Positions 1 to 64,000 of a stretch of DNA of 64,000 bases are shown here, in pieces; within the stretch, counting starts at the first letter, position 1, and every line of letters begins with the position of its first letter. Made by a program: the position numbers and the translations under genes. The stretch lies in the NCBI GenBank assembly GCA_029941885.1, contig JAPYTP010000001.1, positions 13,989 through 77,988 of the forward strand, in the 5' to 3' direction. The notes below the pieces were generated by a model. That model worked only from the letters and a program-made list of their open reading frames with translations, did not search any database and had not been told where the DNA came from. Source of the DNA: Myxococcota bacterium (GTDB lineage Bacteria; Myxococcota_A; UBA9160; UBA4427).

Positions 1-523
1 CGGCCAGTAACTTCGTGAAATGGGTCATCGCGGCCTTCGCTGTTCCATAGGCGGTGAAGCCCTTGCCGGTCATCTGGCCGATCGAGGATGAGATGTTCAC
101 GATCGCGCCTCCGCGCTCGAGCATGTGCGGGACGGCGGCCTTCGAGAGGGCAAATGCCGTAGTGACATTGAAATGGAAGGCGCCCGAGAATTCCTTCTCC
201 GTTGTCTGCAGGAAATTCTTCGGCATCGAACCCCCGACATTGTTGATCACGATGTCGATGCGGCCGAACTCGTCGGCGGCTCGTGTCGCGAAGGCCTCGA
301 GGTTCTCGGTGTTCGATGCGTTGCATTCGACGACGAGTGCACCTCGGCCGAGCTTGCGGATCTCTTCCGCGACGGCTTCGAGCTGGTCGACACTGCGTGC
401 GGCGAGAGCGACATCGGCGCCGCATTCGGCGAGGGCGAGGGCCGTTGCGCGGCCGATTCCGCGGCCGGCACCGGTAACGAGGGCCACTTGGTCGTCGATT
501 CGAAAGCGGTCGAGAATGGGCAT
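1..523 (-). CDS. Short-chain dehydrogenase/reductase (SDR), partial; C-terminus runs off the left edge
   Basis: Manual reverse translation from ATG at 523-521 gives MPILDRFRIDDQVALVTGAGRGIGRATALALAE...NNVGG...YGTAKAA. It has the TGxxxGIG Rossmann motif, an NNxG motif and the YxxxK catalytic motif. Not in the ORF track because it is truncated. Confidence 0.85.
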   Translation of the reverse strand, partial: MPILDRFRIDDQVALVTGAGRGIGRATALALAECGADVALAARSVDQLEAVAEEIRKLGRGALVVECNASNTENLEAFATRAADEFGRIDIVINNVGGSMPKNFLQTTEKEFSGAFHFNVTTAFALSKAAVPHMLERGGAIVNISSSIGQMTGKGFTAYGTAKAAMTHFTKLLA

Positions 524-677
524 GCCGCCAGTCTAGCGCCGGTGTGCCGTGCCGCCGCCGGGATCGGTGCGGGAAGCGGCGAGCCGACGTGAGGCTAGAC
601 TCGACCGACGGGCGATTGCGCGTGGGCGATCAAGCTCTGCGGCGAATCGGCATGGCCGGTGATCGAAGGAGATCTTC

Positions 678-1535
678 ATGGATGATTTCAAGGGCCGCGT
701 CGCGGTTGTGACTGGAGCCGCGAGTGGGATCGGCCTGGGCGTGACGGAGCGCTTCCTGAAAGAGGGGTTGAAGGTCGTCATGGCCGATGTCGAGAAGGGC
801 AATCTCGATCGGGAGGTGGCTCGCCTCTCCCAGCAAGGCGGTGATGTCGTTGGCGTCGTCTGCGACGTGCGGGACCCGGACTCCGTCAAGGATCTGGCAG
901 CCCGAACGCTCTCGCAGTTCGGTGCGGTCCATGTGCTCTTCAACAATGCGGGCGTCGCTCCGGCGGGGCCCATGCTCGAGACGACGCCCGAGGATTGGCG
1001 TTGGATCGTCGATGTGAATGTTCTCGGAGTCGCCTATGGAGTGACGACCTTCGGACCGATCATGAAAGAAGCGGGTGAGGGACACATCATCAACACCGCA
1101 TCCGAAGCCGGACATGTCTCGAGCGCGGTGCTCGGGATGTACACCGCGACGAAGCATGCGGTGGTCGGTCTGTCCGAGTCGCTCTACCGCGAGCTTCTGG
1201 GGACAGGCGTGGCGGTCCATTGCCTGTGCCCCAATCTGGTCAAGACCGAGATTTTCAATTCGGAGAGAAATCGGGACGACGGAGTCGAGCTGACGGCAGC
1301 GCAGACCGCGACCATCGCGCCATTACGCGAAGCGATTACTGCGATGGGCATAACGCCGACACAGGTCGCGGGTGATATCATCGATGCGATGCGTACAGAT
1401 CGATTCTGGATCTTCACCCATGACTTCACCAAACAGGCGGTCGGTGTTCGATACAAGGACATCGAAGAGGGGCGAAATCCAAGCAATCCCTACGCGGGCA
1501 TCGACGGGCTCGACGAGGTCACCTCACTCGATTGA
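678..1535 (+). CDS. SDR family oxidoreductase
   Basis: GRVAVVTGAASGIGLG Rossmann motif, NNAG, and YTATKHAV (YxxxK). Divergent from the SDR at 1-523. Confidence 0.9.
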   Translation: MDDFKGRVAVVTGAASGIGLGVTERFLKEGLKVVMADVEKGNLDREVARLSQQGGDVVGVVCDVRDPDSVKDLAARTLSQFGAVHVLFNNAGVAPAGPMLETTPEDWRWIVDVNVLGVAYGVTTFGPIMKEAGEGHIINTASEAGHVSSAVLGMYTATKHAVVGLSESLYRELLGTGVAVHCLCPNLVKTEIFNSERNRDDGVELTAAQTATIAPLREAITAMGITPTQVAGDIIDAMRTDRFWIFTHDFTKQAVGVRYKDIEEGRNPSNPYAGIDGLDEVTSLD

Positions 1536-1633
1536 TGTGGAAGCGGTCGAGTCTTTCTTCTCGGATCCCTTCGCTGACGTTCGTCAGCCAGATTAGGCTG
1601 CGATCGAGAATTCCCGGTCGATGTTTGTTGCAC

Positions 1634-1671
1634 GAATGGCCTGATATGGAGATGTCAGGCCATTTTTGTTT
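1634..1671 (+). terminator. Rho-independent terminator candidate
   Basis: Perfect 10-bp stem AATGGCCTGA (1635-1644) / TCAGGCCATT (1655-1664), a 10-nt loop, then TTTTTGTTT. Lies about 100 nt after the SDR stop. Confidence 0.7.
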
Positions 1672-1915
1672 CATCCAGAGGCTGAGATCCAGGCGCGCGG
1701 CGAAAGACGTTCGATGTATCCGACATTTCGATTGACAGAACCCGGCCTGGCATGAGAAGAAATAGATGGATGCGGCGGCGTCGCACGACTAGCGATGCCA
1801 CGAGAAGGAAACGAACCGGACAGTCGAGGAACCTTCCTCCACGAGGATCGAAACGATTCGAGTTGCATCGTTGGATGCATCGTCGAGATTTGCTCCGTCC
1901 CATTCGCCCCGCCCC

Positions 1916-1944
1916 CGCCCCCGCCCCCGCCCCCTCACGCGAAA
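1916..1944. repeat. Microsatellite GCCCC(GCCCCC)x4; five G-runs on the minus strand
   Basis: Read directly: g-cccc, then four copies of g-ccccc. Lies in an apparently non-coding spacer. Confidence 0.9.
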
Positions 1945-2334
1945 GCGCGTTTCGAATGTCTGTCCGACTTCGAGTCTTCGCTTTCCTCTGCCGTCTCTAC
2001 TCTGTTCTTTCTTCGGGTGTTTTCGGTCGGTTGTGGCCTTTCGTCTCAGCGCAAATCCTTCGTTCGTGCATCGAGGATCGGGTGCCTGCGTCTGATCGGT
2101 TTCGACGATGATGCTTGCCCCCTGCAGCCGCAGAGCAAGCTCGGTTGGCGCTGGGCCTGACCGGAGGGGCGCTCGGAGGGAATGGAGGCGTTCTCTCCGA
2201 GTGCCCCAAGTCTCGAGGGTGATCGCCTCATTCATCCCACCGAGGGACGAGGGCGAGATCGCCCGGGGATTTCCATCCGCGGCACAGCCGGGGTTGTGGC
2301 AATATCCAGCCTCGCGAGGCGCCCCGATGGCGCA

Positions 2335-4017
2335 ATGAACCGAGGCGAACCCATCGTGACCATGCGTGATTTGCTCCTGGCGCGGGCGGAGGATGACTCC
2401 CCGGCGCTCTTTTTCGAAGACCAACAATGGACCTGGCGAGAATATGTCGAGGCTTGCTGCGAGCGTGCCGAGGCTCTGCTCTCGTGGCGAACCGACGACC
2501 TCGCGCGGGGGGGAGACAGCGGCCCCTTCCACGTCGGCGTGCTGCTCGAGAACGTGCCCGAGTATCTATTCTTGACTGGAGCCGCCGTGCTCGCCGGTGC
2601 GACACTCGTTGGAATCAACCCGACTCGCCGGGGTGCCGGACTCGAACGCGATATCCGTCATACGGATTGCCAGATCCTGATCACCGAGGATCGACATGCG
2701 GATCTCCTCGAGGGTCTTTCCCTCGACCTTCCCGAAGACCGCCTTTTCGATATCGCGAGCGAGGCGTGGCACGATTCGATCGCGGCATGGAAGGGTGCGG
2801 GTGTGCCCGACATCGAGCCCGATCCGGCAGCGGTCTATATGCTGATCTTCACTTCCGGCACGACCGGAGAACCGAAAGCGGCGCTCTGTTCCTCGGCTCG
2901 GACGGCTGCGGCCGGGAAGATGTTGAGCCAGATGCGCGGGTTGACCGCTCTGGACCGCGGCTATCTCGTCATGCCGCTCTTCCACTCGAATGCCCACATG
3001 GCCGGTGTCGCGCCGATCATGGCGGCCGGAGGATCCTGGGCGATTCGTCGAAAATTCTCGGCTTCGGGCTTCCTGCCTGATGTGCGGCGGTATGGCGTCA
3101 CCTATTTCAATTATGTCGGCAAGCCGCTGACCTATATTCTGGCGACCGAGCCCAAGGCGGATGACGGGGACAATCCGCTTCGTACGGCTTTTGGGAACGA
3201 GGGGGCGGAGCACGACCTGGCCCGCTTCTCCGAACGCTTCGGATGCGAGGTCGTCGATTCCTACGGTTCGACGGAAGGCGGCATCGCGATTGGCCGTACG
3301 CCCGACACCCCGGTCGGATCGCTGGGTGTCGCCCCGCCCGGGACACTCATCCTCGATCCGGAAACCCGCGAGGAATGCCCGAGTGCGCGTTTCGGAGCGG
3401 ACGGACGTCTGCTGAACTCCGACGAAGCAATCGGCGAAATCGTTAGCACCGAGAGCGCACGGCAATTCGAAGGCTATTGGCGAAATGACGAGGCGAACGA
3501 GGAGCGGACGCGCGATGGAATCTACTGGAGTGGAGATCTGGGCTATCGCGATGCGAAGGGCTTCTTCTTCTTTGCGGGGCGCAACATGGATTGGTTGCGC
3601 GTGGATGGCGAGAATATCGCCGCAGGCCCGGTCGAAAGGATCCTCTGCCGCTACGAAGCTATCGCACTGGCAGCGGTCTATGCGGTTCCGAATGCGGATG
3701 TCGGCGACGATTGTATGGCCTCGCTGATCCTGCGAAGTGGCGTCGAGTTCGATGCGGCTGGATTCGGACGCTTCCTGTCCGAGCAATCGGACCTGGGAAC
3801 GAAGATGGCTCCACGTTATGTTCGTGTGGCGAAGGATCTTCCCTCGACCGAGACGAACAAGATCCTGAAGCGTGTTCTCCGAGAGGAGCGGTGGGAATGC
3901 GCGGATCCCATCTGGCTGCGCGACGGAGAGTCCTTCCGTCGATTGACCGAAGCGGACGTGAAGTCGATTCGGTCGGCCTTCGAATCGCGGGGTCGAATCG
4001 GCGAACTCGATCGCTAG
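2335..4017 (+). CDS. AMP-dependent acyl-CoA synthetase/ligase (FadD-like)
   Basis: AMP-binding signature IFTSGTTGEPKA, later YGSTEGG and WSGDLGYRD..GFFFFAGR, and a C-terminal ..TNKILKR lysine motif. The track ORF starts at 2182; ATG 2335 (MNRGEP) or 2362 is more plausible. Confidence 0.85.
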   Translation: MNRGEPIVTMRDLLLARAEDDSPALFFEDQQWTWREYVEACCERAEALLSWRTDDLARGGDSGPFHVGVLLENVPEYLFLTGAAVLAGATLVGINPTRRGAGLERDIRHTDCQILITEDRHADLLEGLSLDLPEDRLFDIASEAWHDSIAAWKGAGVPDIEPDPAAVYMLIFTSGTTGEPKAALCSSARTAAAGKMLSQMRGLTALDRGYLVMPLFHSNAHMAGVAPIMAAGGSWAIRRKFSASGFLPDVRRYGVTYFNYVGKPLTYILATEPKADDGDNPLRTAFGNEGAEHDLARFSERFGCEVVDSYGSTEGGIAIGRTPDTPVGSLGVAPPGTLILDPETREECPSARFGADGRLLNSDEAIGEIVSTESARQFEGYWRNDEANEERTRDGIYWSGDLGYRDAKGFFFFAGRNMDWLRVDGENIAAGPVERILCRYEAIALAAVYAVPNADVGDDCMASLILRSGVEFDAAGFGRFLSEQSDLGTKMAPRYVRVAKDLPSTETNKILKRVLREERWECADPIWLRDGESFRRLTEADVKSIRSAFESRGRIGELDR

Positions 4018-4050
4018 GCGGGTTCTAGCGGATCATTCGCAGGTGGATCG

Positions 4051-5403
4051 TCAGGTCACCGTCGGCCGCATCGGCCAGATGGGCTGAGCGGTCGTGACCT
4101 CGGTGGTCGACTCGAGGACACGGAAAAGGGAATCGGGATCGATCTCGTTTGCGCGCATCCACGCGGCATTGCGATCTTCCGATTCGACGAAGACACAGGC
4201 GATGCGGTCGGCCGTCGATCGTGGGCGCTCGACGGCTTGTCCATCTTCCTTCTCCCAGTCGATCTGTGCTCGGCCCTCGGAGAGAGGGACAGATCGCCAG
4301 CCCGTCGTTTCCGTCGTGTTCTTCTCTTCGGCGGAACCAGGCGGGTCCTCGGGGTTGAGTTCGAGACATCCCTGCGCAGCTGGGTAGAGGAAGCGGAGGG
4401 CGTATCCCAGTCGATTCCTGCCTGCGTCGACTTCTGGAACGGTATTCGCTCCGATTGCGAAGTCGAGCGCCATCGCAGCGATATCCACTCCAGAGAAGGC
4501 CAGACCGCGGTCGACCGCGAGTCCGAGTTGGGGCCGCACATCGATCACGTGAAGCGCTTCTCCGTCGTCCAGGATGTCCAAGCTCAGAAAGCTCTCGTTG
4601 ACGCCGACCATGCAGGCCACGCAGGCGGCGAGTTCACCAAAGGCGTTCCACCGCGGGTCGTCGCCCGCTTGAGAGCCCGCCTGGGAACAACCCCAAGCCA
4701 TCCCGGTCGGGAGCGTGCCGCGAAGGTTTCGCATGGAGAACCTGCGTCCGAGAGAGAGCATCTTGAAAACGCCACCACGAATCACGCCGTTGACCGAGTA
4801 TTCGTCTCCCGCCACGAAGGCCTCGACGCGCACGAGTTCAGAATCTGACACGAGCCGCGCCTCGTCGAAAATCTCCCGATTGCGTGGGTCGCCGATCCGA
4901 ACTCGCGAGACGCCCGCCGAACCCCGCCCTCCGGTTGCGGGTTTGAGAAGCGCGGAGGGATAGGCGCCCAGAAATCGGTCGAGTTCGATCGGAGATTCGA
5001 GAATGGCTGAAACCGGCGTCGCGATTTCGGCGTCTGTCAGCACCTTCTTCCAGGCTGAGCGCGTGAGGAATGTCTCGATTCCCTCCGAGCTAGGGCCCGG
5101 GACGCCGAAGTCCTCACGAAGTTTCGCGGTAGCGCGAAGAGCGTTCGCGCTGCGCAGATTCGTCGCGATGCCGAGAACCCGGCCATTTTGGGAGACCGCC
5201 TGGATGTCGGCGTGGATTCCGTCGAGATCGTCCGTCTCGCGCGTCATGAGCCGCGTGGCGATGCGCGCCCCAGGTGCATCGGATTCCGGATCGAACACGA
5301 GGGTGTCAATTCCGCGTGCGCGAGCGCGCTCAAGGACGACGGCGGCGGATCGATCGGCACCGATCTGCACGAGCCATCGTGAGTCGTTCTGGCGTCCGGC
5401 CAT
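4051..5403 (-). CDS. ATP-grasp domain enzyme (ligase of unknown substrate)
   Basis: Layout is pre-ATP-grasp, ATP-grasp, then a C-terminal subdomain: LLKPATGGRGSAGV (P-loop-like), EAFVAGDEYSVNG, and a late ADRIACVF block typical of the family. The track ORF starts with GTG at 5409; the first ATG is 5403. Confidence 0.7.
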   Translation of the reverse strand: MAGRQNDSRWLVQIGADRSAAVVLERARARGIDTLVFDPESDAPGARIATRLMTRETDDLDGIHADIQAVSQNGRVLGIATNLRSANALRATAKLREDFGVPGPSSEGIETFLTRSAWKKVLTDAEIATPVSAILESPIELDRFLGAYPSALLKPATGGRGSAGVSRVRIGDPRNREIFDEARLVSDSELVRVEAFVAGDEYSVNGVIRGGVFKMLSLGRRFSMRNLRGTLPTGMAWGCSQAGSQAGDDPRWNAFGELAACVACMVGVNESFLSLDILDDGEALHVIDVRPQLGLAVDRGLAFSGVDIAAMALDFAIGANTVPEVDAGRNRLGYALRFLYPAAQGCLELNPEDPPGSAEEKNTTETTGWRSVPLSEGRAQIDWEKEDGQAVERPRSTADRIACVFVESEDRNAAWMRANEIDPDSLFRVLESTTEVTTAQPIWPMRPTVT

Positions 5404-5681
5404 CGACACTCAACACCACGCGATCAGGGAGGGTAGGCCGCGCGACCAGATCGTAGGCGATCCAGATGGCAGAGTATAGAACCCGAGGCCTCTGCGTCCA
5501 TGGGGGATAGTCCGCGTAGTGGGTCTGCGGGTTTGACGCTAGGTCACGTGGGGAAAATCCGGGATGCTTTGATAACGAAGCCACCGAGTAGGGTACGATC
5601 GCCTCCGATGAGATGGTCGAGAGCGAAGACGCGTACCGATCGTGTCGACTCCCGGTCGATTCCCACATAAGGAGGCTGTCA

Positions 5682-6074
5682 ATGGCTCGATTCATGGCTC
5701 CGCTGAAGGGACAGCTGTACGCCTGTCTTCGGATCGTTTCTGGCTTTACATTCTTGTGGCACGGCTCCCAGAAGCTGCTCGGCTTTCCGAGTGTCGCGCC
5801 GGCAGGCTTGCCGGATCTGGTGGTCTACGTGGCCGGACCGATCGAGCTGGTGGGTGGGATTCTGCTCGTCATTGGCTTCATGACGCGGTGGGTCGCATTC
5901 CTGTGTAGCGGACTGATGGCTGCGGCCTATTGGATGGCGCATGGCACGCAGGCCGTGCTGCCGCTTCAGAATGGCGGGGAGCTCGCCGTCCTCTACTGTT
6001 TTCTCTTCCTCTACATCTCCTCGAGCGGCGCGGGAATCTGGAGCGTGGACGCGAGTCGATCGGGATCGGAATGA
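5682..6074 (+). CDS. DoxX family membrane protein
   Basis: LRIVSGFTFLWHGSQKL, four hydrophobic helices, about 130 aa. AAGGAGG at 5669-5675 precedes ATG 5682. Confidence 0.8.
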   Translation: MARFMAPLKGQLYACLRIVSGFTFLWHGSQKLLGFPSVAPAGLPDLVVYVAGPIELVGGILLVIGFMTRWVAFLCSGLMAAAYWMAHGTQAVLPLQNGGELAVLYCFLFLYISSSGAGIWSVDASRSGSE

Positions 6075-6451
6075 ACCGGCTGGAAGTCGTGCCGATGGAG
6101 CCCGAAAGCCGATCCCTTCGCCTCTGGTGCGTCCTGCTCTCCCTCGCCGAGCCGCCGAACCCACCGGAGGTCGTATCGCAGCACCCGCCCGTTCCGGGGC
6201 GGGCGGAGAATCTGGTCTTCGAGTTCGACGAGGCCTATACCGCCTTCATGGACGGAACCAGTGTCCTGCCGAGTGAGACGCAGATGCTCGCCCTGCAAGC
6301 GATCGATACGAAGCTTGCAGCGATGGTCGGGGCGAAGGACGTAGAACTCTGGACCGAGAGGGCGCGTCGGGAGGACCCACTCTGGAGCGAAGTACGTACA
6401 TTGGCATCGCGGGTTCTCGACGAATTCGACTGGCCTGTCGATCGAGCCTGA
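6071..6451 (+). CDS. Hypothetical protein (126 aa), translationally coupled to DoxX
   Basis: ATGA start/stop overlap with the DoxX gene (6071-6074). High GC3. No family recognised. Confidence 0.5.
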   Translation: MNRLEVVPMEPESRSLRLWCVLLSLAEPPNPPEVVSQHPPVPGRAENLVFEFDEAYTAFMDGTSVLPSETQMLALQAIDTKLAAMVGAKDVELWTERARREDPLWSEVRTLASRVLDEFDWPVDRA

Positions 6452-6746
6452 GTGGATTGTCCGAGGCCGAGACCCTGACCGATCGCGTGTGTCCTGAACC
6501 ATCGCCCCGGCGAGGTGTCCTATCTTTTCGGAAGTCGAGAGAGGGATGACATGATCGAGGGATTCGACCCAAGCGAGATCGTTGCTTGTGCGCTGCGGCC
6601 ACAGGGAAGCTTGATTCACTTACTGACGTTGGCTGGCTTTGCAATGGCCGCCTGGTCGATTTCGCCGGCCCGCGAGTCGATTCCCCTGCGTGATGGCTCG
6701 GGTCGCTGAACGGCGAGATCCGAACCCGAGGGGACCGTGAATCGGC

Positions 6747-7556
6747 CTAATACTTCGACTCGATCGCCTCGAGAATCTGAAGTCCGTCTCGCAGGGCTCC
6801 CGCGTCATGGGTGCGGAGGAAATCTGCACCGACACGGGCAGCGTGGAGTTCTGCTGCGAGCGTCGCGGCTCCGATTTCGTCGATCGAGCGCCCTGTGATC
6901 GCACGCAGGAATGACTTCCGCGAAACAGAGATGAAGATCGGACGCCCGAAGCGTGCGCGCAGTTCCGGAATACGTTGCAGAACTGCAATCGAAGCCTGAG
7001 GGTCGGTTCCCAGAAAGAACCCCATGCCCGGGTCGACGATCAGCCGCTCCTCGGCGACGCCTGCGCGGGTGAGTTCGGCGAGCCGTGCGTCGAAGAATCG
7101 CTCGATCGATTCGAGGACCTGTGTCGGGGTTGCCGTGTCCCGGGTGGCCCGATCTCGTTCGAGTAGCGAGTGGACGACTACCACGTCGGCCGTTGCCGAC
7201 GCGAGGCGCTCCTGGGTCTCGCTGTCGGGAAAGCCACGAATGTCGTTCACCATGGCGACGCTCGTCCCGAGAGCCCAGGCCAGGACCAGAGGATCCGTTG
7301 CATCGATGGAAAGCGGCAGAGGACCGTCTGCAAGAGCGGCCACGACGGGCGTGAGCCGCTCGACCTGAGTGGAAGCGGGGACCGCGATCGCGTCGGGATT
7401 GCTCGAGGCGGGTCCGAGTTCAAGGAGATCCGCTCCCGCTTCGGCGAGGGCGCGCGCGTGTCGGATCGCCGCCTCCGGGGCGAGGTAGCGTCCGCCATCC
7501 GAGAAGGAGTCCTCGGTGATATTCACGACCGCGACGATCTTCGGGGCTACTCTCAT
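6747..7556 (-). CDS. folP: Dihydropteroate synthase, Sul2/Sul1-like (sulfonamide-insensitive type) by motif
   Basis: Pterin-binding DHPS motifs VNITEDSFSDGGRYLAP, LGPASSNPDA, NDIRGFPD, DPGMGFFLG, SVSRKSFLRAITGR, GAATLAAEL and GADFLRTHD. See finding. Confidence 0.9.
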   Translation of the reverse strand: MRVAPKIVAVVNITEDSFSDGGRYLAPEAAIRHARALAEAGADLLELGPASSNPDAIAVPASTQVERLTPVVAALADGPLPLSIDATDPLVLAWALGTSVAMVNDIRGFPDSETQERLASATADVVVVHSLLERDRATRDTATPTQVLESIERFFDARLAELTRAGVAEERLIVDPGMGFFLGTDPQASIAVLQRIPELRARFGRPIFISVSRKSFLRAITGRSIDEIGAATLAAELHAARVGADFLRTHDAGALRDGLQILEAIESKY

Positions 7557-7647
7557 ATCGGCTTTCTAGCACGCCCGCGGTGGGCTGGCGGTCGAGGGAG
7601 GGCGCGAGTTTGCGCCGAGATACGCCCGCAATGGGAGGACTTCCGAC

Positions 7648-8865
7648 ATGTCGACCCAGAACGCCCCCGAACGGCGCTCATTTCGGCAATACCATGCGGG
7701 CGAGCTTCTAGAGCGATTGCGAGAACAGCGCGATCGGCTTCCGTCTGACTACGCGGCGACCCTACGCCCCCTCGGTATCCGGATTCGCGAGACCGGCGAG
7801 GAAGTGACATACAGCGAGCGCGACAGGGGAGTCGACGTGACCCCCGGTGTCGAGGCGGCTTCGACCGTGGTCGGGCTGAGCGAGGTGAGTTGGGAACATC
7901 TGACCCGTGATCTCGAATCCTCCGCGGGGTTGATCTATGGCAACCGTGTCGAGCGAATACGCGGGGATCTGATGGAGTTGATGCAGTGGGAGCCGGCGCT
8001 TCGTTGGATGTTCGTTCGCCGTCCCGTCTACGACGAGAGCGCCGTCGATCTGCGTGGGGCCTCCGGCCGCCAGTTCGATTCGTGTCACGGCTTCCGCCCG
8101 GACGATGATAAAGAGGAGATGAAGGAGTACCTGCGGGCCGTCGGCTATCTGTGGATTCGCGGCCTGTTCTCGCCGGAGGAGGTCGCGACGCTGCAGGCCG
8201 AAGCCAATGAACTACGCGACGAGGCCGTCGAAGGGGATCAGCAGTCCTGGTGGGGCAAGACGGAGGAGGGTCAGTCTGTCGTGTGCCGAGTGCTTCGCGC
8301 CGGGACCAAGAAGAAGATGCGGTCGCTCCACGGAGATGATCGGATCGAGCGCCTCGCAGCGCTCTGCGACGTCCCGATGGCGACGAAGCAGGGCCCGGAG
8401 GACAAGGACGGCGTGACCGTTCTATGGAAGCAGCCCGGGGTGGCCGAGGGACTCGGTGACCTGCCCTGGCATCGCGATTGTGGAATGGGTGGTCACGCCA
8501 GCATGTGCCCGACGGCGGTCATGAGTCTATTTCTTGGACCCAACACGCCAGAGGCCGGTGAGATCCGATTTCTTCCGGGTTCCTGGCAGACGTCGCTGGC
8601 GTTCGCCGAAGGGGGGGCTCCATCCGCGCCGGAAGGAGTTGCTCCGCCCGCACTGCCCGGCGACGTCACCTTCCACTACGGCGACGGGCTCCACGTCGCA
8701 CCGCCACCGACCGGAACCGAGGAGCCGTTCCGGAGCTGTGTCCTGATCGGCTACCAACGGGTCGGGGCGCACCACCACCTCGGTGACCGCCACTACAACG
8801 ATCTGCTCCTGGGGAGTGAAGACGGCCAGATCGAGCATATGTCGAAGGTCGCCGACCGCCGCTGA
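7648..8865 (+). CDS. Phytanoyl-CoA dioxygenase (PhyH) family Fe(II)/2-oxoglutarate oxygenase with an N-terminal extension
   Basis: The C-terminal half has LPWHRDCG (HxD) and a later GDGLHVAPP His. GGGAGGA SD at 7633-7639 precedes ATG 7648. The N-terminal ~140 aa look SCP2-like (weak). Confidence 0.75.
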   Translation: MSTQNAPERRSFRQYHAGELLERLREQRDRLPSDYAATLRPLGIRIRETGEEVTYSERDRGVDVTPGVEAASTVVGLSEVSWEHLTRDLESSAGLIYGNRVERIRGDLMELMQWEPALRWMFVRRPVYDESAVDLRGASGRQFDSCHGFRPDDDKEEMKEYLRAVGYLWIRGLFSPEEVATLQAEANELRDEAVEGDQQSWWGKTEEGQSVVCRVLRAGTKKKMRSLHGDDRIERLAALCDVPMATKQGPEDKDGVTVLWKQPGVAEGLGDLPWHRDCGMGGHASMCPTAVMSLFLGPNTPEAGEIRFLPGSWQTSLAFAEGGAPSAPEGVAPPALPGDVTFHYGDGLHVAPPPTGTEEPFRSCVLIGYQRVGAHHHLGDRHYNDLLLGSEDGQIEHMSKVADRR

Positions 8866-9105
8866 AGGTTTTGCTCGAGGCGACCGGGGCTTCGTGTCGG
8901 TGGCCCTGGGGCATCCGTGGGTCGAAACCCTGAAAATTTACAACGCTTTTACGTAGCGCTCGATCGCGATCGTTTTCCGGGCAATTCAATTCAGCTACAC
9001 CTGCGCTCGCGTCCTGTCGCAATGCCGAGTAGGTCCTCGGATTCGGCAGATCTCGACCTGGCTGTACGGCCCAGAGCCTCATGAACCGACGCCCCCCGCG
9101 AAAGA

Positions 9106-10011
9106 TTGACACATTCTATGAACGCTGCGATCGACCTCGATGCCCGCGTCCTCGCCGAGCCTGTGCCCGCCTGCGATCCGGATCTCGCTACCTCCAACGA
9201 AACGACGAAAGTCGCGTCGATGAAGGGAACGATCCTTCGCTACCGAGCGGACCGCCGCTCCGTTTCGTACGCGTTGGCGATGTTCGGTCTGCATGCGGTC
9301 GCCTTCTTCTACGCTCCGACCTGGTTGGCCGCACTCTGCACGATTCCGCTCGCGATCGTCAGTATGTTCGTCGCGCCGATCAATCATCATCATCAGCATT
9401 TCAATACGTTTCACTCGGCGGCCCTGAATCGCATCTACGAGTTGGTGCTTTCTCTGCAGACCGGAATCAGCCCCTACGGCTGGGTCCTGCATCATAACCT
9501 CGGACATCATCGCAACTATCTCAATCAGCGACCCCATCCCCAGCCCGATGAATCGAAGTGGACACGCAAAGATGGTTCACAGATGGGCAGGGTCGAGTAC
9601 ACGATCGATCTCGTTCTGAACCACCAGATCGACATCATGCGCGTCGGTCGGAAACATCCGAGATTCCTCAGTGCCTTCCTGCTGATGAAGATCCCTGTCT
9701 GGACGATTCTCGGAATCGCGCTCTACATCAATCCGCTGAACGCCTTCCTGGTCCTGCTGATTCCCTCGTTCATCGCGCTCTGCCACACATCCTGGGCGAC
9801 CTATGAGCATCACGCGGGCAACTATCCATCGTGTCACGAAGACGCGAGCATGAATCGTACGAGTCCCCTCTTCAACTTCATGACCTACAACCTCGGCTAC
9901 CATACGGCACACCACAAGCGCCCCGGAGTCCACTGGTCATTGCTTCCGAAGATCCACGAAGAGATCAAGGACCAGATTCCGCCGGAGATGATTCAGACCA
10001 GCTTCTGGTAG
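9106..10011 (+). CDS. Membrane fatty-acid desaturase family protein
   Basis: Three histidine boxes: NHHHQHF, HHNLGHH, HTAHHKRP. Several TM helices. The track start is TTG 9106; ATG 9118 or ATG 9220 (MKGTILRY) are alternatives. G+C is visibly lower than in neighbouring genes. Confidence 0.8.
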   Translation: MTHSMNAAIDLDARVLAEPVPACDPDLATSNETTKVASMKGTILRYRADRRSVSYALAMFGLHAVAFFYAPTWLAALCTIPLAIVSMFVAPINHHHQHFNTFHSAALNRIYELVLSLQTGISPYGWVLHHNLGHHRNYLNQRPHPQPDESKWTRKDGSQMGRVEYTIDLVLNHQIDIMRVGRKHPRFLSAFLLMKIPVWTILGIALYINPLNAFLVLLIPSFIALCHTSWATYEHHAGNYPSCHEDASMNRTSPLFNFMTYNLGYHTAHHKRPGVHWSLLPKIHEEIKDQIPPEMIQTSFW

Positions 10012-10075
10012 GTGACGGCATACAAGCCAGCTACGAAGAGCCGGACTGATCTCTCACGTGTGCTGCGAGGGCTCT

Positions 10076-10444
10076 TTACGGTGAATTGGACGCGTCGTGC
10101 CGTCGCCGCGGATCATTGATCCGATGCGCGAGATCGATTCGGACGTCGTTGCCCTCGACCTCGACCGCGAAGCAAGGAACCGGAAATCCATCGGCGTTGT
10201 CGGGATCGAACCCGGTTCGGACGTCGAAGGGCCAACCGTGGGCGTCACACGAGACGACACAGCCGTCGAGTTGGCCCTCGGAGAGCGGATAGCCGGCGTG
10301 GGGGCAGGCATCTTCCATCGCGTAGACGGCGTCGTTCACGCGATAGAGTCCGACGCCGACTCCATCGACTACGACCCGTAGGCCGCGATCTGCAGGGAGT
10401 TCATCGAGTCGGGCGACGGAGACGAAGGACAAGACGCTGCTCAC
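10076..10444 (-). CDS. Rieske [2Fe-2S] ferredoxin-type protein
   Basis: CPHAGYPL ... SCDAHGW (CxH...CxxH) in a ~120-aa protein. GTG start. Confidence 0.8.
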   Translation of the reverse strand: MSSVLSFVSVARLDELPADRGLRVVVDGVGVGLYRVNDAVYAMEDACPHAGYPLSEGQLDGCVVSCDAHGWPFDVRTGFDPDNADGFPVPCFAVEVEGNDVRIDLAHRINDPRRRHDASNSP

Positions 10445-10554
10445 TGGATGCTCGTCGAGAGCAGGGGGGCGAGCATCGCATCATGCCGCAGCTCGAACCG
10501 GGAGACCACGCCGAGGCAGCGACCCCACCGGGATGGGATCGCTTGCGGTCCCAA

Positions 10555-10860
10555 TCAGTGCTGGGCGAGCGTCTCGGTACTGATTTCTTTCGGAGTACCG
10601 GTAGCGGTCACGACGCAGGTCTCGACGGCACTCGGAGCACGCGCGCATTTCATGGTCGTTGGACCCCCCAGGCTTCGAAGAAGAGGGTCGCTTCTCTCGG
10701 CCATCGATTCTTCGAAAGCGGCGTCGAGCGCAAGCGCGGTGATGGACGCGAACGCGTCGATTTCGAGAGGGGAATTGATGTCTGGGGTCTCGGCCGTAGC
10801 CAGACTCGTCCACGTGAGCGCGATCAGCGCCACGAGGGCTAAACGTGATATCGGTCTCAT
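10555..10860 (-). CDS. Small secreted hypothetical protein (101 aa)
   Basis: N-terminal signal peptide MRPISRLALVALIALTWTSLATA-E. AAGGAG-like SD upstream. No family recognised. Confidence 0.45.
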   Translation of the reverse strand: MRPISRLALVALIALTWTSLATAETPDINSPLEIDAFASITALALDAAFEESMAERSDPLLRSLGGPTTMKCARAPSAVETCVVTATGTPKEISTETLAQH

Positions 10861-11095
10861 TTGTAGGGGGGCTCCTTTGGGAGGCCTTATCGGAGGCTCG
10901 ATGAATCGCTTGAGACGTTCTTCCGGCTCCCCGGAACCATTCGATCCGAATGCGCACCTGGGCCGCAGCTTTCCCGTGAGACTGTGACTAATCGCGTCAC
11001 TGACTCACCGCGAGGTCCCGAACGAGTCGCGGATTCCGGAAAAAACGACCAGGTGAATTCCGGAAACATCGGACTAGACTTGTCTCCAGGCCGCG

Positions 11096-11133
11096 CCGTC
11101 GATGCGCTGACCGTCGATGCGCTGACCGTCGAT
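11096..11133. repeat. 15-bp tandem direct repeat (CCGTCGATGCGCTGA x2 plus a partial third copy)
   Basis: Read directly. Ends 3 nt before the AAGGAG SD (11137-11142) of the esterase gene. Confidence 0.85.
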
Positions 11134-11149
11134 TCCAAGGAGACTGAGA

Positions 11150-12109
11150 TTGCGACTTTGGGACAAAGAACTGGAGGGCTATCGGGAAGAAGCCCGGGCG
11201 ATGCTGGAGCATATGCCCGCGCTCGAGAAATTCTCCAGTGACATGGATCCGGTCGAGCGTGCGCAAGCGGCGCGCAGATCCTTCGATCAGACGATGCCGA
11301 TCACAACCTCCGAGTCCGCCGAACTCTCCATGATTCCCGGACCTGCAGGCGACCTGCCGGTGCGGATCTTTCGGCCGGCAGGGGAGGCGCGGGGGCTCTT
11401 CCTGCACATCCACGGTGGGGGTTGGATCCTCGGTAGCCCGGAGATGAACGATCTCACGAATCAGCATCTGGCGGAGGACTTCGGTCTGGCGGTGCTCAGC
11501 GTCGACTATCGGCTCGCCCCCGAATCTCCCTATCCCGCCGGGCCCGACGACTGCGAGGCAGCGGCGAGCTGGTTGCTCGCGAAGGGCCCCGCGGAGTTCG
11601 GCGCGGATCGGATGTTCATCGGCGGTGAATCAGCCGGCGGTCATCTCGCCCTGGTGACGGCACTTCGCGTGCGGGATCGTCTGCATGCCGCGGAACGCCT
11701 GCTTGGTCTGAACCTCGTCTTCGGCTGGTACGATGTGAATGGGACACCGAGCCAGCGGAATAATGGGGGCCACACGGACGTGCTCGACCCGGACAATCTC
11801 CGCTTCATGACCGAATGTTTCACGCCAGGTCTGTGCGAGGAAGAACGACGCAACCCCGATATCTCTCCGCTCTTCGCGGACCTCAAAGGTCTTCCACCCA
11901 GCCTCATCAGTGTTGGAGGCTACGACCACCTCCGGGACGACTCGCTCTTCCTGGCGCCGCTTCTCGCGGCGGCGAATGTCGACGTCGAGCTTCAGGTCTA
12001 TCCCGACTCTCCTCACGGATTCCAGGGGCTACCGACCAAGATGGCGGCCGCGGCTGCAAAGCGCACCGACGTCTGGCTCGAACGAGCAATGAAACAGGCC
12101 GGGATCTGA
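11150..12109 (+). CDS. Alpha/beta hydrolase fold-3 esterase/lipase (HSL family)
   Basis: HIHGGGW oxyanion motif, GGESAGG nucleophile elbow, C-terminal DSPHGF. TTG start 7 nt after AAGGAG. Confidence 0.85.
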   Translation: MRLWDKELEGYREEARAMLEHMPALEKFSSDMDPVERAQAARRSFDQTMPITTSESAELSMIPGPAGDLPVRIFRPAGEARGLFLHIHGGGWILGSPEMNDLTNQHLAEDFGLAVLSVDYRLAPESPYPAGPDDCEAAASWLLAKGPAEFGADRMFIGGESAGGHLALVTALRVRDRLHAAERLLGLNLVFGWYDVNGTPSQRNNGGHTDVLDPDNLRFMTECFTPGLCEEERRNPDISPLFADLKGLPPSLISVGGYDHLRDDSLFLAPLLAAANVDVELQVYPDSPHGFQGLPTKMAAAAAKRTDVWLERAMKQAGI

Positions 12110-12163
12110 TCGGCCCGAAGTACGAGAATCGACCCCGACCGCTAGCGCCAGAGGAGGAATGCC

Positions 12164-12505
12164 ATGGCAACCCATCGACTGATCGTTTTTACCGAACCGA
12201 AGCCGGGCCAGGAGGCCGCGTACAACAAGTGGTACGACGAGATCCACCTGAAGGAAGTCCTCGAGACCGAGGGATTCGTCGCGGCTCAACGGTTCGAGAT
12301 CGCACCCTCGCAGATCGGTGAGACGGGCGCGAACACACCAAAACGATATCTGGCGATCTACGAGATCGAGGCCGACAACATCGACGTCGCACTCGAGAAG
12401 CTGAATGCGGGCTCGGGGACGATGAACATGTCGGATGCACTCGACCTCGACAGCGCATCCGCGATCGCGTACTCCGCGATCGGGGATCGACAGCGGAGCG
12501 TTTGA
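12164..12505 (+). CDS. Small dimeric alpha+beta-barrel (EthD-like) superfamily protein
   Basis: 113 aa. MATHRLIVFTEPKPGQEAAYNKWYDEIHL...YLAIYEIE pattern typical of EthD/DUF-type barrels. GAGGAGGA SD. Confidence 0.5.
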   Translation: MATHRLIVFTEPKPGQEAAYNKWYDEIHLKEVLETEGFVAAQRFEIAPSQIGETGANTPKRYLAIYEIEADNIDVALEKLNAGSGTMNMSDALDLDSASAIAYSAIGDRQRSV

Positions 12506-12600
12506 TCTTTCAGAGAGGGAGCGCGGATCGCTCGGCCTCTTGAATTCCTACCCATCCAATAAAACGGTCACTCTGTTGAGTAGCGGCCAGGGAGAATTTC

Positions 12601-13479
12601 ATGGAAGACTATGCGGGCAAGGTTGCCGTCGTCACCGGCGGCGCCGGCGATATCGGAAAAGCCATCGCTAAACAGCTCCTCGCGGAGGGCGCGAAGGTCG
12701 TCGTCTCCGATGTCGAAAAGGGAGCGCTGGACGCTGCGGTTGCGGAACTCTCCGAGAGCGGAGGCGATCTCACGGGAATCGTGACCGACGTCTCCGACCC
12801 GGGATCAGTCGAGGCGCTGGCCGAGCAGGTCTACGGCCAACACGGAGCGTGTCATCTTCTCTTCAACAACGCGGGCGTCGGTGCGCCCTCGGTGAACGTC
12901 TGGGAGACCACGGTCAACGATTGGAAGTGGGTCCTCGGCGTGAACGTCATGGGTGTGATTCACGGGATCCAGAGTTTCGTTCCGCGTATGATCGCGGGCG
13001 GGGACGAGGGCCACGTGATCAACACCTCCTCCGGCGACGGCGGCATCGCGCCGATGGCGGGGCAGTCTGTTTATGCCTCGAGCAAGGCGAGTGTCTCGAT
13101 CATCACCGAGTGCCTTGCCGCCCAATTCAGCCAACAGCACCCGAACCTCAAAGCGACGATCTTCTACCCCTCTGGTGGTCTGCTCAAGACAGGCATCTGG
13201 AATTGCGCCCGGAACCGGCCCGAAGAGTTCGCGCGCGAGAAGCCCTCGGGACAGCCGGACGACCTGATGGGCGCGTTCGTCAAACACGCCAAGGAAACGG
13301 GAATGGAACTCGAGTTCCAGGACCTCGACGATCTGGCCCAGGCTCTGATCGCCGATCTCAAGGCCGACAAATTCGTGGCGATGCTCGGTGTCGAAGGCGC
13401 GGGCGTGACGCTCCACGCTCGTGCGGAGAAGATCGGACGGGGTGAGGCACCCTTCGACGAACATTCACTGATTGCCTGA
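12601..13479 (+). CDS. SDR family oxidoreductase
   Basis: GKVAVVTGGAGDIGKA, NNAG, YASSKAS. Confidence 0.9.
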   Translation: MEDYAGKVAVVTGGAGDIGKAIAKQLLAEGAKVVVSDVEKGALDAAVAELSESGGDLTGIVTDVSDPGSVEALAEQVYGQHGACHLLFNNAGVGAPSVNVWETTVNDWKWVLGVNVMGVIHGIQSFVPRMIAGGDEGHVINTSSGDGGIAPMAGQSVYASSKASVSIITECLAAQFSQQHPNLKATIFYPSGGLLKTGIWNCARNRPEEFAREKPSGQPDDLMGAFVKHAKETGMELEFQDLDDLAQALIADLKADKFVAMLGVEGAGVTLHARAEKIGRGEAPFDEHSLIA

Positions 13480-13485
13480 GGCGGG

Positions 13486-14904
13486 ATGAGCCGAGACTCG
13501 CCCGACGGTAGCGCCCGGGAATCCCAGGATTCTCCGTCTACGACCCCTTCGCCCGAGAACGCCGAGCGAGGATCGGAGGGCTACGCGTGGTACGTCGTCA
13601 GTGTGCTGATGCTCGTCTACCTGTTCTCGTTTCTCGATCGACAGATCTTGAGCCTGATGGTCGACGACTTGAAGGTCGGTCTGTCGATCGAGTTCGATTG
13701 GCAGGTCGCGTTCTTGATGGGACCCGCGTTCGCGATCTTCTACACGATCTTCGGGATTCCCTTCGGCCGCGCCGCGGACACGCGAAGTCGAAAACACACG
13801 ATCTCTCTGGGCCTCGTGCTCTGGAGCATCGTGACAATCGGGTGTGCTTTCGCGCGAAATTTCTGGCACATGGCTCTTTTGCGCGTCGGGGTCGGCGTGG
13901 GAGAAGCTTCACTCTCTCCCTCTGCCTATTCGATCATCGCGGACTATTTCGACGGATCGAAGCTTGCGAGGGCGATCGCGATCTACTCGAGCGGGATCTA
14001 TCTCGGTTCGGGACTCGCCTACCTGATCGGCGGCCAGGCCGTCTCGATGTTTCGCGGAACGACGCCCTGGGAGATCCCGGTCCTGGGAATGATTCCCGGT
14101 TGGCAGAAGGTCTTCATCATCGTCGGCTTGCCGGGTCTCTTCATCGTCCCCCTCCTACTCCTGACGGTGCGCGAGCCCCTGCGGAGGGGAGTGGTCGCAT
14201 CGCGCGCCGGGGATGGGACGACAGATCTTCCCCTATCCGAGGTCTATGCGTACGCTCGGGAGAACTGGAAAACGCTCGCGACGCATAATATCGGATTCGC
14301 GCTGTTGTCATTCTCGAGTTATGGCACAGGCTCCTGGCTGCCCTCGATGTTCAAGCGAGTCCACGGTTGGGATGTCGCGCAGTTCGGCCTCGTCTATGGG
14401 CTGATCGTGTTCATCGGCTCCGCGAGCGGCGCGATTCTCGGCGGTGTACTCGCCGACTGGCTCAGGAAACGAGGCTATCGCGATGCGAAGATCCGCGTCG
14501 GCTTCTTCGCGGCTTGGATGTGGCTCCCCTTCGGAATCGCCTTTCCCATCATCGACGACGGCAATCTCGCGATGGCCGTTGCCGCGCCCGCGGCGTTTCT
14601 GGCATCGATGCCCTTCGGAGTCGCTCCTGCGGCGCTCCAGGAGATGATGCCCAACAACCTGCGAGGGCAGATGTCGGCGATCTATCTCTTCGCGACGAAC
14701 CTCTTGGGACTGGCGATCGGGCCACTGATCGTGGGTGCGATGACCGACTTTGTCTTTTCCGAGGCGTCCTATGGGATTGGTGGAATTCGCTGGTCGCTGC
14801 TGACAACGACACTCGCCGCGCACCTGATCGCGACCCTTCTTCTCTACAAGGGGATGGGGGAATACCGGAAGTCGCTGGATCGATTCGAGGCACAGGGCGG
14901 CTAG
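13486..14904 (+). CDS. MFS transporter
   Basis: About 12 hydrophobic helices, FLDRQILSL, and the GRAADTRSRK loop motif between TM2 and TM3. Confidence 0.85.
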   Translation: MSRDSPDGSARESQDSPSTTPSPENAERGSEGYAWYVVSVLMLVYLFSFLDRQILSLMVDDLKVGLSIEFDWQVAFLMGPAFAIFYTIFGIPFGRAADTRSRKHTISLGLVLWSIVTIGCAFARNFWHMALLRVGVGVGEASLSPSAYSIIADYFDGSKLARAIAIYSSGIYLGSGLAYLIGGQAVSMFRGTTPWEIPVLGMIPGWQKVFIIVGLPGLFIVPLLLLTVREPLRRGVVASRAGDGTTDLPLSEVYAYARENWKTLATHNIGFALLSFSSYGTGSWLPSMFKRVHGWDVAQFGLVYGLIVFIGSASGAILGGVLADWLRKRGYRDAKIRVGFFAAWMWLPFGIAFPIIDDGNLAMAVAAPAAFLASMPFGVAPAALQEMMPNNLRGQMSAIYLFATNLLGLAIGPLIVGAMTDFVFSEASYGIGGIRWSLLTTTLAAHLIATLLLYKGMGEYRKSLDRFEAQGG

Positions 14905-14931
14905 ACGAGATGCCCTCGAATCGTCCTTCGG

Positions 14932-16086
14932 TCAGGCGAATTCCTTCCGTTCCATCCAGTCCTTGATCAGCGCAACGGCGTCCAGCGCCTTTTCGGGCGC
15001 CTGCAGATAGTAGTGATCCGCGCCGTCGATCTGGTGGATCTCCTTGTCCTCGTGTCCGATCGCTTCGTGGAGACGACGTGCGTGGCTCGGCGTGCAGGCG
15101 AGGTCAGCGGTGTTGTTGAGCACGATCACGGGACAACTGATGCGGCTTGCGTTGCCGAGACCATCCGCTCGCGAATCGTCGTAGCTCCACTGGGAGAGCC
15201 ACGAGCGGAGTGTCGTAAAACGGGCGAGCCCGACCGGTCCATCGTTCACGAGCTTAGGATCGCCCAGATAACAGAGCCCCGGTATTCGATCCGAGGGGTC
15301 CTGTGTCGGATCGAGGAAGCGGGGATCCGCCATCGTGCCGTGGACGCAGAACGCGCGTTCCGGTGCCCTCTCCGGGTCGGCTCGAAGCTCGGCCAACGTC
15401 TTTTTCACGAAGGCCGTGATGCGCCGATTTCGCACGATCTGCTCGTCGCGATAGCGTTCGAGGAAGGCCTCGCCGTAGGGCGGCTGGTTCGGATTCTTCG
15501 GGTCGTAGAGATTGAGTTCGGGATCGCGATCCCACGGCGCGGATTCGTCTCGGATCGAGGGATCGATCCACTCGGTCAGAGTCATCGAACGCGAAATGTG
15601 GGCAGCGAGCAGGAGCACCCCGTCCGCCGCGGGGAGCTCGGCGGCGACCAGATCGGCGGGATCGCCGGCGGGGGTCTCGCGAATCGTGGGGGTCTCGGCC
15701 TGGTCCTGATAGAAGAGTGAGAGAGAGCCGCCCCCCGACCATCCTCCCAGTAGGACCTTTTCGTAGCCGAAGCGTCTCGGGAGGTCCTTGATGCAGGCTC
15801 CGAGGTCGAGGACGCATTTCTCCAGGATCAATGCTGTGTCGTTTCCTCGATAGCGCGGATTGCAATAGATGACGTGGACGCCGGCTGCGGCGAGGGCGTT
15901 GACGAGAGGGAGGAAGGAGCCTCCGCCGATCGGATGCGAGAAGACGATGACCGTTCTGGAATCACCCTCGGCGGGTCTCACTCGCATGCATTCGACGAAG
16001 ATCATGCCGGCGTCCCCGCCGTACACATCCTTCATCGGACTCGGGTCGGCATGCACGATTCCATAGGGCTCGCGGACGATCTTCAT
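14932..16086 (-). CDS. Alpha/beta hydrolase
   Basis: VIVFSHPIGG, LLGGWSGGGSL nucleophile elbow, late DGADHYY. Trimmed from the 558-aa track ORF to MKIVREPYG. ATGA overlap with the upstream VOC gene stop (16083-16086). Confidence 0.75.
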   Translation of the reverse strand: MKIVREPYGIVHADPSPMKDVYGGDAGMIFVECMRVRPAEGDSRTVIVFSHPIGGGSFLPLVNALAAAGVHVIYCNPRYRGNDTALILEKCVLDLGACIKDLPRRFGYEKVLLGGWSGGGSLSLFYQDQAETPTIRETPAGDPADLVAAELPAADGVLLLAAHISRSMTLTEWIDPSIRDESAPWDRDPELNLYDPKNPNQPPYGEAFLERYRDEQIVRNRRITAFVKKTLAELRADPERAPERAFCVHGTMADPRFLDPTQDPSDRIPGLCYLGDPKLVNDGPVGLARFTTLRSWLSQWSYDDSRADGLGNASRISCPVIVLNNTADLACTPSHARRLHEAIGHEDKEIHQIDGADHYYLQAPEKALDAVALIKDWMERKEFA

Positions 16087-16793
16087 GCCGGTGGGACGGG
16101 CGGCTCGGAGAAACTGACTGCCGCAGCGACCTGCTCGTCGGTCATTTCGAGAAGCTTCTCGTAGACCGCCGGCGGGTATCGCATATGCGGCATGGTCGGA
16201 TCGTATTTCGGTTGCGGCACGGGCTCGTCCGGACGGTCGAAGCGATCGGGTGCCGCGAAACGTCGAAGCGTTTCGGCATCGATCCCGATGGACGCGGCGG
16301 CGACCGGATCGATCCATTGTGCGGCATCGATCGCATGGGCAGAGGTCGCGATCTCGAGGGTCAGCCCTTCCGGGCCCGCGAAATAGATCGATTGACACAT
16401 GCCGTGATCGACCGGACCGAGCACGTTCACGCCACGACTGCGAATTCGATCGCGTAGAGCCCGGAGCTCTTCCGGGTCGTCGACCTTGAGAGCGAGGTGT
16501 TGAAGCGTCCCGGGTGCGGAGGGGAGCGCGCCGTTTCCCGCGTGGGTCTTGCCGTATTCGATCTCGATGTCGGCCATCGCCGGGAGCTCCACGAAGGAGA
16601 TCAGGCAATCGGCGCTTGCTTCCAGAAAGGCGTGTATCCCGCCCGGTACTCCATGCATCGGGAAGATCGCGACGAGCGGAATCCCGAGTACATCCGAGAA
16701 GAACTCGATCTGAGCCTTCATGTCCGCAGTGGAAAAGGCGAGGTGGTGGACTCCGGTCGCCTTCGTCTCGTCGTCCGGCCGGGTTGCGTTCAT
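16083..16793 (-). CDS. VOC (glyoxalase/bleomycin-resistance/extradiol dioxygenase) family protein
   Basis: GVHHLAFST...LQHLALKV...YFAGPEGLTLE, i.e. paired beta-alpha-beta-beta-beta modules. Start taken at MNATRPDD. Confidence 0.75.
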   Translation of the reverse strand: MNATRPDDETKATGVHHLAFSTADMKAQIEFFSDVLGIPLVAIFPMHGVPGGIHAFLEASADCLISFVELPAMADIEIEYGKTHAGNGALPSAPGTLQHLALKVDDPEELRALRDRIRSRGVNVLGPVDHGMCQSIYFAGPEGLTLEIATSAHAIDAAQWIDPVAAASIGIDAETLRRFAAPDRFDRPDEPVPQPKYDPTMPHMRYPPAVYEKLLEMTDEQVAAAVSFSEPPVPPA

Positions 16794-16836
16794 GGTTCGC
16801 TCCTTGTTCGGGATGAAAAGGCTCGATCGGTCGCGG

Positions 16837-17964
16837 CTACCACAGACTGATGATATGCCCGTCGCGGGGATCGAGCGCACCGCAGAGGACCTCCTGGTAG
16901 ACCGCTTCGAGGGCATCGGAGCCGGAGTGGCGCCGGATCTTCATCCACTGATCACTGAAGGCGGCGAATTTCCTCCAGGACGCGCCGATTCGATCCTGCA
17001 GGCCGCCGGCGCCCCAGTCCTCTGTGCGCTTGACGATTCGGCTGGGGGCGAAGAAGAACTCGGGTCGTGGACCGGGCAGCTCACGGGGCCGCGGGGGGGC
17101 TTCCCAATGCGTCGCGCCGACCGTGCAGGAGTACTTGAGGTCGTCTTGCAGTCTGGCGTGTACACCCTCGACGACCTCGCCGTTGCCCGCCATGTCGACC
17201 ATGACTGCGCCGCCCTGCTTCGCGAGACCGGGAATCGCGTCGAGTTCGTCGTAGAGCACGACCTCGTCATAGCAGCCGAGGGCGCGGACAAAATCCCGAT
17301 TTCGAGCCGAAGTGAGACCGACTACGGGTCCTCGGGCTCGGGTCTTCAAGAGATGGGCCAAGGCGATCGATGTCTTGCTCGAGGCGCTGGTCACGATCGA
17401 TGAGGAGGCTCCGAAAAAATCCTCCTCACCGAGAAGATCGTCGACCAGGAACGAGGTCATGAAGAGGCCGCGGAGGAGAAGGATATGGTCTTCGAGGTTC
17501 TCGTCGTAGAGCGAGTCTTTTCCGATCGTTGAGTACCCGCGATAGACGGGGGCGTGGTCCGCGCGATGAGCGGCGCCATCGACCATGCCCGTCTTGTTCG
17601 GCTGAGCGTCGATCACGAGATGACGACTCATTGGAAAGAACCCGAAACAGCGCGCACCGGTTTCGACGTCAGGATGGCGAGATTCGATGACATCGCCAAA
17701 GCCCATCGCGGGGATACGTCCCCAGCGGTCCTCACCCGGGAAGAATCCCCAGTAGTTCAACATATCACCCGCAGCAGCGTAGGAAATGTTATTCGAAGTG
17801 AGCGCGAAGCGATCCACTTTGAAGAGCACCTGCCCGTCGGTGAGGGCGTCGATCGGTCCGCCCGGAACGAAGCGGCAATCCCGAAAATCGTCGCGATTGA
17901 CCTGGAAATCGATTGGGTCCGGGCCCGCGTTCGTCGATCCCGCATTGTCCGAGGATTGGGTCAT
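16837..17964 (-). CDS. DUF2855-like protein (MDR/alcohol-dehydrogenase-like fold, function unknown)
   Basis: 375 aa. Overall pattern recalled from DUF2855 (FKVDRFALTSNNISYA..., ...TSASSKTS...). From memory only. Confidence 0.55.
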   Translation of the reverse strand: MTQSSDNAGSTNAGPDPIDFQVNRDDFRDCRFVPGGPIDALTDGQVLFKVDRFALTSNNISYAAAGDMLNYWGFFPGEDRWGRIPAMGFGDVIESRHPDVETGARCFGFFPMSRHLVIDAQPNKTGMVDGAAHRADHAPVYRGYSTIGKDSLYDENLEDHILLLRGLFMTSFLVDDLLGEEDFFGASSSIVTSASSKTSIALAHLLKTRARGPVVGLTSARNRDFVRALGCYDEVVLYDELDAIPGLAKQGGAVMVDMAGNGEVVEGVHARLQDDLKYSCTVGATHWEAPPRPRELPGPRPEFFFAPSRIVKRTEDWGAGGLQDRIGASWRKFAAFSDQWMKIRRHSGSDALEAVYQEVLCGALDPRDGHIISLW

Positions 17965-18062
17965 CGATTCTCTCCGTCTGCGTGCGCCAAGCGGGCGTGT
18001 GTGTAGAGACTCGTGTGCCTCGGCCGCGCAAGTCGGCCCAGAAGCGTCGCCGGGCTATCGGA

Positions 18063-18680
18063 TCAGCCCCAGAGAGGCGCGAGTTCTTCCGCCGTCGTCT
18101 GCGTCGTAATGCGCGCCAGGCTGTTTTCGAGCACCGTCTGCGCGTATTCGGGTGGGTAGCCCGCCACGCAGTCCGTAACGAGAACGACATGGTAGCCATG
18201 GTTGATCGCCTCGATGACCATGCCTTGGATACCCACGTTCAGGGACACGCCGGTGGCCACGACGGTCTCGACTCCGAGGGAGCGGAGGGTCGGGTCGAGA
18301 TCGGTTCCGATGAAGGGCGACATGCCGTGGAGGCGGACCGAGTCGAGGTCGGAACTCGCGGGGCCGAGCTCTGGAATGACCTCGGTCGTTGCCTCTCCGA
18401 GCAGCATGTGATCGGGGTTCTTGAGCAGGTGGTTGACCATCGGCACGTTCGAATAGGAGCCTCGTCGATCCGGCCGGAAGGCGGCGCGACAATGGACCAC
18501 GGGAATGTCCGCACCCCGTGCTGCGTCGAGCAGGAGCCCCAGGCGTTTCGGAACACCCTGGGCATCGACGACGTCGGCCAGCGCGCGAAGCGCACTGAGA
18601 TCCCCGATCACGCCCCGCTGCATCTCCATTGTCAGGATTGCGGTCCGGCCGGGCCGGACGAGTTCTTCGAGCTTGCTCAT
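18063..18680 (-). CDS. Isochorismatase-family cysteine hydrolase
   Basis: TAILTMEMQ..., VVATGVSLNVGIQGMVIEAINHGY, VTDCVAG (catalytic Cys context). Confidence 0.8.
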   Translation of the reverse strand: MSKLEELVRPGRTAILTMEMQRGVIGDLSALRALADVVDAQGVPKRLGLLLDAARGADIPVVHCRAAFRPDRRGSYSNVPMVNHLLKNPDHMLLGEATTEVIPELGPASSDLDSVRLHGMSPFIGTDLDPTLRSLGVETVVATGVSLNVGIQGMVIEAINHGYHVVLVTDCVAGYPPEYAQTVLENSLARITTQTTAEELAPLWG

Positions 18681-18690
18681 GGGTCGTTCC

Positions 18691-19179
18691 TCAATTCTCG
18701 GGTTGATTCGCTCGGCCGCCGGACGCGGGCCGATCGCCGGAGCCCGCTTCGACTCCGTCCATTTCCACACGGATGCGGCGCAATTTGAGGTGGAGGATCC
18801 GCCATTCTCCGTCCGGGTCCCGACGGTACTTCTCCTCGTACCATCCGAGGCCCCAGAGATGTTCGAAAGGGGATCCCTTGGGCCACCACAGCCTGTCCTC
18901 CATCGCCCAGGTGCCCTCCGCCGTCTCGGGGCCCGTCAGCGTGATGATGGGTGTATGTCCCTGGTGACAGGTCCGGACGTTCTCGAGGATCGGCGGAAGG
19001 AATTCCCTGAACGTCTGGCGGCCGTGCAGGATCGGCGTGCCTTCCTCGGTCGTGTCGATCGTGACGTCCTCGCAGAACACATTTGCCCACTCATCCCAGC
19101 GTTTCTGGTCCATCAGCAGGAAGTAGCGGGCCTTCAACTGCTTGATCTTCTCGATCTCCACCAGGTCGTCGGGGCTCAT
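18691..19179 (-). CDS. NTF2/SnoaL-like (SnoaL_4, BaiE-like) protein
   Basis: IEKIKQLKARYFLLMDQKRWDEW...; about 160 aa. AAGGAG SD upstream of ATG 19179. Confidence 0.7.
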   Translation of the reverse strand: MSPDDLVEIEKIKQLKARYFLLMDQKRWDEWANVFCEDVTIDTTEEGTPILHGRQTFREFLPPILENVRTCHQGHTPIITLTGPETAEGTWAMEDRLWWPKGSPFEHLWGLGWYEEKYRRDPDGEWRILHLKLRRIRVEMDGVEAGSGDRPASGGRANQPEN

Positions 19180-19462
19180 CGTCTCTCCTTCGGATCGAAT
19201 CATTCTATCCGCCCCGAGTGGGCGGGGTAGGGTGCTGACGATGCCCAAGCCGCGTCTTGGGAGCACCCGGACCAGGTTGGTTCGGACGCGGAGCGGGCGC
19301 ATTCGCCGAGCGTCCTCAGCGAGGGTGTCGGGTTTCCTGAAGAGCTTTCCCCCAAGGGGAGCCATTCTGTCGATGTTCTTGGACTTTCTCAGTCGGGGGA
19401 GTGGAAAAGGGGCTCAGACGTGGGAGGACTGATTCTGATGTCCACTTTTTTGGCTATCCAAT

Positions 19463-19487
19463 GAAATTGACATTGATATTCAATTTC
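19463..19487. promoter_or_regulatory. Fur-box-like AT-rich palindrome overlapping a candidate bfd promoter
   Basis: GAAATTGA-N9-TCAATTTC perfect 8-bp inverted repeat containing ATTGATATTCAAT. TTGATA (19473-19478), 17 nt, then TAGAAT (19496-19501) gives a plausible sigma70 promoter about 65 nt upstream of bfd. Confidence 0.45.
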
Positions 19488-19567
19488 TCTCGCCATAGAA
19501 TTCCCACTCCTCCGGACCGAACCGCTCTCGGGTCTCGCCGGAAGGGCACCGACGAAGGAAGTCCCCG

Positions 19568-19804
19568 ATGCTCGTTTGTCATTGTCGCGGAATCACCGAT
19601 CGCCAGATTCGCCGCCTCGTAAGGGACGGCGCCAGTTCGACTCGCGAGGTCGCGCGCGCGACCGGAGCGGGCATGCGGTGTGGCGGGTGTCGCTCGAACG
19701 TGACGAAGGTCGTAGCCGACGCCGTCGAGCAGGAATTCCACCGAGCAGGTTCGTCGATCGCAGCCGAGATGCTGCTTCCGCTTTCGATTCCCGTCGAGGG
19801 CTGA
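19568..19804 (+). CDS. bfd: Bacterioferritin-associated ferredoxin (Bfd-like [2Fe-2S] protein)
   Basis: MLVCHCRGITDRQIR ... CGGC: the CxC...CxxC pattern and ~78 aa size are typical of Bfd. Confidence 0.8.
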   Translation: MLVCHCRGITDRQIRRLVRDGASSTREVARATGAGMRCGGCRSNVTKVVADAVEQEFHRAGSSIAAEMLLPLSIPVEG

Positions 19805-19953
19805 TTCGCAATCCACGAGGTCCGAGGGGTGTCGGGTTCGAGGTATGACGCTTCCTGGCGGTGCTGAACTGCCTGCGGCGTGCTGCGTTGCGGGCCGTGT
19901 CGCTCATTTGTCGAGCGGTCGCGAGAGCGGATTCGTGAATCGGTCTCGATTGT

Positions 19954-20658
19954 TCAGGGGCTTTCGGATTCCTGCGCGGCCTTGACGCGAAGCCAGGATT
20001 CGAGGCTCGAGAGGCGACTGGGTCCGTGGTGCTCGTCGAGACCGATGGCCCACTCGATCGCTTCGATCAACAGATCGCTCGAGAGTCCGAAGACACTTCC
20101 CCCCTCCCAGCGCAGCGTCGAGTTGTAGTAGACGTCGCCACCCACATCGGCTTGCTCGAGGCTATACGCATCGGGGGCGAAGAGGGCCGATACGCTCGGC
20201 GTATGAATCGCCTCGACTTCATCGGGATTGGGCGCCAGGGTCGGTCGAGCATCGAGCCATCCCACGATCGGGACGAGGAGATGTCCCGCCCCGCTCCACG
20301 CGTCATCGAGGCGCCCGAGGATCTCGATCCGCGCCCGTGGAATCCCGACTTCTTCTTCGGTCTCCCTGAGAGCGCCCGCGGTCCAGTCTTCCCCGTCTTC
20401 GAGTCGCCCGCCGGGAAACGACATCTGTCCTGGATGTCCGCGCAGCGATGTTGCCCGCTTGGTCAACAAGACGTGCAAATCGCTGGCCTCACGCCAGAAA
20501 CAGATCAGCACACTCGAGCGCTTGAAGGAGTCCGGGACGCTTTCGCTTGGGAAGCGGAAGGGTTCGCGCCGGTCGATCGCTCGGAGACGCGTCTCGAAGA
20601 GGGTGGCGTCGAAACGGGCGCGGAATGGATGGGGTGCGGAAACCAGAACCGATGCCAC
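19954..20658 (-). CDS. Nudix hydrolase, CoA pyrophosphatase-like
   Basis: Nudix box GGRLEDGEDWTAGALRETEEEVGI preceded by LLTKRA..LR.HPGQ.SFPGG, typical of the NudL/CoA pyrophosphatase group. GTG start. Confidence 0.8.
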   Translation of the reverse strand: MASVLVSAPHPFRARFDATLFETRLRAIDRREPFRFPSESVPDSFKRSSVLICFWREASDLHVLLTKRATSLRGHPGQMSFPGGRLEDGEDWTAGALRETEEEVGIPRARIEILGRLDDAWSGAGHLLVPIVGWLDARPTLAPNPDEVEAIHTPSVSALFAPDAYSLEQADVGGDVYYNSTLRWEGGSVFGLSSDLLIEAIEWAIGLDEHHGPSRLSSLESWLRVKAAQESESP

Positions 20659-20661
20659 GGC

Positions 20662-21072
20662 TCAATCCGACGTGCTGGGCGAGTACTGCTCGTGTTGAGG
20701 CAGGTCGTCGTCGATCGGATACCACGCGGCCTTCGAGCCGACGAAGATATGTGCCCGAGGTCGGCTACCGGGGTCATCGTCGAGGGTTCCGACCGTGATG
20801 AAATCGAATTGTGGGGCTTCGGAATGACGGTAGAGCAGACTCGATCCGCATCGTCCACAGAACGAACGCGTGGCGACGTCCGAGGACTGGTATTCCCTGA
20901 GCTGATCCCGGCCCGTGGTGAATGTCAGGGACTCGCTCGGGACGCGGCCGTAGGTGGCGAATGCCGAGCCATGGGACCGACGGCACATCGAACAGTGACA
21001 GTGGTCGATGGCCTCGAGCGCGAAGGGGGTCTCGTATCGGATGGCCCCGCACAGGCAGGATCCCTTCGGCAT
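20662..21072 (-). CDS. GFA family (glutathione-dependent formaldehyde-activating / CENP-V-like) protein
   Basis: GSCLCGAIRY...CHCSMCRR..G...FCGRCGS zinc-cysteine pattern. Confidence 0.8.
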   Translation of the reverse strand: MPKGSCLCGAIRYETPFALEAIDHCHCSMCRRSHGSAFATYGRVPSESLTFTTGRDQLREYQSSDVATRSFCGRCGSSLLYRHSEAPQFDFITVGTLDDDPGSRPRAHIFVGSKAAWYPIDDDLPQHEQYSPSTSD

Positions 21073-21119
21073 CGTGGTGCGTTCCTTCTTGTTTCGCGGT
21101 GCCCTGGGCGCCGCGTTCG

Positions 21120-22178
21120 TTATTCGAAGCCGAGGTTCTTCATGTCGATGACGTTGCGGAGTTCGTCTCCGCGCAGGAAGCGCTCGAGATTGTCGAAGAA
21201 GAGGTCGAAGACGTCGTCCATATAGCGATCGACGGAGACCGAAGAATGAGCCGAGACATAGACGTTCGGGATGTCCCAGAGCGGACTCGCGGGATCGAGC
21301 GGTTCGGGGTCGAAGACGTCGAGTACCGCCGCCGCCAGGGGATCTTCGAGCATGACCCGGGCGAGTTCAGCTTCGTCCACGAGCGTTCCGCGTGCGACGT
21401 TTACGAGGACCGCATGCCGTGGGATCGCCGCGAGGGCGGCCGCGTCGATCAGGTGGTGAGTCTCGGCGGTCGCGGGCGCCGAGACGATCACCGCATCGGA
21501 CTGAGCCAGCAGCTCGTATAGTCGGTCGGTCGAGAAGAGTTCGTCGACGTCGTCGGACACGTCCCCCGGGCGCGCGCTGCGTTTCAGCCCCAGCGTACGG
21601 CAGCCGAGGGCTCGCGCGCGCGAGGCCACCGCCTTGCCGATCCCCCCGAGTCCCACGATGCCGATCGTCGATCCAGAAAAAGTGCGGCCGTAGCTACGTT
21701 CGAAACGATGGGCCACCTGGAATTCGTCGGCCTCGCGAAAGCGTTTCCAGACCTGGAGCAATCGGCCGATGACCCATTCGGACATCGATCCGGCACTCAC
21801 GCCGGAACAATTCGTGAGGACGACGCGATCCTGGACGACTCCCGCGGTCGAGAATTGCTCGACACCGGCGCCCGCGCCCTGGATCCAGCGCAGATTCGGT
21901 GCCCGCTCGGCGAGACGATCCGGCGTGTGGAGCGTTGTCAAGATATGCATCTTTGCAAGGACGGCCTCGCGCTCGGCTGCGACCGAAGTCGCCCAGGGCG
22001 GAGGCTCTGGATAGGGATGACCTGCGGCTTCGATCGCCCAGTCGGCCCCAGGATCGATGGGCAAGACCCGGGCCTCGATCCCGTCGAGGGTCGCGAGACG
22101 TTCGAGATATTTTTTCTGGGCAAAGGGTGGGAATCCCAGACAGACCCGGATCGGGTCCGATTTCGATCCATGACTCAT
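21120..22178 (-). CDS. D-isomer-specific 2-hydroxyacid dehydrogenase (NAD-binding)
   Basis: GIVGLGGIGKAVASRARALG Rossmann motif, NVARG, and a late SAHSS catalytic His region. Confidence 0.85.
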   Translation of the reverse strand: MSHGSKSDPIRVCLGFPPFAQKKYLERLATLDGIEARVLPIDPGADWAIEAAGHPYPEPPPWATSVAAEREAVLAKMHILTTLHTPDRLAERAPNLRWIQGAGAGVEQFSTAGVVQDRVVLTNCSGVSAGSMSEWVIGRLLQVWKRFREADEFQVAHRFERSYGRTFSGSTIGIVGLGGIGKAVASRARALGCRTLGLKRSARPGDVSDDVDELFSTDRLYELLAQSDAVIVSAPATAETHHLIDAAALAAIPRHAVLVNVARGTLVDEAELARVMLEDPLAAAVLDVFDPEPLDPASPLWDIPNVYVSAHSSVSVDRYMDDVFDLFFDNLERFLRGDELRNVIDMKNLGFE

Positions 22179-22220
22179 GTTGTTCGCACTCCCAGCGCAA
22201 GAATTCCGTGATCCGTGTCG

Positions 22221-22886
22221 CTAATTCAGGTCGACCCAACGTTTGCCGATCCCCCGGGTGATTGGGGAGATCACGGCCTGGAAGGAATCACGCGCATGCA
22301 TTCGCTTCGTAAAGGCGTGCAGCGCGGGCCAGCGATCCCGGTCGGGAACGACCCCGGCCAGCCGCAGATTGACGAGCGGAGAGGCGACCCCGATATCGGC
22401 GATCGAGAGGGAATCCCCCACGAAGAACTCGCCGTCTGCGAGCTGGTCGTCGAGGTATCCGAGCAGTGGGGGCAGATCCTGGTCGATCACCTTCTGGGCG
22501 CCTTCTTCGTCCGGTTCCGCCCCCGTCATCATCGGACGCAGCACGAGTGCCTGGAAGATTCCGGGCCCGATGACGGGAACCAGCCCACCATCCGCAAATT
22601 CCTCGATCCATTCGGCTCGGGCGGCCTCGAAGGGGTCGCTCGGGTAGAGCGCCGGGTTCGGCTCGATTCGATCCAGGTATCGGGCGATGACAGAGGAATC
22701 GTTCACGATCCGGTCATCATGGCGAAATGCGGGGATCTTGCCGAGCGGACTGGTCTCGCGAAAATCGTCGGGTGGTGAGAAGGGATTGACGGGCTCGGCT
22801 TCGAAATCGAGGCCCTTTTCGAGCAGGACGATGTTGATCTTTCGAACGAAGGGGGAGATCGGGCTTCCGATCAGGGTCAATGACAT
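22221..22886 (-). CDS. Glutathione S-transferase
   Basis: LIGSPISPFVRKINIVLLEKGL, PLGKIPAF, and a C-terminal helical domain. Confidence 0.85.
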   Translation of the reverse strand: MSLTLIGSPISPFVRKINIVLLEKGLDFEAEPVNPFSPPDDFRETSPLGKIPAFRHDDRIVNDSSVIARYLDRIEPNPALYPSDPFEAARAEWIEEFADGGLVPVIGPGIFQALVLRPMMTGAEPDEEGAQKVIDQDLPPLLGYLDDQLADGEFFVGDSLSIADIGVASPLVNLRLAGVVPDRDRWPALHAFTKRMHARDSFQAVISPITRGIGKRWVDLN

Positions 22887-23220
22887 CGGGTGGGGAGCCT
22901 TTCGGGTTCGGCTGCGAGCGCGACCCGAGTGTCGCGTTTCCGGTGGGTGAGTTCAAACGCGCCCGTTTTGGTCGGAGAAGGGACGAGAAGCGGTGCAATT
23001 CTCGGGCGCGAGGCGCGGGTTTCTGGCTGCCCGAGCAATGAATGCCACCAATCAGGGAAAGACCGGATCGACAATCCTGCCAGATGCCGGAACAGTGGGT
23101 GAGGCGTGCCGGCTCCCCGGGCTCGCATGGGTGACGGACCCGGGTAGACGATCTCTTTGCGATCGCGACGGTCGAACACGCGATATCCCTTCCCGACTGC
23201 GGGAAGGAAAGGGGGTGATC

Positions 23221-23385
23221 ATGGGAAAGGCTTGCGCCTGGTGCGGAGCAGTACTTCAAACGATTTCGCGTCCCTCCATCAGCACCATGAGCCATGCGCT
23301 TTGTCAAGGATGTCTCGAAGAACTCCAATCCGCGTTGTCGACCAGTGGTCTGCGGACGGGAGAAACGAAGCCCGGAACGAACTAG
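23221..23385 (+). CDS. Small zinc-ribbon-like protein (54 aa)
   Basis: MGKACAWCGAVL...SHALCQGCL: a CxxC...HxxCxxC pattern recalled from small bacterial zinc-ribbon proteins. GGAAAGGGGG SD directly upstream. GC3 is lower than typical here. Confidence 0.5.
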   Translation: MGKACAWCGAVLQTISRPSISTMSHALCQGCLEELQSALSTSGLRTGETKPGTN

Positions 23386-23523
23386 CGGAAAGATCGCCGT
23401 CGTCGCGCTGGGTACGACTCGCTGCGCGCGAATCGAGCTGGTAGCGTCACTCCTTGCCGGGTCCCAATGGACCTGCATGCGCCGTTTTCTGTTGCGCTGC
23501 GCGGACGCGAGGAAGAGGCGCGG

Positions 23524-24393
23524 ATGAAATTCTGGCAGTCGATCACCTGGGCCGAGACGGATCAACTCTGTGAGATCGCCCGATTTGCCGACGAACTCGG
23601 CTTCGAAGGGATCATCGGCGCCGACCACGCGCTCTATCCGAAAACGATGGTGCCCGGCTATCCCTACTCAGAGTCCGGCTATCCGCCGCAGACGGCCGAG
23701 AGCGAATATCCCGACATGTGGACGAGTACGGCGGCGATGGCCGCGGTGACGACTCGCATTCGCTTCGTCTGCGGCGTGTATGTACTGCCTCTGCGCGATC
23801 CGATCGAGGTCGCGAAGCAGGCGGCGACGCTGGCAATCCTTTCGAGGGGACGATTCGCGCTTGGCATCGGTGCCGGGTGGATGAAGGAAGAATTCGATAT
23901 CTATGGCGTCGAATTCTCGAGCCGGGGTCGGCGGATGGACGAGATGATCGACGTGATGCAGGGCCTCTGGACCGGGGACTTCTTCGAGTATCACGGCGAG
24001 TTCTTCGATTTCGATCCGATCGTGGTGAGCCCGAAACCCAGCCACCCGATTCCGATCTACGTGGGTGGCGCCGCACCGGCCGCGTTGCGTCGGACGGCGA
24101 GGGTCGGCGACGGGTGGATCGGAGCGGGGAACGCGCCCGAGGACGTTCCTGCCGTGTTGGGGGAGATAGAGCGCTTGCGCCTCGAGGCGGGCCGGGCCGA
24201 TCAGCCCTTCGACTCCCTCGTTGGAGTCTATGCGGATCCCGACGTCGATCTCTTTCGCCGACTCGAAGACGACGGGATGACCTCGGGGATCCATCTTCCC
24301 TTCTGGTTCGCCTTCGATGGCCCGTCGACCCTCGATCAGAAGAAGGCGTTGATGGAGCGCTTTGCCGAGGAGATCATTCGACACTTCGTCTGA
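23524..24393 (+). CDS. LLM-class (luciferase-like) F420-type oxidoreductase, paralogue 1
   Basis: MKFWQS..., LGIGAGWMKEEF, PKPSHPIPIYVGG. Paralogous to the genes at 33136 and 60407. Confidence 0.8.
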   Translation: MKFWQSITWAETDQLCEIARFADELGFEGIIGADHALYPKTMVPGYPYSESGYPPQTAESEYPDMWTSTAAMAAVTTRIRFVCGVYVLPLRDPIEVAKQAATLAILSRGRFALGIGAGWMKEEFDIYGVEFSSRGRRMDEMIDVMQGLWTGDFFEYHGEFFDFDPIVVSPKPSHPIPIYVGGAAPAALRRTARVGDGWIGAGNAPEDVPAVLGEIERLRLEAGRADQPFDSLVGVYADPDVDLFRRLEDDGMTSGIHLPFWFAFDGPSTLDQKKALMERFAEEIIRHFV

Positions 24394-24425
24394 CGCATCG
24401 AGCAAGCCGACGAGTTGCCGAGACG

Positions 24426-25316
24426 TCACACCGAGACGGGCTGATCGGACTCATCCGAGGGAGCGAGCACGCCACGCTTCTCGAGATAACGCCAGCCAAC
24501 GAGAATCAGGACTCCGCCCGGGGTCTGAAAAATCGAGAAGGCGAAGATCGGCAACACCGCTTCGAAATCGAGCACCTGTCCGACGAGCACGATCCCGAGC
24601 AAGGTGTTCTTGACGATCATCTCGACGGCGATCGTGACCGTATCGCGCGGGGAGACACGCAATAGCGGCGGTAGGGTAATCCCGACGACGATCGCCGCGA
24701 TGGCAAGGGTGGCTGCGGGCGCGAGCGAACGGAGGAACTCCTCCACGGGAACTTCAGGCTGGCTCGTCCCTCGGAAGATCATTCCGCCGACGATCACGCT
24801 GGCGGCGACGAGCGAAAGCTTGCGCTCCCATACAGAGGTAGCGGGCCATCGATGCCGCACGCCCATCCCGATGGCGACGGGCAGGATCGTGAGCATTCCG
24901 AGCCGGAGAGCGGTGTCGAGCACGGGCATGTCGATCGGGGTGACGCCCGTCGACGAGAAGGTCGTCAGCGCGAACTGGATCCAGAGAGGGAGCGTGAAGA
25001 GCGTGACGAAGGTGGCCGTCGCGGTGAGCGTGATCGAGAGCGCTGTGTGTCCGCGCGCCAGATGGACGTACATGTTCGAGAACATGCCGCCGGGGCAGGC
25101 TGCAACGACGACGATTCCGGTGAAAAGGATCGGTGAGAGCTCAAAAAAGTGGGCGACTGCGATTCCCACGACGGGCATCGCGACGAGCTGCAGGGCGGTG
25201 CCGACGAGCGTCGCGCGTGGACTCGTCGCGATTCGGCGAAAATCGTCGGCGCCCAGGCTGAGGCCCATCCCGAACATCAGCGCGAACATCGCCGCGCTGA
25301 GCGCGAGATCGACCAT
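24426..25316 (-). CDS. Bile acid:Na+ symporter (BASS) family transporter
   Basis: FALMFGMGLSL..DF, QLVAMPVVG, AACPGGMFSN. The track start is TTG 25328; ATG 25316 is preferred. Confidence 0.8.
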   Translation of the reverse strand: MVDLALSAAMFALMFGMGLSLGADDFRRIATSPRATLVGTALQLVAMPVVGIAVAHFFELSPILFTGIVVVAACPGGMFSNMYVHLARGHTALSITLTATATFVTLFTLPLWIQFALTTFSSTGVTPIDMPVLDTALRLGMLTILPVAIGMGVRHRWPATSVWERKLSLVAASVIVGGMIFRGTSQPEVPVEEFLRSLAPAATLAIAAIVVGITLPPLLRVSPRDTVTIAVEMIVKNTLLGIVLVGQVLDFEAVLPIFAFSIFQTPGGVLILVGWRYLEKRGVLAPSDESDQPVSV

Positions 25317-25407
25317 CCCCTCTTCCAATCCCGACTCCCGTCCCTGTCTCGGATGATCCTCTTGTTGCCGATGTAGGTCGCGCGGTCCGCCCGAAAAGTT
25401 TCAGTCT

Positions 25408-26649
25408 CTAGCCCCGGAGAAGATCCTTCGCGATCGCTCGAATCTGGATCTCGTCCGTGCCAGCGTAGATCTGGAGGACCTTGGAGTCCCGGGCGAATTG
25501 CTCGACGACGTATTCCGACATATATCCATTTCCGCCGTACACCTGCACCGCTTCCATCGCGACTTCGACCGCTGCGCGGGCAGCATAGAGCTTCATCGCG
25601 GACGCCTCCGCAAACGTCATCGTCTTTCCGTGTGCGGTGAGTTCGACGGTACGAAAGACCAGGTTCTGGAGGTTCATGCGGGCGACCTCCATGCGCGCGA
25701 GTTTGTCCTGGATCAGTTGGTACTCGCCGATTGGTCGTCCGAACTGGACGCGCTCCCGAGCGTATTTGAGCGAGAGTTCGAGACATCGGTCGACCATGCC
25801 CAGCGCCATTGCGGCCACGCCCGATCGCTCGGTCTGAAACGTGCTCTTCGCGCCTTCGCGACCCCCGCCGCTCTTGCTCAGTGCCGCTTCGCCCCCGAGC
25901 AGCTGGTCCATTCCGACGCGAACGTCCGCTAGAAAGAGCTCTCCGGTCGGGGAGGAATGCATGCCCATCTTGCGCAGCGGCGCGCTCTGTTCGAAGCCCG
26001 GTGTGCCGCGCTCGAGCACGAAGTTCAGGATCTTGCGATCGCGGATATCGACGCCTTCCTCTTCGAGCTTGCAGATGAAGACCGTCGTGTCGGCGAAGGG
26101 GCCGTTCGTGATGAAGGTCTTCGAGCCGTTCAGGACGAACCCGTCGCCCTCTCGTCGCGCTGAAGCGCGCATGCCGCCAAACGCATCCGAACCGGAGCCC
26201 GGCTCGGTGATTGCCCAGGCACCGATCTTCTCGAGCGTTAGGACATCGAGTGCCCAGCGCTCCTTCTGCTCCGTAGTTCCCTTCGACAGGATGGCCGATC
26301 CGGTGAGTCCGGTGCTGACGCCGAGGGCCGTCACCATGCCCGGGCAATAGCGGCAGAGTTCGATGATCGGAATCAGGGTGGCGGCGGCCTGGTCGGCCCT
26401 TGCCGCCGGATCCTTCTCTTCGCGGGCGCCCTTCTCTTTGGCATCGCCCCTCTTCTCGGCGGCGATCTGCTTGGCGAACCGCGCTCGCGCCATCTCGTCC
26501 ATGCCGAAGGCGGAGTACATCTTTCGAAGCAGGTCGTAGGGAGGCAGGTCGCCGTGTTCGAGATCTTCGACGTGGGGCGCGATCTCGTTTTCGACGAATT
26601 GCCGAACGGCGTCCCGAATCATCAGCTGGGACTCACTCCATTCGTGCAT
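25408..26649 (-). CDS. Acyl-CoA dehydrogenase
   Basis: ITEPGSGSDAFGM, NGSKTFITNG, QVYGGNGYMSEY. AGGAGA SD. Confidence 0.9.
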   Translation of the reverse strand: MHEWSESQLMIRDAVRQFVENEIAPHVEDLEHGDLPPYDLLRKMYSAFGMDEMARARFAKQIAAEKRGDAKEKGAREEKDPAARADQAAATLIPIIELCRYCPGMVTALGVSTGLTGSAILSKGTTEQKERWALDVLTLEKIGAWAITEPGSGSDAFGGMRASARREGDGFVLNGSKTFITNGPFADTTVFICKLEEEGVDIRDRKILNFVLERGTPGFEQSAPLRKMGMHSSPTGELFLADVRVGMDQLLGGEAALSKSGGGREGAKSTFQTERSGVAAMALGMVDRCLELSLKYARERVQFGRPIGEYQLIQDKLARMEVARMNLQNLVFRTVELTAHGKTMTFAEASAMKLYAARAAVEVAMEAVQVYGGNGYMSEYVVEQFARDSKVLQIYAGTDEIQIRAIAKDLLRG

Positions 26650-26714
26650 CTTCGGTCTCCTGAGAGGGCGCGGGATTGGGTGGCTTCGGACAGAGTGGCG
26701 CTCGGCCGGTCGGG

Positions 26715-26736
26715 CGGGAGTCTAGCTGGACTCCCG
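26715..26736. promoter_or_regulatory. 22-bp imperfect palindrome in the ACAD/P450 divergent intergenic region
   Basis: CGGGAGTCTAG|CTGGACTCCCG, one mismatched pair. Read directly. No known operator consensus matched. Confidence 0.3.
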
Positions 26737-26798
26737 GTCGCCTGGATGGATTCGGTGACCGCTTGACGGTCAAAAGAGCTGACTTACGTTCGGGAGCC

Positions 26799-28079
26799 AT
26801 GAAGATCAAGCAAGTTCAAGGCGTCGACGAGATCGATCTCTCCCAGCGCGATTTCTGGCTCCGTCCGGTCGAGGAGCGCGAGGGTGCCTTCGCGACGCTT
26901 CGGGCGGAGCGACCGATTCCCTTTCTCACGGAACAGGAGATTCTCGACCTGCCGCTCCCGGTCGGGCCGGGCTACTGGTCGCTGACGCGACACGCTGATG
27001 TTCTCGAGGCGAGTCGTGCTCCCGAGATCTTCTGTTCCGGCAAGGGCGCGACGTCGATCCAGGACCTGCCGAAGGAGTTCAATGAATTCTTTGGCGGCAT
27101 GATCAACATGGACGACCCCCGCCACGGCCGCCAGCGCCGGATCGTGTCGCGCGGCTTCACGCCCCGAGCTCTCGCTCGCCTGGAAGCGAGCGTACAAGGT
27201 CGAGCGGATTCGATCATCGACCGTGTCATCGAGCGAGGCGAATGCGATTTCGTGTCCGATATTGCTGCGCCGCTCCCCCTCGAGATCATCTGCGACATGA
27301 TGGGTATCCCCGAGAGTCAGACTGAGATGGTCTTCGAAAAGACCAATCTCATCCTCGGGCTCGGTGACACCGAGCTCGTCCCCGAGTCCGGCAACATCAT
27401 CGCGGCGGCGCTGGGTGCGGGCGGGGAACTCGCGGCCTTGATGAACGAGATGGCGGAGATGCGCCGGCGCGATCCCCGGGATGACCTCACGTCGGCGCTG
27501 CTCAACGCCGACCTCGAAGATGGCGCGATGACGGGTGATGAACTCGCGTCGTTTTTCGTGTTGCTCGTCGTGGCAGGCAACGAGACGACGCGCAACGCGA
27601 TCAGCCACGGGATGAAGGCACTCTGCGACTACCCGGAAGAGCGGGCACGCTGGGCCTTGGACTTCGAGGGCGTCAGTGCGACCGCGGTTGAAGAGATCAT
27701 CCGCTGGGCCACACCTGTGATTCATATGCGGCGAACGTGTGCGCGAGATACGGTGCTAGGCGGACAGGAAATGAAAGAGGGAGACAAGGTCGTTCTCTGG
27801 TACGCCTCCGCGAATCGCGACGAAGAAGTGTTCGAGAATCCCCATCGCTTCGATGTCAAACGATCGCCTAACGAGCATGTCGGCTTTGGTGGACCGGGTC
27901 CGCATTTCTGTCTCGGCGCGAATCTGGCCAGACGAGAGATTCGGGTGATGTTCGAACGGATCTTCAAGCGCATGCCCGACCTCGAGATCACGGGCGCACC
28001 CGACCGACTGCAGTCGAATTTCATCAACGGTATCAAGCGCATGCCCTGTGCGTATTCGCCGGGGAAGCCCGAGAGTTGA
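26799..28079 (+). CDS. Cytochrome P450 (resembles the CYP125/CYP142/CYP124 lipid/sterol omega-hydroxylase group)
   Basis: Heme loop FGGPGPHFCLGANLARRE, I-helix LLVVAGNETTRN, EXXR region AVEEIIRWATPV, and ICDMMGIP. Family-level call is from memory only. Confidence 0.9.
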   Translation: MKIKQVQGVDEIDLSQRDFWLRPVEEREGAFATLRAERPIPFLTEQEILDLPLPVGPGYWSLTRHADVLEASRAPEIFCSGKGATSIQDLPKEFNEFFGGMINMDDPRHGRQRRIVSRGFTPRALARLEASVQGRADSIIDRVIERGECDFVSDIAAPLPLEIICDMMGIPESQTEMVFEKTNLILGLGDTELVPESGNIIAAALGAGGELAALMNEMAEMRRRDPRDDLTSALLNADLEDGAMTGDELASFFVLLVVAGNETTRNAISHGMKALCDYPEERARWALDFEGVSATAVEEIIRWATPVIHMRRTCARDTVLGGQEMKEGDKVVLWYASANRDEEVFENPHRFDVKRSPNEHVGFGGPGPHFCLGANLARREIRVMFERIFKRMPDLEITGAPDRLQSNFINGIKRMPCAYSPGKPES

Positions 28080-29558
28080 TCAGTCCGCCGCGGCTACGCT
28101 CTTCCCCGCCATCCGGCCGAAGAAACTGCTTCCGCCGATCGACATGCCGCTCGCATAGTGGCTTCCCGAGCGGGTCAGGCCGGCGGAGGCGCGACCCGCC
28201 GCGTACAGACCTCTGATGATCTGGCCGTCGACGCCCAGCACTTCGCCTGTCGGCTGAGTATTGAGTCCACCTAACGTAAACGTGGCCCAGATGCTCTTGT
28301 CGACGGAGAGGTCGAGGGCCGCATACGGCGGGTGGTCGAGAGGCGTGACATATTTCTCGGCTTTGTGAAAGACCGGATCGACGCCCGCCGCCGCGAAGTG
28401 GTTATAGGACGCGAAGGTGTGGACGAGCTGCCCTTGGGGCATGCCGAGAGAGCGCTCGAGTTCTTCGATCGTCTCCTCGACCGCGACCATCTGATAGCCG
28501 CCCAGGGATTGTCCGTAGGTTTCGTCGTCGACGATCAGGAAGGCCGTCCCGTCCGCCTTCTTCTGGATCGCATCGGTCACGCGGCCGTGATAGCAGTCCT
28601 CGTTGATGAAGCGCTGACCCTGTTGGCTCACGACCAGTCCCTTGATGTGGCCGACCGGTGGGAAAAAGGGCGTCGTCATCAACCCCTCGTTCATGTTGAT
28701 CGCGGCTCCTCCGACACCCATTCCCATACGAATTCCGCTCCCGTCACATCCGTCGCTGCCGATCGGGTAGTTGCATCTTGCGAGATCCGGAGCGAACTGT
28801 TCGACCATCGCGCGATTCATGATGAAGCCGCCGGTCGTGAGAACGACGCCCCGTCGCGCGCGAATCGCGACGTCGTTGCCTTCGATCTGGGCGACCACGC
28901 CGACTACACGGCCCGTTTCGTCCTCGATCAAGGTCTGTACGCGGGACTCGTTCTGGATCGTGCCCCCGAGTGCGCCCAGAGTCTCGATCATTTGCTCGAT
29001 GATATAGCCTCCGGCGCTGCCTTCCTTCTTGGGCTTGTGGCCGCGGGGGACGGGGACCGCTTCTTCGGAGAAGGGATAGGCCTGTTCGTTGCCGGAGTAG
29101 ATCAGACAATCGTCGGTGGGGGGGAAGATGACCTTCTCGTCGTAGTAGGTGTCCTTAAACTCCACCCCGATGCTCTCGAAGAACGCGAAATGCTCGAGGC
29201 TGTTCTCGCAGTAGAGCCGGACTTTCTCGGGGTCAGCGGTCGGTCCTGCGGCCCCCTTCACGTGCGCATGCATGTTCTCGATCGAGTCTTCGAAACCCGC
29301 AGCCTTCTGGACGCGCGTCCCACCCCCGAAATAGATCGTCCCCTCTGACAGCGCCGTGGCGCCGCCGCCGCGGGTTGCACGTTCGAGGATCAGCGTCGAG
29401 GCGCCAGCGCGCACCACTTCGATGGCGGCGGCTCCTCCCGCCACGCCGAATCCGACGACGATCACGTCGAACTCGCCCCACCAGGAGTCGATCGAGGCGA
29501 GGGCGCGAGGCTCCGACGGAAGGACGTTGTGATCACGAGGGGCGGGGTTCTCGGCCAT
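28080..29558 (-). CDS. FAD-binding oxidoreductase, 3-ketosteroid-delta1-dehydrogenase / fumarate-reductase flavoprotein-like
   Basis: FDVIVVGFGVAGGAAAIE dinucleotide motif, VVLTTGGF, C-terminal LYAAG...G. Trimmed to MAENPAP (ATG 29558). Confidence 0.75.
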   Translation of the reverse strand: MAENPAPRDHNVLPSEPRALASIDSWWGEFDVIVVGFGVAGGAAAIEVVRAGASTLILERATRGGGATALSEGTIYFGGGTRVQKAAGFEDSIENMHAHVKGAAGPTADPEKVRLYCENSLEHFAFFESIGVEFKDTYYDEKVIFPPTDDCLIYSGNEQAYPFSEEAVPVPRGHKPKKEGSAGGYIIEQMIETLGALGGTIQNESRVQTLIEDETGRVVGVVAQIEGNDVAIRARRGVVLTTGGFIMNRAMVEQFAPDLARCNYPIGSDGCDGSGIRMGMGVGGAAINMNEGLMTTPFFPPVGHIKGLVVSQQGQRFINEDCYHGRVTDAIQKKADGTAFLIVDDETYGQSLGGYQMVAVEETIEELERSLGMPQGQLVHTFASYNHFAAAGVDPVFHKAEKYVTPLDHPPYAALDLSVDKSIWATFTLGGLNTQPTGEVLGVDGQIIRGLYAAGRASAGLTRSGSHYASGMSIGGSSFFGRMAGKSVAAAD

Positions 29559-29716
29559 GGGGGGTCGTCCAATGCTTCTGGTGCTGAGCGCGCCGAAGAA
29601 TAGCGGGGCGTCGACTGCGTGGATCAGTCGATCCGCCGGGGCCGAGGATGCGCGCGAGTTGCCGGTCCGGAGGCATTTTCCCGTCGCCCGAGCCGTTCCG
29701 GGAGAGACTTCATTTA

Positions 29717-29737
29717 AAATGGTATAAAGTACCATTT
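29717..29737. promoter_or_regulatory. Perfect 8-5-8 palindrome AAATGGTA-TAAAG-TACCATTT in an AT-rich divergent promoter region
   Basis: Read directly. Embedded in the only strongly AT-rich ~45 nt between the KstD-like gene (-) and the OMP gene (+). Confidence 0.45.
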
Positions 29738-29941
29738 ATATAGAGTCGATCTGGCGAGAGATGATGACGCCGCCTCCTGCCGTTATCTCCACGTCCCGAT
29801 CTTTGACCCGACGCGAGAATGATTCGATGCCCAGTGTCCTGTCCCTTTGCGGGGCGCTCGGATTCCGATCCGATGCCTCCCCACACATACTCCGGAGCGC
29901 GAACCCTTCGAACGCTCGTCCGGCTGGAGTTCCCGATCCCG

Positions 29942-30763
29942 ATGTGCCTGTTATCCGCCGTCGCCCGATCGCGCTCGCTCGTCGCGAGTCTCGCCGCGGT
30001 TCTGAGGTCGCTGTCGGCCGTCGGCTCCGACGAGACGACGGAAGGGTCATCGGGATTCTGGGAGTCGGTCTTCTGGACTTATACGGCTGGCTTCGACTAC
30101 AGCCGCGGCGATTATGGCCTGAGGCGAGATTCGCCCCTTTTTTACATGCCGCTCGGGGTGATTGCCGATTACGAGCGTTTCCGGATTCAGGTCGTCGTCC
30201 CCTTCATCGTAAGCGACGGACCCACAACCCTCCGATCGGGTCCGGGCCCGCCACCGCCTCCCCCTCCTCGCCCCCCGCTCGAATCCGAAACGAATCGAGG
30301 GGTTGGCGAGATCGTGACCTCGGCCAGCTACCTGCTGGATCCCTTTCTCGACGGGATGCCCTAGGTGGAGCTGGGGGTGGACGTGACGTTGCCGACGCGT
30401 TCGAAGAACGAACTCGGTACGGGCGCCTGGGGCTTCGCGGCTTGGGCCGAGTTCTTTCAGCAGATCGGACCGGTCACGCCCTTCGCGACCCTTGGACGCA
30501 GCTTCTTTGCAAGCGATTCTCTCGACGACCGATTCTTTGCGTCGGTGGGCGGGAGCATCGAGCTTTCGGAATTCGTCGCGGCGGGTTTCTCCTACGACTG
30601 GCTCGAGGAGACTTCCGGTGAAACACCCGACGCCCAGGAACTCGTACCGTTTCTCGTACTCGCCGTGTCGCCAAGATTGTCGATCGGACCCTACGGCGTC
30701 TTGGGTCTCTCGAGCGGGTCGCCGGACGACGGTTTCGGAGTGAGCATGAGCTTCGCGCCATGA
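29942..30763 (+). pseudogene. Outer-membrane beta-barrel transporter (MetA-pathway/phenol-degradation-like family) interrupted by an in-frame TAG at 30362-30364
   Basis: Track ORFs 29819-30364 and 30365-30763 are in the same frame, separated only by TAG. Alternating beta-strand patterns (FDYSRGDYG, GVGEIVTSASYLL | VDVTLPT....LGTGAWG, terminal GVSMSF) continue across the stop. Confidence 0.6.
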
Positions 30764-30812
30764 ACCCGAGGAGAAGAGAACCGTTGCCACTCGAAGACAT
30801 GGGATCGAATCG

Positions 30813-31736
30813 ATGAACGGACCCGCACCGTCTCCGCCCGCTGACACAGCAACCCTGATCGTTGCAATGCTGCGACGAATGTTGCGCCCACTGGTGCGAT
30901 TCCTCGTCTCGCGTCAGGTTCAATACCCCCTCGTTTCCCGACTCCTCAAGTCTCTCTTCATCGAAGTCGCGACGTCGGATTTCTCTCTCGAAGGGAAGCG
31001 TCTCACGGTGAGTCGATTGAGCCTGCTGACCGGCATCCACCGGCGCGAGGTCAAGCGAATCCAGGAGCAGGGCGCACCGGGTGAGGCGCCGACTCCCTCG
31101 GCGATCACCCTCGCTGCTCAGATCGTTGCGCGCTGGACCGGCCAGGCGCCCTGGATCGATGAGGAAGGACGGCCGCGGCCGTTGCGACGGCAGACCGAGG
31201 AGGGCGACGCGCCCTCTTTTGCGCGATTGGTGAATTCCGTCAGCGTCGATATCCATCCACGGTCCGTTCTCGACGAATGGATACGGCTCGGGATCGCCTC
31301 GATCGACGCTGACGGCGCGGTCGTCTTGAATTCCGAAGCGTTCGTGCCATCGCGTGGTTTCGAAGAGAAGGCGCACTATGTCGGACTGAATCTGCGTGAT
31401 CATCTGGCCGCTGCGGCAGGAAACCTCGATTCGGACGAATCGCCCTTTCTCGAACGGAGTGTTCACTACGGCTCGCTTCCCGCAGATGCGGTCGAAGAAT
31501 TGTCTGCACTCGCACGAGAAGTGGGGCAGCAGGCTCTGGTGCGCGTCAACGAGCGTGCGCGCGAGTTGAAGCGGCTCGCGCTGGAGCGCGGTGACGAGCA
31601 TGGGCGGGATCATCGACGCATCACGTTCGGCGTCTACGAGTACGATGTGCCGACGAACGAGGAAGCCGCGCGAGCGTCCGAGTCGGACGAGGAGGGGGTG
31701 CCGAACGAGGACCTGGGAGATGGCGATGCGGAATGA
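30813..31736 (+). CDS. DUF6502-like protein with an HTH-like segment and an acidic C-terminal tail
   Basis: LLRRMLRPLVRFLVSRQVQYPLVSRLLK...RLTVSRLSLLTGIHRREVKRI (HTH-like). Tail is EEAARASESDEEGVPNEDLGDGDAE. Family name from memory. Confidence 0.55.
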   Translation: MNGPAPSPPADTATLIVAMLRRMLRPLVRFLVSRQVQYPLVSRLLKSLFIEVATSDFSLEGKRLTVSRLSLLTGIHRREVKRIQEQGAPGEAPTPSAITLAAQIVARWTGQAPWIDEEGRPRPLRRQTEEGDAPSFARLVNSVSVDIHPRSVLDEWIRLGIASIDADGAVVLNSEAFVPSRGFEEKAHYVGLNLRDHLAAAAGNLDSDESPFLERSVHYGSLPADAVEELSALAREVGQQALVRVNERARELKRLALERGDEHGRDHRRITFGVYEYDVPTNEEAARASESDEEGVPNEDLGDGDAE

Positions 31737-33018
31737 TCGACATCGCACGAGGGCCGCACTCGATCGCCGGCGTTGGCTCTCGTTGCTGGTCACGGCGATC
31801 CTGCTGCCGGCGGGGTTGATCCAGGCGGAATGCCCCGAAGAGAGTTGGGCAACGGGAGCGTCGATCGCGTTCGAGGACGAGATCGTGCTGGGGTCGACGA
31901 CGGGGGGCAACGGAATCGGAGGGTCGGGGGTTGTCCCGGATCCCGGAGACGATGACGGCATCGGCGGCTCGGGTCTCTCTCCGACGGACGATTCCGGGGA
32001 GGACGGGATTGGTGGATCCGGCCTCTATGGCACTGTCACGGGCTTCGGCAGTGTATGCGTGAATGGCCGAAGCGTGCTCTATGACGATACGGTGGACGTT
32101 TCGGTCGATGAGGGCGCAGCGGTCATTGCTGACCTCGCGGTGGGTCAGGTCGTGCGAGTCGACTTCGAGGCGCGTGAAGATGGCCTCTACGCTCGCCGGA
32201 TCGATGTGCAGCACGAGGTTCTCGGACCCGTCACGGCTTCGGACAAGGACAGCGTCGAGGTGATGGGACAGCGTGTCGCGCTCGAACACCTATCCGACGG
32301 CACGCAGATCGAGATCGAAATCGGCATGCGGATCGCGGTGAGTGGCCTCAGGCGATCCGACGGGACGGTCGTTGCCTCCCGGATCGACCCCGCTGGAGTG
32401 GCGGTTGCGGACCTGGTTCGCGGTGTGCTCGTGCCAGTCGGAGATTTCTCATTCCGGATCGGAACCACGCCCATCGGTTCGATCAGACCAGACGACATGG
32501 AAATGTCGCCGCCGCGGGCGGGCCTCGGCTCGGGGGATGTCGTTCGTGAGATCGTCCTGGGATCGTGGAACTCGGAGAGAAGCATGCTCCTGGCGAATCG
32601 ACGTGGGATGTCCCCCGTCGCGTCGTCGCAAGTACGGCGGGTCGATCTCGAAGGATATGTCGAGCGAAACGAGGCGGGGGTCCTCGCGGTCAGTGGTGTC
32701 GCGTTCTCGATTCGAGAGGGCGCCGCTTCGTTCCGCCGAGGCGACCGGGTCCGTGTGCGGGGCAGTCGTCGTGAAGCCGGCGAACCGCTCAGGTTGCGAC
32801 GCGCGATGCGAGTCCCCGAGCGTCCGATGCTCCGCTCCCTGAATAGAAGCATGCGCCCTTCAAAGCTCTTGCGGCCCGGTCTCCAGCGACCACCACGGGG
32901 CCGCGGGGATTCCTCGCAGGTGCGTCGTGGTCGTCCGGAGCGTCCGCAGAATCACCACGTGCGGAGACCGCCTCCCCGCCATGACCTGTTGCCCCCGAGA
33001 CGTCCACCTCCGCGGTGA
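31720..33018 (+). CDS. Secreted/anchored protein with GIGGSG repeats and DUF5666-like tandem beta domains
   Basis: Signal/anchor RRWLSLLVTAILLPAGLIQA, then 3x GIGGSG, then about 4 repeats of a G.V..(F)..V.G..V......G..V.V.G pattern, then an Arg/Pro-rich tail. Overlaps the upstream gene by 17 nt. Confidence 0.6.
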   Translation: MAMRNDRHRTRAALDRRRWLSLLVTAILLPAGLIQAECPEESWATGASIAFEDEIVLGSTTGGNGIGGSGVVPDPGDDDGIGGSGLSPTDDSGEDGIGGSGLYGTVTGFGSVCVNGRSVLYDDTVDVSVDEGAAVIADLAVGQVVRVDFEAREDGLYARRIDVQHEVLGPVTASDKDSVEVMGQRVALEHLSDGTQIEIEIGMRIAVSGLRRSDGTVVASRIDPAGVAVADLVRGVLVPVGDFSFRIGTTPIGSIRPDDMEMSPPRAGLGSGDVVREIVLGSWNSERSMLLANRRGMSPVASSQVRRVDLEGYVERNEAGVLAVSGVAFSIREGAASFRRGDRVRVRGSRREAGEPLRLRRAMRVPERPMLRSLNRSMRPSKLLRPGLQRPPRGRGDSSQVRRGRPERPQNHHVRRPPPRHDLLPPRRPPPR

Positions 33019-33135
33019 ACCGCGCCTCCACCGGGACGGGTTCTGACCACTGGTATCCGCCTGGGCCTCCGAATTCGGGTTATCGTCGAGCGACCCTCGA
33101 CGCCACCTCGAATTCGACCCCCAGGAGACCCCGCC

Positions 33136-33987
33136 ATGAAATTCGGCCTCATGTTCGCCAACGTCGGCCCCTTCGGTCAGCCGGAAGGCCTCACCCACCT
33201 CGCGCAGACGGCCGAGTCCGTCGGTGTCGAATCGCTATGGACCGTCGAGCACGTCGTCGTTCCCAAGGGTTATGCCTCGCAATATCCGTATAGCCAGGAC
33301 GGGAAGATGCCCGGCTCGGAGGAGAACCCGTTCCCGGACCCGTATGTCTGGCTCTCCTACGCTGCCGCAGTCACGAAGACCATCAAGCTCGCGACCGGCA
33401 TCATCATCCTTCCTCAGCGACACCCCTTCTACATCGCCAAGGAAGCTGCGACCCTCGATCAACTGTCAGGCGGTCGTCATATCCTGGGCGTAGGCATCGG
33501 CTGGCTCGAGGAGGAGTTCAAGGCGCTCAAGGTGCCCTTCGACAAGCGGGCTCCGATCACGGACGAATCGATCGAGGCGATTCGCGATCTCTGGAGTGAG
33601 GGGCCCTCCGCACACAAGGGCGACCACTACGAGTGGCCCGCGGTCGAGTCGAACCCGAAGCCGGTCGGCGGTTCGCTTCCGATCGTGATCGGCGGACACA
33701 CAAAGAGTGCTGCGCGGCGTGCGGCACGCCTCGGCGATGGTTTCTTTCCGGCGAGGGGGGACAAGCTCGAGGAGGGCATCGCCGAGATCAAGGCCGAGTG
33801 TGCTCGCATCGGTCGGGATCCGAGTGAAATCGAAATCACCGGCGGGAGCCTGCCGACCCCGGATGAGGTGAAGCGCCTCGAGGATATGGGCGTCAGCCGT
33901 TTCGTAACGGGCCCCCCCGGCTTCAGCCCGGACGACGTCAAGGCCGGCCTGGAGAAGCTTGGCGACGAGCTCTTTTCGAAGTTCTAG
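33136..33987 (+). CDS. LLM-class F420-type oxidoreductase, paralogue 2
   Basis: MKFGLMFANVG..., LGVGIGWLEEEF, PKPVGGSLPIVIGG. AGGAGA SD. Confidence 0.85.
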   Translation: MKFGLMFANVGPFGQPEGLTHLAQTAESVGVESLWTVEHVVVPKGYASQYPYSQDGKMPGSEENPFPDPYVWLSYAAAVTKTIKLATGIIILPQRHPFYIAKEAATLDQLSGGRHILGVGIGWLEEEFKALKVPFDKRAPITDESIEAIRDLWSEGPSAHKGDHYEWPAVESNPKPVGGSLPIVIGGHTKSAARRAARLGDGFFPARGDKLEEGIAEIKAECARIGRDPSEIEITGGSLPTPDEVKRLEDMGVSRFVTGPPGFSPDDVKAGLEKLGDELFSKF

Positions 33988-33989
33988 AT

Positions 33990-34010
33990 CCGCCACCCGC
34001 CACCCGCCAC
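33990..34010. repeat. Heptamer tandem repeat (CCGCCAC)x3
   Basis: Read directly, 3 nt after the LLM stop codon. Confidence 0.85.
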
Positions 34011-34102
34011 CACAGTCCCCCGACGAGTGAGTCCCGCCGGCCTGTGTGCGTCTTCGAACGTGCGCGGGCCGATTGGCGGAGATTGCGCGACATTCCCGGC
34101 CC

Positions 34103-36067
34103 ATGCCTGTCCTCGACGCCAACCAACTTCGCAAATTCGTCGCCGATCGAACTCTCTTCGAAGACGTCACGCTGACGATTCGGCGGGGCGAGAAGGTTGG
34201 CCTGGTCGGTCACAACGGTTCCGGGAAGAGCACCCTGGCTCGCGTACTTGCGGGGCTCGAGGACTCGGACGGGGGTCGCATCTCACGGCGCCGAGATGCG
34301 ACGGTCGAGTACCTGCCGCAGGAGCCGAGTTTCGAGCCCGGGCGGACCGTGCGTGATGTGGTCCTAGAAAGTCTCAAAGCATGGAACGCGACGCGCCGAC
34401 GTTTCGAGGAACTCACGGAGGCGCTGTCCAAGGCCGGCGATGCATTGGAACAGGCCCGTCTCGTGGCGAAACAAGCCGAGGTCGGGGAGGCCCTCGAGCG
34501 CCACGGTGGCTGGGAGCGCGAGTACGAGGCCGAGGCCACCGTCGGCCATCTCGGGATCGCGGATTCGGACCGGTTGGTCGAAACCCTGAGCGGGGGTGAG
34601 GCGCGCCGTGTTGCCATTGCGCGCCTCTTGGTTGCAGAGCCGACCCTGGCGATCCTCGACGAGCCGACGAACCATCTCGATCTGGAGACGATCGAATGGC
34701 TGGAGGAATATCTGCGCGATCGCTTCAAGGGTGCGATCTTGTTGATCAGCCACGACCGCAGCGTGCTCGACGCCGTGACCACCCGGACTCTCGAAATCCA
34801 TGATGGAAGTCTGGCGAGCTACGAGGGCGGTTATGCGCGTTACCTGATCGGAAAGGCCGAGCGTGAAGCCCACGCGGACCGCACCTGGCGGAATACTCGG
34901 AACTTCCTGCGCCGTGAAGTCGAGTGGTTGCGCCGGGCACCGAAGGCGCGGGGCACCAAGCAGAAGGCGAGGATCGCCCGCGCGGAGACTGCACTCGGCG
35001 AGAAGGCGCCCCCGCTGGACCGCCTGGCCGATTTGCGGATGCAATCAGAGCGGCTCGGCAAGACGATCCTCGACTTGAAGGACCTGTCGATCGAACGCGA
35101 CGGAAAACATCTGATCGGGGGACTCGAACTCGCGCTTCGCGCCGGAGATCGAATCGGGATCGTCGGGCCCAACGGTTCTGGCAAGACGAGTCTCCTGCTC
35201 GCGATCCTCGAGCAACTCGAACCGACCGGCGGCCGGATCGTCCGAGGGGCCAACACCCGAATCGGCTACCTGGATCAGGCTCGATCGGAACTCGACGCGA
35301 CTACGAGCCTGCGCAAAGCCGCCGTCGGCGCCGCGACGGAAATCGCCATTGGCGACGAGCGACTTTCGGTCGGGAGTTATCTCGAGCGATTCCTCTTCGA
35401 CCGTCGTCAACAACGCCTGCAGGTGGGGGAATTGTCCGGAGGGGAACGGGCGCGCGTTTGCCTCGCGCGACTGCTCGCCCAGCGATGCAACCTGATCTTG
35501 CTGGACGAACCGACGAATGATCTCGACGTCGCGACCCTCGGTGCTCTCGAGGCGATGCTGCTCGATTTCGGCGGGAGCATCATCCTGGTGAGTCATGACC
35601 GATGGCTGCTCGATCGGGTCGCGACCGGAATCCTGGCCTTCGAGGGAGAGGGCAGGGTCGAGTACCACGTCGGTAACTATTCGGATTATCGCGAGAGACG
35701 GGCGCGCGAAGAATCGAGGGATGCGGTCGCAGCGAGTCCGAACCGCGGTCGTCCGAATCGTGATCCTGGTGTGGCCGCCTCTGCGGCGGCTTCCTGCTCC
35801 GACGCGTCCGGGGATCGGCCGAAGAAGCTCAACCATCGAGAACGTCGAGAGCTAGAGGGCCTCTTTGAATCGATCGAAGCGGCAGAGGAGCAGGTCGCAA
35901 CGATTCAGGGCCGACTCGCGGATCCGGCGACCTATCAGCTGCCTCGTGAGGAAGTCGCCGAGATTCAAGTCGAGCTCGAAGCAGCCGAGGCCGGGGCCCT
36001 TCGACTCACGGAGCGTTGGGAAGAACTCGAGGCAAGAAATGCCGCGTTCGAATCGAGTCGATCCTAG
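34103..36067 (+). CDS. ABC-F family ATPase (Uup-like, no TM domain)
   Basis: Two ABC cassettes: GHNGSGKST / LSGGEARRV / ILDEPTNHLD and GPNGSGKTS / LSGGERARV / LLDEPTNDLD. C-terminal coiled-coil-like region. Start trimmed to MPVLDANQL. Confidence 0.9.
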   Translation: MPVLDANQLRKFVADRTLFEDVTLTIRRGEKVGLVGHNGSGKSTLARVLAGLEDSDGGRISRRRDATVEYLPQEPSFEPGRTVRDVVLESLKAWNATRRRFEELTEALSKAGDALEQARLVAKQAEVGEALERHGGWEREYEAEATVGHLGIADSDRLVETLSGGEARRVAIARLLVAEPTLAILDEPTNHLDLETIEWLEEYLRDRFKGAILLISHDRSVLDAVTTRTLEIHDGSLASYEGGYARYLIGKAEREAHADRTWRNTRNFLRREVEWLRRAPKARGTKQKARIARAETALGEKAPPLDRLADLRMQSERLGKTILDLKDLSIERDGKHLIGGLELALRAGDRIGIVGPNGSGKTSLLLAILEQLEPTGGRIVRGANTRIGYLDQARSELDATTSLRKAAVGAATEIAIGDERLSVGSYLERFLFDRRQQRLQVGELSGGERARVCLARLLAQRCNLILLDEPTNDLDVATLGALEAMLLDFGGSIILVSHDRWLLDRVATGILAFEGEGRVEYHVGNYSDYRERRAREESRDAVAASPNRGRPNRDPGVAASAAASCSDASGDRPKKLNHRERRELEGLFESIEAAEEQVATIQGRLADPATYQLPREEVAEIQVELEAAEAGALRLTERWEELEARNAAFESSRS

Positions 36068-36102
36068 ACGAGGACCTGGCCCGGTTTTGATCGCCCGAGA
36101 AC

Positions 36103-37089
36103 CTAGCCCGCGAGGTAGATGATCGCGCCCAGTACGATCAGGAGGCCCACGAAGATTCCGATGCCCTTTCGGGCCGAGTTGCGAGCGCGATCCGCGAGCC
36201 ACCAGTTCCGAGGTCGCATTCCGCGCCATACAAAGGTCAGGATGGCGGCGAGGGTCACTGCGGTCACATTACCCCCCGCCAACAAGAGGGCGGAGAGCGC
36301 AGAGCGAAATTCGCCCGCCGACAAAAGCATGCCACACGCGACCGTCGGAGGGAGCAGCGCGACCGCGACCATGACGCCGGTCAGATAGGTGGGCGCGCCC
36401 GTCGTGAAAGCGAGTGCGCCGGCGCATCCCGCCGCCAGCGCAAGCACGAGATCCCACACTCCGACCTGTGCTCGCGAAGCGAGCTCGGGAGTTGTCGGAT
36501 CGACGCCTAATACCAGGCCCAGCAGCACCGCGAAAACCAGGGTAAAGGCGAAACCGACACTGGCTGTGACCAACGCGCGACGAGCGAGATCGAGATCCCC
36601 GAGTACCAGGCCGAGTGCGAGCGCCATATTGGGACCGAGTAGAGGCGCCACGACCATCGCACCGATGACCGCGGCCGTGTTGTCATGAGAGAGGCCGATC
36701 GCGGCGACGATCGCGGCGAGAACCACGAGGGAGAGGTAGTGGCGGTGGAGTTTCGCGCCATCGGCAATACTCGCGTAGACCTCCTCTCGGCTGACGGCGG
36801 CGGCGCTGTGGAGATGTTCCTGCCGGTTCGGCGATTTCGAGGCGAGAGGGCGTGGGAGGACCGCGTCGAGGGGTTGCACGAGCACCATCAGGCCGCCGCG
36901 GTCGGCGATGCGCTCATGAAGTGCGTCGAGTGCGACTCCCGAGCGCTCGCTGCCGAGGACCGCGCGGACGATGTGGCCGAAGTGACCCCCGTCCTCCGTC
37001 CAGACCTGCTGACTGAGCTCGGCGAGCGTCTCTTGGGCATCCCCCGCCAGCTCCGGTGACACATGGGCTTCGATGATCTTGAGTGCCAC
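36103..37089 (-). CDS. DUF389 (TIGR00341-type) membrane protein
   Basis: Soluble N-terminal domain followed by about 6 hydrophobic helices with VIGAMVVAPLLGP. GTG start. Confidence 0.7.
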   Translation of the reverse strand: MALKIIEAHVSPELAGDAQETLAELSQQVWTEDGGHFGHIVRAVLGSERSGVALDALHERIADRGGLMVLVQPLDAVLPRPLASKSPNRQEHLHSAAAVSREEVYASIADGAKLHRHYLSLVVLAAIVAAIGLSHDNTAAVIGAMVVAPLLGPNMALALGLVLGDLDLARRALVTASVGFAFTLVFAVLLGLVLGVDPTTPELASRAQVGVWDLVLALAAGCAGALAFTTGAPTYLTGVMVAVALLPPTVACGMLLSAGEFRSALSALLLAGGNVTAVTLAAILTFVWRGMRPRNWWLADRARNSARKGIGIFVGLLIVLGAIIYLAG

Positions 37090-37236
37090 TGGTATTCCCC
37101 CGTTCTTGTACCGCTCTCGTCTCGACTGATTGGAAGGGTACCGGAGAGACTGCGAGTTCCCCGGCTGACGTCGCCGCCCGCTGGCCCCGGCGCTAATCTA
37201 GACAGCCCCATCGAAAAGAAGCTCCGGAGATCCGTC

Positions 37237-38466
37237 ATGGCCATCGATTTCAGCTTTCCCGAAGAAGTGACCCTCGTCGTGCACAAGGTTCGCGAGTTTT
37301 GCGAACAGATCGTCGCGCCCGCGCAGAAGGAGATCGAGGCGGACGAAGGAAATCGGGAAATCCTCGTGAGCCAGATCATCAAGATGCGGAAGGCCGCCAA
37401 GGAATGGGGACTCTGGCTGCCTCATATGCCCGAGGAGTATGGAGGGATGGGCCTCGGCCACGTGGCGATGGCGGCGGTCTCGGCCGAAGCGGCAAGGCTG
37501 TCGAGCTTCGGCCCCTTCGCTCTCAACGCCCAGGCGCCGGATGAGGGCAACATGCACACCCTGCTGCATTGGGCGACGCCTTCCCAGATCGAGAGATACC
37601 TGCGACCCCTCTGTGATGGACGCTCGCGATCGTGCTTCGCCATGACCGAACCCGAGGTCGCAGGGTCGGATCCCACATTGATCCAGACCCGTGCCGTTCG
37701 AGAGGGTGATGACTGGGTGATCAACGGCCACAAGTGGTTCGTCTCGGGCGCGCGCGGGGCGAAATTCGCAATCCTGATCACGAAGACCGAGGACAATCCC
37801 GAGATTCCCCAGGCGGGCAACAGCGCCTTCATCATCGACCTCCCAAGCGAAGGTTGGGAGATCGTGCGCGACGTCGAGACCATGAGCGGAAGCCATAATC
37901 ACTGCGAGATCCGGATCACCGATCTGCGCGTCTCGAACGACCAGATGCTAGGCGGACCGGGGCAGGGGCATCTGCTCGGGCAGGCCCGGCTCGGGCCTGC
38001 GCGCCTCGCTCATTGCATGCGCTGGATCGGACAGGCTGAGGTCGCTCTGGAGCTGATGGTCGAACGCTCGCTCAATCGATTTGCCCACGGCTCCTTGCTC
38101 GCGGAGAAGCAGGGCATCCAGTGGATGATCGCGGACTCGACGATGGAACTCTACCAATCGAAACTGATGGTTCTACACGCGGCCTACAAGATCGATCGGG
38201 GTGATGATTTCAAGAGCGAGGTCTCGATGGCGAAACACTTCGTGGCGAACTCGCTCGGTCGGATCGTCGACCGTGCAATTCAGGTTCACGGCGCGCTTGG
38301 CTACTCCACGGACACTCCGCTCGCGAAGATGGCCACCCAGGCGCGCTGGGCTCGCTTGGCGGACGGTGCGGACGAGGTCCATCAATGGCGAATCGCGTCG
38401 CGAACGATCGATTCCTGGGTTCGGACCGGCGGGATGAAGGCGGCGACTGGGGACTTGCCGCTGTGA
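37237..38466 (+). CDS. Acyl-CoA dehydrogenase
   Basis: MTEPEVAGSDPT, NGHKWFVSGA, IQVHGALGYS. Start trimmed to MAIDFSFPEE. Confidence 0.9.
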   Translation: MAIDFSFPEEVTLVVHKVREFCEQIVAPAQKEIEADEGNREILVSQIIKMRKAAKEWGLWLPHMPEEYGGMGLGHVAMAAVSAEAARLSSFGPFALNAQAPDEGNMHTLLHWATPSQIERYLRPLCDGRSRSCFAMTEPEVAGSDPTLIQTRAVREGDDWVINGHKWFVSGARGAKFAILITKTEDNPEIPQAGNSAFIIDLPSEGWEIVRDVETMSGSHNHCEIRITDLRVSNDQMLGGPGQGHLLGQARLGPARLAHCMRWIGQAEVALELMVERSLNRFAHGSLLAEKQGIQWMIADSTMELYQSKLMVLHAAYKIDRGDDFKSEVSMAKHFVANSLGRIVDRAIQVHGALGYSTDTPLAKMATQARWARLADGADEVHQWRIASRTIDSWVRTGGMKAATGDLPL

Positions 38467-38506
38467 TCATTTCTTCCGACGCAAGCGGGTTCTCTCGGAC
38501 GACACC

Positions 38507-39091
38507 ATGTCGAATCGCCTGACGAAACTCGTGCCCGCTCTCCTCTCCGATGAGCAACGGGTGATCTACGAACGGGTCGCGTCGGGTCCGCGGCGTCGGA
38601 TGGGGGTTTCCCTCGCGGACGAAGAGGGAGGCTTGATCGGCCCCTTCAACGCCTACCTCCACACGCCGGAACTCGGGGGGCGCCTCGAGGCGGCGGGGGT
38701 GGGACTGCGAGAGCTGACCGCGCTGGCTCCGCGGCTGCGAGAAATCGCGATCTTGACGAGCGCGAAGCATCATCGAGCCCAGTTCGAGTGGTACGCCCAT
38801 GCGCAGATCGCGCGCACCGAGGGTGTCGATGACGAGGTCATCGCCGCCATCCATGCCGGTCGCAAGCCCACATTCAAAGATCCGACCGATGCCGCGGTCC
38901 ATCGATTTGCCGTCGAATTGCTCGACAACCACCGGGTAGCTGACGAGACCTATGCTGCCCTGGCGGAGTGCCTGTCCGAACGGGAGCGGGTCGAGCTGGT
39001 TTTCGTGCTGGGCTACTACGCGCTCGTCTCGATGACCCTCAACGTGTTCGAGGTGGCTCTCCCTCTCGGCGAATCTCTGCCCTTCGAGTGA
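38507..39091 (+). CDS. Carboxymuconolactone decarboxylase (AhpD-like) family protein
   Basis: REIAILTSAKHHRAQFEWYAH and an overall all-helical 194-aa pattern typical of the CMD family. Confidence 0.7.
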   Translation: MSNRLTKLVPALLSDEQRVIYERVASGPRRRMGVSLADEEGGLIGPFNAYLHTPELGGRLEAAGVGLRELTALAPRLREIAILTSAKHHRAQFEWYAHAQIARTEGVDDEVIAAIHAGRKPTFKDPTDAAVHRFAVELLDNHRVADETYAALAECLSERERVELVFVLGYYALVSMTLNVFEVALPLGESLPFE

Positions 39092-39352
39092 ACTCGGGGG
39101 CCATCCGGTGATTCCCCCTCGATTATTGTGCTAGGGTGCGCGGCCAAGAAAGCGGGCCGAAGAAGAATTTCACTCCTCACCGAGTTTCTTCGAGCCTCTA
39201 ATCGATCCCAGATCGACACACCCGAGTGTTTCCAGGCCCAGAGTCTGTTTCGTTCCTTTCCCTTCCTTGCTCCCGAGAGGGTCCAGCAAATGGGGCGCGG
39301 CGAACGTTCGACAGAAGAGGGTCCACGAGAGACTCCTCTGAGCCGTGAGAAA

Positions 39353-41338
39353 ATGACAACAAACGAAAACTTCGCGGGACTTCCCGCGCCGATCAGCGCT
39401 GCCCTCGAACAACGGGGCTTCGAGAGCCTTACCTCCGTCCAGCAAGCCGTGATCGAGGCCTCGTCCGAGGGACGAGACCTGCGAATCTCTTCCCAGACCG
39501 GCTCCGGCAAGACCGTCGCATTCGGTATCGCCCTCGCTGAGCATTTCATGCGACAGAACGAGTCGACCGAGAAGACGCGCGCCAAGGATCGGGTGGCTCA
39601 TCCGACCGCCCTCGTGATCGTTCCGACGCGAGAACTCGCCGCCCAGGTTCGCGAGGAGCTGCATTGGCTCTACGCCGATCTGCGCGAGCTCCGGGTCGAG
39701 GTCGTGACCGGTGGGACATCGATCGGACTCGAGCGCCGCGCTCTTTCGCGCGGTCCGGCGATCGTGGTGGGCACGCCGGGTCGTCTGCTCGACCACATGC
39801 GCAACAAGGCGGTCGTCTGCGACCGGATCGAACACGTCGTGCTCGACGAAGCGGACCAGATGCTCGACATGGGTTTCCGCGAAGAACTCGAGGCGATCCT
39901 CGAGCAGCTGCCCGAGAAACGAATGAGCCATCTGGTCTCGGCAACTTTTCCGCGCGCGGTCCTGTTGCTCGCGAACCAGTATCAGTCGGATCCATTGGTC
40001 CTCGAGGGCACGCAACTCGGGGCCGCCAACGCGGACATCCAGCACATCGCCTATGCGATCCGGCGTCACGAGACCTATCCGGCGCTGGTGAATCTCCTGC
40101 TTCTCGCCGGGGACTCCCGCACCCTCCTCTTCGTAAATCGGCGCGTCGACGCAACGGAATTGGCGGAGAAGTTGGCGAGCGACGGGTTCGGCGCCGCGCC
40201 CTTCAGCGGCGAACTCGCCCAGTCCCAGCGCACGAGAACCCTGGGTGCCTTTCGAAACGGAACACTCCCGATCCTGGTATCGACTGAGGTCGCTGCCCGT
40301 GGAATCGACGTCCCCGGGATCTCGACGGTGATACACGTCGACCCGCCGCGGACCGCCGATGCATATACGCATCGGAGTGGCCGAACCGGTCGCGCGGGAC
40401 AGGCCGGGCGCAGCATTCTTTTCGCGACGCCGCCGGAGATGGGCCGCATCAAGCGCATGTTGAAATCCGCGCGCGTCGAAATCTCGTGGCAACCCATTCC
40501 GACCCCCGAGAAGGTCGAGAAGGCGCTCCGAAAGCGGGCGCGGCGATTGCTGCACGAGCGGCTCGCCGAGAACTCGACCACAGAGTCCCAGATGATGTAC
40601 GCCAAGCAGCTTCTCGAAGATCGCGATCCGATTCAGGTCGTCGCGACGCTCCTCGATCTGGCGGCACCAGAAGTCAACCGTGAACCCATGAAGGTCACCG
40701 GCTTCGATCCTGCCAAGGAGCGAGGATCGGGTGGGCGCAGCGATCGCCCCGATCGACGGGAACGCCCGGACCGGGGCGGAAAGGGTTCCTTCGGGCGTGG
40801 GCAGGAGAGCGCTACCGAGTTCACCCGCTTCTTTGTGAGCTGGGGCGAGGAGAGTGGTGCGACAACGGGGAGACTCCTCGGGCAGGTCTGTCGACGGGGC
40901 GGAATCGAGAGCCATCAGGTCGGTCCGATCGAGGTCGCGGCCCGCGTCTCCTTCGTCAGCGTCGCCAACGATGTGGCCGACCAATTCGAGGCACGCGCGA
41001 GGCGGCCGGACGAACGGGATCCCGGAATCGTGATCAAACGCGCCGAGCAGAAAGCGCCCCGATCGGGTTCGGTTCGCGGCCCTCGCCACTATCCTTCCGG
41101 CGGCCCAGCCGGTCCTTCCGGCGGCCCGGCCGGTGCTTCCAGCGGCGCCGCCGGTCCACGTCGTGCGGGTGGACCGCCCGTCGGTCTGTCTGGCCCGGCC
41201 GGCGTCTACGGTTCCTCGGCGCCGCCCGCTGGGCCCTCCGCGGATCCCGGCCACCGACCCCGCCCGAACAAGCCGAAGGGTGCCAAGCGAACGCGGGCTT
41301 TCAAGTCCAAGAAGCCCGGGCATCACCCCGGACGCTAG
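39353..41338 (+). CDS. DEAD-box ATP-dependent RNA helicase with a DbpA-like RNA-binding domain and a low-complexity basic tail
   Basis: Q-motif region, SQTGSGKT, VLDEADQML (DEAD), VSATFP (SAT), HRSGRTGRAG. C-terminal FFVSWGEESG...IEV domain, then a PSGGPAG repeat/basic tail. Confidence 0.9.
   Translation: MTTNENFAGLPAPISAALEQRGFESLTSVQQAVIEASSEGRDLRISSQTGSGKTVAFGIALAEHFMRQNESTEKTRAKDRVAHPTALVIVPTRELAAQVREELHWLYADLRELRVEVVTGGTSIGLERRALSRGPAIVVGTPGRLLDHMRNKAVVCDRIEHVVLDEADQMLDMGFREELEAILEQLPEKRMSHLVSATFPRAVLLLANQYQSDPLVLEGTQLGAANADIQHIAYAIRRHETYPALVNLLLLAGDSRTLLFVNRRVDATELAEKLASDGFGAAPFSGELAQSQRTRTLGAFRNGTLPILVSTEVAARGIDVPGISTVIHVDPPRTADAYTHRSGRTGRAGQAGRSILFATPPEMGRIKRMLKSARVEISWQPIPTPEKVEKALRKRARRLLHERLAENSTTESQMMYAKQLLEDRDPIQVVATLLDLAAPEVNREPMKVTGFDPAKERGSGGRSDRPDRRERPDRGGKGSFGRGQESATEFTRFFVSWGEESGATTGRLLGQVCRRGGIESHQVGPIEVAARVSFVSVANDVADQFEARARRPDERDPGIVIKRAEQKAPRSGSVRGPRHYPSGGPAGPSGGPAGASSGAAGPRRAGGPPVGLSGPAGVYGSSAPPAGPSADPGHRPRPNKPKGAKRTRAFKSKKPGHHPGR
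41093..41155. repeat. 21-bp tandem repeat x3 (third copy degenerate) inside the helicase 3' end
   Basis: CCTTCCGGCGGCCCAGCCGGT / CCTTCCGGCGGCCCGGCCGGT / GCTTCCAGCGGCGCCGCCGGT, encoding PSGGPAG-PSGGPAG-ASSGAAG. Confidence 0.85.
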
Positions 41339-42462
41339 ACCCGAACGGCAAAGCCGCGTCGATTCATCCACCAGGTCGGGGCGAAGACCATCGCCAGCAG
41401 GGCGAGAATGATGCCGAGGGTTGCGACCTGCGGTGACAGGACGTCCGTGAGAACAGCGTAGGCGCCGCGTAGGCCGACGGTTGCGACGATGACCGCGAGG
41501 ACGTGTACGAGGTAGGCGGTGATCGAATTCCTGCCCATGATTTCGAGCGCGTGAACGAGCCGCCCTTGCGAATCTTTTCGCTCGATCGCCGCGTAGAAGA
41601 AGGCCATTACAATCAGTCCGACCCCGGACGTGTGGAGCACGAAACTCCCCGTCCAGATCTGCTTGACCATGGGATGGACGGTGCCCCACACGCTTCCGGC
41701 GACCAGGGTGGTGACGCCGATGCCGATCATTCCGAGGGCCAGGCGCTGCGGGTCCTCGCGCTGTCGTAGGATCCAGCCGCCGGCGAGTGTGCCGACGAGA
41801 GCAATGACGGCGGTCGACGGCAGCGAGAGCAGGCCGCCGGCGCTCCAGGTCGGAATGCCATTCGCGTCGGGAACCATTCGACTCTCGCCCAGGATCGTTA
41901 AGTCGACCCACGCCGCGATATTGAGATTTCTCTCGAGGAGATCCGCGGGACCCACGCCCGGAAAGGGAAGCCACTCGAGTGCGGCCCCGTAGGCGAGGAG
42001 CACCGTGGCACACAAGCCGATGCGAACCGCGTCGGTGGTTCGGAGGAAGATCGGCACTGCGACGAAATACACGACCCCGATCCGTTGCAGCGTACCGTTG
42101 ATCGCGAGCGGCGTGCCGGCGGGACTTCCGAGGAGCGAAATGGAGTTGACGCCTTGCCCGAGCACGATCAGCAGCAGAGTCCGAACGAGAAGTCGACGCC
42201 ACGGAATCGGCTGATCACGGCGGTTCTCCATCGAGAGGGCGATTGCAATTCCCACGAAGAAGAGAAAAAGAGGAAAGACGATATCTGCGAAATGAACGCC
42301 TACCCAGCGCGCATGGAGAAGGGTTTGGTGGGGATCGCCGCTCGGGAAGGCTTGTTTCACGGCCCTCGACGTATTGGCTGCGACCATTCCGACGATGGCA
42401 AACCCGCGCGCGGCGTCCAGAGAGCGAAGTCGGCTCGTCGTCGGGATCGGGTCGGCGCTCAT
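41335..42462 (-). CDS. Heparan-alpha-glucosaminide N-acetyltransferase-like (DUF1624/DUF5009) membrane acyltransferase
   Basis: SRLRSLDAARGFAIVGMV N-terminal signature and about 10 TM helices. Its stop overlaps the helicase stop in CTAG. Confidence 0.7.
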   Translation of the reverse strand: MSADPIPTTSRLRSLDAARGFAIVGMVAANTSRAVKQAFPSGDPHQTLLHARWVGVHFADIVFPLFLFFVGIAIALSMENRRDQPIPWRRLLVRTLLLIVLGQGVNSISLLGSPAGTPLAINGTLQRIGVVYFVAVPIFLRTTDAVRIGLCATVLLAYGAALEWLPFPGVGPADLLERNLNIAAWVDLTILGESRMVPDANGIPTWSAGGLLSLPSTAVIALVGTLAGGWILRQREDPQRLALGMIGIGVTTLVAGSVWGTVHPMVKQIWTGSFVLHTSGVGLIVMAFFYAAIERKDSQGRLVHALEIMGRNSITAYLVHVLAVIVATVGLRGAYAVLTDVLSPQVATLGIILALLAMVFAPTWWMNRRGFAVRV

Positions 42463-42657
42463 CCGAACTCCACGCGTCGTGATCCTCGAGCGAGGAAGCT
42501 AGCAACTCCGCCGCGAGTATCTGCCGAGCTTCGAGGGCGCCCGCGGATCGAAAGGATCGGACTCCGCACGGCCGGGATGTGATGTGTCGGCTCGGCGGCG
42601 GAGGAGGCGCTTTGTCTCTACGCTCTCCATCCGAATTCGAAAGAGAAGGAGAGAGGA

Positions 42658-43254
42658 ATGGCTGAGTCAAGCGACGTGGGTGCACCTACGCTCACGAAGA
42701 AGGGAATGGGGATCGTCGACGGGCTGCCCCTCGAGATCACGGACGACAGCCCGGGCGCGCTTCGGGACGCCGTTCAACTCCTGCTCGATATGGAAGCCAT
42801 CCGCCGGGTCAAGCACGCCTATTTCAGATGCCTCGATACGGGGAACTTCGAAGAACTCGGCGAGTTGTTCCATCCCGACGTGAAGGTCCACTTCATCGGC
42901 GGAACCTATGAGTGGAAGCTCGAGGGACGCGAGGAATACCTCGCCGCGATCGGCCAATCCTTCCACAATCGATCCGTCGGGCACCACAACGGTCATCATC
43001 CCGAGATCGAGATCCTGAGTGCCAGCGAGGCGACAGGCGTCTGGTACCTGACCGACAACATGTGGATCATGAGCCAGGAGAACTTTACCACCGGCACGGC
43101 GATCTATTGGGATACCTACCGGAAGGTCGATGGCCGCTGGCTGATTGCCGATTCCAAGTACGAGCGGATCTACGAGCTGAACCAGCACGCGAATCCGGAA
43201 CCGAGATTCGACTACCACTACCTGGGCAAGTACGCGAAGCCGCCGGCGAGCTAG
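42658..43254 (+). CDS. NTF2/SnoaL-like (SnoaL_4) protein
   Basis: LLDMEAIRRVKHAYFRCLDTGNFEEL..., with a late GRWLIADSKYE. AAGGAGAGAGG SD. Confidence 0.7.
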   Translation: MAESSDVGAPTLTKKGMGIVDGLPLEITDDSPGALRDAVQLLLDMEAIRRVKHAYFRCLDTGNFEELGELFHPDVKVHFIGGTYEWKLEGREEYLAAIGQSFHNRSVGHHNGHHPEIEILSASEATGVWYLTDNMWIMSQENFTTGTAIYWDTYRKVDGRWLIADSKYERIYELNQHANPEPRFDYHYLGKYAKPPAS

Positions 43255-43293
43255 GATCGCGAGTCCGATGCCACTCCTGCTGGGCCTACATGC

Positions 43294-43749
43294 CTAACGC
43301 GGTTGGCAATCGAAGACGGGGATGTTGCGGTCGGTCCTCGCACGGTAGTCGGCGAACTCGTGGTAGTGCTCGACACAGGTCGGCCAGAGTTCTTCCTTCT
43401 CGGCGTCATCGACCTGACGGGCGACGAGTTCCATTCGCTTGCCCATGAACTGCGCGACGATATCCGAGTTGGCCTGGATATTCTTGACCCAGATCGGGGA
43501 TTTGGGCGCCCCCCCTTGCGACCCGACGATGATCACGCCGTCCTTGTGCGGGACGTACATGAGCGGGATCGTGCGTTTCTTGCCGGACTTCGCGCCCTTC
43601 ATTTCGATCAGGACCACGGGTCGGCCCTGGAATTTTCCCATCAGGCGTCCGCCGGTCAGCTTGTAGACGACGCTGTTGAGGCCGGAGAAGGGCTTGATGA
43701 AACTTCGTAGCCGCTTGAATTCTTTTTCGGTCATCGGATTTTCAGCCAT
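43294..43749 (-). CDS. Deazaflavin(F420)-dependent nitroreductase family (DDN/PF04075-like) protein
   Basis: LIEMKGAKSGKKRTIPLMYVPHKDGVIIVGSQGGAPKSPIWVKNI and WPTCVEHYHEFADY match the family pattern as recalled. Confidence 0.75.
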   Translation of the reverse strand: MAENPMTEKEFKRLRSFIKPFSGLNSVVYKLTGGRLMGKFQGRPVVLIEMKGAKSGKKRTIPLMYVPHKDGVIIVGSQGGAPKSPIWVKNIQANSDIVAQFMGKRMELVARQVDDAEKEELWPTCVEHYHEFADYRARTDRNIPVFDCQPR

Positions 43750-43869
43750 GGTGGATTCCTTCGGTCTCTTCTCTTCACGGCGCGTGCCGAGATTGGGGAT
43801 GATTGTGTCCCGCTTCTTGGGTGCATCTTAGTCTAGCGACGCGAGTGGGGAAGTCGGTAGGCTCAGGGA

Positions 43870-44952
43870 ATGGTAAAGACGCGCACCGTACAGACCCGAA
43901 GTCTCAACGTGCACCTCCGCGAAGCGGGTGAGGATCGCCCCGGCGACGATCCGGTGATCCTGCTTCACGGCTTCCCGCAGACCTCCTATATGTGGCGCCA
44001 CCAGATGGAGGCGCTGGGCGACCGCTTCAAGATCTACGCCCCTGATACGCGAGGCTATGGCGGGACCGACAAGCCGCGAGTTCGGCTCGACCGCAGCCTC
44101 TTGGCGCGAGACCTGATCGACCTGATGGACGCGCTCGAGATCGAGCGGGCGCGTCTGGTCGGTCATGATTGGGGCGGTGTGATCGCATCGGCGGCCGCAC
44201 TCAAATATCCCGACCGCTTCAGTCGACTCGGATTGATCGATACCCTCGTATCCGTCTGGATCACCTGGGGGATCCACGGCTACTGGTTCAAGGCAGAGCC
44301 CGACGCAGAAGAGTTTTTCGAGAGCCACCATCGCGCCTTCATCCGCTCGACCTTCGCAGGAGAAGCGACTCCGTATGGGGGACCGCCCGAATCGCCATGG
44401 GCCGCCGTCGAAGGTTCCGAGGGGAGTGCTGCACTCGACGGCTGGGACCCGAAACAATTCTGGACTCTCGAAGACGTACGTCACTACGAGGAGTCCTTTG
44501 CGAACCCGGGCTCCTGGTTTCACGCCATCGAATACTATCGACACTGCCTCCCCTTTCATGTGTCGATCCCGGACGCAGAGGCAGAAGGGGGTGTTCGATT
44601 CGAATTCCGGTCGAATCGGGAGATCGCCTCGATGTGGCATCATCCGGATCTCATCTTTGCGCATCCAGACTGGGCGAAGGAGTTCATGGTCTTCGCCCCT
44701 GAGGATTGGCACCTCCGATTCGAGGGGCCGACCTTCTACCTCTTCAGTCCGTTTCTGATGCCCCAGGCGTTCGAGAACGGGGAGCTTCCACCCGACGACT
44801 ACATTCCAAGCGGCAATCCATATGCGGACTCGTTCCCGCATCACTTTCCCGACCTGCGTACACGTGGGGCGCAATGTGGTCATTTCATTCCGGAAGAAGA
44901 TCCCGTGCGCACGAATGAGTTGCTGGCGCAATTCTTGACGGGCGAGATCTGA
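43870..44952 (+). CDS. Alpha/beta hydrolase, epoxide-hydrolase/haloalkane-dehalogenase-like
   Basis: ILLHGFPQTSYMW, GHDWGG nucleophile motif, C-terminal GHFIPEE. Confidence 0.8.
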   Translation: MVKTRTVQTRSLNVHLREAGEDRPGDDPVILLHGFPQTSYMWRHQMEALGDRFKIYAPDTRGYGGTDKPRVRLDRSLLARDLIDLMDALEIERARLVGHDWGGVIASAAALKYPDRFSRLGLIDTLVSVWITWGIHGYWFKAEPDAEEFFESHHRAFIRSTFAGEATPYGGPPESPWAAVEGSEGSAALDGWDPKQFWTLEDVRHYEESFANPGSWFHAIEYYRHCLPFHVSIPDAEAEGGVRFEFRSNREIASMWHHPDLIFAHPDWAKEFMVFAPEDWHLRFEGPTFYLFSPFLMPQAFENGELPPDDYIPSGNPYADSFPHHFPDLRTRGAQCGHFIPEEDPVRTNELLAQFLTGEI

Positions 44953-45243
44953 GCTTCCCAACGCCGAGCGCCGGGCACTCGGCTCGTGAGGGCCGCGCAT
45001 GAAGATGTTTCCTGTCAGTGGCTCGCTGATATCGATCCTTGTCCGTTCGGCCGGAGGAATCCCGATCGATCGCACGCCCGTCGAGAACTAGCGCGATGGG
45101 TCACTCGGGGACCGGGCGAAGTGCGGTCGAGAACTAGAGCAGAGGAGTTCTCGGCGGGGCACCTTCGAGGACCCGGCGGACGCTGGCCAGTCCGTTTTCG
45201 AGTCGTTCGCGACTTCGGGTGGCGGAAAGCGAGAGTCGAATCG

Positions 45244-46086
45244 CGGGAGGCGCTGGGGATCCATCGACGCGAAATCCTGGGATTGCCCGAGCAGGTCGAA
45301 GCAGCATTCACGACCGGTGCCACCCTCGCGAATTTCACGGCGATGGCTGCCGCGCGTCATCGCCTGCTGGCGCGGGCCGGCTGGGATGTCGGGGCGCAGG
45401 GGCTCTACGGCGCGCCCGAAATCGAAGTCTTCGTATCCGAGGAGTCGCATCCGACCGTGCGCAAGGGGTTGGGCCTGCTCGGCCTCGGGCGTGACCGCGT
45501 GAGGGAGCTTCCGACGGATTCAAACGGTCGTGTGCTGGCAAGTGGCCTTCCCCACTTTGGGGCTCAGAGTCTCGTCTGTGTACAAGCGGGCAACGTGAAT
45601 AGCGGTGGCTTCGATCCCTTCCCGGAGCTCGTGGCCGCCTGCCGGGACACGGGGGCGTGGCTTCACGTCGATGGCGCGTTCGGACTCTGGGCTCTGGCGA
45701 GCCGCTCCAAGAAGTCGCTGGCGCGGGGGATCGAGGTGTGGGCTGCCCTTCGGAGTCTCGGTCGAGAGGGTGTCGAATCGATGATCGACCGCTGTTGCCG
45801 CTACGCCGAGGAGTTTGCCGACGGACTTCGTGAGGGCGGGTACGAGATCCTGAACGAGGTCGAACTCAATCAGGTCGTCGTTTCCTTCGGCGACGATGTC
45901 GTGAACTCCGCGATCATTGCGGCCGTGCAGGGCGATGGCGTCTGCTGGTGTGGTCCGACGCTGTGGCGTGGCCGGAGCGCGATGCGGATCAGCGTATCGT
46001 GTTGGGCGACGGTCGGCGATGACGTGCGCCGGTCGCTCGCTTCGATTCTCGAGTGTGCAAGGCGCGTTTGCCAGCGGCGGATCTGA
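45244..46086 (+). pseudogene. Remnant of a group-II PLP-dependent decarboxylase (N-terminus degenerate, lysine-bearing core deleted in frame)
   Basis: Recognisable blocks FTTGATLANFTAMAAARH, VCVQAGNVNSGGFDP, AWLHVDGAFGLWA and then directly ARGIEVWAALRSLGREG...RISVSCWAT. No HK (PLP-Lys) motif anywhere. Residues upstream of ~45244 look non-coding. Confidence 0.6.
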
Positions 46087-46102
46087 CAGCCGGGGCCGGG
46101 GC

Positions 46103-46516
46103 CTAGCGTTTCATCGACTTCATCGCGATCGTCGACATCCCCTTGGCGATGACTTCGCCCTCGGGCGTGCGAAGCAGGCCCTCTGCGAAGAGGGTCTTGC
46201 CTCCCATCCGTTCGACCCAGCCTTCGGCGACGACGATGCCGGGATTCGCCGCACGATAGAAGGCGACCTTGATGTCGAGGGAGATCGAGACGCGTTCGAA
46301 ATTCGTCCTGGCCATCGCCGCCGTCGCCATCGCATTGTCGATCCAGCCCGTCACGAAGCCACCCTGGACGATATTGCCCGAGTGGCACTGATTCTCCTTG
46401 GCTTCGAACTCGACGACCACCCGGCCGAGTTCGGTGTCGAGCTCGACCATTCGGACGAAGCCCATCGTCTGCATCATCGGATCCTTCGAGGGATCCCAGC
46501 CCTTCGGAATGGACAT
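46103..46516 (-). CDS. PaaI-family hotdog-fold thioesterase
   Basis: CHSGNIVQGGFVTGWIDNAMA... 137 aa. Only the C-terminal part of the 462-aa track ORF looks genuine. Confidence 0.75.
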   Translation of the reverse strand: MSIPKGWDPSKDPMMQTMGFVRMVELDTELGRVVVEFEAKENQCHSGNIVQGGFVTGWIDNAMATAAMARTNFERVSISLDIKVAFYRAANPGIVVAEGWVERMGGKTLFAEGLLRTPEGEVIAKGMSTIAMKSMKR

Positions 46517-46527
46517 CTCTCTCCGCC

Positions 46528-47475
46528 TCAGAAATGCAGTCGGCGCTTGAGGATCTGAATGATCTCCAGCGTATTGCGCTTCGTCGGCTCGGCCTGGGGC
46601 AGGAACGCTGAGCCATGGAAAGTGCCGGCGTAGTTGTGGAGTTCGACGGAGACGCCTGCTTCGAGCATGCCCATCGCGTAGCGCAGCCCCTCGTCTCGCA
46701 AAGGGTCGAACTCCATCGTCGAAACGTAGGCGGAGGGGAGCCCCGAGAGGTCCGTGGCTCGCGAGGGGGCGGCGTAGATGGAGGGCTCCCCCTCGTGATC
46801 GGGGCCGAGGTAGTGTTGCCAGCTGAATACCGCGTTCGGTCTGTTCCAGAAGGGGGTGTCCTGGAAGGCGAGCATGGACGGCGTGTCGAGGCGATCGTCG
46901 AGCTCGGGGATCTCGAGCAGCTGATAGCAGATTGCGGGGCCCCCCCTGTCGCGCGCCATGAGCGCGAGTCCCGCAGCGATCCCGCCGCCGGCGCTCTGGC
47001 CTCCGACCGCGATGCGATCGGGGTCGATACCCAGCTCTTCCGCGTGTTCGTGTATCCATGAGAGCGCTGCATAACAGTCTTCGACGCCCGCAGGAAAGGG
47101 ATCTTCCGGGGCGAGTCGATACTCGACACTCACGACCACCGCGTCGACCTCGGCCGCGATCATCTCGCACCAACCGTCCATCATCTCGATATTGCCCAGT
47201 ATGAAACCGCCGCCGTGGATTTCGAGAAACCCGGGTCGGGGAATTTCTCCCGCTTCGGTCGGGCGATAGATTCGGATCGGTATCTCGGGGGCGTCTGCGA
47301 GCCCGGGGATCGCGCGATCCTCCTTCGAGACGTCGTCGCGGGGTGGGACGGGCGCGAATGCCTCGTTGCGCATCTCGCGTGTGGCCTCGATCTTCTCCGC
47401 CGTCGAATAGTCCTGGACAGTCGGAAGGTCGGGGAGGAACGGGAGGAAATCCGGGTCGAATGCGTAGTCTGCCAT
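46528..47475 (-). CDS. Alpha/beta hydrolase fold-3 esterase (HSL family)
   Basis: EIHGGGF, GGQSAGGG, late DPLRDEG and FHG. Confidence 0.85.
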   Translation of the reverse strand: MADYAFDPDFLPFLPDLPTVQDYSTAEKIEATREMRNEAFAPVPPRDDVSKEDRAIPGLADAPEIPIRIYRPTEAGEIPRPGFLEIHGGGFILGNIEMMDGWCEMIAAEVDAVVVSVEYRLAPEDPFPAGVEDCYAALSWIHEHAEELGIDPDRIAVGGQSAGGGIAAGLALMARDRGGPAICYQLLEIPELDDRLDTPSMLAFQDTPFWNRPNAVFSWQHYLGPDHEGEPSIYAAPSRATDLSGLPSAYVSTMEFDPLRDEGLRYAMGMLEAGVSVELHNYAGTFHGSAFLPQAEPTKRNTLEIIQILKRRLHF

Positions 47476-47598
47476 CGCGCGACGATAGCAACGGGACCTC
47501 GACCGCCAGAGGCCATGAGCGTCTGCCTATACGGCTTGCGAGTTCACCGTCCTCTCAGGTCGGAAGGAGGGAGTGGGCAGGCCCTTCGGGCGCGCCGA

Positions 47599-48693
47599 CT
47601 AGGCGGAAATCTTGTCGACGGAGGTTCGCGGCTGGGCCGGCGGGGAGTCGGCGCCGACCCAGCGAAGTGCAAGCGCTCCGCGGCGGTGGCCCGCGGTGTC
47701 CAGCCAGTTCGGGCATCCCGGATCCGAAGCCGAGATCGAGATCCGGACGCTCCCATCCTCTTCGACGTACGCCGTCTCATGGTTCACATGGGTGTCGTAG
47801 TGGAGATAGTCGAAGGACTCGAGCCAATGGTTTCCGATCTGCAGGTTCCAGTAATCGAATCTCTTGGGTGGCTCCAAGACGACGCTGTAGACCTCGTCGT
47901 CCGCGAGCTCCCAATAGCTGTAGTGATAGGTGGTATTCGGATCACCCTGCGCGACAGCCGCGAATTTCTCGTCGATCTCACGGATCTCGAAGGGATGATC
48001 CTGGAAGGAAGCGGTCCATGCGAGGAATTGGCTGATGACACCCCCCACCATGAGGCCGACCCGATCGACGGTCTGTACGAAACTCGCGGGATCCAGCGGT
48101 GCCGGCTTTTCGCCGCTGTCGGTCCGGGCGAGTTCGAGCGAAGCCGGCTTCTGTTCGCGTCTACGCAGCACCGTCTGCCGAATGTTCAGGGAGTTGGTCG
48201 CATCCCCCATCGGAAGCCAATTCCCCGACTGCCTCTCACGACTGATGAGGAGCTCGAATCCTCCATCCCTCATCGCGAGTTCATTGGTCGTGATGTAGTG
48301 GTCTCGGATCAGGCCCGTCGGGGTACCGAGTGCGCCGGAGAACGCGCCGATTCCCAGCATGGCGACGTCGTTCAATTCGCCGGTCAGCCGATAGCTGAAT
48401 TTCGGCGAGAGGCGTGCGCTCGCATAGACGTAGTCCGGATTGTCGAGTCCGATCTTGGGGCTCGTGGTCGAGAGGATCGCCTTGGCCGGATCGGACTCGT
48501 CTAGGCTCGAGCGGAGGAAGTGGCTGGTGATCCGCGCGAGATAGCGATAGCCCTCGGCGCGATCGAAATCGTCATTCGGAGCAGCGGACAGGATCTGATC
48601 TCCCGCACTCTTCAGGGTGTCACAGAAGTCATGCCACGCCTGGCCGCTCGCGAGCCGGCCGTCGACTTCTTCGCCCGATCGATTATCCGACAT
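47599..48693 (-). CDS. DUF1214-domain protein, paralogue A
   Basis: AEGYRYLARITSHFLR and a C-terminal ...NWLDTAGH..G....RW block, shared with the gene at 57105. Trimmed to MSDNRSGE. Confidence 0.55.
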   Translation of the reverse strand: MSDNRSGEEVDGRLASGQAWHDFCDTLKSAGDQILSAAPNDDFDRAEGYRYLARITSHFLRSSLDESDPAKAILSTTSPKIGLDNPDYVYASARLSPKFSYRLTGELNDVAMLGIGAFSGALGTPTGLIRDHYITTNELAMRDGGFELLISRERQSGNWLPMGDATNSLNIRQTVLRRREQKPASLELARTDSGEKPAPLDPASFVQTVDRVGLMVGGVISQFLAWTASFQDHPFEIREIDEKFAAVAQGDPNTTYHYSYWELADDEVYSVVLEPPKRFDYWNLQIGNHWLESFDYLHYDTHVNHETAYVEEDGSVRISISASDPGCPNWLDTAGHRRGALALRWVGADSPPAQPRTSVDKISA

Positions 48694-48734
48694 CGCTTGA
48701 ACGCTCCCTGGCTGTCCTGGATCCTGACTCCGGA

Positions 48735-49937
48735 TCAGAGCGCCGCATAGAACTCTTTGAGAACTGCGAACCCCGTCGGACCGCCGACCAGGCCCATGCT
48801 CATCTTGTTCATGACATAGCCGAATCCGACGCCCGCGTCCGGGTCCGCCATTCCGATGGAGCCACCGGCTCCAGGATGGCCGAACGCGCTCTCGTTTGGC
48901 GAGAGCGGCATGAAATCGCTGCGGAGCATGAACCCGAGGCCGTACCGCATGGGCATCTGGCCGAGGGTGGCGTCCGGTCCGGAGGCCTGCTCGCTTCGAG
49001 CTTGCGTGATCGAATCGGGATCGAGCAGCCGCACCCCGTCGACCTCTCCGCCACAACTGAGGGCGCCGTAGATCCGTGCGAGGGCCCGGGCATTCCCGTG
49101 CCCGTTGGCTGCGGGAATCTCCGCCTGCCGCCACTCCGCGGTGTTATGCGCGCCCGCCCTGATCTTCGGGTTGTTGAAAGCCGCCCCGGCCATCGTCGTC
49201 GGATCCGCCATGTCGCGCATGAAATCGCCCAGGGGCCCCTTGATGCGAGCGACCGTCTGCCCCTCCTTGGCCCGCGCGGGCGCGCGGGGAGGCATGATTC
49301 CACCGATCATGTCGGAGACGCGTCCGTGCTCGGCGGGAGGAAGCCCAATATGGAAGTCCACACCGAGGGGCTCTGCGACGTCCTCTCGGAAGAGCTGGCC
49401 AACACTCTTGCCGGAGACACGTCGGATGACCTCACCCACGAGGAATCCATAGGTCACGGGGTGATAGCCGTGCTGCGATCCGGGCTTCCACCAGGGCTCG
49501 GTCTCCGCGAGGGCCGCGCACATCGCATTCCAGTCATAGAGCACTTCGGAGGGCAGGACCTTGCGAACGGCAGGGAGTCCGACCTGATGGCTCAGGAGCC
49601 AGCGGACGGGCGCCTCGCCCTTGCCCGCCTGGGCGAACTCAGGCCAATAGGTCGAGACCGGCGCGTCGAGATCGATTCGCCCCTGCTCGACCAGGCGATG
49701 CGCGATCAGCGCGGTCATTCCCTTGGTCGTCGAGTAGGTGTTGGCGATCGTGTCGCGCCCCCATTCCTGTGCTTGATCCGTCGCGGTGTAGCCGCCCCAG
49801 AGATCGACGACCGATTCTCCATTCAGGGTGAACGCGATCGACGCCCCGACCTCGTCGTTCTGGAGTTTTTCGGCGAAGACTTCCCGGACCTTCGAGAAGC
49901 GTGCATCACAATGTCCGTGGATGGGGACGGCAGGCAT
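48735..49937 (-). CDS. Serine hydrolase, beta-lactamase/esterase family VIII-like (cytoplasmic)
   Basis: STTK (SxxK) motif in YSTTKGMTAL. No signal peptide. About 400 aa. Confidence 0.85.
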   Translation of the reverse strand: MPAVPIHGHCDARFSKVREVFAEKLQNDEVGASIAFTLNGESVVDLWGGYTATDQAQEWGRDTIANTYSTTKGMTALIAHRLVEQGRIDLDAPVSTYWPEFAQAGKGEAPVRWLLSHQVGLPAVRKVLPSEVLYDWNAMCAALAETEPWWKPGSQHGYHPVTYGFLVGEVIRRVSGKSVGQLFREDVAEPLGVDFHIGLPPAEHGRVSDMIGGIMPPRAPARAKEGQTVARIKGPLGDFMRDMADPTTMAGAAFNNPKIRAGAHNTAEWRQAEIPAANGHGNARALARIYGALSCGGEVDGVRLLDPDSITQARSEQASGPDATLGQMPMRYGLGFMLRSDFMPLSPNESAFGHPGAGGSIGMADPDAGVGFGYVMNKMSMGLVGGPTGFAVLKEFYAAL

Positions 49938-50036
49938 CAGTTTCGTTCTCCGAATGGATGGGGTCGATCGGGGGAGCGATTGGTCGTGAGGAGCGGATCG
50001 ATCGAAGCGATCATATCGACGGACATGTCGGGACCG

Positions 50037-51275
50037 CTAGGCAAGCAACCGCTCCGCGTTCGCCCGCAGGATGGCGTGTCGAATCTCGATTCGCCCGGAA
50101 TCCTGGGTCACGATCAAGACCTTCGCGAGCGACGCGGCGAGGTGATAGAAGGGCCAGTCGGTTCCGAAGAGCATGCGCTCGCCGCCGCTTCGGCGGATCA
50201 TTTCGTCCAGGTGGGTCAGGCTCTGCCCATGGATCCCGAACCACGCGTTTTCGTATCGAAGACCGAGATCGAGCATCGCGTTTCCATCCCGGGCGCCGGC
50301 GTGTCCCAGAACGAAGGGAAGATTCGGGAACGTAGCGAGTGCACCCTCGTAGTGGCGTGGCATCGCGTAGCGATGGCGTGAAGCGGGTTCGATGCCCGCG
50401 CGACCCCCATGGAAGAAGATGACGAGGCCGAGTCTCGCCGCGGCTTCGTAGACCTCCATCGCATCCGGCTCGTCGGGATAGAACGCCTGCACCGTCGGAT
50501 GCATCTTGATGATCCGCGCTCCGGCAGCGGCGGCGGCTTCGAGTCGTTCGATCTTCTTCGGGTCGCGCGGATGGATCGAAGCCCCGGCGATGAGCCGATC
50601 CCCGGAACCGGACTCCGCGATCGCCGCTCGCCAGTTCTCGACCAGATTGTCGCCGAAGGGAAAGTTGAAGACGATCGGAAGGATGACTGCCCGCTCGACT
50701 CGGGTCGCATCCATCTCGTCCAGCAGGTTCGGGATCGTCTGTGTTCGGAGGGCGTCGCTACCCCAAAGCCCCTGGGCGATCGTGGTCCATTGGAGTTCGT
50801 CGAGGTTCGCTTCGGTGAAATTTGCGTTGATGTAGACGTCGAGGTCGAGCTCGCAGCCGGGATCCGTCGCGTCGCAGTCGAGAAGGTGTCGCACGCGACC
50901 GGAGCGAGCCATTAGATCGAGCTTCGGTTCGAAGAGGACGGACATCCCGAAGTGGCAGTGGAGGTCGATCGCCTGCGGCACGCTTTCGTCGACCAGGCGC
51001 AGGACACCGGCGGAATCGAGCTCGAACCAGGGTAGTTCGGCGAGGCCACGATAGCCGCGGTATCGATGGACTCCGAAGGGGCCGCGGCCGGATCGTGCGC
51101 TCTCGTGCTTGCGCTGGGCAGCGAGCAGGGCGATGTCCGCCTGCGTGTAGCGATCCGGGTCCGACCCGGAGCAGGCGATCTGGCCAAGCCCGCCGAGCGG
51201 AATGCCGAGTGCGGTCGCTCCGAGCCAGCGACCCGAAGATCTGAGAAATCCGCGGCGATCGAGGGGAATGGACAT
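50037..51275 (-). CDS. Amidohydrolase-2 family metal hydrolase with a Tat signal
   Basis: MSIPLDRRGFLRSSG twin-arginine motif, DLHCHFG, FHGG, GTDWPF. Confidence 0.75.
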   Translation of the reverse strand: MSIPLDRRGFLRSSGRWLGATALGIPLGGLGQIACSGSDPDRYTQADIALLAAQRKHESARSGRGPFGVHRYRGYRGLAELPWFELDSAGVLRLVDESVPQAIDLHCHFGMSVLFEPKLDLMARSGRVRHLLDCDATDPGCELDLDVYINANFTEANLDELQWTTIAQGLWGSDALRTQTIPNLLDEMDATRVERAVILPIVFNFPFGDNLVENWRAAIAESGSGDRLIAGASIHPRDPKKIERLEAAAAAGARIIKMHPTVQAFYPDEPDAMEVYEAAARLGLVIFFHGGRAGIEPASRHRYAMPRHYEGALATFPNLPFVLGHAGARDGNAMLDLGLRYENAWFGIHGQSLTHLDEMIRRSGGERMLFGTDWPFYHLAASLAKVLIVTQDSGRIEIRHAILRANAERLLA

Positions 51276-51431
51276 TGCCTGCGAGAATAACCCGCCTGGC
51301 TCGGTCCGACGAAAAACGAGTTGGACGTGAGGTCGAGCCCCGAAAGGAAAAAAGGGGCCCCACGGCGTGCGGTGGACGCGGCAAGCCCCGCAAAAGGCGA
51401 CTAGAATCGAGCGCCCCGAGGAGGGTTCCCG

Positions 51432-52277
51432 ATGAGTCCCGCACGAGAAGAGAATCTGATCCTATGCAACGCTCCGCTGGTCGGCGGATCCATGGAGGTT
51501 TCGCCCGACCAGGTGAAGCAGATCGTCGACGCGACCGCGGACGCCGGTTTCGGCGGGGCGTCGCTCTGGGCCTTCCATCATCATGCGGCGGTCGGCGCGG
51601 GCACCTCGAAAGAGCAGGTGAGAGAGTGGCACACGGATCGCGGGCTCACGGTCCCGGTCGTCGAATCGCTCATCGGTTGGGAAGGCGGTGAACCCGCAAC
51701 GATCGAAGAACAATGTGGCGGGACCTTCGAGGTCGCCTCTTTCTATGGTGCGCAGGCGGTGGCGGGCGTCGTGATGGCGCCGGAGATCGATCGCGCGGCG
51801 GCGGCCCGGGGCCTCGCTCTGCTCGGGAAGATGGGGGCGGATCGCGGACTCAAGGTCTGCATCGAGTGGCTTCCCTGGACGGGGTTGCCGACGATCGAGA
51901 GCGCCTGGAATTTGATCCAGGAGGCAGGTGGCGACAACCTGGGCCTGGTCGTCGACACGTGGCATTGGCTGCGCCAGCCGGGCGGACCAGATCCCGAGAC
52001 GCTGCGCCAGATTCCGGGGGATCGAATCCATTGCGTTCAGCTCGACGACACGACGGTGGCGGGGACGGGCGGTGACCAGATGATGGAGTCGATGACGAAC
52101 CGGCTGCTCCCGGGGGAGGGCGAGGTCGATTGGCCGATTTTTCTCCAGCTCCTCGATGAGATCGGCGCGGATCCGATCTGGGCACCGGAGGTCTTCAACC
52201 TGGGCCTGATGGAACAGGGACCGACGGAAATGGCGCGCCGAATCGCTGAGTCGACGCGCAAGGTGCTGGGGCTCTAG
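51432..52277 (+). CDS. Sugar phosphate isomerase/epimerase (xylose-isomerase-like TIM barrel)
   Basis: Pattern ...CIEWLPW..., VVDTWHW, VQLDD, PGEGEVDW typical of AP_endonuc_2 TIM barrels. Confidence 0.7.
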   Translation: MSPAREENLILCNAPLVGGSMEVSPDQVKQIVDATADAGFGGASLWAFHHHAAVGAGTSKEQVREWHTDRGLTVPVVESLIGWEGGEPATIEEQCGGTFEVASFYGAQAVAGVVMAPEIDRAAAARGLALLGKMGADRGLKVCIEWLPWTGLPTIESAWNLIQEAGGDNLGLVVDTWHWLRQPGGPDPETLRQIPGDRIHCVQLDDTTVAGTGGDQMMESMTNRLLPGEGEVDWPIFLQLLDEIGADPIWAPEVFNLGLMEQGPTEMARRIAESTRKVLGL

Positions 52278-52299
52278 AGGGCGGGAGAGCGCAGGCTGA

Positions 52300-53862
52300 T
52301 CAGTTCGGACGAAGCGCGATCTGCTCGGCGAGCGCCAGGACGACATCATCGATCGACGTGTCCCCCTCGACGACGCCGAAGATATTGCGGTCCGGGCGCA
52401 CCAACACGGCGGGTGTCTTGTCGAAGACGTGGTCGAGTTCTCCTTCGGTCACCGCCAACCCCTCGAGCGCGACCCGCGTGATTCCGAGACGATCGGCGAT
52501 CTCGGTAGCGTCTCTTCCGAGTTCGAGATCGCTGGCTGTTCGTCCCACGAGCGCAAATTCGAGGCCCAGGAACTCGTCGAGTCCCCTCGCGTCATTCGAC
52601 TCACCGGTCTCGAGAGAACGCACGTGGGGTTGACGCAGCGGGTCGCCGATCGGAAAGCCTCGCTCGATCTGTTCCGACATCAGGGCTCCCGAGAGGACGG
52701 GCGGGGCCACCCGCTCCTTGGTGTAGTCCTTGCTCTGGCTTGGGATCGCATGCGGGTCGGGTCGGCCGGCCTCGCGCGCGGCCAGGGTCTCCATGAGCTT
52801 CCCGATTCCTACCGCGGCATCGACGAGGGTTCGGGCATGCGGGTCACGCTCATCGAAATAGCCATCGAGGAGCCGGTCGTCGCAGACTCCGCCTAGCACC
52901 AGCGGGATCCTCCATCCCAGATTCACCGCGTCGCGGAAGCCGCTGTTCAGTCCCTGCCCCAGGAAGGGGGGTGTCTGATGGGCGGAATCGCCTGCCAGGA
53001 GGACTCGGCCCTTCCTCCAGCGCTCTGCGGTCGCTGCGTGGAACTGGTATACGACCGCTCGTCGCATTTCGTATTGATCCGATGGCAGCCACTCGTCGAG
53101 CAATTGACGAATTCGTACCGGGTTTTCCATCTCCTCGCGGGTTTCGCCCTCGATCAGCTGAAATTCCCAACGCCGATAGGGGTCCTTGCCACAGATATAG
53201 GTCGAGAGACGGTTGGGATCGCAGATCTGCATGATCTGGGGCGGGAGTTTCGCCGTCGGTTCGAGCTCGATATCGACGACGAGCCATTCCTGGTCATAGC
53301 CGAGGCTTTCCCAGCCGATTTCACAATGGCGGCGGACGAAGCTGGAAGCTCCATCGCATCCCAGCAGATATGCGCAGCCGAGCTCTCGCGTCCGGTCGTT
53401 CTCGAGGTCCCGGAGCTGGAGTCGAATACCCTCCTCGGAGGATTCGATCCCGGTCGCTTCTTCTCCGAGGAATACGTCGATTCGATCCTGTTCCGCCACG
53501 AACTCGCGCATCCGGGCTTCGAGCTCGGGCTGGTCGAAGAACGCGATGTCGCGCCAACCGTGGTGCCCGGCTCCGGCGGGTGCGGGCTGACCGAAGAGTT
53601 TCTCTCGCTTCGAGTTGGTGAACCAGAGTCCGTCATTTTCGCGCGGGGGCTGGAGAATCGCGTCGATATCTCCTCCCCGACCGATCGACTGAAAGGAGCG
53701 ACAGGATTCTCCGTCGAGGCCGACTGCTCGGGGGAGATCCAGGGGACGCGTAGACCGCTCGTGGATGGAGACCCGCAAGCCGCGTTCCGCGAGCAGCAGC
53801 GCGGCAAGGGCGCCGACGGGTCCGTATCCGACGACCGAGCAATCGTAGTCGCGGTTGGGCAT
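52300..53862 (-). CDS. FAD-dependent aromatic-ring monooxygenase (MhpA / class A flavoprotein hydroxylase-like)
   Basis: YDCSVVGYGPVGALAALLLAERG (GxGxxG), CDGASS, LLAGDSAHQTPPFLGQGLNSGFRDAVNL. Start trimmed to MPNRDYD. Confidence 0.85.
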   Translation of the reverse strand: MPNRDYDCSVVGYGPVGALAALLLAERGLRVSIHERSTRPLDLPRAVGLDGESCRSFQSIGRGGDIDAILQPPRENDGLWFTNSKREKLFGQPAPAGAGHHGWRDIAFFDQPELEARMREFVAEQDRIDVFLGEEATGIESSEEGIRLQLRDLENDRTRELGCAYLLGCDGASSFVRRHCEIGWESLGYDQEWLVVDIELEPTAKLPPQIMQICDPNRLSTYICGKDPYRRWEFQLIEGETREEMENPVRIRQLLDEWLPSDQYEMRRAVVYQFHAATAERWRKGRVLLAGDSAHQTPPFLGQGLNSGFRDAVNLGWRIPLVLGGVCDDRLLDGYFDERDPHARTLVDAAVGIGKLMETLAAREAGRPDPHAIPSQSKDYTKERVAPPVLSGALMSEQIERGFPIGDPLRQPHVRSLETGESNDARGLDEFLGLEFALVGRTASDLELGRDATEIADRLGITRVALEGLAVTEGELDHVFDKTPAVLVRPDRNIFGVVEGDTSIDDVVLALAEQIALRPN

Positions 53863-53896
53863 TCTAGAATTATACGATCGAATAATATCGTTGCAA
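53863..53896 (-). promoter_or_regulatory. Sigma70-type promoter TTGCAA-16nt-TATAAT ending 6 nt before the ATG (leaderless-type)
   Basis: The minus strand reads TTGCAA (53896-53891), cgatattattcgatcg, TATAAT (53874-53869), tctaga, ATG (53862). No SD. ATTCTAGAAT (53861-53870) is a perfect 10-bp palindrome. Confidence 0.5.
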
Positions 53897-54045
53897 GGCG
53901 CAGAGATCTTTCGGTCCACTTCTCATCTGATCGCGGACGACGGCTGGGGCATTGGACGAGAGAGCGTCCCGCCCCGCCTCCCCCCGAGCATGCAGGCGAA
54001 GGCCTGGCTCTCGGCAATGATTGGGCAGTCCCCGTCCGGTGTGCT

Positions 54046-55020
54046 TCACGATTTGGTGCCCCTCCCGGGCTCTTTAGGGGAGGTGCCATGGACCGCGCGG
54101 TCCCGGAGATGATCTGCAGTCGCCTGGGCTTCGATGAAGATTCGTCGCGCGCCGGGGATTCGGGCCTTGATCTCGCGTTCGATTGCCGCCGTGTGCCGTT
54201 CGACTTCGCCGAGTGCGAGGCCGTCTCGAAATTCGACACTCACGTTCACGAGGATGTCGTCGGGACCCTGATGCATCGAAAGAACTTCGTTCACTCGTTC
54301 GATCGCGGATCGGGCGCCGAGCACCTGACGGATCTCCTCGATGACTTCGGGATCGGCGCTCTCGCCGATCAGGAGGGCCTTCGTCTCCTGGGCCAACAAG
54401 ATGGCCGCTCCAGCCAGGATGAGCCCGATCAGGACCGACGCGACACCGTCGAGGACCGGCATGTCGAGGACCTGGCCGAGTGCGATGCCCGAAAAGGCGA
54501 TCACGAGGCCGATCATGGCCGCGCTGTCCTCGAGGAGAACCGTGAAGATCGTGGGGTCCTTGCTCGCGAGCACCGCATCGAGGAGCGAACGCTTGCCACG
54601 CGTCGAATTGAACGCGCGAAAGGCAATCAGCCAGGCTGCGCCCTCGAAGACCATCGCGAATGCGAGGATGGCGTAGTTGATGTACGCATCCCGAATCGGC
54701 TCGGGATTCTGGATCTTGTGGATCCCTTCGTAGATGGACACGCCGGATCCCACCGCGAAGACCAGGATGGCGACGACGAAGGCCCAGAAATAGATCTCGC
54801 GTCCGTAACCGAATGGATGACGCTCATCCGCCGGGCGAGCCGACCGCCGCAATCCGTAGAGCAGCAGCACCTGGTTTCCCGTGTCGACGATCGAATGGAC
54901 CGCTTCGCTCAGCATGGCCGAGCTGCCGGTATAGGCTGCTCCCGCCGCCTTCATGATCGCGATCGCCGAATTTCCGACGAGCGCGGCGTAGATCACTTTC
55001 TTGTTCGAGCGGCCCGCCAT
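54046..55020 (-). CDS. Cation diffusion facilitator (CDF) family metal efflux transporter
   Basis: SSAMLSEAVHSIVDTGNQ, HPFGYGRE, six TM helices plus a C-terminal cytoplasmic domain. Confidence 0.9.
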   Translation of the reverse strand: MAGRSNKKVIYAALVGNSAIAIMKAAGAAYTGSSAMLSEAVHSIVDTGNQVLLLYGLRRSARPADERHPFGYGREIYFWAFVVAILVFAVGSGVSIYEGIHKIQNPEPIRDAYINYAILAFAMVFEGAAWLIAFRAFNSTRGKRSLLDAVLASKDPTIFTVLLEDSAAMIGLVIAFSGIALGQVLDMPVLDGVASVLIGLILAGAAILLAQETKALLIGESADPEVIEEIRQVLGARSAIERVNEVLSMHQGPDDILVNVSVEFRDGLALGEVERHTAAIEREIKARIPGARRIFIEAQATADHLRDRAVHGTSPKEPGRGTKS

Positions 55021-55063
55021 GGTTTGCTCTCGCTCCGAATTCCAGATTCCCGGGGATCATCGC

Positions 55064-55744
55064 TCACTCGGGATGCGGCGTCTCCTCACGTTCCGAAGTC
55101 AGGGTCGCTCGGAAGCGCTTGTGCAGGAGGCGAGCGCCGATCGACATGAGCACGAGCGCCACTGCGGCACCGATCGCAAGGCCGAGATCCCCTTCGAAAG
55201 CGGACCGACCCAACGCGACGAAGCCCGTCGCATAGATCATCTGAATCGCCACGCTGATCATGACGAAGGGAGCGCGGTCGACGCCCGCCAGCCCGATCAC
55301 CCAGTTCTGAACGAAATACGGGATGCCCGGGGTGAGACGGATCAGTGTGATGAAGAGTCTCTGATCGCTGCGGGTTTCGAGTCGTGGGATCTGAAGGTCA
55401 CGTTTCGCGACGAGTCGCATGAGCCGGGGTCGGAGCCAGCCCGAGGCGATCAGATGCACGAGCAGCGCGTTGATCCCGAGCGCCGGAACGATCCAGATGA
55501 CCGATGGCCAGATTCCGTAGAGCGGGCCCGCCGCAAGGTAGAAAGCACTCGCAGGCACGGGCGCCAGCAGCAACACCGACATGATTCCGAAATAGATTGG
55601 AGCCGGGGCGGATTTCAATTGTGACCACGCCGCTTCGACCACGACGCGGGCGGACTCGAGATCGCCGAGCAGAAGGAGCGTGCCGAGACCCACGATCCCG
55701 GCCAGCCCGATCGCGATCGTTGCGCGGGATTTCGTGTCGATCAA
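55064..55744 (-). CDS. TVP38/TMEM64 (DedA-related) family membrane protein
   Basis: ITLIRLTPGIPYFVQNWVIGLAGV signature. TTG start as tracked; true start uncertain. Confidence 0.7.
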   Translation of the reverse strand: MIDTKSRATIAIGLAGIVGLGTLLLLGDLESARVVVEAAWSQLKSAPAPIYFGIMSVLLLAPVPASAFYLAAGPLYGIWPSVIWIVPALGINALLVHLIASGWLRPRLMRLVAKRDLQIPRLETRSDQRLFITLIRLTPGIPYFVQNWVIGLAGVDRAPFVMISVAIQMIYATGFVALGRSAFEGDLGLAIGAAVALVLMSIGARLLHKRFRATLTSEREETPHPE

Positions 55745-55895
55745 GTTAGTCCCCGGTAGCGAATTCGCGGAGCGAAGATACCGAAATACGATCCGACGTG
55801 GGAGTTGGAATCAAGCCAGAAGTCCGCTTCTCCGGCCGTTTGCGTGCTCTATCGGGATCGAGTACCAACGAAAGCCCACCCGCCGGAAGGGCGCG

Positions 55896-57092
55896 ATGTT
55901 CTTCTTTTTCGATTTCGACAACTACGTTAAGATGATCCGGCTCGCCTGGAACGAGAAGGTTCCGAAGGCTCGCTACTACTATCTCGCGGTTCTGCTGATC
56001 GGCGTTCCGATCGTCTCTAGTTTTCACGCGATCTGTTTCCTTCTCGATGGGCTGCTGTTCCCCGATTTGAAGAAGGTGGAGGTCCGCGAGCCGATCTTCA
56101 TGGTCGGCCATGCTCGAAGCGGGACGACTCTGACCCATCGGCTGTTGAGCAAGGATTCAGGCCGGTTCAGTTCATTCATGCTCTACGAACTCTACTTTCC
56201 TTCGCTGATCCAGAAGAAGGTGATTCGAGCGATCGCCCGCTTCGACGAAGAGAAGATGGGCGGTTTGCTTCTGGGGCAGGTGCGCGCCTGGGAAGAGTGG
56301 CGGTACGGCAAGATGCGCCACATGCACGACATGGGGCTCACGGAATACGAAGAAGATGACATCGTCCTGTATTGGTCGATGGCGGCCGGTTTCTGGATCA
56401 CGAAGATGCCCTATATGGGCGACCTGGATTTCTATGCGATGAATGACTGGACGGCGTCGAAGCGACGCCGCTACAACGATTTCTATCGCGAATGCATTCG
56501 TCGCCAGCTCTACCTGAATGGTCCGGACAAGATCCATCTCAGCAAGAACCCGATGTACTCTGGAAGAGTGGCCTCTCTGATCGAGGCGTTCCCCGACGCG
56601 AGGATCGTGGTCAACGTGCGAAACCCGTACGAGACGATTCCGAGCCTGCTTTCGATCATGAGGGCCGGGTGGAAGCAGCTGGGGTGGGACGATGAGAAAC
56701 AGGCCGAGACCTTGAAGATTCTTGCCAATCAGTCCTGGCACACCTATTTGCACCCGATCGAGACCCTCGACGCCAGTCCGCAGACGCGCGGGGCGATCGT
56801 CGACTATCGCGACCTGACCTCGGACCCCGCGGCGACGATCGAGCGCGTGTATCGCGATCTCGCTCTTCCCCTGTCGGATGACTACCGCGAGAGCCTGGTG
56901 GGAGAGGGAAAACGCGAGCGACAACACCAGACCAGACACACCTACAGCCTCGAGCAATTCGGTCTCGAAGCCGACGCGATTCGCAACGAACTCGGCGTAC
57001 TCTTCGATCGGTTCGGGTGGGACGATCCGGACGAGAACGGAACGGACGCCTCGGGACCGGACGGCGAAGAGGGTGGAACGATCGCAGGCTAG
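55896..57092 (+). CDS. Sulfotransferase family protein with an N-terminal membrane anchor
   Basis: PAPS 5'-phosphosulfate-binding-type loop MVGHARSGTTLTHRLL and a later KNPMYSGR region. Hydrophobic segment YYYLAVLLIGVPIVSSFHAICFLL. Confidence 0.75.
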   Translation: MFFFFDFDNYVKMIRLAWNEKVPKARYYYLAVLLIGVPIVSSFHAICFLLDGLLFPDLKKVEVREPIFMVGHARSGTTLTHRLLSKDSGRFSSFMLYELYFPSLIQKKVIRAIARFDEEKMGGLLLGQVRAWEEWRYGKMRHMHDMGLTEYEEDDIVLYWSMAAGFWITKMPYMGDLDFYAMNDWTASKRRRYNDFYRECIRRQLYLNGPDKIHLSKNPMYSGRVASLIEAFPDARIVVNVRNPYETIPSLLSIMRAGWKQLGWDDEKQAETLKILANQSWHTYLHPIETLDASPQTRGAIVDYRDLTSDPAATIERVYRDLALPLSDDYRESLVGEGKRERQHQTRHTYSLEQFGLEADAIRNELGVLFDRFGWDDPDENGTDASGPDGEEGGTIAG

Positions 57093-57104
57093 GAGGAGAG
57101 ACAG

Positions 57105-58493
57105 ATGAGTGATGCACAGAAGTCGCTGCGGTCCGCCTGGGAAGACATGATTTCGACCCTGCAGGAAGCGCGGGACGGGATCGACCAGCCTCAATACATG
57201 CCGGCCCCCGGAAACGATCGGAATCTCGCCGAGGGCTACCGATACCTCATGGGCTTCGTTCACAGCGCGGTCGAACGCGCCTTCCACGAGGACCCGGTGC
57301 GTCCACATTTTCGAAATGCGCTCAGTATCATCACGCGCAGCACGATCGACAATCCAGATGCCGTCTATTTCTTTGCACCGATCGACGGCCGCCAGAGCTA
57401 CACGCTTCGCGGGGAGATGGGGGACGCGCGCCACTGGCAGAAAGGGGTCGCGCCGGCGCCCACCGGTCGCAAGGCCCCGCACTACATGATCTTCGAAGTG
57501 AGTTGGGGATGTCTGGCCGGCGATTCCGGAGACCTGTCAGAGCTGCGACCCGGCATGAAGACCCAGACGGGGAAGATCGATTCGTCGATGATCGAAGTGA
57601 ACGAGGATGGTTCCTTCGAGATTCTCTTCGCCCCGGAGAGGCCCGAGGGCCACATTGGAAATTTCGTTCCGACGCTCAAGGTGGTGGACCGTCCTCATCC
57701 TACGGATCCGACGGCGGGACCCGAGCGCTATGCGAACTATGTGAGTGGCCGACAGATCTTCAGCGACTGGGCGCGAGAGGATTCGGTCCACTTCGACATG
57801 ACTCAGATCGGCGCCGAGGGAACGAGCCCCGAAGTCCTCGATCCCGATGCGATGGCAGAACAGCTCCGCGAATTTGGGCAGATGGTGAAGAATCAGCTGC
57901 ACTTCTGGAATGCATTCTGGACGATCCCGATGGGAACCTATGGTGAGCGCGATGGCGCGCTTCCAGGCGTCGCTTTTCCCCGGAACAAGTTCAACAAGAT
58001 GAACGCGGCTTCGGCGGCGACGGGCGGGGGGATGGCGTCCAACCTCTACGCGGGGGGCGTGCTCGAACTCGCTCCGGACGAGGTCTTCATCGTCGAGAAC
58101 AGGATCAAGGTCCAGCCCAATTACATCGGATTTCAGCTCGGCAACCTCTGGGGGGAGTCGATCGAATATGCGAATCGGGTCAGTAGTCGAAACGGGCACC
58201 AGGCCCATGTCGATGAGGACGGTGTGATTCGGCTCGTGATTGCCCACGAAGATCCCGGAGTGCACAACTGGATCGATACGACCGGCCACCCCGAAGTGTT
58301 CATGTCTCCGCGGTGGGCCTATAGCGATACCCCCGACCCTTCCGATTGGCCGGAGATCACGGGCAAGAAAGTCAAACTTTCTGAGGTCATGGACCATCTT
58401 CCGGCGACGACGAAGATGATGACGCCCGAGGAGCGACGCGAGGAGATCGTGATCAGGCAGCGCCACGTGTTGAAGCGATATCGGGCCTTTTGA
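57105..58493 (+). CDS. DUF1214-domain protein, paralogue B
   Basis: AEGYRYLMGFVHSAVER and NWIDTTGHPE...PRW, parallel to the gene at 47599-48693. AGGAGGAG SD overlaps the sulfotransferase stop. Confidence 0.55.
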   Translation: MSDAQKSLRSAWEDMISTLQEARDGIDQPQYMPAPGNDRNLAEGYRYLMGFVHSAVERAFHEDPVRPHFRNALSIITRSTIDNPDAVYFFAPIDGRQSYTLRGEMGDARHWQKGVAPAPTGRKAPHYMIFEVSWGCLAGDSGDLSELRPGMKTQTGKIDSSMIEVNEDGSFEILFAPERPEGHIGNFVPTLKVVDRPHPTDPTAGPERYANYVSGRQIFSDWAREDSVHFDMTQIGAEGTSPEVLDPDAMAEQLREFGQMVKNQLHFWNAFWTIPMGTYGERDGALPGVAFPRNKFNKMNAASAATGGGMASNLYAGGVLELAPDEVFIVENRIKVQPNYIGFQLGNLWGESIEYANRVSSRNGHQAHVDEDGVIRLVIAHEDPGVHNWIDTTGHPEVFMSPRWAYSDTPDPSDWPEITGKKVKLSEVMDHLPATTKMMTPEERREEIVIRQRHVLKRYRAF

Positions 58494-58494
58494 G

Positions 58495-59310
58495 ATGATC
58501 CTCGACGCCTTCCGACTCGACGGCAAGGTCGCCATCGTGACGGGCTCAGGCCGCGGAATCGGCGCCGAGACAGCGCGCTCATTCGCCGAAGTCGGAGCCA
58601 GAGTCGTTTGCGTCGCACGGACGCTCGAGCAGATCGAAACGACCGTGTCGAAGATCGAATCCGCGGGTGGGAGCGGAGTCGCGGTCGCGTGTGACCTGAC
58701 GGAGCCGAATTCGGCGGACCGGGTCGTCGAAGCCGCGATCGATCGGTTCGGTGCGATCGACATCCTCGTGAACAACGCCGGCGGCGGCGGTCATGTCCCG
58801 ACCCGTCACGCCACGGACGATCATTTCGAGGCGGCGCTCGGCCTCAATTTTCGTTCGCCCTTCTATTTGACCCGTGCCGTGGTGCCACACATGAAGGCGC
58901 GGGGAGACGGCGTTGTTCTCAATATCTCCTCGGGCTTTTCACGAGCCGCGAACGTCGGATCGATTCCCTACGGCGGGGCGAAAGCGGCGCTCGAGCAGAT
59001 GACCCGAATGATGGCGATGGAGTACGCGCCGGAGATCCGGGTGAACGCGATTCGCGTCGGCGCCATAACGACCGAGAACATGAAGCAGAACCTGCTAGCG
59101 ACGAGACCCGGCATCGGCGAGAAGCTCGCGGCCTGGACCCCTCGCGAGCGTCTTGGAGTGCCCCGGGACATTGCGCTCGCGGCGCTCTTTCTGTGTTCGC
59201 CCGCGAGCGACTACATCACGGCGCGGATCCTGCCCGTCGACGGAGGGGTCGTTCTCGAACGCTCGGCGATGGAGATCATCGACCGCGCCGACCGGTTGGC
59301 GAGAGAATGA
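58495..59310 (+). CDS. SDR family oxidoreductase
   Basis: GKVAIVTGSGRGIGAE, NNAGG, YGGAKAAL. Starts 1 nt after the upstream stop. Confidence 0.9.
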   Translation: MILDAFRLDGKVAIVTGSGRGIGAETARSFAEVGARVVCVARTLEQIETTVSKIESAGGSGVAVACDLTEPNSADRVVEAAIDRFGAIDILVNNAGGGGHVPTRHATDDHFEAALGLNFRSPFYLTRAVVPHMKARGDGVVLNISSGFSRAANVGSIPYGGAKAALEQMTRMMAMEYAPEIRVNAIRVGAITTENMKQNLLATRPGIGEKLAAWTPRERLGVPRDIALAALFLCSPASDYITARILPVDGGVVLERSAMEIIDRADRLARE

Positions 59311-59344
59311 GGACTCGAGCCGGCGAGCATCGAGTGTGAAGCGG

Positions 59345-60181
59345 ATGCGCGATACGGCGAAGGTGCGGGCGTTTCGAGAGCGCTATGGCCCGACGGCAAT
59401 CGTGACCGGCGCGGCCCAGGGGATTGGGCGGGCGTTTGCCGATTCGCTCGCCGCGCGCGGCCTGGGCGTCTATATGCTCGACGTACAGGCGGAAACCGTC
59501 CAAGGGGCGGCCCGCGAAGTGGCCTCGACGTTCGGCGTGCCTGCCATTCCGATCGCTGTCGATCTCTCGCGTCGCGATTTTCTGGCGAAAATTCTCGACG
59601 TTACGGATCGTCCGGGGAAGGAGCATGAGATCGGCCTCGTGATCTGCAACGCCGCGATCGGTCTGGAAGGTCCCTTTCTTTCGGAGTCGCTCGAAGACCT
59701 TCACCGTGCCGTCGAAGTGAATTGTCACGCCTCGTTGACGTTGACCCATCATTTCGGCCAGCGCCTGGTCGATCGCGGGCGGGGCGGGTTGATGCTGATC
59801 GCCTCGGGGACGGCGCTCCAGGGTTCGCCAAACTATGTCAACTACGCAGCGACCAAGGCCTTCAATCTCGTGTTGGGCGAGAGCCTCTGGTACGAACTGA
59901 AGGACCACGAGGTCGATGTGCTTTCCTTCGTGCCGGGACCGACGAATACACCCGGAATGCGAAAGAGCGTGCCCGGACTCGAGGAAGGTGTTGCGGTCGG
60001 GATGATCCAACTCCCGTCGGTCACGGCCGAGAGCGCGATCGAAGCGCTCGGAAAGCGTGCGAGCGCCGCACGCCAGAGGGAACACGCGAATCGGTTGTCG
60101 GCTCGTCGGCGAGCCGCTGATACGATCATCGAACGACAGGAACGCGCCCGATTGCGCTCGAAGCGAGGTCGGCACGACTGA
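59345..60181 (+). CDS. SDR family oxidoreductase
   Basis: TAIVTGAAQGIGRAFA, NAAIG, YAATKAF. Start trimmed to MRDTAKV. Confidence 0.8.
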   Translation: MRDTAKVRAFRERYGPTAIVTGAAQGIGRAFADSLAARGLGVYMLDVQAETVQGAAREVASTFGVPAIPIAVDLSRRDFLAKILDVTDRPGKEHEIGLVICNAAIGLEGPFLSESLEDLHRAVEVNCHASLTLTHHFGQRLVDRGRGGLMLIASGTALQGSPNYVNYAATKAFNLVLGESLWYELKDHEVDVLSFVPGPTNTPGMRKSVPGLEEGVAVGMIQLPSVTAESAIEALGKRASAARQREHANRLSARRRAADTIIERQERARLRSKRGRHD

Positions 60182-60406
60182 CGGTATTCGTTCCGGCGAC
60201 TGGAATCGAATCGGCCCCCGTCGCTTCCCGGTCGTGGATTCGGAGGGTGCTTGCCGATCGTTCCCGTATGACTGGCCGCGGTGCTTCTGCTACCGAATTC
60301 CCATGGCGACGCCTCTTCGGACAGCCCCGAAGGTCTCGCCGGTTCGGGTCCGTTGGACGACGGATGGGTGGGGCAGCGAAAGTGTTGCGAAGGAGGAGAA
60401 CACAGC

Positions 60407-61303
60407 ATGAAGTTCGGAATTCGAATCCCCCCGCCACAGATGGGACCGATCGGGGATCCAGACTTCATCGTGCGCTATTCGCAATTGGTGGAGAGTCTCG
60501 GCTTCGAGTCGCTCTGGACGATCGATCACGCCGTGATGCACATGGAGTACGACTCGCGATATCCCTACAAGACGACCGGCCGCACGCCGCTTCCCGCGGA
60601 TTCGAATATGCCCGACCCGTTGATCATGATGAGCCTGATCGCGGGAGTGACGGAGCGGATTCGGCTCGGAACCTCGATGCTGATCCTCCCGCAGCGGAAT
60701 CCTCTGATTCTCGCGAAAGAGGTCGCCTCTCTGGACCAGTACTCGAAGGGTCGGATCACGTTGGGAGTCGGCGTCGGCTGGGTCAAAGAGGAAGCCGAAG
60801 CGATGAGTCAGGACTTCAGCGATCGCGGTCGACGTGCAAACGAATGGATCGAAATCCTGAAGGTGCTCTGGACGGAGGACGTCTCGGACTATGAGGGTGA
60901 CTATTTCCAGTTCAAGAGCGTCATCAGCAATCCGAAGCCGGCTCAGCCTGGCGGTGTACCCCTCATGATCGGCGGACACAGCGAAGCGGCCGCACAGCGG
61001 GCCGGGCGCTATGGGGACGAATTCTATCCACATTGGTCGACTCGGGGCCCGAACAAGGAGGAACTCGAGCGCCTGATGCCGATGGTCATGGAGAGCGCTG
61101 AAAAGGCTGGGCGCCCGCTCGACGCAGTCAAGCTCACGCTCACGGGTACGAGCGATGCGAAGACCGCGCTCGAGACGGCGGAGTTCTGTGCCGAACTCGG
61201 GGCGGACCGGGTGGTCGTTCTGCCGCCGAAGGGCGATCTCGAGGCTGCGCTGCCGGAGGAGCTCGCACGTTTCCGGGATCAGGTGATCGCGAAGCTCGGC
61301 TGA
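60407..61303 (+). CDS. LLM-class F420-type oxidoreductase, paralogue 3
   Basis: MKFGIRIPPP..., LGVGVGWVKEEA, PKPAQPGGVPLMIGG. AAGGAGGA SD at 60390-60397. Confidence 0.85.
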   Translation: MKFGIRIPPPQMGPIGDPDFIVRYSQLVESLGFESLWTIDHAVMHMEYDSRYPYKTTGRTPLPADSNMPDPLIMMSLIAGVTERIRLGTSMLILPQRNPLILAKEVASLDQYSKGRITLGVGVGWVKEEAEAMSQDFSDRGRRANEWIEILKVLWTEDVSDYEGDYFQFKSVISNPKPAQPGGVPLMIGGHSEAAAQRAGRYGDEFYPHWSTRGPNKEELERLMPMVMESAEKAGRPLDAVKLTLTGTSDAKTALETAEFCAELGADRVVVLPPKGDLEAALPEELARFRDQVIAKLG

Positions 61304-61321
61304 CGCGAGGAGGAAGTTCGA

Positions 61322-62092
61322 ATGGGCATTCTGGACGGGAGAGTTGCGATCGTGACAGGTGGGGCGCGGGGAGTGGGACGCGGAATCTCACTCGCGCTCG
61401 CGAAGGAAGGCGCCGCCGTCGTGATGGCGGAGATCAACACGCAAACCGGCCCGGCAGCTGAGAAGGAATTGTGCGAGCTCGGATTGCGGGCGCTCTTTCT
61501 CGAGTGTGATGTCGGGAAGCGGGATCAAGTAGAGGCGACGGTCGCACGCACCGTCGAGGAATTTGGTGGCGTCGACATTCTGATCAACTGCGCAACAGGT
61601 GCGAGACCGGATACGGCCTTTCGCACATTTCTCGAACACACCGACGATCAGGTGAAGCTTCAGCTTTCGGTCGAAGTGTGGGGCAGCTTCTACTTCATGC
61701 AGACTTGCCATCCCCATCTCCTGGCGAGCGGGGGCGGACGCGTCATCAACATCTGTTCGATGGCGGGGACCGAACGTGGGCCCGGCTTCATGATCTACGC
61801 CGCTGCCAAGGAGGCGCTGCGCGCGATGAGCGGAGTTGTGGCGAAGGAATGGGGCCCGGACGGGATCAACGTGAATGTGATCTGCCCGACCGCTGTGACG
61901 GAGACGACGGAACGCTTCTTTCGAGAGAATCCGGATGTCGCGACGTCGACCCTCGAGAAAGTGCCTCTCGGGAGATTCGGTGACTGTGAGGATGATATCG
62001 GTCGGGTTGCGGTCTTCCTGTCGGGTCCTGATTCGAGCTACATGACGGGGCAGACGCTCTGGGTCGACGGCGGCGCCGTGATCCACGCCTGA
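61322..62092 (+). CDS. SDR family oxidoreductase
   Basis: GRVAIVTGGARGVGRG, YAAAKEAL. GAGGAGGA SD. Confidence 0.9.
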   Translation: MGILDGRVAIVTGGARGVGRGISLALAKEGAAVVMAEINTQTGPAAEKELCELGLRALFLECDVGKRDQVEATVARTVEEFGGVDILINCATGARPDTAFRTFLEHTDDQVKLQLSVEVWGSFYFMQTCHPHLLASGGGRVINICSMAGTERGPGFMIYAAAKEALRAMSGVVAKEWGPDGINVNVICPTAVTETTERFFRENPDVATSTLEKVPLGRFGDCEDDIGRVAVFLSGPDSSYMTGQTLWVDGGAVIHA

Positions 62093-62123
62093 AACAAGCC
62101 TCGATCGAGGCGGGGGGGGAATC

Positions 62124-62501
62124 ATGATCAAGCTCGTCTTTTGTTGCCGCCGCAAGGAAGGCATGGCGCGTGAGGAATTTCAGCGACGCTGGCTCGATGT
62201 GCACGGTCCGCTCGTCTGTAAGCTTCATGAGCATCTGCCCATGATGAGACGTTATGTCCAGAGTCATTCGCTCTCGGAAGCCATGAACGAGGGGCTGCGC
62301 GCGTCGCGTGGCACGGCCCAGTCCTTCGACGGGATCACTGAAGTCTGGTTCGACGATCTGGAGTCGATGGGTGGGGATGGGGGAGAGGCGGCGCTCGCGG
62401 CGTCACAGCGCTTGCTCGAAGACGAGGGTGAGTTCATCGACTTCGCGAACTCGCACGTCTTCCTGACGGTCGAACACGAGATCCTAAACGAGATCGGATA
62501 G
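62124..62501 (+). CDS. EthD family reductase-like protein
   Basis: MIKLVFCCRRKEGMAREEFQRRW...HGPL...DGITEVWFDD pattern of the EthD domain. Confidence 0.7.
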   Translation: MIKLVFCCRRKEGMAREEFQRRWLDVHGPLVCKLHEHLPMMRRYVQSHSLSEAMNEGLRASRGTAQSFDGITEVWFDDLESMGGDGGEAALAASQRLLEDEGEFIDFANSHVFLTVEHEILNEIG

Positions 62502-62524
62502 GGTGCCTCGGCCCGGGAACGCAC

Positions 62525-62983
62525 TCACCTCTCGATGTGCGCCCGGACGAGCTGGCGTTCTTCGTCGACCCAGCCCTTGCTCGCTGCGAAAGCCATCATG
62601 CCGTCGCATCCATTGCGCCAATCAGCGTCGCCGTGGACCGAACCGAGCTCGTGGAGGCGCGAGATCGAGATCCAGACATGGTCGTCGTCTCTGGCTTTCG
62701 CGTCCGCCCCGAAGGCTGCCACGACCTGCCCGAACTCGAGACCGGGCGCACTCACAGAGAAAGCGGTGAACGAGTCGGGATCGTCGAGAGTGATCGAGGA
62801 GTCGAGGTGTACGTGAACGATCAAGAAGGGAACCTCCTGGCGAGTCGGTGCTTTCGGCTGAGCGCAGATGATCGACCCGGACAGGGTAACATCGCGGTGC
62901 ACTTCGAAACCGTCCGATCCGGACTTCCATTTCGGAACGGACCTTCTCCGGGAGTCGTTCATGATTCGATCGGTCGTCATCAC
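62525..62983 (-). CDS. Hypothetical protein; N-terminal boundary doubtful
   Basis: The C-terminal ~100 codons have high GC3. The tracked start overlaps the divergent DUF3604 start. An internal TTG at 62824 preceded by AGGAGG is an alternative. Confidence 0.4.
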   Translation of the reverse strand: MMTTDRIMNDSRRRSVPKWKSGSDGFEVHRDVTLSGSIICAQPKAPTRQEVPFLIVHVHLDSSITLDDPDSFTAFSVSAPGLEFGQVVAAFGADAKARDDDHVWISISRLHELGSVHGDADWRNGCDGMMAFAASKGWVDEERQLVRAHIER

Positions 62984-64000
62984 TCGTTGCCTGGTCGGGC
63001 TGGTAGGCCTCTATTTGGCGAGCGCATCTCTTTCTCCGGGAGTCGTCCGCGCTGAAGTCGAAGAGGGTGGGAAGGCCACCGCGGGGTACTCGCCGTATGC
63101 GGGGGAAGATTTTCCGCGCGAGGTCTTCTTCGGCGACACCCACATTCACTCTTCCTGGTCCGCAGATGCAGGCAACATGGGAAATCGACGGATCGGTCCC
63201 GACAGCGTCTACCGCTTCTCGCGGGGTGAGGAGATCACGGCACACAACGGGATGCCCGTTCGACTACGTCGACCCCTCGATTTCATACTCTTGAGCGACC
63301 ATGCGGAATATCTCGGCGTGATGAACATGCTGGATCGCGAGGATCCCATACTGCTCCGGACGGAGACCGGGCGCCGCTGGCTCGAGTGGCGCAAGGCGGG
63401 CGAGCACTTGAAGGTGTTCGCCGAGTTTGGGCTGTCGTTGCTGGCGAGCGAGGACATCATCGAGAGCCGCGAAGTCGAGCGGACCGCGTGGAGTCGTGTC
63501 GTCGCAAACGCGGAGCGTTGGAACGAACCCGGTCGCTTCACGGCGTTCATCGGTTACGAGTGGACTTCGACTCCCGGCGGCCGGAATCTCCATCGCAACG
63601 TGATCTTCGCAGACGACGGGCAGAGGGCCCTGCAGGTCATCCCGATCAGCTCATTCCATGATCCGAGGCCCGAGTCGCTCTGGCGTTTCATGTCGGACTA
63701 CGAAGCGGAGACCGGTGGGCGGATCCTGGCGATTCCGCACAACTCGAACGTGAGTGGCGGGCTCATGTTCGCGCTCGAAGACTCCGCGGGGAAGCCGATC
63801 GATGCAGCCTATGCCGAGGAGCGGGCCCGCCGCGAACCGCTCGTCGAGGTGACGCAATACAAGGGGGACAGCGAGTCCCATCCGCTGCTCTCGCCCAACG
63901 ACGAATTCGCGGACTACGAGACCTGGGATCGCGCGGCCCTCGGTCGAGCGGGACATGAGGACAGCTTCCTCGAAGCAGAATACGCCCGGCCAGCACTCAA
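62961..64000 (+). CDS. DUF3604-domain (PHP-like metal hydrolase) secreted protein, partial; continues past the right edge
   Basis: Manual translation is open to the window end. Signal peptide MIRSVVITRCLVGLVGLYLASASL, then FFGDTHIHSSWSADA, FIGYEWTS, HRNVIF, IPHNSN, EVTQYKGDSESH. Not in the ORF track because it is truncated. Confidence 0.7.
   Translation, partial: MIRSVVITRCLVGLVGLYLASASLSPGVVRAEVEEGGKATAGYSPYAGEDFPREVFFGDTHIHSSWSADAGNMGNRRIGPDSVYRFSRGEEITAHNGMPVRLRRPLDFILLSDHAEYLGVMNMLDREDPILLRTETGRRWLEWRKAGEHLKVFAEFGLSLLASEDIIESREVERTAWSRVVANAERWNEPGRFTAFIGYEWTSTPGGRNLHRNVIFADDGQRALQVIPISSFHDPRPESLWRFMSDYEAETGGRILAIPHNSNVSGGLMFALEDSAGKPIDAAYAEERARREPLVEVTQYKGDSESHPLLSPNDEFADYETWDRAALGRAGHEDSFLEAEYARPAL

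Follow-up and report, generated by a model that had tools for sequence, protein, structure and literature searches.

The window analysed here, a 64,000-nucleotide stretch of Myxococcota DNA, carries a dihydropteroate synthase (DHPS) gene of the Sul type, folP*. The chromosomal carriers known for this enzyme type thereby gain a lineage of Myxococcota, in which the gene has a conserved, non-canonical locus of its own. The gene probably encodes a functional Sul-type (FolP*) enzyme, whose activity is predicted, and is probably a vertically inherited, long-standing chromosomal gene of uncultured Myxococcota. It is most probably the housekeeping DHPS of its lineage, moved out of the ftsH-glmM slot, and presumably the sole copy.

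folP* lies at 6747..7556 on the minus strand, where an ATG-started open reading frame of 269 aa (ORF and translation) begins at 7556 and ends with TAG at 6749-6747. A sequence-only reading of the same DNA had proposed a 269-aa DHPS here without giving the strand, and the family assignment holds, as the product exceeds the curated cutoffs of both PF00809 (Pfam, 183.7 bits, cutoff 25.5) and TIGR01496 (219 bits, cutoff 162.6). That the product is Sul-type and not ordinary FolP is also borne out by the insertion and loop-2 signature described below, by the best scores to Sul2, Sul3 and Sul1, and by placement in the insertion-bearing clade. The best sequence match in the PDB is Sul2 (7s2j, 283 bits), with ordinary DHPSs at 145 bits or less and M. 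tuberculosis FolP2 (2vp8) at 65.9 bits. Among the AMR models, the product reaches 297.5 bits with Sul2 (NF000295), below the cutoff of 575, which in this NCBIfam AMR 'exception' model implies near-identity to Sul2; scores with Sul1, Sul3 and Sul4 (NF000294, NF000296 and NF033502) are 208.2, 241.2 and 64.3 bits, all below the respective cutoffs of 600, 475 and 600.

The alpha6 'Sul motif' of Sanchez-Osuna 2019 (the Phe-Gly element of Venkatesan 2023), codons D175-P-G-M178-G-F180-F181-L182-G183 (7008..7034, minus strand), carries a two-residue insertion that is read from the sequence. In an alignment of 199 sequences, the two extra alpha6 residues are present in all 154 Sul-type sequences and in none of the 45 ordinary DHPSs, and the window, with GMGFFLG in place of the ordinary G[IFL]GF--GK, sorts with the 154 insertion-bearing sequences. 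F180, L182 and M178 correspond to Sul2 F179, L181 and M177. The M178 position is Met in 95% of Sul-type sequences in this alignment and I, F or L in ordinary enzymes, while the Lys after the motif (E. coli K192), found in 95% of ordinary DHPSs, is S, T or A in the Sul type. The loop-2 signature, codons G48-P-A-S-S52-N53-P-D55 (7392..7415, minus strand), co-varies with the insertion, the ordinary form being G-G-E-S-T-R-P-G. The position of E. coli R63 is Arg in 100% of ordinary DHPSs and in 1% of the insertion clade (N 58%, H 37%); other loop-2 shifts in this clade are Thr62 to Ser (95%), Glu to Ala (77%) and Gly to Asp (68%). At each discriminating position the window protein has the insertion-clade consensus. 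The strings that the sequence-only reading had quoted from the product (VNITEDSFSDGGRYLAP, LGPASSNPDA and DPGMGFFLG) were all found in it; the E. coli comparators NVTPDSFSDGG, GGESTRPG and DPGFGFGKN are correct for a FolP with a 100% match to PDB 1aj0, and the Sul2 blocks quoted there (FFDAR.A.LT.AG, SVSRKSFLRA.TGR, GAATLAAEL, GADF.RTH and RDGL) all match Sul2 translated from a plasmid. As markers separating Sul enzymes from FolP, loop 2 and alpha6 hold up, but loop 1 (N-x-T-x-DSFSDGG) does not, being universal in DHPS across the 199 sequences.

The catalytic residues are kept in the alignment (N12, D85, N104, D175, K214, R248 and H250, with loop 1 at D16-G22), judged against E. coli N22, D96, N115, D185, K221, R255 and H257 and loop 1 DSFSDGG. 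With the protein mapped onto Sul2 N12, S17, F18, S52, M177, F179, L181, K213 and S214, following PMC10328974, the catalytic, pterin-, PPi- and pABA-contact residues are all as in Sul2. Through these seven universal DHPS residues the enzyme would join 6-hydroxymethyl-7,8-dihydropterin pyrophosphate and p-aminobenzoate (pABA) into 7,8-dihydropteroate, for folate synthesis. An AlphaFold model, built on an alignment from which Sul1-3 rows were excluded, has a pLDDT of 87.6, a pTM of 0.88 and eight strand/helix units, and DSSP assigns a 4-residue helix to residues 179-182 of the model. In a Foldseek search the top 15 matches are only Sul2, Sul3 and Sul1 chains (7s2k_A, TM 0.93, rmsd 1.7 A), and matches with over 50 DHPS/Sul chains, at TM values of 0.82-0.94, place the model in the (beta/alpha)8 TIM-barrel fold.

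E. coli FolP is sulfonamide-sensitive, with a Ki for sulfamethoxazole (SMX) of 5.1 uM, about equal to its KM for pABA (PMC10328974). In the folP* product, alpha6 has two extra residues (G-F180-F181-L182), and loop 2 is remodelled to A-S-S-N-P-D with the conserved Arg gone. In Sul1-3 the side chain of this Phe occupies the place that the sulfonamide group and its N1 substituent would take; pABA can bind, and sulfa drugs are kept out. Mutagenesis or structure has tied this exclusion to the Phe, Leu and Met of alpha6, which Sul1-3 were shown experimentally to need; mutation of the Phe to Gly sensitises these enzymes, and an FG insertion renders E. coli DHPS resistant (PMC10328974). Two chromosomal folP* genes, from P. 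lavamentivorans and L. interrogans, raise the SMX MIC of E. coli from 8 to at least 512 mg/L, whereas motif-less folP gives no rise (PMC6335563, Table 2). As the alpha6 insertion and loop-2 remodelling are those of Sul1-3, the folP* enzyme is predicted to be intrinsically sulfonamide-insensitive. The same suggestion in the sequence-only reading is reasonable as a prediction, with the Phe, Leu and Met of alpha6 all present and two tested folP* precedents, although an identity to Sul2 of 54% does not allow a quantitative level of resistance to be taken for granted.

As had been described, folP* lies between PhyH and a pair made up of DoxX and a 126-aa hypothetical. The DoxX gene (5613-6074, plus strand; Pfam DoxX, 57.8 bits) is convergent with folP* and overlaps by 4 nt the gene for a conserved 126-aa hypothetical, hyp126 (6071-6451, plus strand), which has no Pfam family. 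On the other side come a PhyH-family dioxygenase (7648-8865, plus strand; Pfam PhyH, 42.3 bits) that varies across the clade and then a conserved neighbour, a fatty-acid (FA) desaturase-family protein (9106-10011, plus strand; precomputed annotation of locus L001). All four are regarded as context and not as functionally linked to folP*. With a convergent neighbour at one end, a divergent one at the other and no further gene on its strand there, folP* would be transcribed alone, and its promoter is presumed to lie in the 91-bp divergent intergenic region (7557..7647) that separates it from PhyH. A promoter/terminator consensus scan of 6300-7800 found neither a sigma-70-like consensus nor a terminator, a negative that is uninformative in this phylum. 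Oxygenases and ligases are abundant around folP* (PhyH, FA desaturase, an AMP-ligase and an ATP-grasp-like ORF).

Both this setting and the position of folP* outside any folate context would suit a DHPS-like paralogue that makes no dihydropteroate, either inactive like M. tuberculosis FolP2 or binding a pterin with another aryl-amine from the neighbouring oxygenase and ligase genes. However, such a paralogue is very unlikely, as the catalytic, pterin-, PPi- and pABA-contact residues are exactly those of Sul2, a proven DHPS (PMC10328974), and the score to FolP2 is low. Moreover, the neighbours do not share the strand of folP*, and most of the related loci described below lack PhyH, which leaves no operon logic for a substrate supplied by them.

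Neither ftsH, glmM, a transposase, an integrase nor a tRNA gene was found anywhere in the 64-kb window, and a tblastn search with GlmM was also blank, which agrees with the earlier description of a gene outside the ftsH-folP-glmM arrangement and without a mobile element nearby. A syntenic block of FA desaturase, DHPS, hyp126, DoxX and SDR is common to 12 species-level Myxococcota MAGs (PBFW01, CAVORA01, JAUIMK01, PAQX01, DGPZ01, JASDVF01, CBFDDD01, CAWLAJ01, JAQBEG01, JBDNFB01, JBGCEJ01 and JAWKRX01), with neighbour proteins 50-90% identical. A protein identical to the folP* product occurs in GCA_029935975.1, GCA_029935915.1, GCA_029935995.1, GCA_029936035.1, GCA_029936015.1 and SRR21607482. 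FA desaturase adjoins DHPS in 12/12 of these loci; hyp126 and/or DoxX homologues lie 0.1-1.9 kb from the DHPS stop codon in 12/12, both being present in 10/12. PhyH is limited to the window and loci L018 and L021 and is absent in 9/12. FA desaturase, with or without PhyH, and hyp126/DoxX stand where canonical ftsH/glmM flanks would be, both in the window and in each of the 12 syntenic loci, and no folate genes adjoin DHPS in this Myxococcota lineage. An apparent 530-aa 'fusion' in L021 was rejected as a frameshift.

At 0.646, the GC content of folP* matches the 0.628 of the whole window, and its codon-position GC and codon usage are typical of window genes. Its dN/dS against six orthologues is 0.13-0.20, indicating purifying selection. 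Around the gene, the search for flanking repeats, IS ends and attC-like structures yielded no more than four inverted pairs, short and imperfect (15-19 nt, 79-87%), which were treated as chance. DHPS identity and mean neighbour identity across the 12 loci are not significantly correlated (rho 0.37, p 0.23). The match in composition, the low dN/dS and the recurrence of the block in 12 MAGs argue that folP* is native, and with no flanking repeats and no mobile-element genes in 64 kb the proposal of a native chromosomal gene is upheld.

The relationship to clinical Sul enzymes is more distant than had been proposed. The folP* product is 54% (54.2%) identical to Sul2, 46.5% to Sul3, 42% to Sul1 and 29% to E. 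coli FolP, and its distance to Sul1-3 is no smaller than the distances of Sul1-3 among themselves. In an NJ tree of 199 taxa (154 insertion-bearing and 45 ordinary DHPSs), the backbone of which lacks resolution, all 154 insertion-bearing sequences form a single clade that includes the window, with modest support (bootstrap 46; a core of 150 of them reaches 64). Within it, the window belongs to a distinct subclade of 27 Myxococcota/'Deltaproteobacteria' members (bootstrap 70), inside which is a 13-member clade with bootstrap 91. Sul2 is nested with full support (bootstrap 100) in chromosomal folP* of Parvibaculum, which are 69-81% identical to it. Parvibaculum folP adjoins glmM, and a remnant of the same glmM follows sul2 on plasmids; in one Parvibaculum MAG, folP* is 80.6% identical to Sul2 and GlmM 97.5% identical to the plasmid remnant. 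Sul1 groups with sequence P0132 (bootstrap 74), and Sul3 is near Binatia and Leptospiraceae sequences, although its position in the NJ tree is unsettled.

It is extremely unlikely that folP* belongs to the progenitor pool of clinical sul genes, is an immediate relative of that pool, or is a mobile sul gene of recent acquisition, even though Sul2 gives its top matches in NCBIfam and the PDB, and the insertion and loop-2 signature are common to it and the Sul enzymes. The Sul2 model score and the identities to Sul1-3 are too low for such a relationship, and in PLSDB plasmids the closest relative of the product is Sul2 itself, at 54%. For Sul2 the nesting in Parvibaculum refutes a progenitor role of folP*, and the window's clade is separate, with no glmM in its loci. 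Recent acquisition is opposed by the synteny, the composition and the lack of mobile-element genes. The claim of a close relationship to the progenitor pool therefore fails against the much closer Parvibaculum genes and their matching glmM remnant, and, judged by sequence comparison, folP* is a distant cousin of Sul1-3 rather than their source.

The Sul motif is found in about 577 or more stretches of GTDB species genomes from several phyla, so the rarity implied by tracing sul genes to 'a few environmental lineages' is outdated. The best GTDB species-genome match to the folP* product is 77% identical, and alphaproteobacterial and Leptospiraceae sequences are 48-57% identical. In other Sul-type loci, alphaproteobacterial and otherwise, GlmM is at +1 in at least 37 and FtsH at -1 in 26. 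Most alphaproteobacterial copies fill the canonical ftsH-folP-glmM slot, suggesting that Sul-type DHPS is a housekeeping form of the enzyme. The sole direct folate link found is a Kaiserbacteria locus with a separate HPPK gene (folK) directly upstream of the Sul-type DHPS. Flanks of the Sul-type genes in Nannocystaceae, other Myxococcota, Binatia, Planctomycetota, Leptospiraceae and Spirochaetia are heterogeneous and hold no folate genes. No HPPK-DHPS fusions were seen within the insertion clade; its long representatives are either fused to GNAT or SnoaL or are chimeric ORFs of the RepC-/GATase-Sul2 kind.

Alternatively, folP* could be an additional, auxiliary DHPS, with an ordinary folP elsewhere in the genome, perhaps by ftsH/glmM, and the Sul-type copy serving as a back-up or under particular conditions, for instance against a natural pABA antimetabolite. 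The non-canonical context without folate genes and the monocistronic arrangement of folP* on its own strand are in keeping with this, as is a view of the genome that covers the 64-kb window. However, the window and 1.36 Mb of related loci, covering about 20 kb of each genome, yielded no second DHPS-family ORF, the gene is strongly conserved in its clade at the low dN/dS given above, and the Sul-type gene of the same insertion clade occupies the canonical folP slot in the GlmM-adjoining loci, so that an enzyme of this form can do the housekeeping on its own. An auxiliary role is thus rather unlikely, and a housekeeping DHPS relocated from its slot is the preferred reading.

More broadly, it is plausible, at somewhat less than even confidence, that the Sul type is an ancient alternative housekeeping DHPS across many phyla rather than a peculiarity of two families, and, in this marine/soil Myxococcota lineage, the sole DHPS, relocated from the ftsH-glmM slot. 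If so, the whole uncultured lineage would be intrinsically sulfonamide-insensitive and would form, apart from Parvibaculum, an unmobilised reservoir for further recruitment of sul genes. In the 2019 model of Sanchez-Osuna et al. the Sul type originated in Leptospiraceae and was transferred to Rhodobiaceae (PMC6335563); the Myxococcota locus and the wide GTDB distribution show that the sampling behind this model was very narrow. As for the meaning of 'naturally circulating' Gly-Phe-Phe DHPSs, on which a 2023 study (PMC10328974) did not decide, they may largely be the housekeeping enzyme of their hosts. The origin of Sul2 is sharpened by the Parvibaculum MAG with its closely matching folP* and GlmM. 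Members of the window's clade are named 'dihydropteroate synthase type 2' by annotation pipelines. Through this label, native Sul-type genes can push up the sul2 tallies of resistome surveys, both marine and soil; these need a threshold close to the 575 bits of NCBIfam, or an identity of about 90%. The folP* of the window is not clinically relevant by itself, and the consequences are modest.

Compared with known systems, the window enzyme shares with E. coli FolP (1aj0; PRK11613) the expected reaction, the TIM-barrel fold, the catalytic residues and the loop-1 sequence, but it is 29% identical, lacks R63, T62 and K192, and has two extra alpha6 residues. Sul1 (7s2i) and Sul3 (7s2l/7s2m/8scd) have the same insertion, Phe/Leu/Met triad and fold, but are 42% and 46.5% identical, with scores of 208 and 241 bits against cutoffs of 600 and 475. 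With Sul2 (7s2j/7s2k; NF000295) the alpha6 DPGMGFFLG, the loop-2 GPASSNPDA and the ligand contacts are identical; however, at 54% identity the window gene is not on a mobile element, has no glmM remnant and falls outside the Parvibaculum and Sul2 clade. The chromosomal FolP* of Parvibaculum/Rhodobiaceae and Leptospiraceae (PMC6335563) are likewise native, with the two-residue Sul insertion, and belong to the same insertion-bearing clade, and by analogy the window enzyme would be expected to share their phenotype in E. coli (SMX MIC of at least 512 mg/L). It differs from them in being from Myxococcota, in a separate subclade at 48-57% identity, and in its context, which is FA-desaturase/[PhyH]/DHPS/hyp126/DoxX in the window, ftsH- or tetR-folP*-glmM in Rhodobiaceae, and lipoprotein/TPR in Leptospiraceae.

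The ORF at window positions 6747-7556 (minus strand, ATG start) encodes a 269-aa dihydropteroate synthase (DHPS), as the sequence-only reading had proposed, with scores of 183.7 bits against Pfam PF00809 (cutoff 25.5) and 219 bits against the TIGR01496 DHPS equivalog (cutoff 162.6). The motifs quoted in that reading are each found in the protein, and its comparison strings are accurate, both for E. coli FolP (checked against a FolP sequence with a 100% match to PDB 1aj0) and for Sul2 (checked against the translation of a plasmid-borne copy). Of the curated resistance models, Sul2 gives the highest score (297.5 bits), followed by Sul3 (241), Sul1 (208) and Sul4 (64), and the E. coli-type FolP model scores 134 bits, in keeping with the Sul affinity suggested from sequence. 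No Sul model cutoff is reached in this profile comparison (Sul2 575, Sul3 475, Sul1 600 and Sul4 600 bits), and thus the protein is Sul-like, yet is not Sul1, Sul2, Sul3 or Sul4. Sequence matches in the PDB follow the same order (Sul2 283 bits, Sul3 239, Sul1 208), with ordinary DHPSs all at 145 bits or below.

The window protein was aligned with Sul1-3, E. coli FolP, DHPSs of 80 genome loci and the top-ranking representatives found when 1.84 billion cluster representatives were searched exhaustively (204 near-full-length domains, 199 once five rows that were chimeric or frameshifted had been removed). A two-residue insertion in alpha6 (G-M-G-F-F-L-G/S) defines a Sul-type group of 154/199 sequences; the other 45 carry the ordinary G-[IFL]-G-F-G-K, and there are no intermediates among the 199. 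Changes in loop 2 accompany the insertion: the Arg found at E. coli position 63 in 100% of ordinary DHPSs occurs in 1% of the insertion group, where Asn or His takes its place, and Thr62 is replaced by Ser. Lys192, found in 95% of ordinary DHPSs, is Ser, Thr or Ala in the insertion group, while Met178 is found in 95% of that group versus Ile, Phe or Leu in ordinary DHPSs. At all of these positions the window protein matches the insertion-group consensus, which upholds the claim that it carries Sul-type residues. Loop 1 (N-x-T-x-DSFSDGG), also offered as a separator of Sul from FolP, is universal in the alignment and so does not discriminate.

The universal catalytic residues N12, D85, N104, D175, K214, R248 and H250 are complete in the window protein, and the idea that it is a paralogue with a function other than DHPS seems very improbable. 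F180, L182 and M178 are the equivalents of Sul2 F179, L181 and M177, which keep sulfonamides out and admit pABA according to structures and mutagenesis (Venkatesan et al., PMC10328974). An AlphaFold model (35-sequence alignment, pLDDT 87.6, pTM 0.88) folds as a TIM barrel in which residues 179-182 form a four-residue helix, and low confidence is confined to three mobile catalytic loops. In a Foldseek search of the PDB the top 15 matches are all Sul2, Sul3 or Sul1 chains, with ordinary DHPSs ranking after them; the best is the Sul2 product complex 7s2k_A (rmsd 1.7 A).

A functional, native Sul-type DHPS is the best-supported reading. The enzyme would make dihydropteroate for folate synthesis, and intrinsic insensitivity to sulfonamides is predicted, as the alpha6 Phe would fill the space needed by the sulfonamide moiety. 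Chromosomal genes of this type (folP*) from P. lavamentivorans and L. interrogans raise the sulfamethoxazole MIC of E. coli from 8 to >512 and 512 mg/L, respectively, and motif-less folP of R. sphaeroides and C. trachomatis gives no such rise (PMC6335563, Table 2). Mutation of the Phe to Gly renders Sul1-3 sensitive, and an FG insertion confers resistance on E. coli DHPS (PMC10328974).

The window folP* is native by every test applied. Its GC content (0.646, window 0.628) and codon-position GC (0.73/0.50/0.71) are typical for the window. Pfam annotation of ~55 ORFs across the 64 kb, among them oxidoreductases, hydrolases, acyl-CoA dehydrogenases and transporters, reveals no transposase, integrase or recombinase, bearing out the earlier remark that no mobile-element gene is nearby; no tRNA is found in the window, nor any meaningful flanking repeats around the gene. 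The exact protein is present on six independent assemblies, beside the same neighbours in each. In the 12 closest genome loci, from MAGs labelled Myxococcota or 'Deltaproteobacteria', the DHPS is 64-77% identical and lies in a common block, FA desaturase - [PhyH] - DHPS - hyp126 - DoxX - SDR/AMP-ligase (hyp126 being a conserved 126-aa hypothetical protein), whose neighbouring proteins are 50-90% identical. Divergence of the DHPS and of its neighbours is not significantly correlated in rank (rho 0.37, p 0.23) and is given no weight in this argument. A dN/dS of 0.13-0.20 against six orthologues, a rough value with dS above 1, indicates purifying selection. At each of these loci the DHPS stands alone on its strand and is thus monocistronic, with neighbours that show no operon logic.

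Within this block, the PhyH-family dioxygenase adjoining the DHPS (7648-8865) is an indel, carried only by the window, L018 and L021 (3/13 counting the window); nine of the other syntenic loci show no PhyH homologue in the interval from FA desaturase to DHPS. The genes for DoxX and for the 126-aa protein, which matches no Pfam family, share 4 nt (5613-6451); at least one of the two is detectable next to the DHPS in 12/12 syntenic loci, and both in 10. Only some of the syntenic loci have the 452-aa ORF at 4051-5409 (minus strand), whose sole domain match is a weak one to the L-amino-acid-ligase C-terminal domain and which is arranged tail-to-tail with an AMP-binding ligase gene (2182-4017). In L021, a long-read MAG, the DHPS ORF reads as 530 aa (9986-11584), but the C-terminal part of the DHPS is in another frame (10656-10814); a fusion is therefore rejected in favour of a frameshift, either an assembly error or a pseudogene. 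Elsewhere in the window, three luciferase-like monooxygenases (23467-24393, 33136-33987, 60281-61303) and an F420H2-dependent quinone reductase family protein (43294-43749) hint that this Myxococcota lineage has F420-linked redox metabolism.

The window contains one DHPS-family ORF, and no second DHPS lies within ~10 kb at any of the 80 related loci. The window folP* is probably the sole copy; an auxiliary role beside an ordinary folP elsewhere in the genome is conceivable but rather unlikely.

The Sul-type form is widespread, not exceptional. Scanning one genome for each GTDB species with a sequence pattern returned at least 600 stretches, 577 of those listed encoding a relative. The best 80 of these at least 577 are labelled Myxococcota/Deltaproteobacteria, many Alphaproteobacteria (Parvibaculum, Rhizomicrobium, Micropepsaceae, Tepidicaulis, Phaeomarinobacter, PS1 clade), Gammaproteobacteria, Planctomycetota, Binatia, Leptospiraceae/Spirochaetia, Flavobacteriaceae and Candidatus Kaiserbacteria. 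Flanking ORFs of these 80 were clustered, and cluster representatives annotated with Pfam. Most alphaproteobacterial loci read YbgF-TilS-FtsH-DHPS*-GlmM-ThiD, with GlmM at +1 in at least 37 loci and FtsH at -1 in at least 26, others being masked by antisense-ORF artefacts; thus the Sul-type gene is the canonical housekeeping folP in those organisms. In a Candidatus Kaiserbacteria MAG (L067:9494-10840), HPPK (folK) directly precedes the Sul-type DHPS in the same orientation, which makes a folK-folP* pair in a CPR lineage usually regarded as minimal in biosynthesis. Contexts in the remaining phyla are heterogeneous. Two MAG titles stand out: 'Klebsiella pneumoniae isolate LH-02apr19-159' (L083; DHPS 51% identical to the window protein, unrelated context) and 'Rhizobium sp. 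Q54' (L075; 49%, alphaproteobacterial DHPS*-GlmM-ThiD order), of which at least the former looks like a taxonomic mislabel. Longer proteins with Sul-type DHPS domains include GNAT+DHPS* (P0123) and DHPS*+SnoaL (P0125); ORFs in which RepC or a class-II glutamine amidotransferase is joined to ~99-100% Sul2 sequence (P0165, P0153) are apparently chimeric gene calls that stem from mobile-element contexts. Many native members of the Myxococcota clade (e.g. P0004, P0012, P0023) are annotated by JGI as 'dihydropteroate synthase type 2', the KEGG-style label for sul2. In metagenomic resistome surveys these genes could be tallied as sul2, which they should not be. Gly-Phe-Phe has been noted in 'hundreds' of NCBI DHPS sequences, its significance left open (Venkatesan et al. 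2023, PMC10328974), and our literature search found no later paper on its distribution or on the Myxococcota clade. Chromosomal Sul-motif DHPSs are already known as a type; the phylum and the conserved locus are new. Overall interest is modest: the window gene shows the present breadth of the clade, and the comparison sharpens the Parvibaculum origin of sul2.

The window protein has 54.2% identity with Sul2, against 46.5% with Sul3 and 42.3% with Sul1, and is about as distant from them as Sul1-3 are from each other (43-54%); its entire Myxococcota clade is 52-56% identical to Sul2. In an NJ tree (199 taxa, 266 columns, 200 bootstraps) it falls in a 27-member clade of only Myxococcota/'Delta' loci and metagenomic proteins (bootstrap 70), which contains an inner 13-member clade (bootstrap 91). 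Sul2 is inside the Parvibaculum group (bootstrap 100), in agreement with the tracing of sul1/2 to Rhodobiaceae, including Parvibaculum (Sanchez-Osuna et al. 2019, PMC6335563). The partner of Sul1 is a metagenomic representative (bootstrap 74); the position of Sul3 is not resolved, and the backbone lacks support. No relative on PLSDB plasmids is closer to the window protein than Sul2. The tightest link to the sul2 source among the best 80 loci examined is a Parvibaculum sp. MAG, JAUSMV01 (L024, 9920-12228), whose chromosomal folP* has 80.6% protein and 72.6% nucleotide identity to Sul2; the glmM remnant 3' of plasmid sul2 (Klebsiella plasmid, L007:2483-3627) is 97.5% identical over 81 aa to the GlmM downstream of this folP*. 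The window folP* is outside the Sul1-3 progenitor pool. Of the earlier interpretation, the native Sul-type DHPS stands and the closeness to the progenitors of clinical sul genes does not; that the gene is itself a progenitor or mobile sul gene is scarcely credible.

With Sul2, then, the window protein shares the alpha6 Phe/Leu/Met and the fold (TM 0.93 to 7s2k_A). However, sul2 is plasmid-borne and followed by a glmM remnant, whereas the window gene is chromosomal, with no GlmM in the window or in 13 related loci (L009-L021, the 12 syntenic loci plus L020). Parvibaculum chromosomal genes (L024, L056, L032, L030 and L052, the last from a P. sedimenti isolate) are 69.5-80.6% identical to Sul2, with GlmM adjoining in L024, whereas the window folP* belongs to a separate clade at little more than half identity.

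Follow-up and report, generated by a model that had tools for sequence, protein, structure and literature searches.

FapF is the outer-membrane channel of the functional-amyloid Fap system of Pseudomonas (PDB 5O65/5O67); it carries a long N-terminal extension ahead of its barrel, and it is co-encoded or co-regulated with exported, repeat-rich and partly disordered proteins. On the regulatory side, autoregulated winged-helix repressors of the ArsR/SmtB, MarR and IclR types are encoded as the first gene of an operon, the regulator gene lying inside the regulated unit; their palindromic operators overlap the promoter and form pairs that keep helical phase. It is common for an operon to begin with the gene of a winged-helix metalloregulator. 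The cyanobacterial regulator HetR, a protein of about 300 amino acids, recognises a palindrome of 17 bp that is rich in G and has an AT centre. As for the periplasm, OB-fold proteins of the CusF, CcmE and YgiW type are the reference with which proteins of the DUF5666 family (PF18914) can be compared.

Here we examined a stretch of 64,000 nucleotides from a Myxococcota bacterium (the window, meaning the whole of the DNA analysed), in which the block at positions 29942-33018 is one copy of a widespread, unstudied bacterial cassette. This cassette comprises an operator, which is a palindrome of 17 bp, and three proteins: B, which is cytoplasmic and belongs to DUF6502; C, an exported GIGGxG/DUF5666 protein; and A, a small outer-membrane barrel probably related to FapF. 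Its best explanation, which we hold to be probable, is that B is a winged-helix repressor that controls its own gene and a small set of genes for exported proteins.

The block had been described in an initial annotation, made from the sequence alone, as a three-gene envelope module. The block is real, and two of its three family calls (DUF6502 and DUF5666) hold, whereas the third gene, A, turned out to be broken and its product lacks a Pfam match. The co-occurrence of B and C with an outer-membrane partner in other genomes was borne out, the three families being found together across phyla. In a sample of 80 loci from GTDB species genomes, all picked because they encode B, C directly follows B in 62 of the 72 loci with enough flank, and 34 of 52 have A within the flank, this gene being absent from about a third of the loci; no neighbour other than A, B and C is conserved. 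The tight coupling noticed between B and C, which overlap by 17 nt in the window (31720-31736), is a general feature, as the two genes overlap or abut in most loci, and the 49-nt gap between A and B (30764-30812) was likewise confirmed. The B family comprises 4,909 clusters at 50% identity, and at least 558 stretches encoding B relatives were confirmed in several phyla among the one-genome-per-species GTDB contigs. A search of the literature on DUF6502 found none, and nothing relevant was found for DUF5666, the GIGGTG motif or the operator half-sites.

Gene B (30813-31736, forward strand) is an open frame of 307 codons, as first read, and its product is a member of DUF6502: it scores 109.3 bits against PF20112 (gathering score 27), with residues 17-278 aligned to positions 5-262 of the 268 in the model, which also matches all 27 aligned B relatives. 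The HTH-like segment pointed out earlier, LTVSRLSLLTGIHRREVKRI, corresponds to residues 64-83 and is conserved in the family, as are Asp, His and Glu positions. The acidic tail is also present, with 12 Asp/Glu against one Lys/Arg in the last 30 residues, and the protein carries no export signal. The AF2 model of B shows a helical HTH N-terminal domain and a winged-helix-like domain, the C-terminal half being poorly modelled. A Foldseek comparison against the PDB gave no significant match (best E 0.15), the weak top matches all being wHTH regulators, among them those of the IclR, MarR and MntR types; a PDB profile search with B returned only noise. B differs from the repressors of the ArsR/SmtB, MarR and IclR types in showing no significant sequence or fold match to them, and in the additional helical HTH unit at the N-terminus and the long helical C-terminal region that DUF6502 possesses. 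HetR, of similar length, was considered as a family for B and is not supported, as it gave no PDB profile match at E<=10 and was absent from the top 50 Foldseek matches, a fold comparison limited by the quality of the B model. Other than B, no non-exported protein is conserved next to the operator across the 80 loci; this result, together with the HTH/winged-helix-like model, makes B the probable operator-binding autoregulator.

Gene C (31720-33018, forward strand) is open from the ATG at 31720 to its end, in agreement with the extent originally assigned; its translation may start at the ATG at 31726, since a GGGAG Shine-Dalgarno sequence at 31715-31719 abuts the upstream codon. The DUF5666-like call was upheld by a score of 54.7 bits against PF18914, in two stretches (gathering score 27 bits), and the same model matches 33 of the 34 aligned C relatives. 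The N-terminus, in contrast, had been taken for a signal anchor and is instead a predicted cleavable signal peptide (residues 1-36), cut after …GLIQA and ahead of EC. It is followed by Cys38, by three GIGGSG repeats spanning residues 65-101 (65-70, 80-85 and 96-101), by beta structure at residues 102-364, which includes Cys113, and by a disordered Arg/Pro tail (365-432) with 18 Arg and 16 Pro among its 68 residues. The repeats and the basic tail had been correctly recognised, and so had the tandem domains, the beta structure of the AF2 model fitting about four DUF5666-sized units. In this model (pLDDT 72.5, pTM 0.67) a signal-peptide helix, disordered repeats, a beta array and a disordered tail can be distinguished; its units are predicted to be small OB-like barrels, like the periplasmic OB-fold proteins, and the best Foldseek matches are tandem cold-shock/S1 OB arrays. 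Unlike these proteins, C also has conserved G[IL]GG[TS]G repeats, either a Cys pair or a lipobox, and an (E/D)RP tail rich in Pro. Both the GIGGSG-type repeats and the covariation of the cysteines are conserved in the family: an N-terminal Cys accompanies a Cys in the first domain in 31 sequences, a lipobox occurs without the domain Cys in 22, and there are 6 exceptions. A pairing of the acidic tail of B with the basic tail of C was also contemplated and is not supported, as B lacks an export signal while C has one, together with a covarying Cys pair, and in the relatives the tail of C is an (E/D)RP repeat of mixed charge, in some even an acidic one.

The OB-like units of C bring to mind a periplasmic protein that binds a metal ion or some other small ligand, similar to the OB-fold proteins CusF and CcmE, for which A would be the matching outer-membrane uptake or efflux pore and B the cytoplasmic sensor of the same ligand. 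Members of the C family give weak Pfam matches to CcmE, CusF_Ec and other OB families, the frequency of metalloregulator-headed operons and the conserved Asp, His and Glu positions of B would suit a sensor, and several proteins of the regulon are rich in Asp, Glu or His repeats. However, all the OB matches are far below the family thresholds, and C conserves no metal-binding motif other than the Cys pair, which is itself wholly replaced in the lipoprotein forms; nor is any transporter, efflux pump or metal enzyme conserved near the 80 loci. We consider that such a ligand-binding role is decidedly unlikely.

Gene A (29942-30763, forward strand) codes for a probable outer-membrane beta-barrel, a distant member of the FapF/Phenol_MetA_deg superfamily, and is inactivated by a nonsense codon. 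It had been read as an open frame of about 270 codons, but an in-frame TAG at 30362-30364 (forward strand) cuts it after 140 codons and splits the region into the frames 29819-30364 and 30365-30763. In the relatives this column holds Leu, Trp, Tyr, Phe, Val or Ala, and intact A relatives of 260-280 amino acids were found in 45 of the 80 loci. The TAG was present, without any difference, in the contigs of three samples (runs X1, X3 and X4). Reassignment of this codon as a genome-wide change of code was ruled out, as TAG is an ordinary stop that terminates 14 of the 34 long ORFs in the window; a local read-through is possible, and the window holds no tRNA genes. Compared with the intact A of the closest relative (L121), the gene shows 66% identity and a dN/dS of 0.27, the same as for C, which implies that the TAG is recent. 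The inactivation of A in this genome is therefore recent, and it leaves intact only the putative regulator B and C. Gene A should be marked as a pseudogene in the annotation.

The assignment of A to the barrels of the MetA-pathway type holds only loosely. Eight of 24 intact relatives match PF13557 (Phenol_MetA_deg; best E 1e-7) and 7 of 24 match DUF3187; some database relatives carry a precomputed PF13557 match, while most of the close ones reach no model. The protein of the window fails this model, having no Pfam or NCBIfam match even at E<=10, with Pfam tried on its halves apart and joined with X or Q at the stop. In addition, the A family differs from the PF13557 barrels in having no linked phenol or meta-pathway genes. 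The family profile of A is colinear with residues 90-334 of the FapF barrel (E 1.2e-5), in three pieces along it, the best single stretch reaching E 0.03. In contrast to FapF, A has only about 240 mature residues and no sign of the long N-terminal extension, and its partners are OB arrays and low-complexity proteins instead of Fap amyloid subunits. Neither the window nor the 80 loci yielded any homologue of fapA-E, and the only conserved partners are B and C. Furthermore, A is broken in this genome, and secretion through it is putative.

The initial annotation had linked the module to sterol and lipid catabolism, proposing that the products of the three genes together make up a device for the capture or sensing of hydrophobic compounds that serves the adjacent catabolic genes. 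P450, ACAD and KstD-like genes do adjoin the module in the window and in close relatives, PF13557 is reached by some A relatives, and the A family gave a very weak match to TodX (E 0.19). Outside this clade, however, the catabolic neighbours are not conserved, the KstD-like gene being confined to the close relatives; as no neighbour other than A, B and C is conserved, the sterol-gene adjacency is clade-level synteny only. Moreover, the other genes that bear the operator encode small secreted low-complexity proteins and not catabolic enzymes, the barrel is inactivated here while the catabolic genes are intact, and A finds its best structural relative in a polypeptide channel rather than in one for hydrophobic compounds. 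A capture device of this kind is thus highly improbable, and the annotation should keep the module separate from the sterol pathway.

The main result concerns the operator. The AT-rich palindrome that had been noticed ahead of the three genes is a 21-bp perfect palindrome, AAATGGTA-TAAAG-TACCATTT (29717-29737, assigned to neither strand), which is unique in the window (0 expected) and whose 17-bp core is ATGGTATAAAGTACCAT (29719-29735). It proved to be the clade variant of a conserved 17-bp site, GTGGGAAnnnTTCCCAC, which is very strongly enriched at the promoters of B and A; its operator-like character was in this way substantiated. The palindrome is identical in L121 despite divergence in the remainder of the intergenic region, and related sites are found upstream of the module in L001/L081, L002, L003, L004 and L007. 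In the 1.26 Mb of loci the core TGGGAAnnnTTCCCA occurs 59 times without mismatch against 0 in 20 shuffles, and 114 times with at most one mismatch against 2.6 in the shuffles. A site lies within 350 bp upstream of B in 59 of 78 loci, a co-occurrence that is partly built into a sample selected for B, and copies of its own precede A where A is transcribed apart from B. Paired palindromes are spaced by 28-35 or 62-67 bp, equivalent to roughly 3 or 6 turns of the helix. In L003 and L004 one copy of the operator fills the 17-bp spacer of TTGACG-TAGTTT and a second one follows the -10 element. Overlap with the promoter, pairing in helical phase and a regulator gene inside the regulated operon are the features that the cassette shares with the repressors of the ArsR/SmtB, MarR and IclR types.

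A scan of metagenome contigs for the motif only, which partly relaxes the selection for B although many contigs are short, identified 36 double-site loci, of which 21 have B, C or A adjoining. The remaining readable ones mostly encode small secreted low-complexity proteins; Pfam searches on the additional operator-linked genes gave only weak CarboxypepD_reg matches, one PhyH and one TPR/GDSL, which are uninformative on function. A recognition helix of the HRRE clade goes with TGGTA/TGGAA half-sites, while L003, also HRRE, keeps TGGGA; this covariation was set aside as evidence, the independent events being too few.

In the window the site is a single, divergent one, and it lies in a divergent intergenic region shared with the KstD-like gene, which it could equally serve. 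A possible extended -10 element, TGgTATAAA (29720-29728, forward strand), read from the letters within the operator, would face A-B-C; a consensus scan of the region gave no full match to a sigma-70 promoter, and a scan for terminators found only chance-level ones, inside A. None of the RNA-seq runs checked for the locus contains it. The palindrome might be the site of another regulator, for example that of the divergent KstD-like flavoprotein gene, with B not binding DNA and having some other cytoplasmic role, such as that of a partner or chaperone for the making of C. Such a role would agree with the translational coupling of B and C, with the absence of a significant match of B to a known DNA-binding fold, and with the position of the site, some 160 bp from the likely start of the FAD_binding_2 gene both in the window and in close relatives. 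Nevertheless, the same motif immediately precedes B in Alpha-, Beta- and Gammaproteobacteria, Myxococcota, Marinimicrobia and Binatia, where the surroundings contain no FAD gene, the loci found by motif only lead again to B, C or A, and B combines its conserved HTH-like segment and winged-helix-like domain with being the only conserved neighbour that is not exported. The assignment of the site to another regulator is, in our opinion, unlikely, and we recommend annotating the palindrome as a regulatory site.

Returning to the autoregulatory reading, B would be a dimeric helix-turn-helix/winged-helix protein that binds the palindrome over the promoter of its own operon; here, its binding point would be the single site at 29719-29735, with the -10-like element inside, and B would repress A-B-C until some signal releases it. 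C would be exported through Sec with cleavage of its signal peptide and, in this lineage, is probably closed by a Cys38-Cys113 disulfide, its counterpart in Alphaproteobacteria being predicted to be a lipoprotein instead. In the periplasm C would form a string of about four OB-like barrels between the disordered Gly-rich repeats and the Pro/Arg-rich tail. The co-regulated A would be the outer-membrane channel of the set. The role that we propose for A and C draws on a weak analogy to FapF: A may pass or hold the disordered segments of C or, elsewhere, the small disordered secreted proteins under the same operator.

The protein clusters of DUF6502 and its partners number in the thousands, and their carriers range from Myxococcota to methylotrophs and marine Alphaproteobacteria. 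It is conceivable, as a tentative extension of our proposal, that the DUF6502 protein, the GIGGxG/DUF5666 protein and the FapF-like barrel constitute an unrecognised, phylum-spanning pathway by which repeat-rich, disordered proteins reach a position in or on the outer membrane. In such a pathway the OB-array protein would be a periplasmic carrier or substrate, the barrel a polypeptide channel, and the switch a new transcription-factor family (some 4,900 clusters at 50% identity) with an operator code of its own. The conserved operator makes DUF6502 testable as a new class of transcription factors, and its regulon, composed only of exported proteins and an outer-membrane barrel, offers an entry point to a function of the cell envelope.

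The module lies on the forward strand of the window and comprises an outer-membrane barrel gene (A, 29942-30763), B (30813-31736, 307 aa) and C (ATG at 31720 to 33018, 432 aa). The ORF listing and translation confirmed the coordinates that the initial annotation gave for B and C, as well as the 49-nt gap between A and B and the 17-nt overlap of B with C. A GGGAG Shine-Dalgarno sequence abuts the ATG at 31720 and precedes another ATG, at 31726, by 6 nt (31715-31729); C may therefore start at the latter, reducing the overlap to 11 nt. In Pfam, B matched DUF6502 (109 bits) and C matched DUF5666 in two stretches (54.7 bits), the families to which they had been assigned by eye; the acidic tail and HTH-like segment of B and the three GIGGSG motifs and Arg/Pro tail of C were also correctly described. 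The flanking genes encode a P450, a KstD-like FAD_binding_2 protein, a luciferase-like monooxygenase and an ABC-F protein, the last called from its conserved position and size in the related loci L081 and L121, the latter being the closest relative.

Gene A had been read as an open frame; it is, in fact, divided by an in-frame TAG (30362-30364) into 29819..30364 and 30365..30763, both in the same frame. Logan contigs from three samples, all of one hydrothermal-vent study, covered this codon without differences, while the runs of other studies had no coverage there. TAG functions as an ordinary stop here, terminating 14 of the window's 34 long ORFs, and intact relatives carry Leu, Trp, Tyr, Phe, Val or Ala in this column. 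The dN/dS of A against L121 was 0.27, equal to that of C, which indicates that A was under selection until recently and that the nonsense mutation is young. The A of the window had no Pfam or NCBIfam match, even at E<=10; the family profile aligned with the barrel of FapF, the outer-membrane channel of the Pseudomonas functional-amyloid system, in three colinear pieces (E 1.2e-5), and 8 of 24 family members touched PF13557 (Phenol_MetA_deg). Overlapping A in another frame is a 286-aa ORF (29761-30621, forward strand) with no homologues among the loci examined, which looks like a GC-rich shadow ORF.

The B family is widespread: a word-index search gave 884 matches, a full HMM scan 4,909 clusters at 50% identity, and GTDB contigs (one genome per species) at least 558 confirmed stretches that encode a relative, from Myxococcota, Alpha-, Beta- and Gammaproteobacteria, Marinimicrobia, Binatia and others. 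We found no literature on DUF6502. Neighbourhoods were counted in 80 fetched loci, the denominators being those with enough flank. C lay immediately downstream of B in 62 of 72 loci, and 34 of 52 had an A homologue in the flanking sequence: convergent just after C in 22, co-directional after C in seven and upstream in five, four of these co-directional with B as in the window and one on the opposite strand. Clustering of all neighbouring ORFs in the 80 loci revealed no conserved family besides A, B and C. The P450, ACAD and KstD-like neighbours recurred only in close relatives (B identity of 68-81%), so that their adjacency appears to be synteny by descent, with no functional link. The proposal of a hydrophobic-compound device tied to these catabolic genes found no support beyond clade-level adjacency. 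Seven Gammaproteobacterial loci (L020, L025, L039, L043, L057, L069 and L078) lack C; there, B stands between two lipoproteins that combine CarboxypepD_reg-like domains with long acidic tails. One of the two bears a GIGGTG motif, and an operator copy precedes the downstream one.

The AT-rich palindrome that had been considered operator-like was the starting point for a search in the relatives. Most loci contain, upstream of B, a 17-bp inverted repeat with the consensus GTGGGAAnnnTTCCCAC, frequently in two copies; it also precedes separately transcribed A and other small genes. Perfect copies of its 12-base core numbered 59 in the 1.26 Mb of loci versus 0 in 20 composition-preserving shuffles; with up to one mismatch, the numbers were 114 and 2.6. 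A site was located at most 350 bp upstream of B in 59 of 78 loci, and paired sites were spaced by 28-35 or 62-67 bp, about three or six helical turns. In loci L003 and L004, one copy occupies the spacer of a TTGACG-17-TAGTTT promoter and the second follows the -10. The operator of the window (ATGGTATAAAGTACCAT, 29719-29735), the only such site in it, is a clade variant with half-sites TGGTA/TACCA, of a kind also found in L001/L081, L002 and L007; it is identical in L121, where the remainder of the intergenic region has diverged, which upholds the original reading. Within it, an extended -10-like element (TGgTATAAA) faces A-B-C. On the reverse strand, the longest reading frame of the KstD-like gene (28080-29735) extends across the operator, but translation probably begins at the Met of MAENPAPRD, near 29558; this would leave a divergent intergenic region of 384 bp, with the operator about 160 bp from that gene, a distance equal in L081 and L121. 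As the single site lies in this shared region, the KstD-like gene could respond to it too. In a Desulfobulbia MAG (L042, 9055-9251), three copies of ATGGAGGTTGTGCCCAT with an exact 90-bp spacing, 550-730 bp upstream of B, form a tandem repeat bearing an operator-like palindrome.

B has no export signal. In its AF2 model, of mediocre confidence (pLDDT 68), the conserved HTH (aa 64-86) belongs to an N-terminal helical unit; a winged-helix-like domain (aa 100-175) and long helices come next, and the acidic tail is disordered. Foldseek gave no significant match for this model, the weak top matches all being IclR, MarR or MntR regulators, and a PDB profile search was empty; a relationship to the regulator HetR of cyanobacteria found no support. 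In many phyla, the palindrome overlaps promoters of B's own operon, and no other conserved cytoplasmic protein with an HTH adjoins it. The reading with the best support, which we consider quite probable, is accordingly one of autoregulation, in which B represses a small envelope regulon that includes its own gene.

Metagenome contigs were also scanned for pairs of perfect cores separated by 14-19 bp, a selection not conditioned on B. Among the 36 loci obtained, on short contigs, 21 had B, C or A beside the sites; most of the readable ones among the other 15 encode small secreted, low-complexity or Cys-paired proteins, whose families also occur beside modules elsewhere. Judging from these neighbours, the motif seems to mark a small dedicated regulon and not a global one. 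In L081, a gene between the operator and A, absent from the window and L121, codes for a signal peptide with a disordered region rich in Arg and Asp behind it; this forward-strand ORF (8517-9050) looks like an additional first gene of the operon, and the 140-aa ORF called on the reverse strand (8508-9137) is probably spurious. The only enzyme seen adjoining the motif was a PhyH-type (phytanoyl-CoA dioxygenase family) protein beside double operator sites (L092, 36-1415; L107, 3305-4141), its gene divergent from that of a small Cys-paired secreted protein.

In the model of C, a signal-peptide helix precedes a disordered repeat region (aa 41-101); a beta array (aa 102-364) comes next, and the tail is again disordered. 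Its fold matches were tandem cold-shock/S1 OB domains, with weak Pfam matches to the CcmE, CusF and SSB-type OB families, and binding of a ligand or metal by this array is a fair rival to a role in export or surface placement. Conserved in the family are the junction GIGGTG-xxGTxTGFGSxCVNG and, in 2-7 copies, G[IL]GG[TS]G repeats. In 31 sequences, the junction Cys covaries with one placed shortly behind the signal peptide, and 22 lipobox forms lack the junction Cys (six exceptions were mostly due to the crude pattern used). This pattern argues for export of C in one of two states, closed by a disulfide or anchored by a lipid. The lipobox forms, without the domain 1 Cys, came from Alphaproteobacteria and Marinimicrobia and the Cys-pair forms from elsewhere; the Alphaproteobacterial ones have a conserved RPPMV C-terminus (alignment A3). 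Relatives end in a Pro-rich (E/D)RP repeat, so that a basic tail is not a consistent feature. The suggested pairing of the acidic tail of B with the basic tail of C is unlikely in view of their location in separate compartments.

By analogy, the co-regulation of a FapF-like channel with exported, partly disordered proteins suggests that the regulon under the putative repressor B may serve to export such proteins or place them on the surface. In its layout, the cassette would follow a known logic, that of an operon under an operator and headed by the gene of its own regulator.
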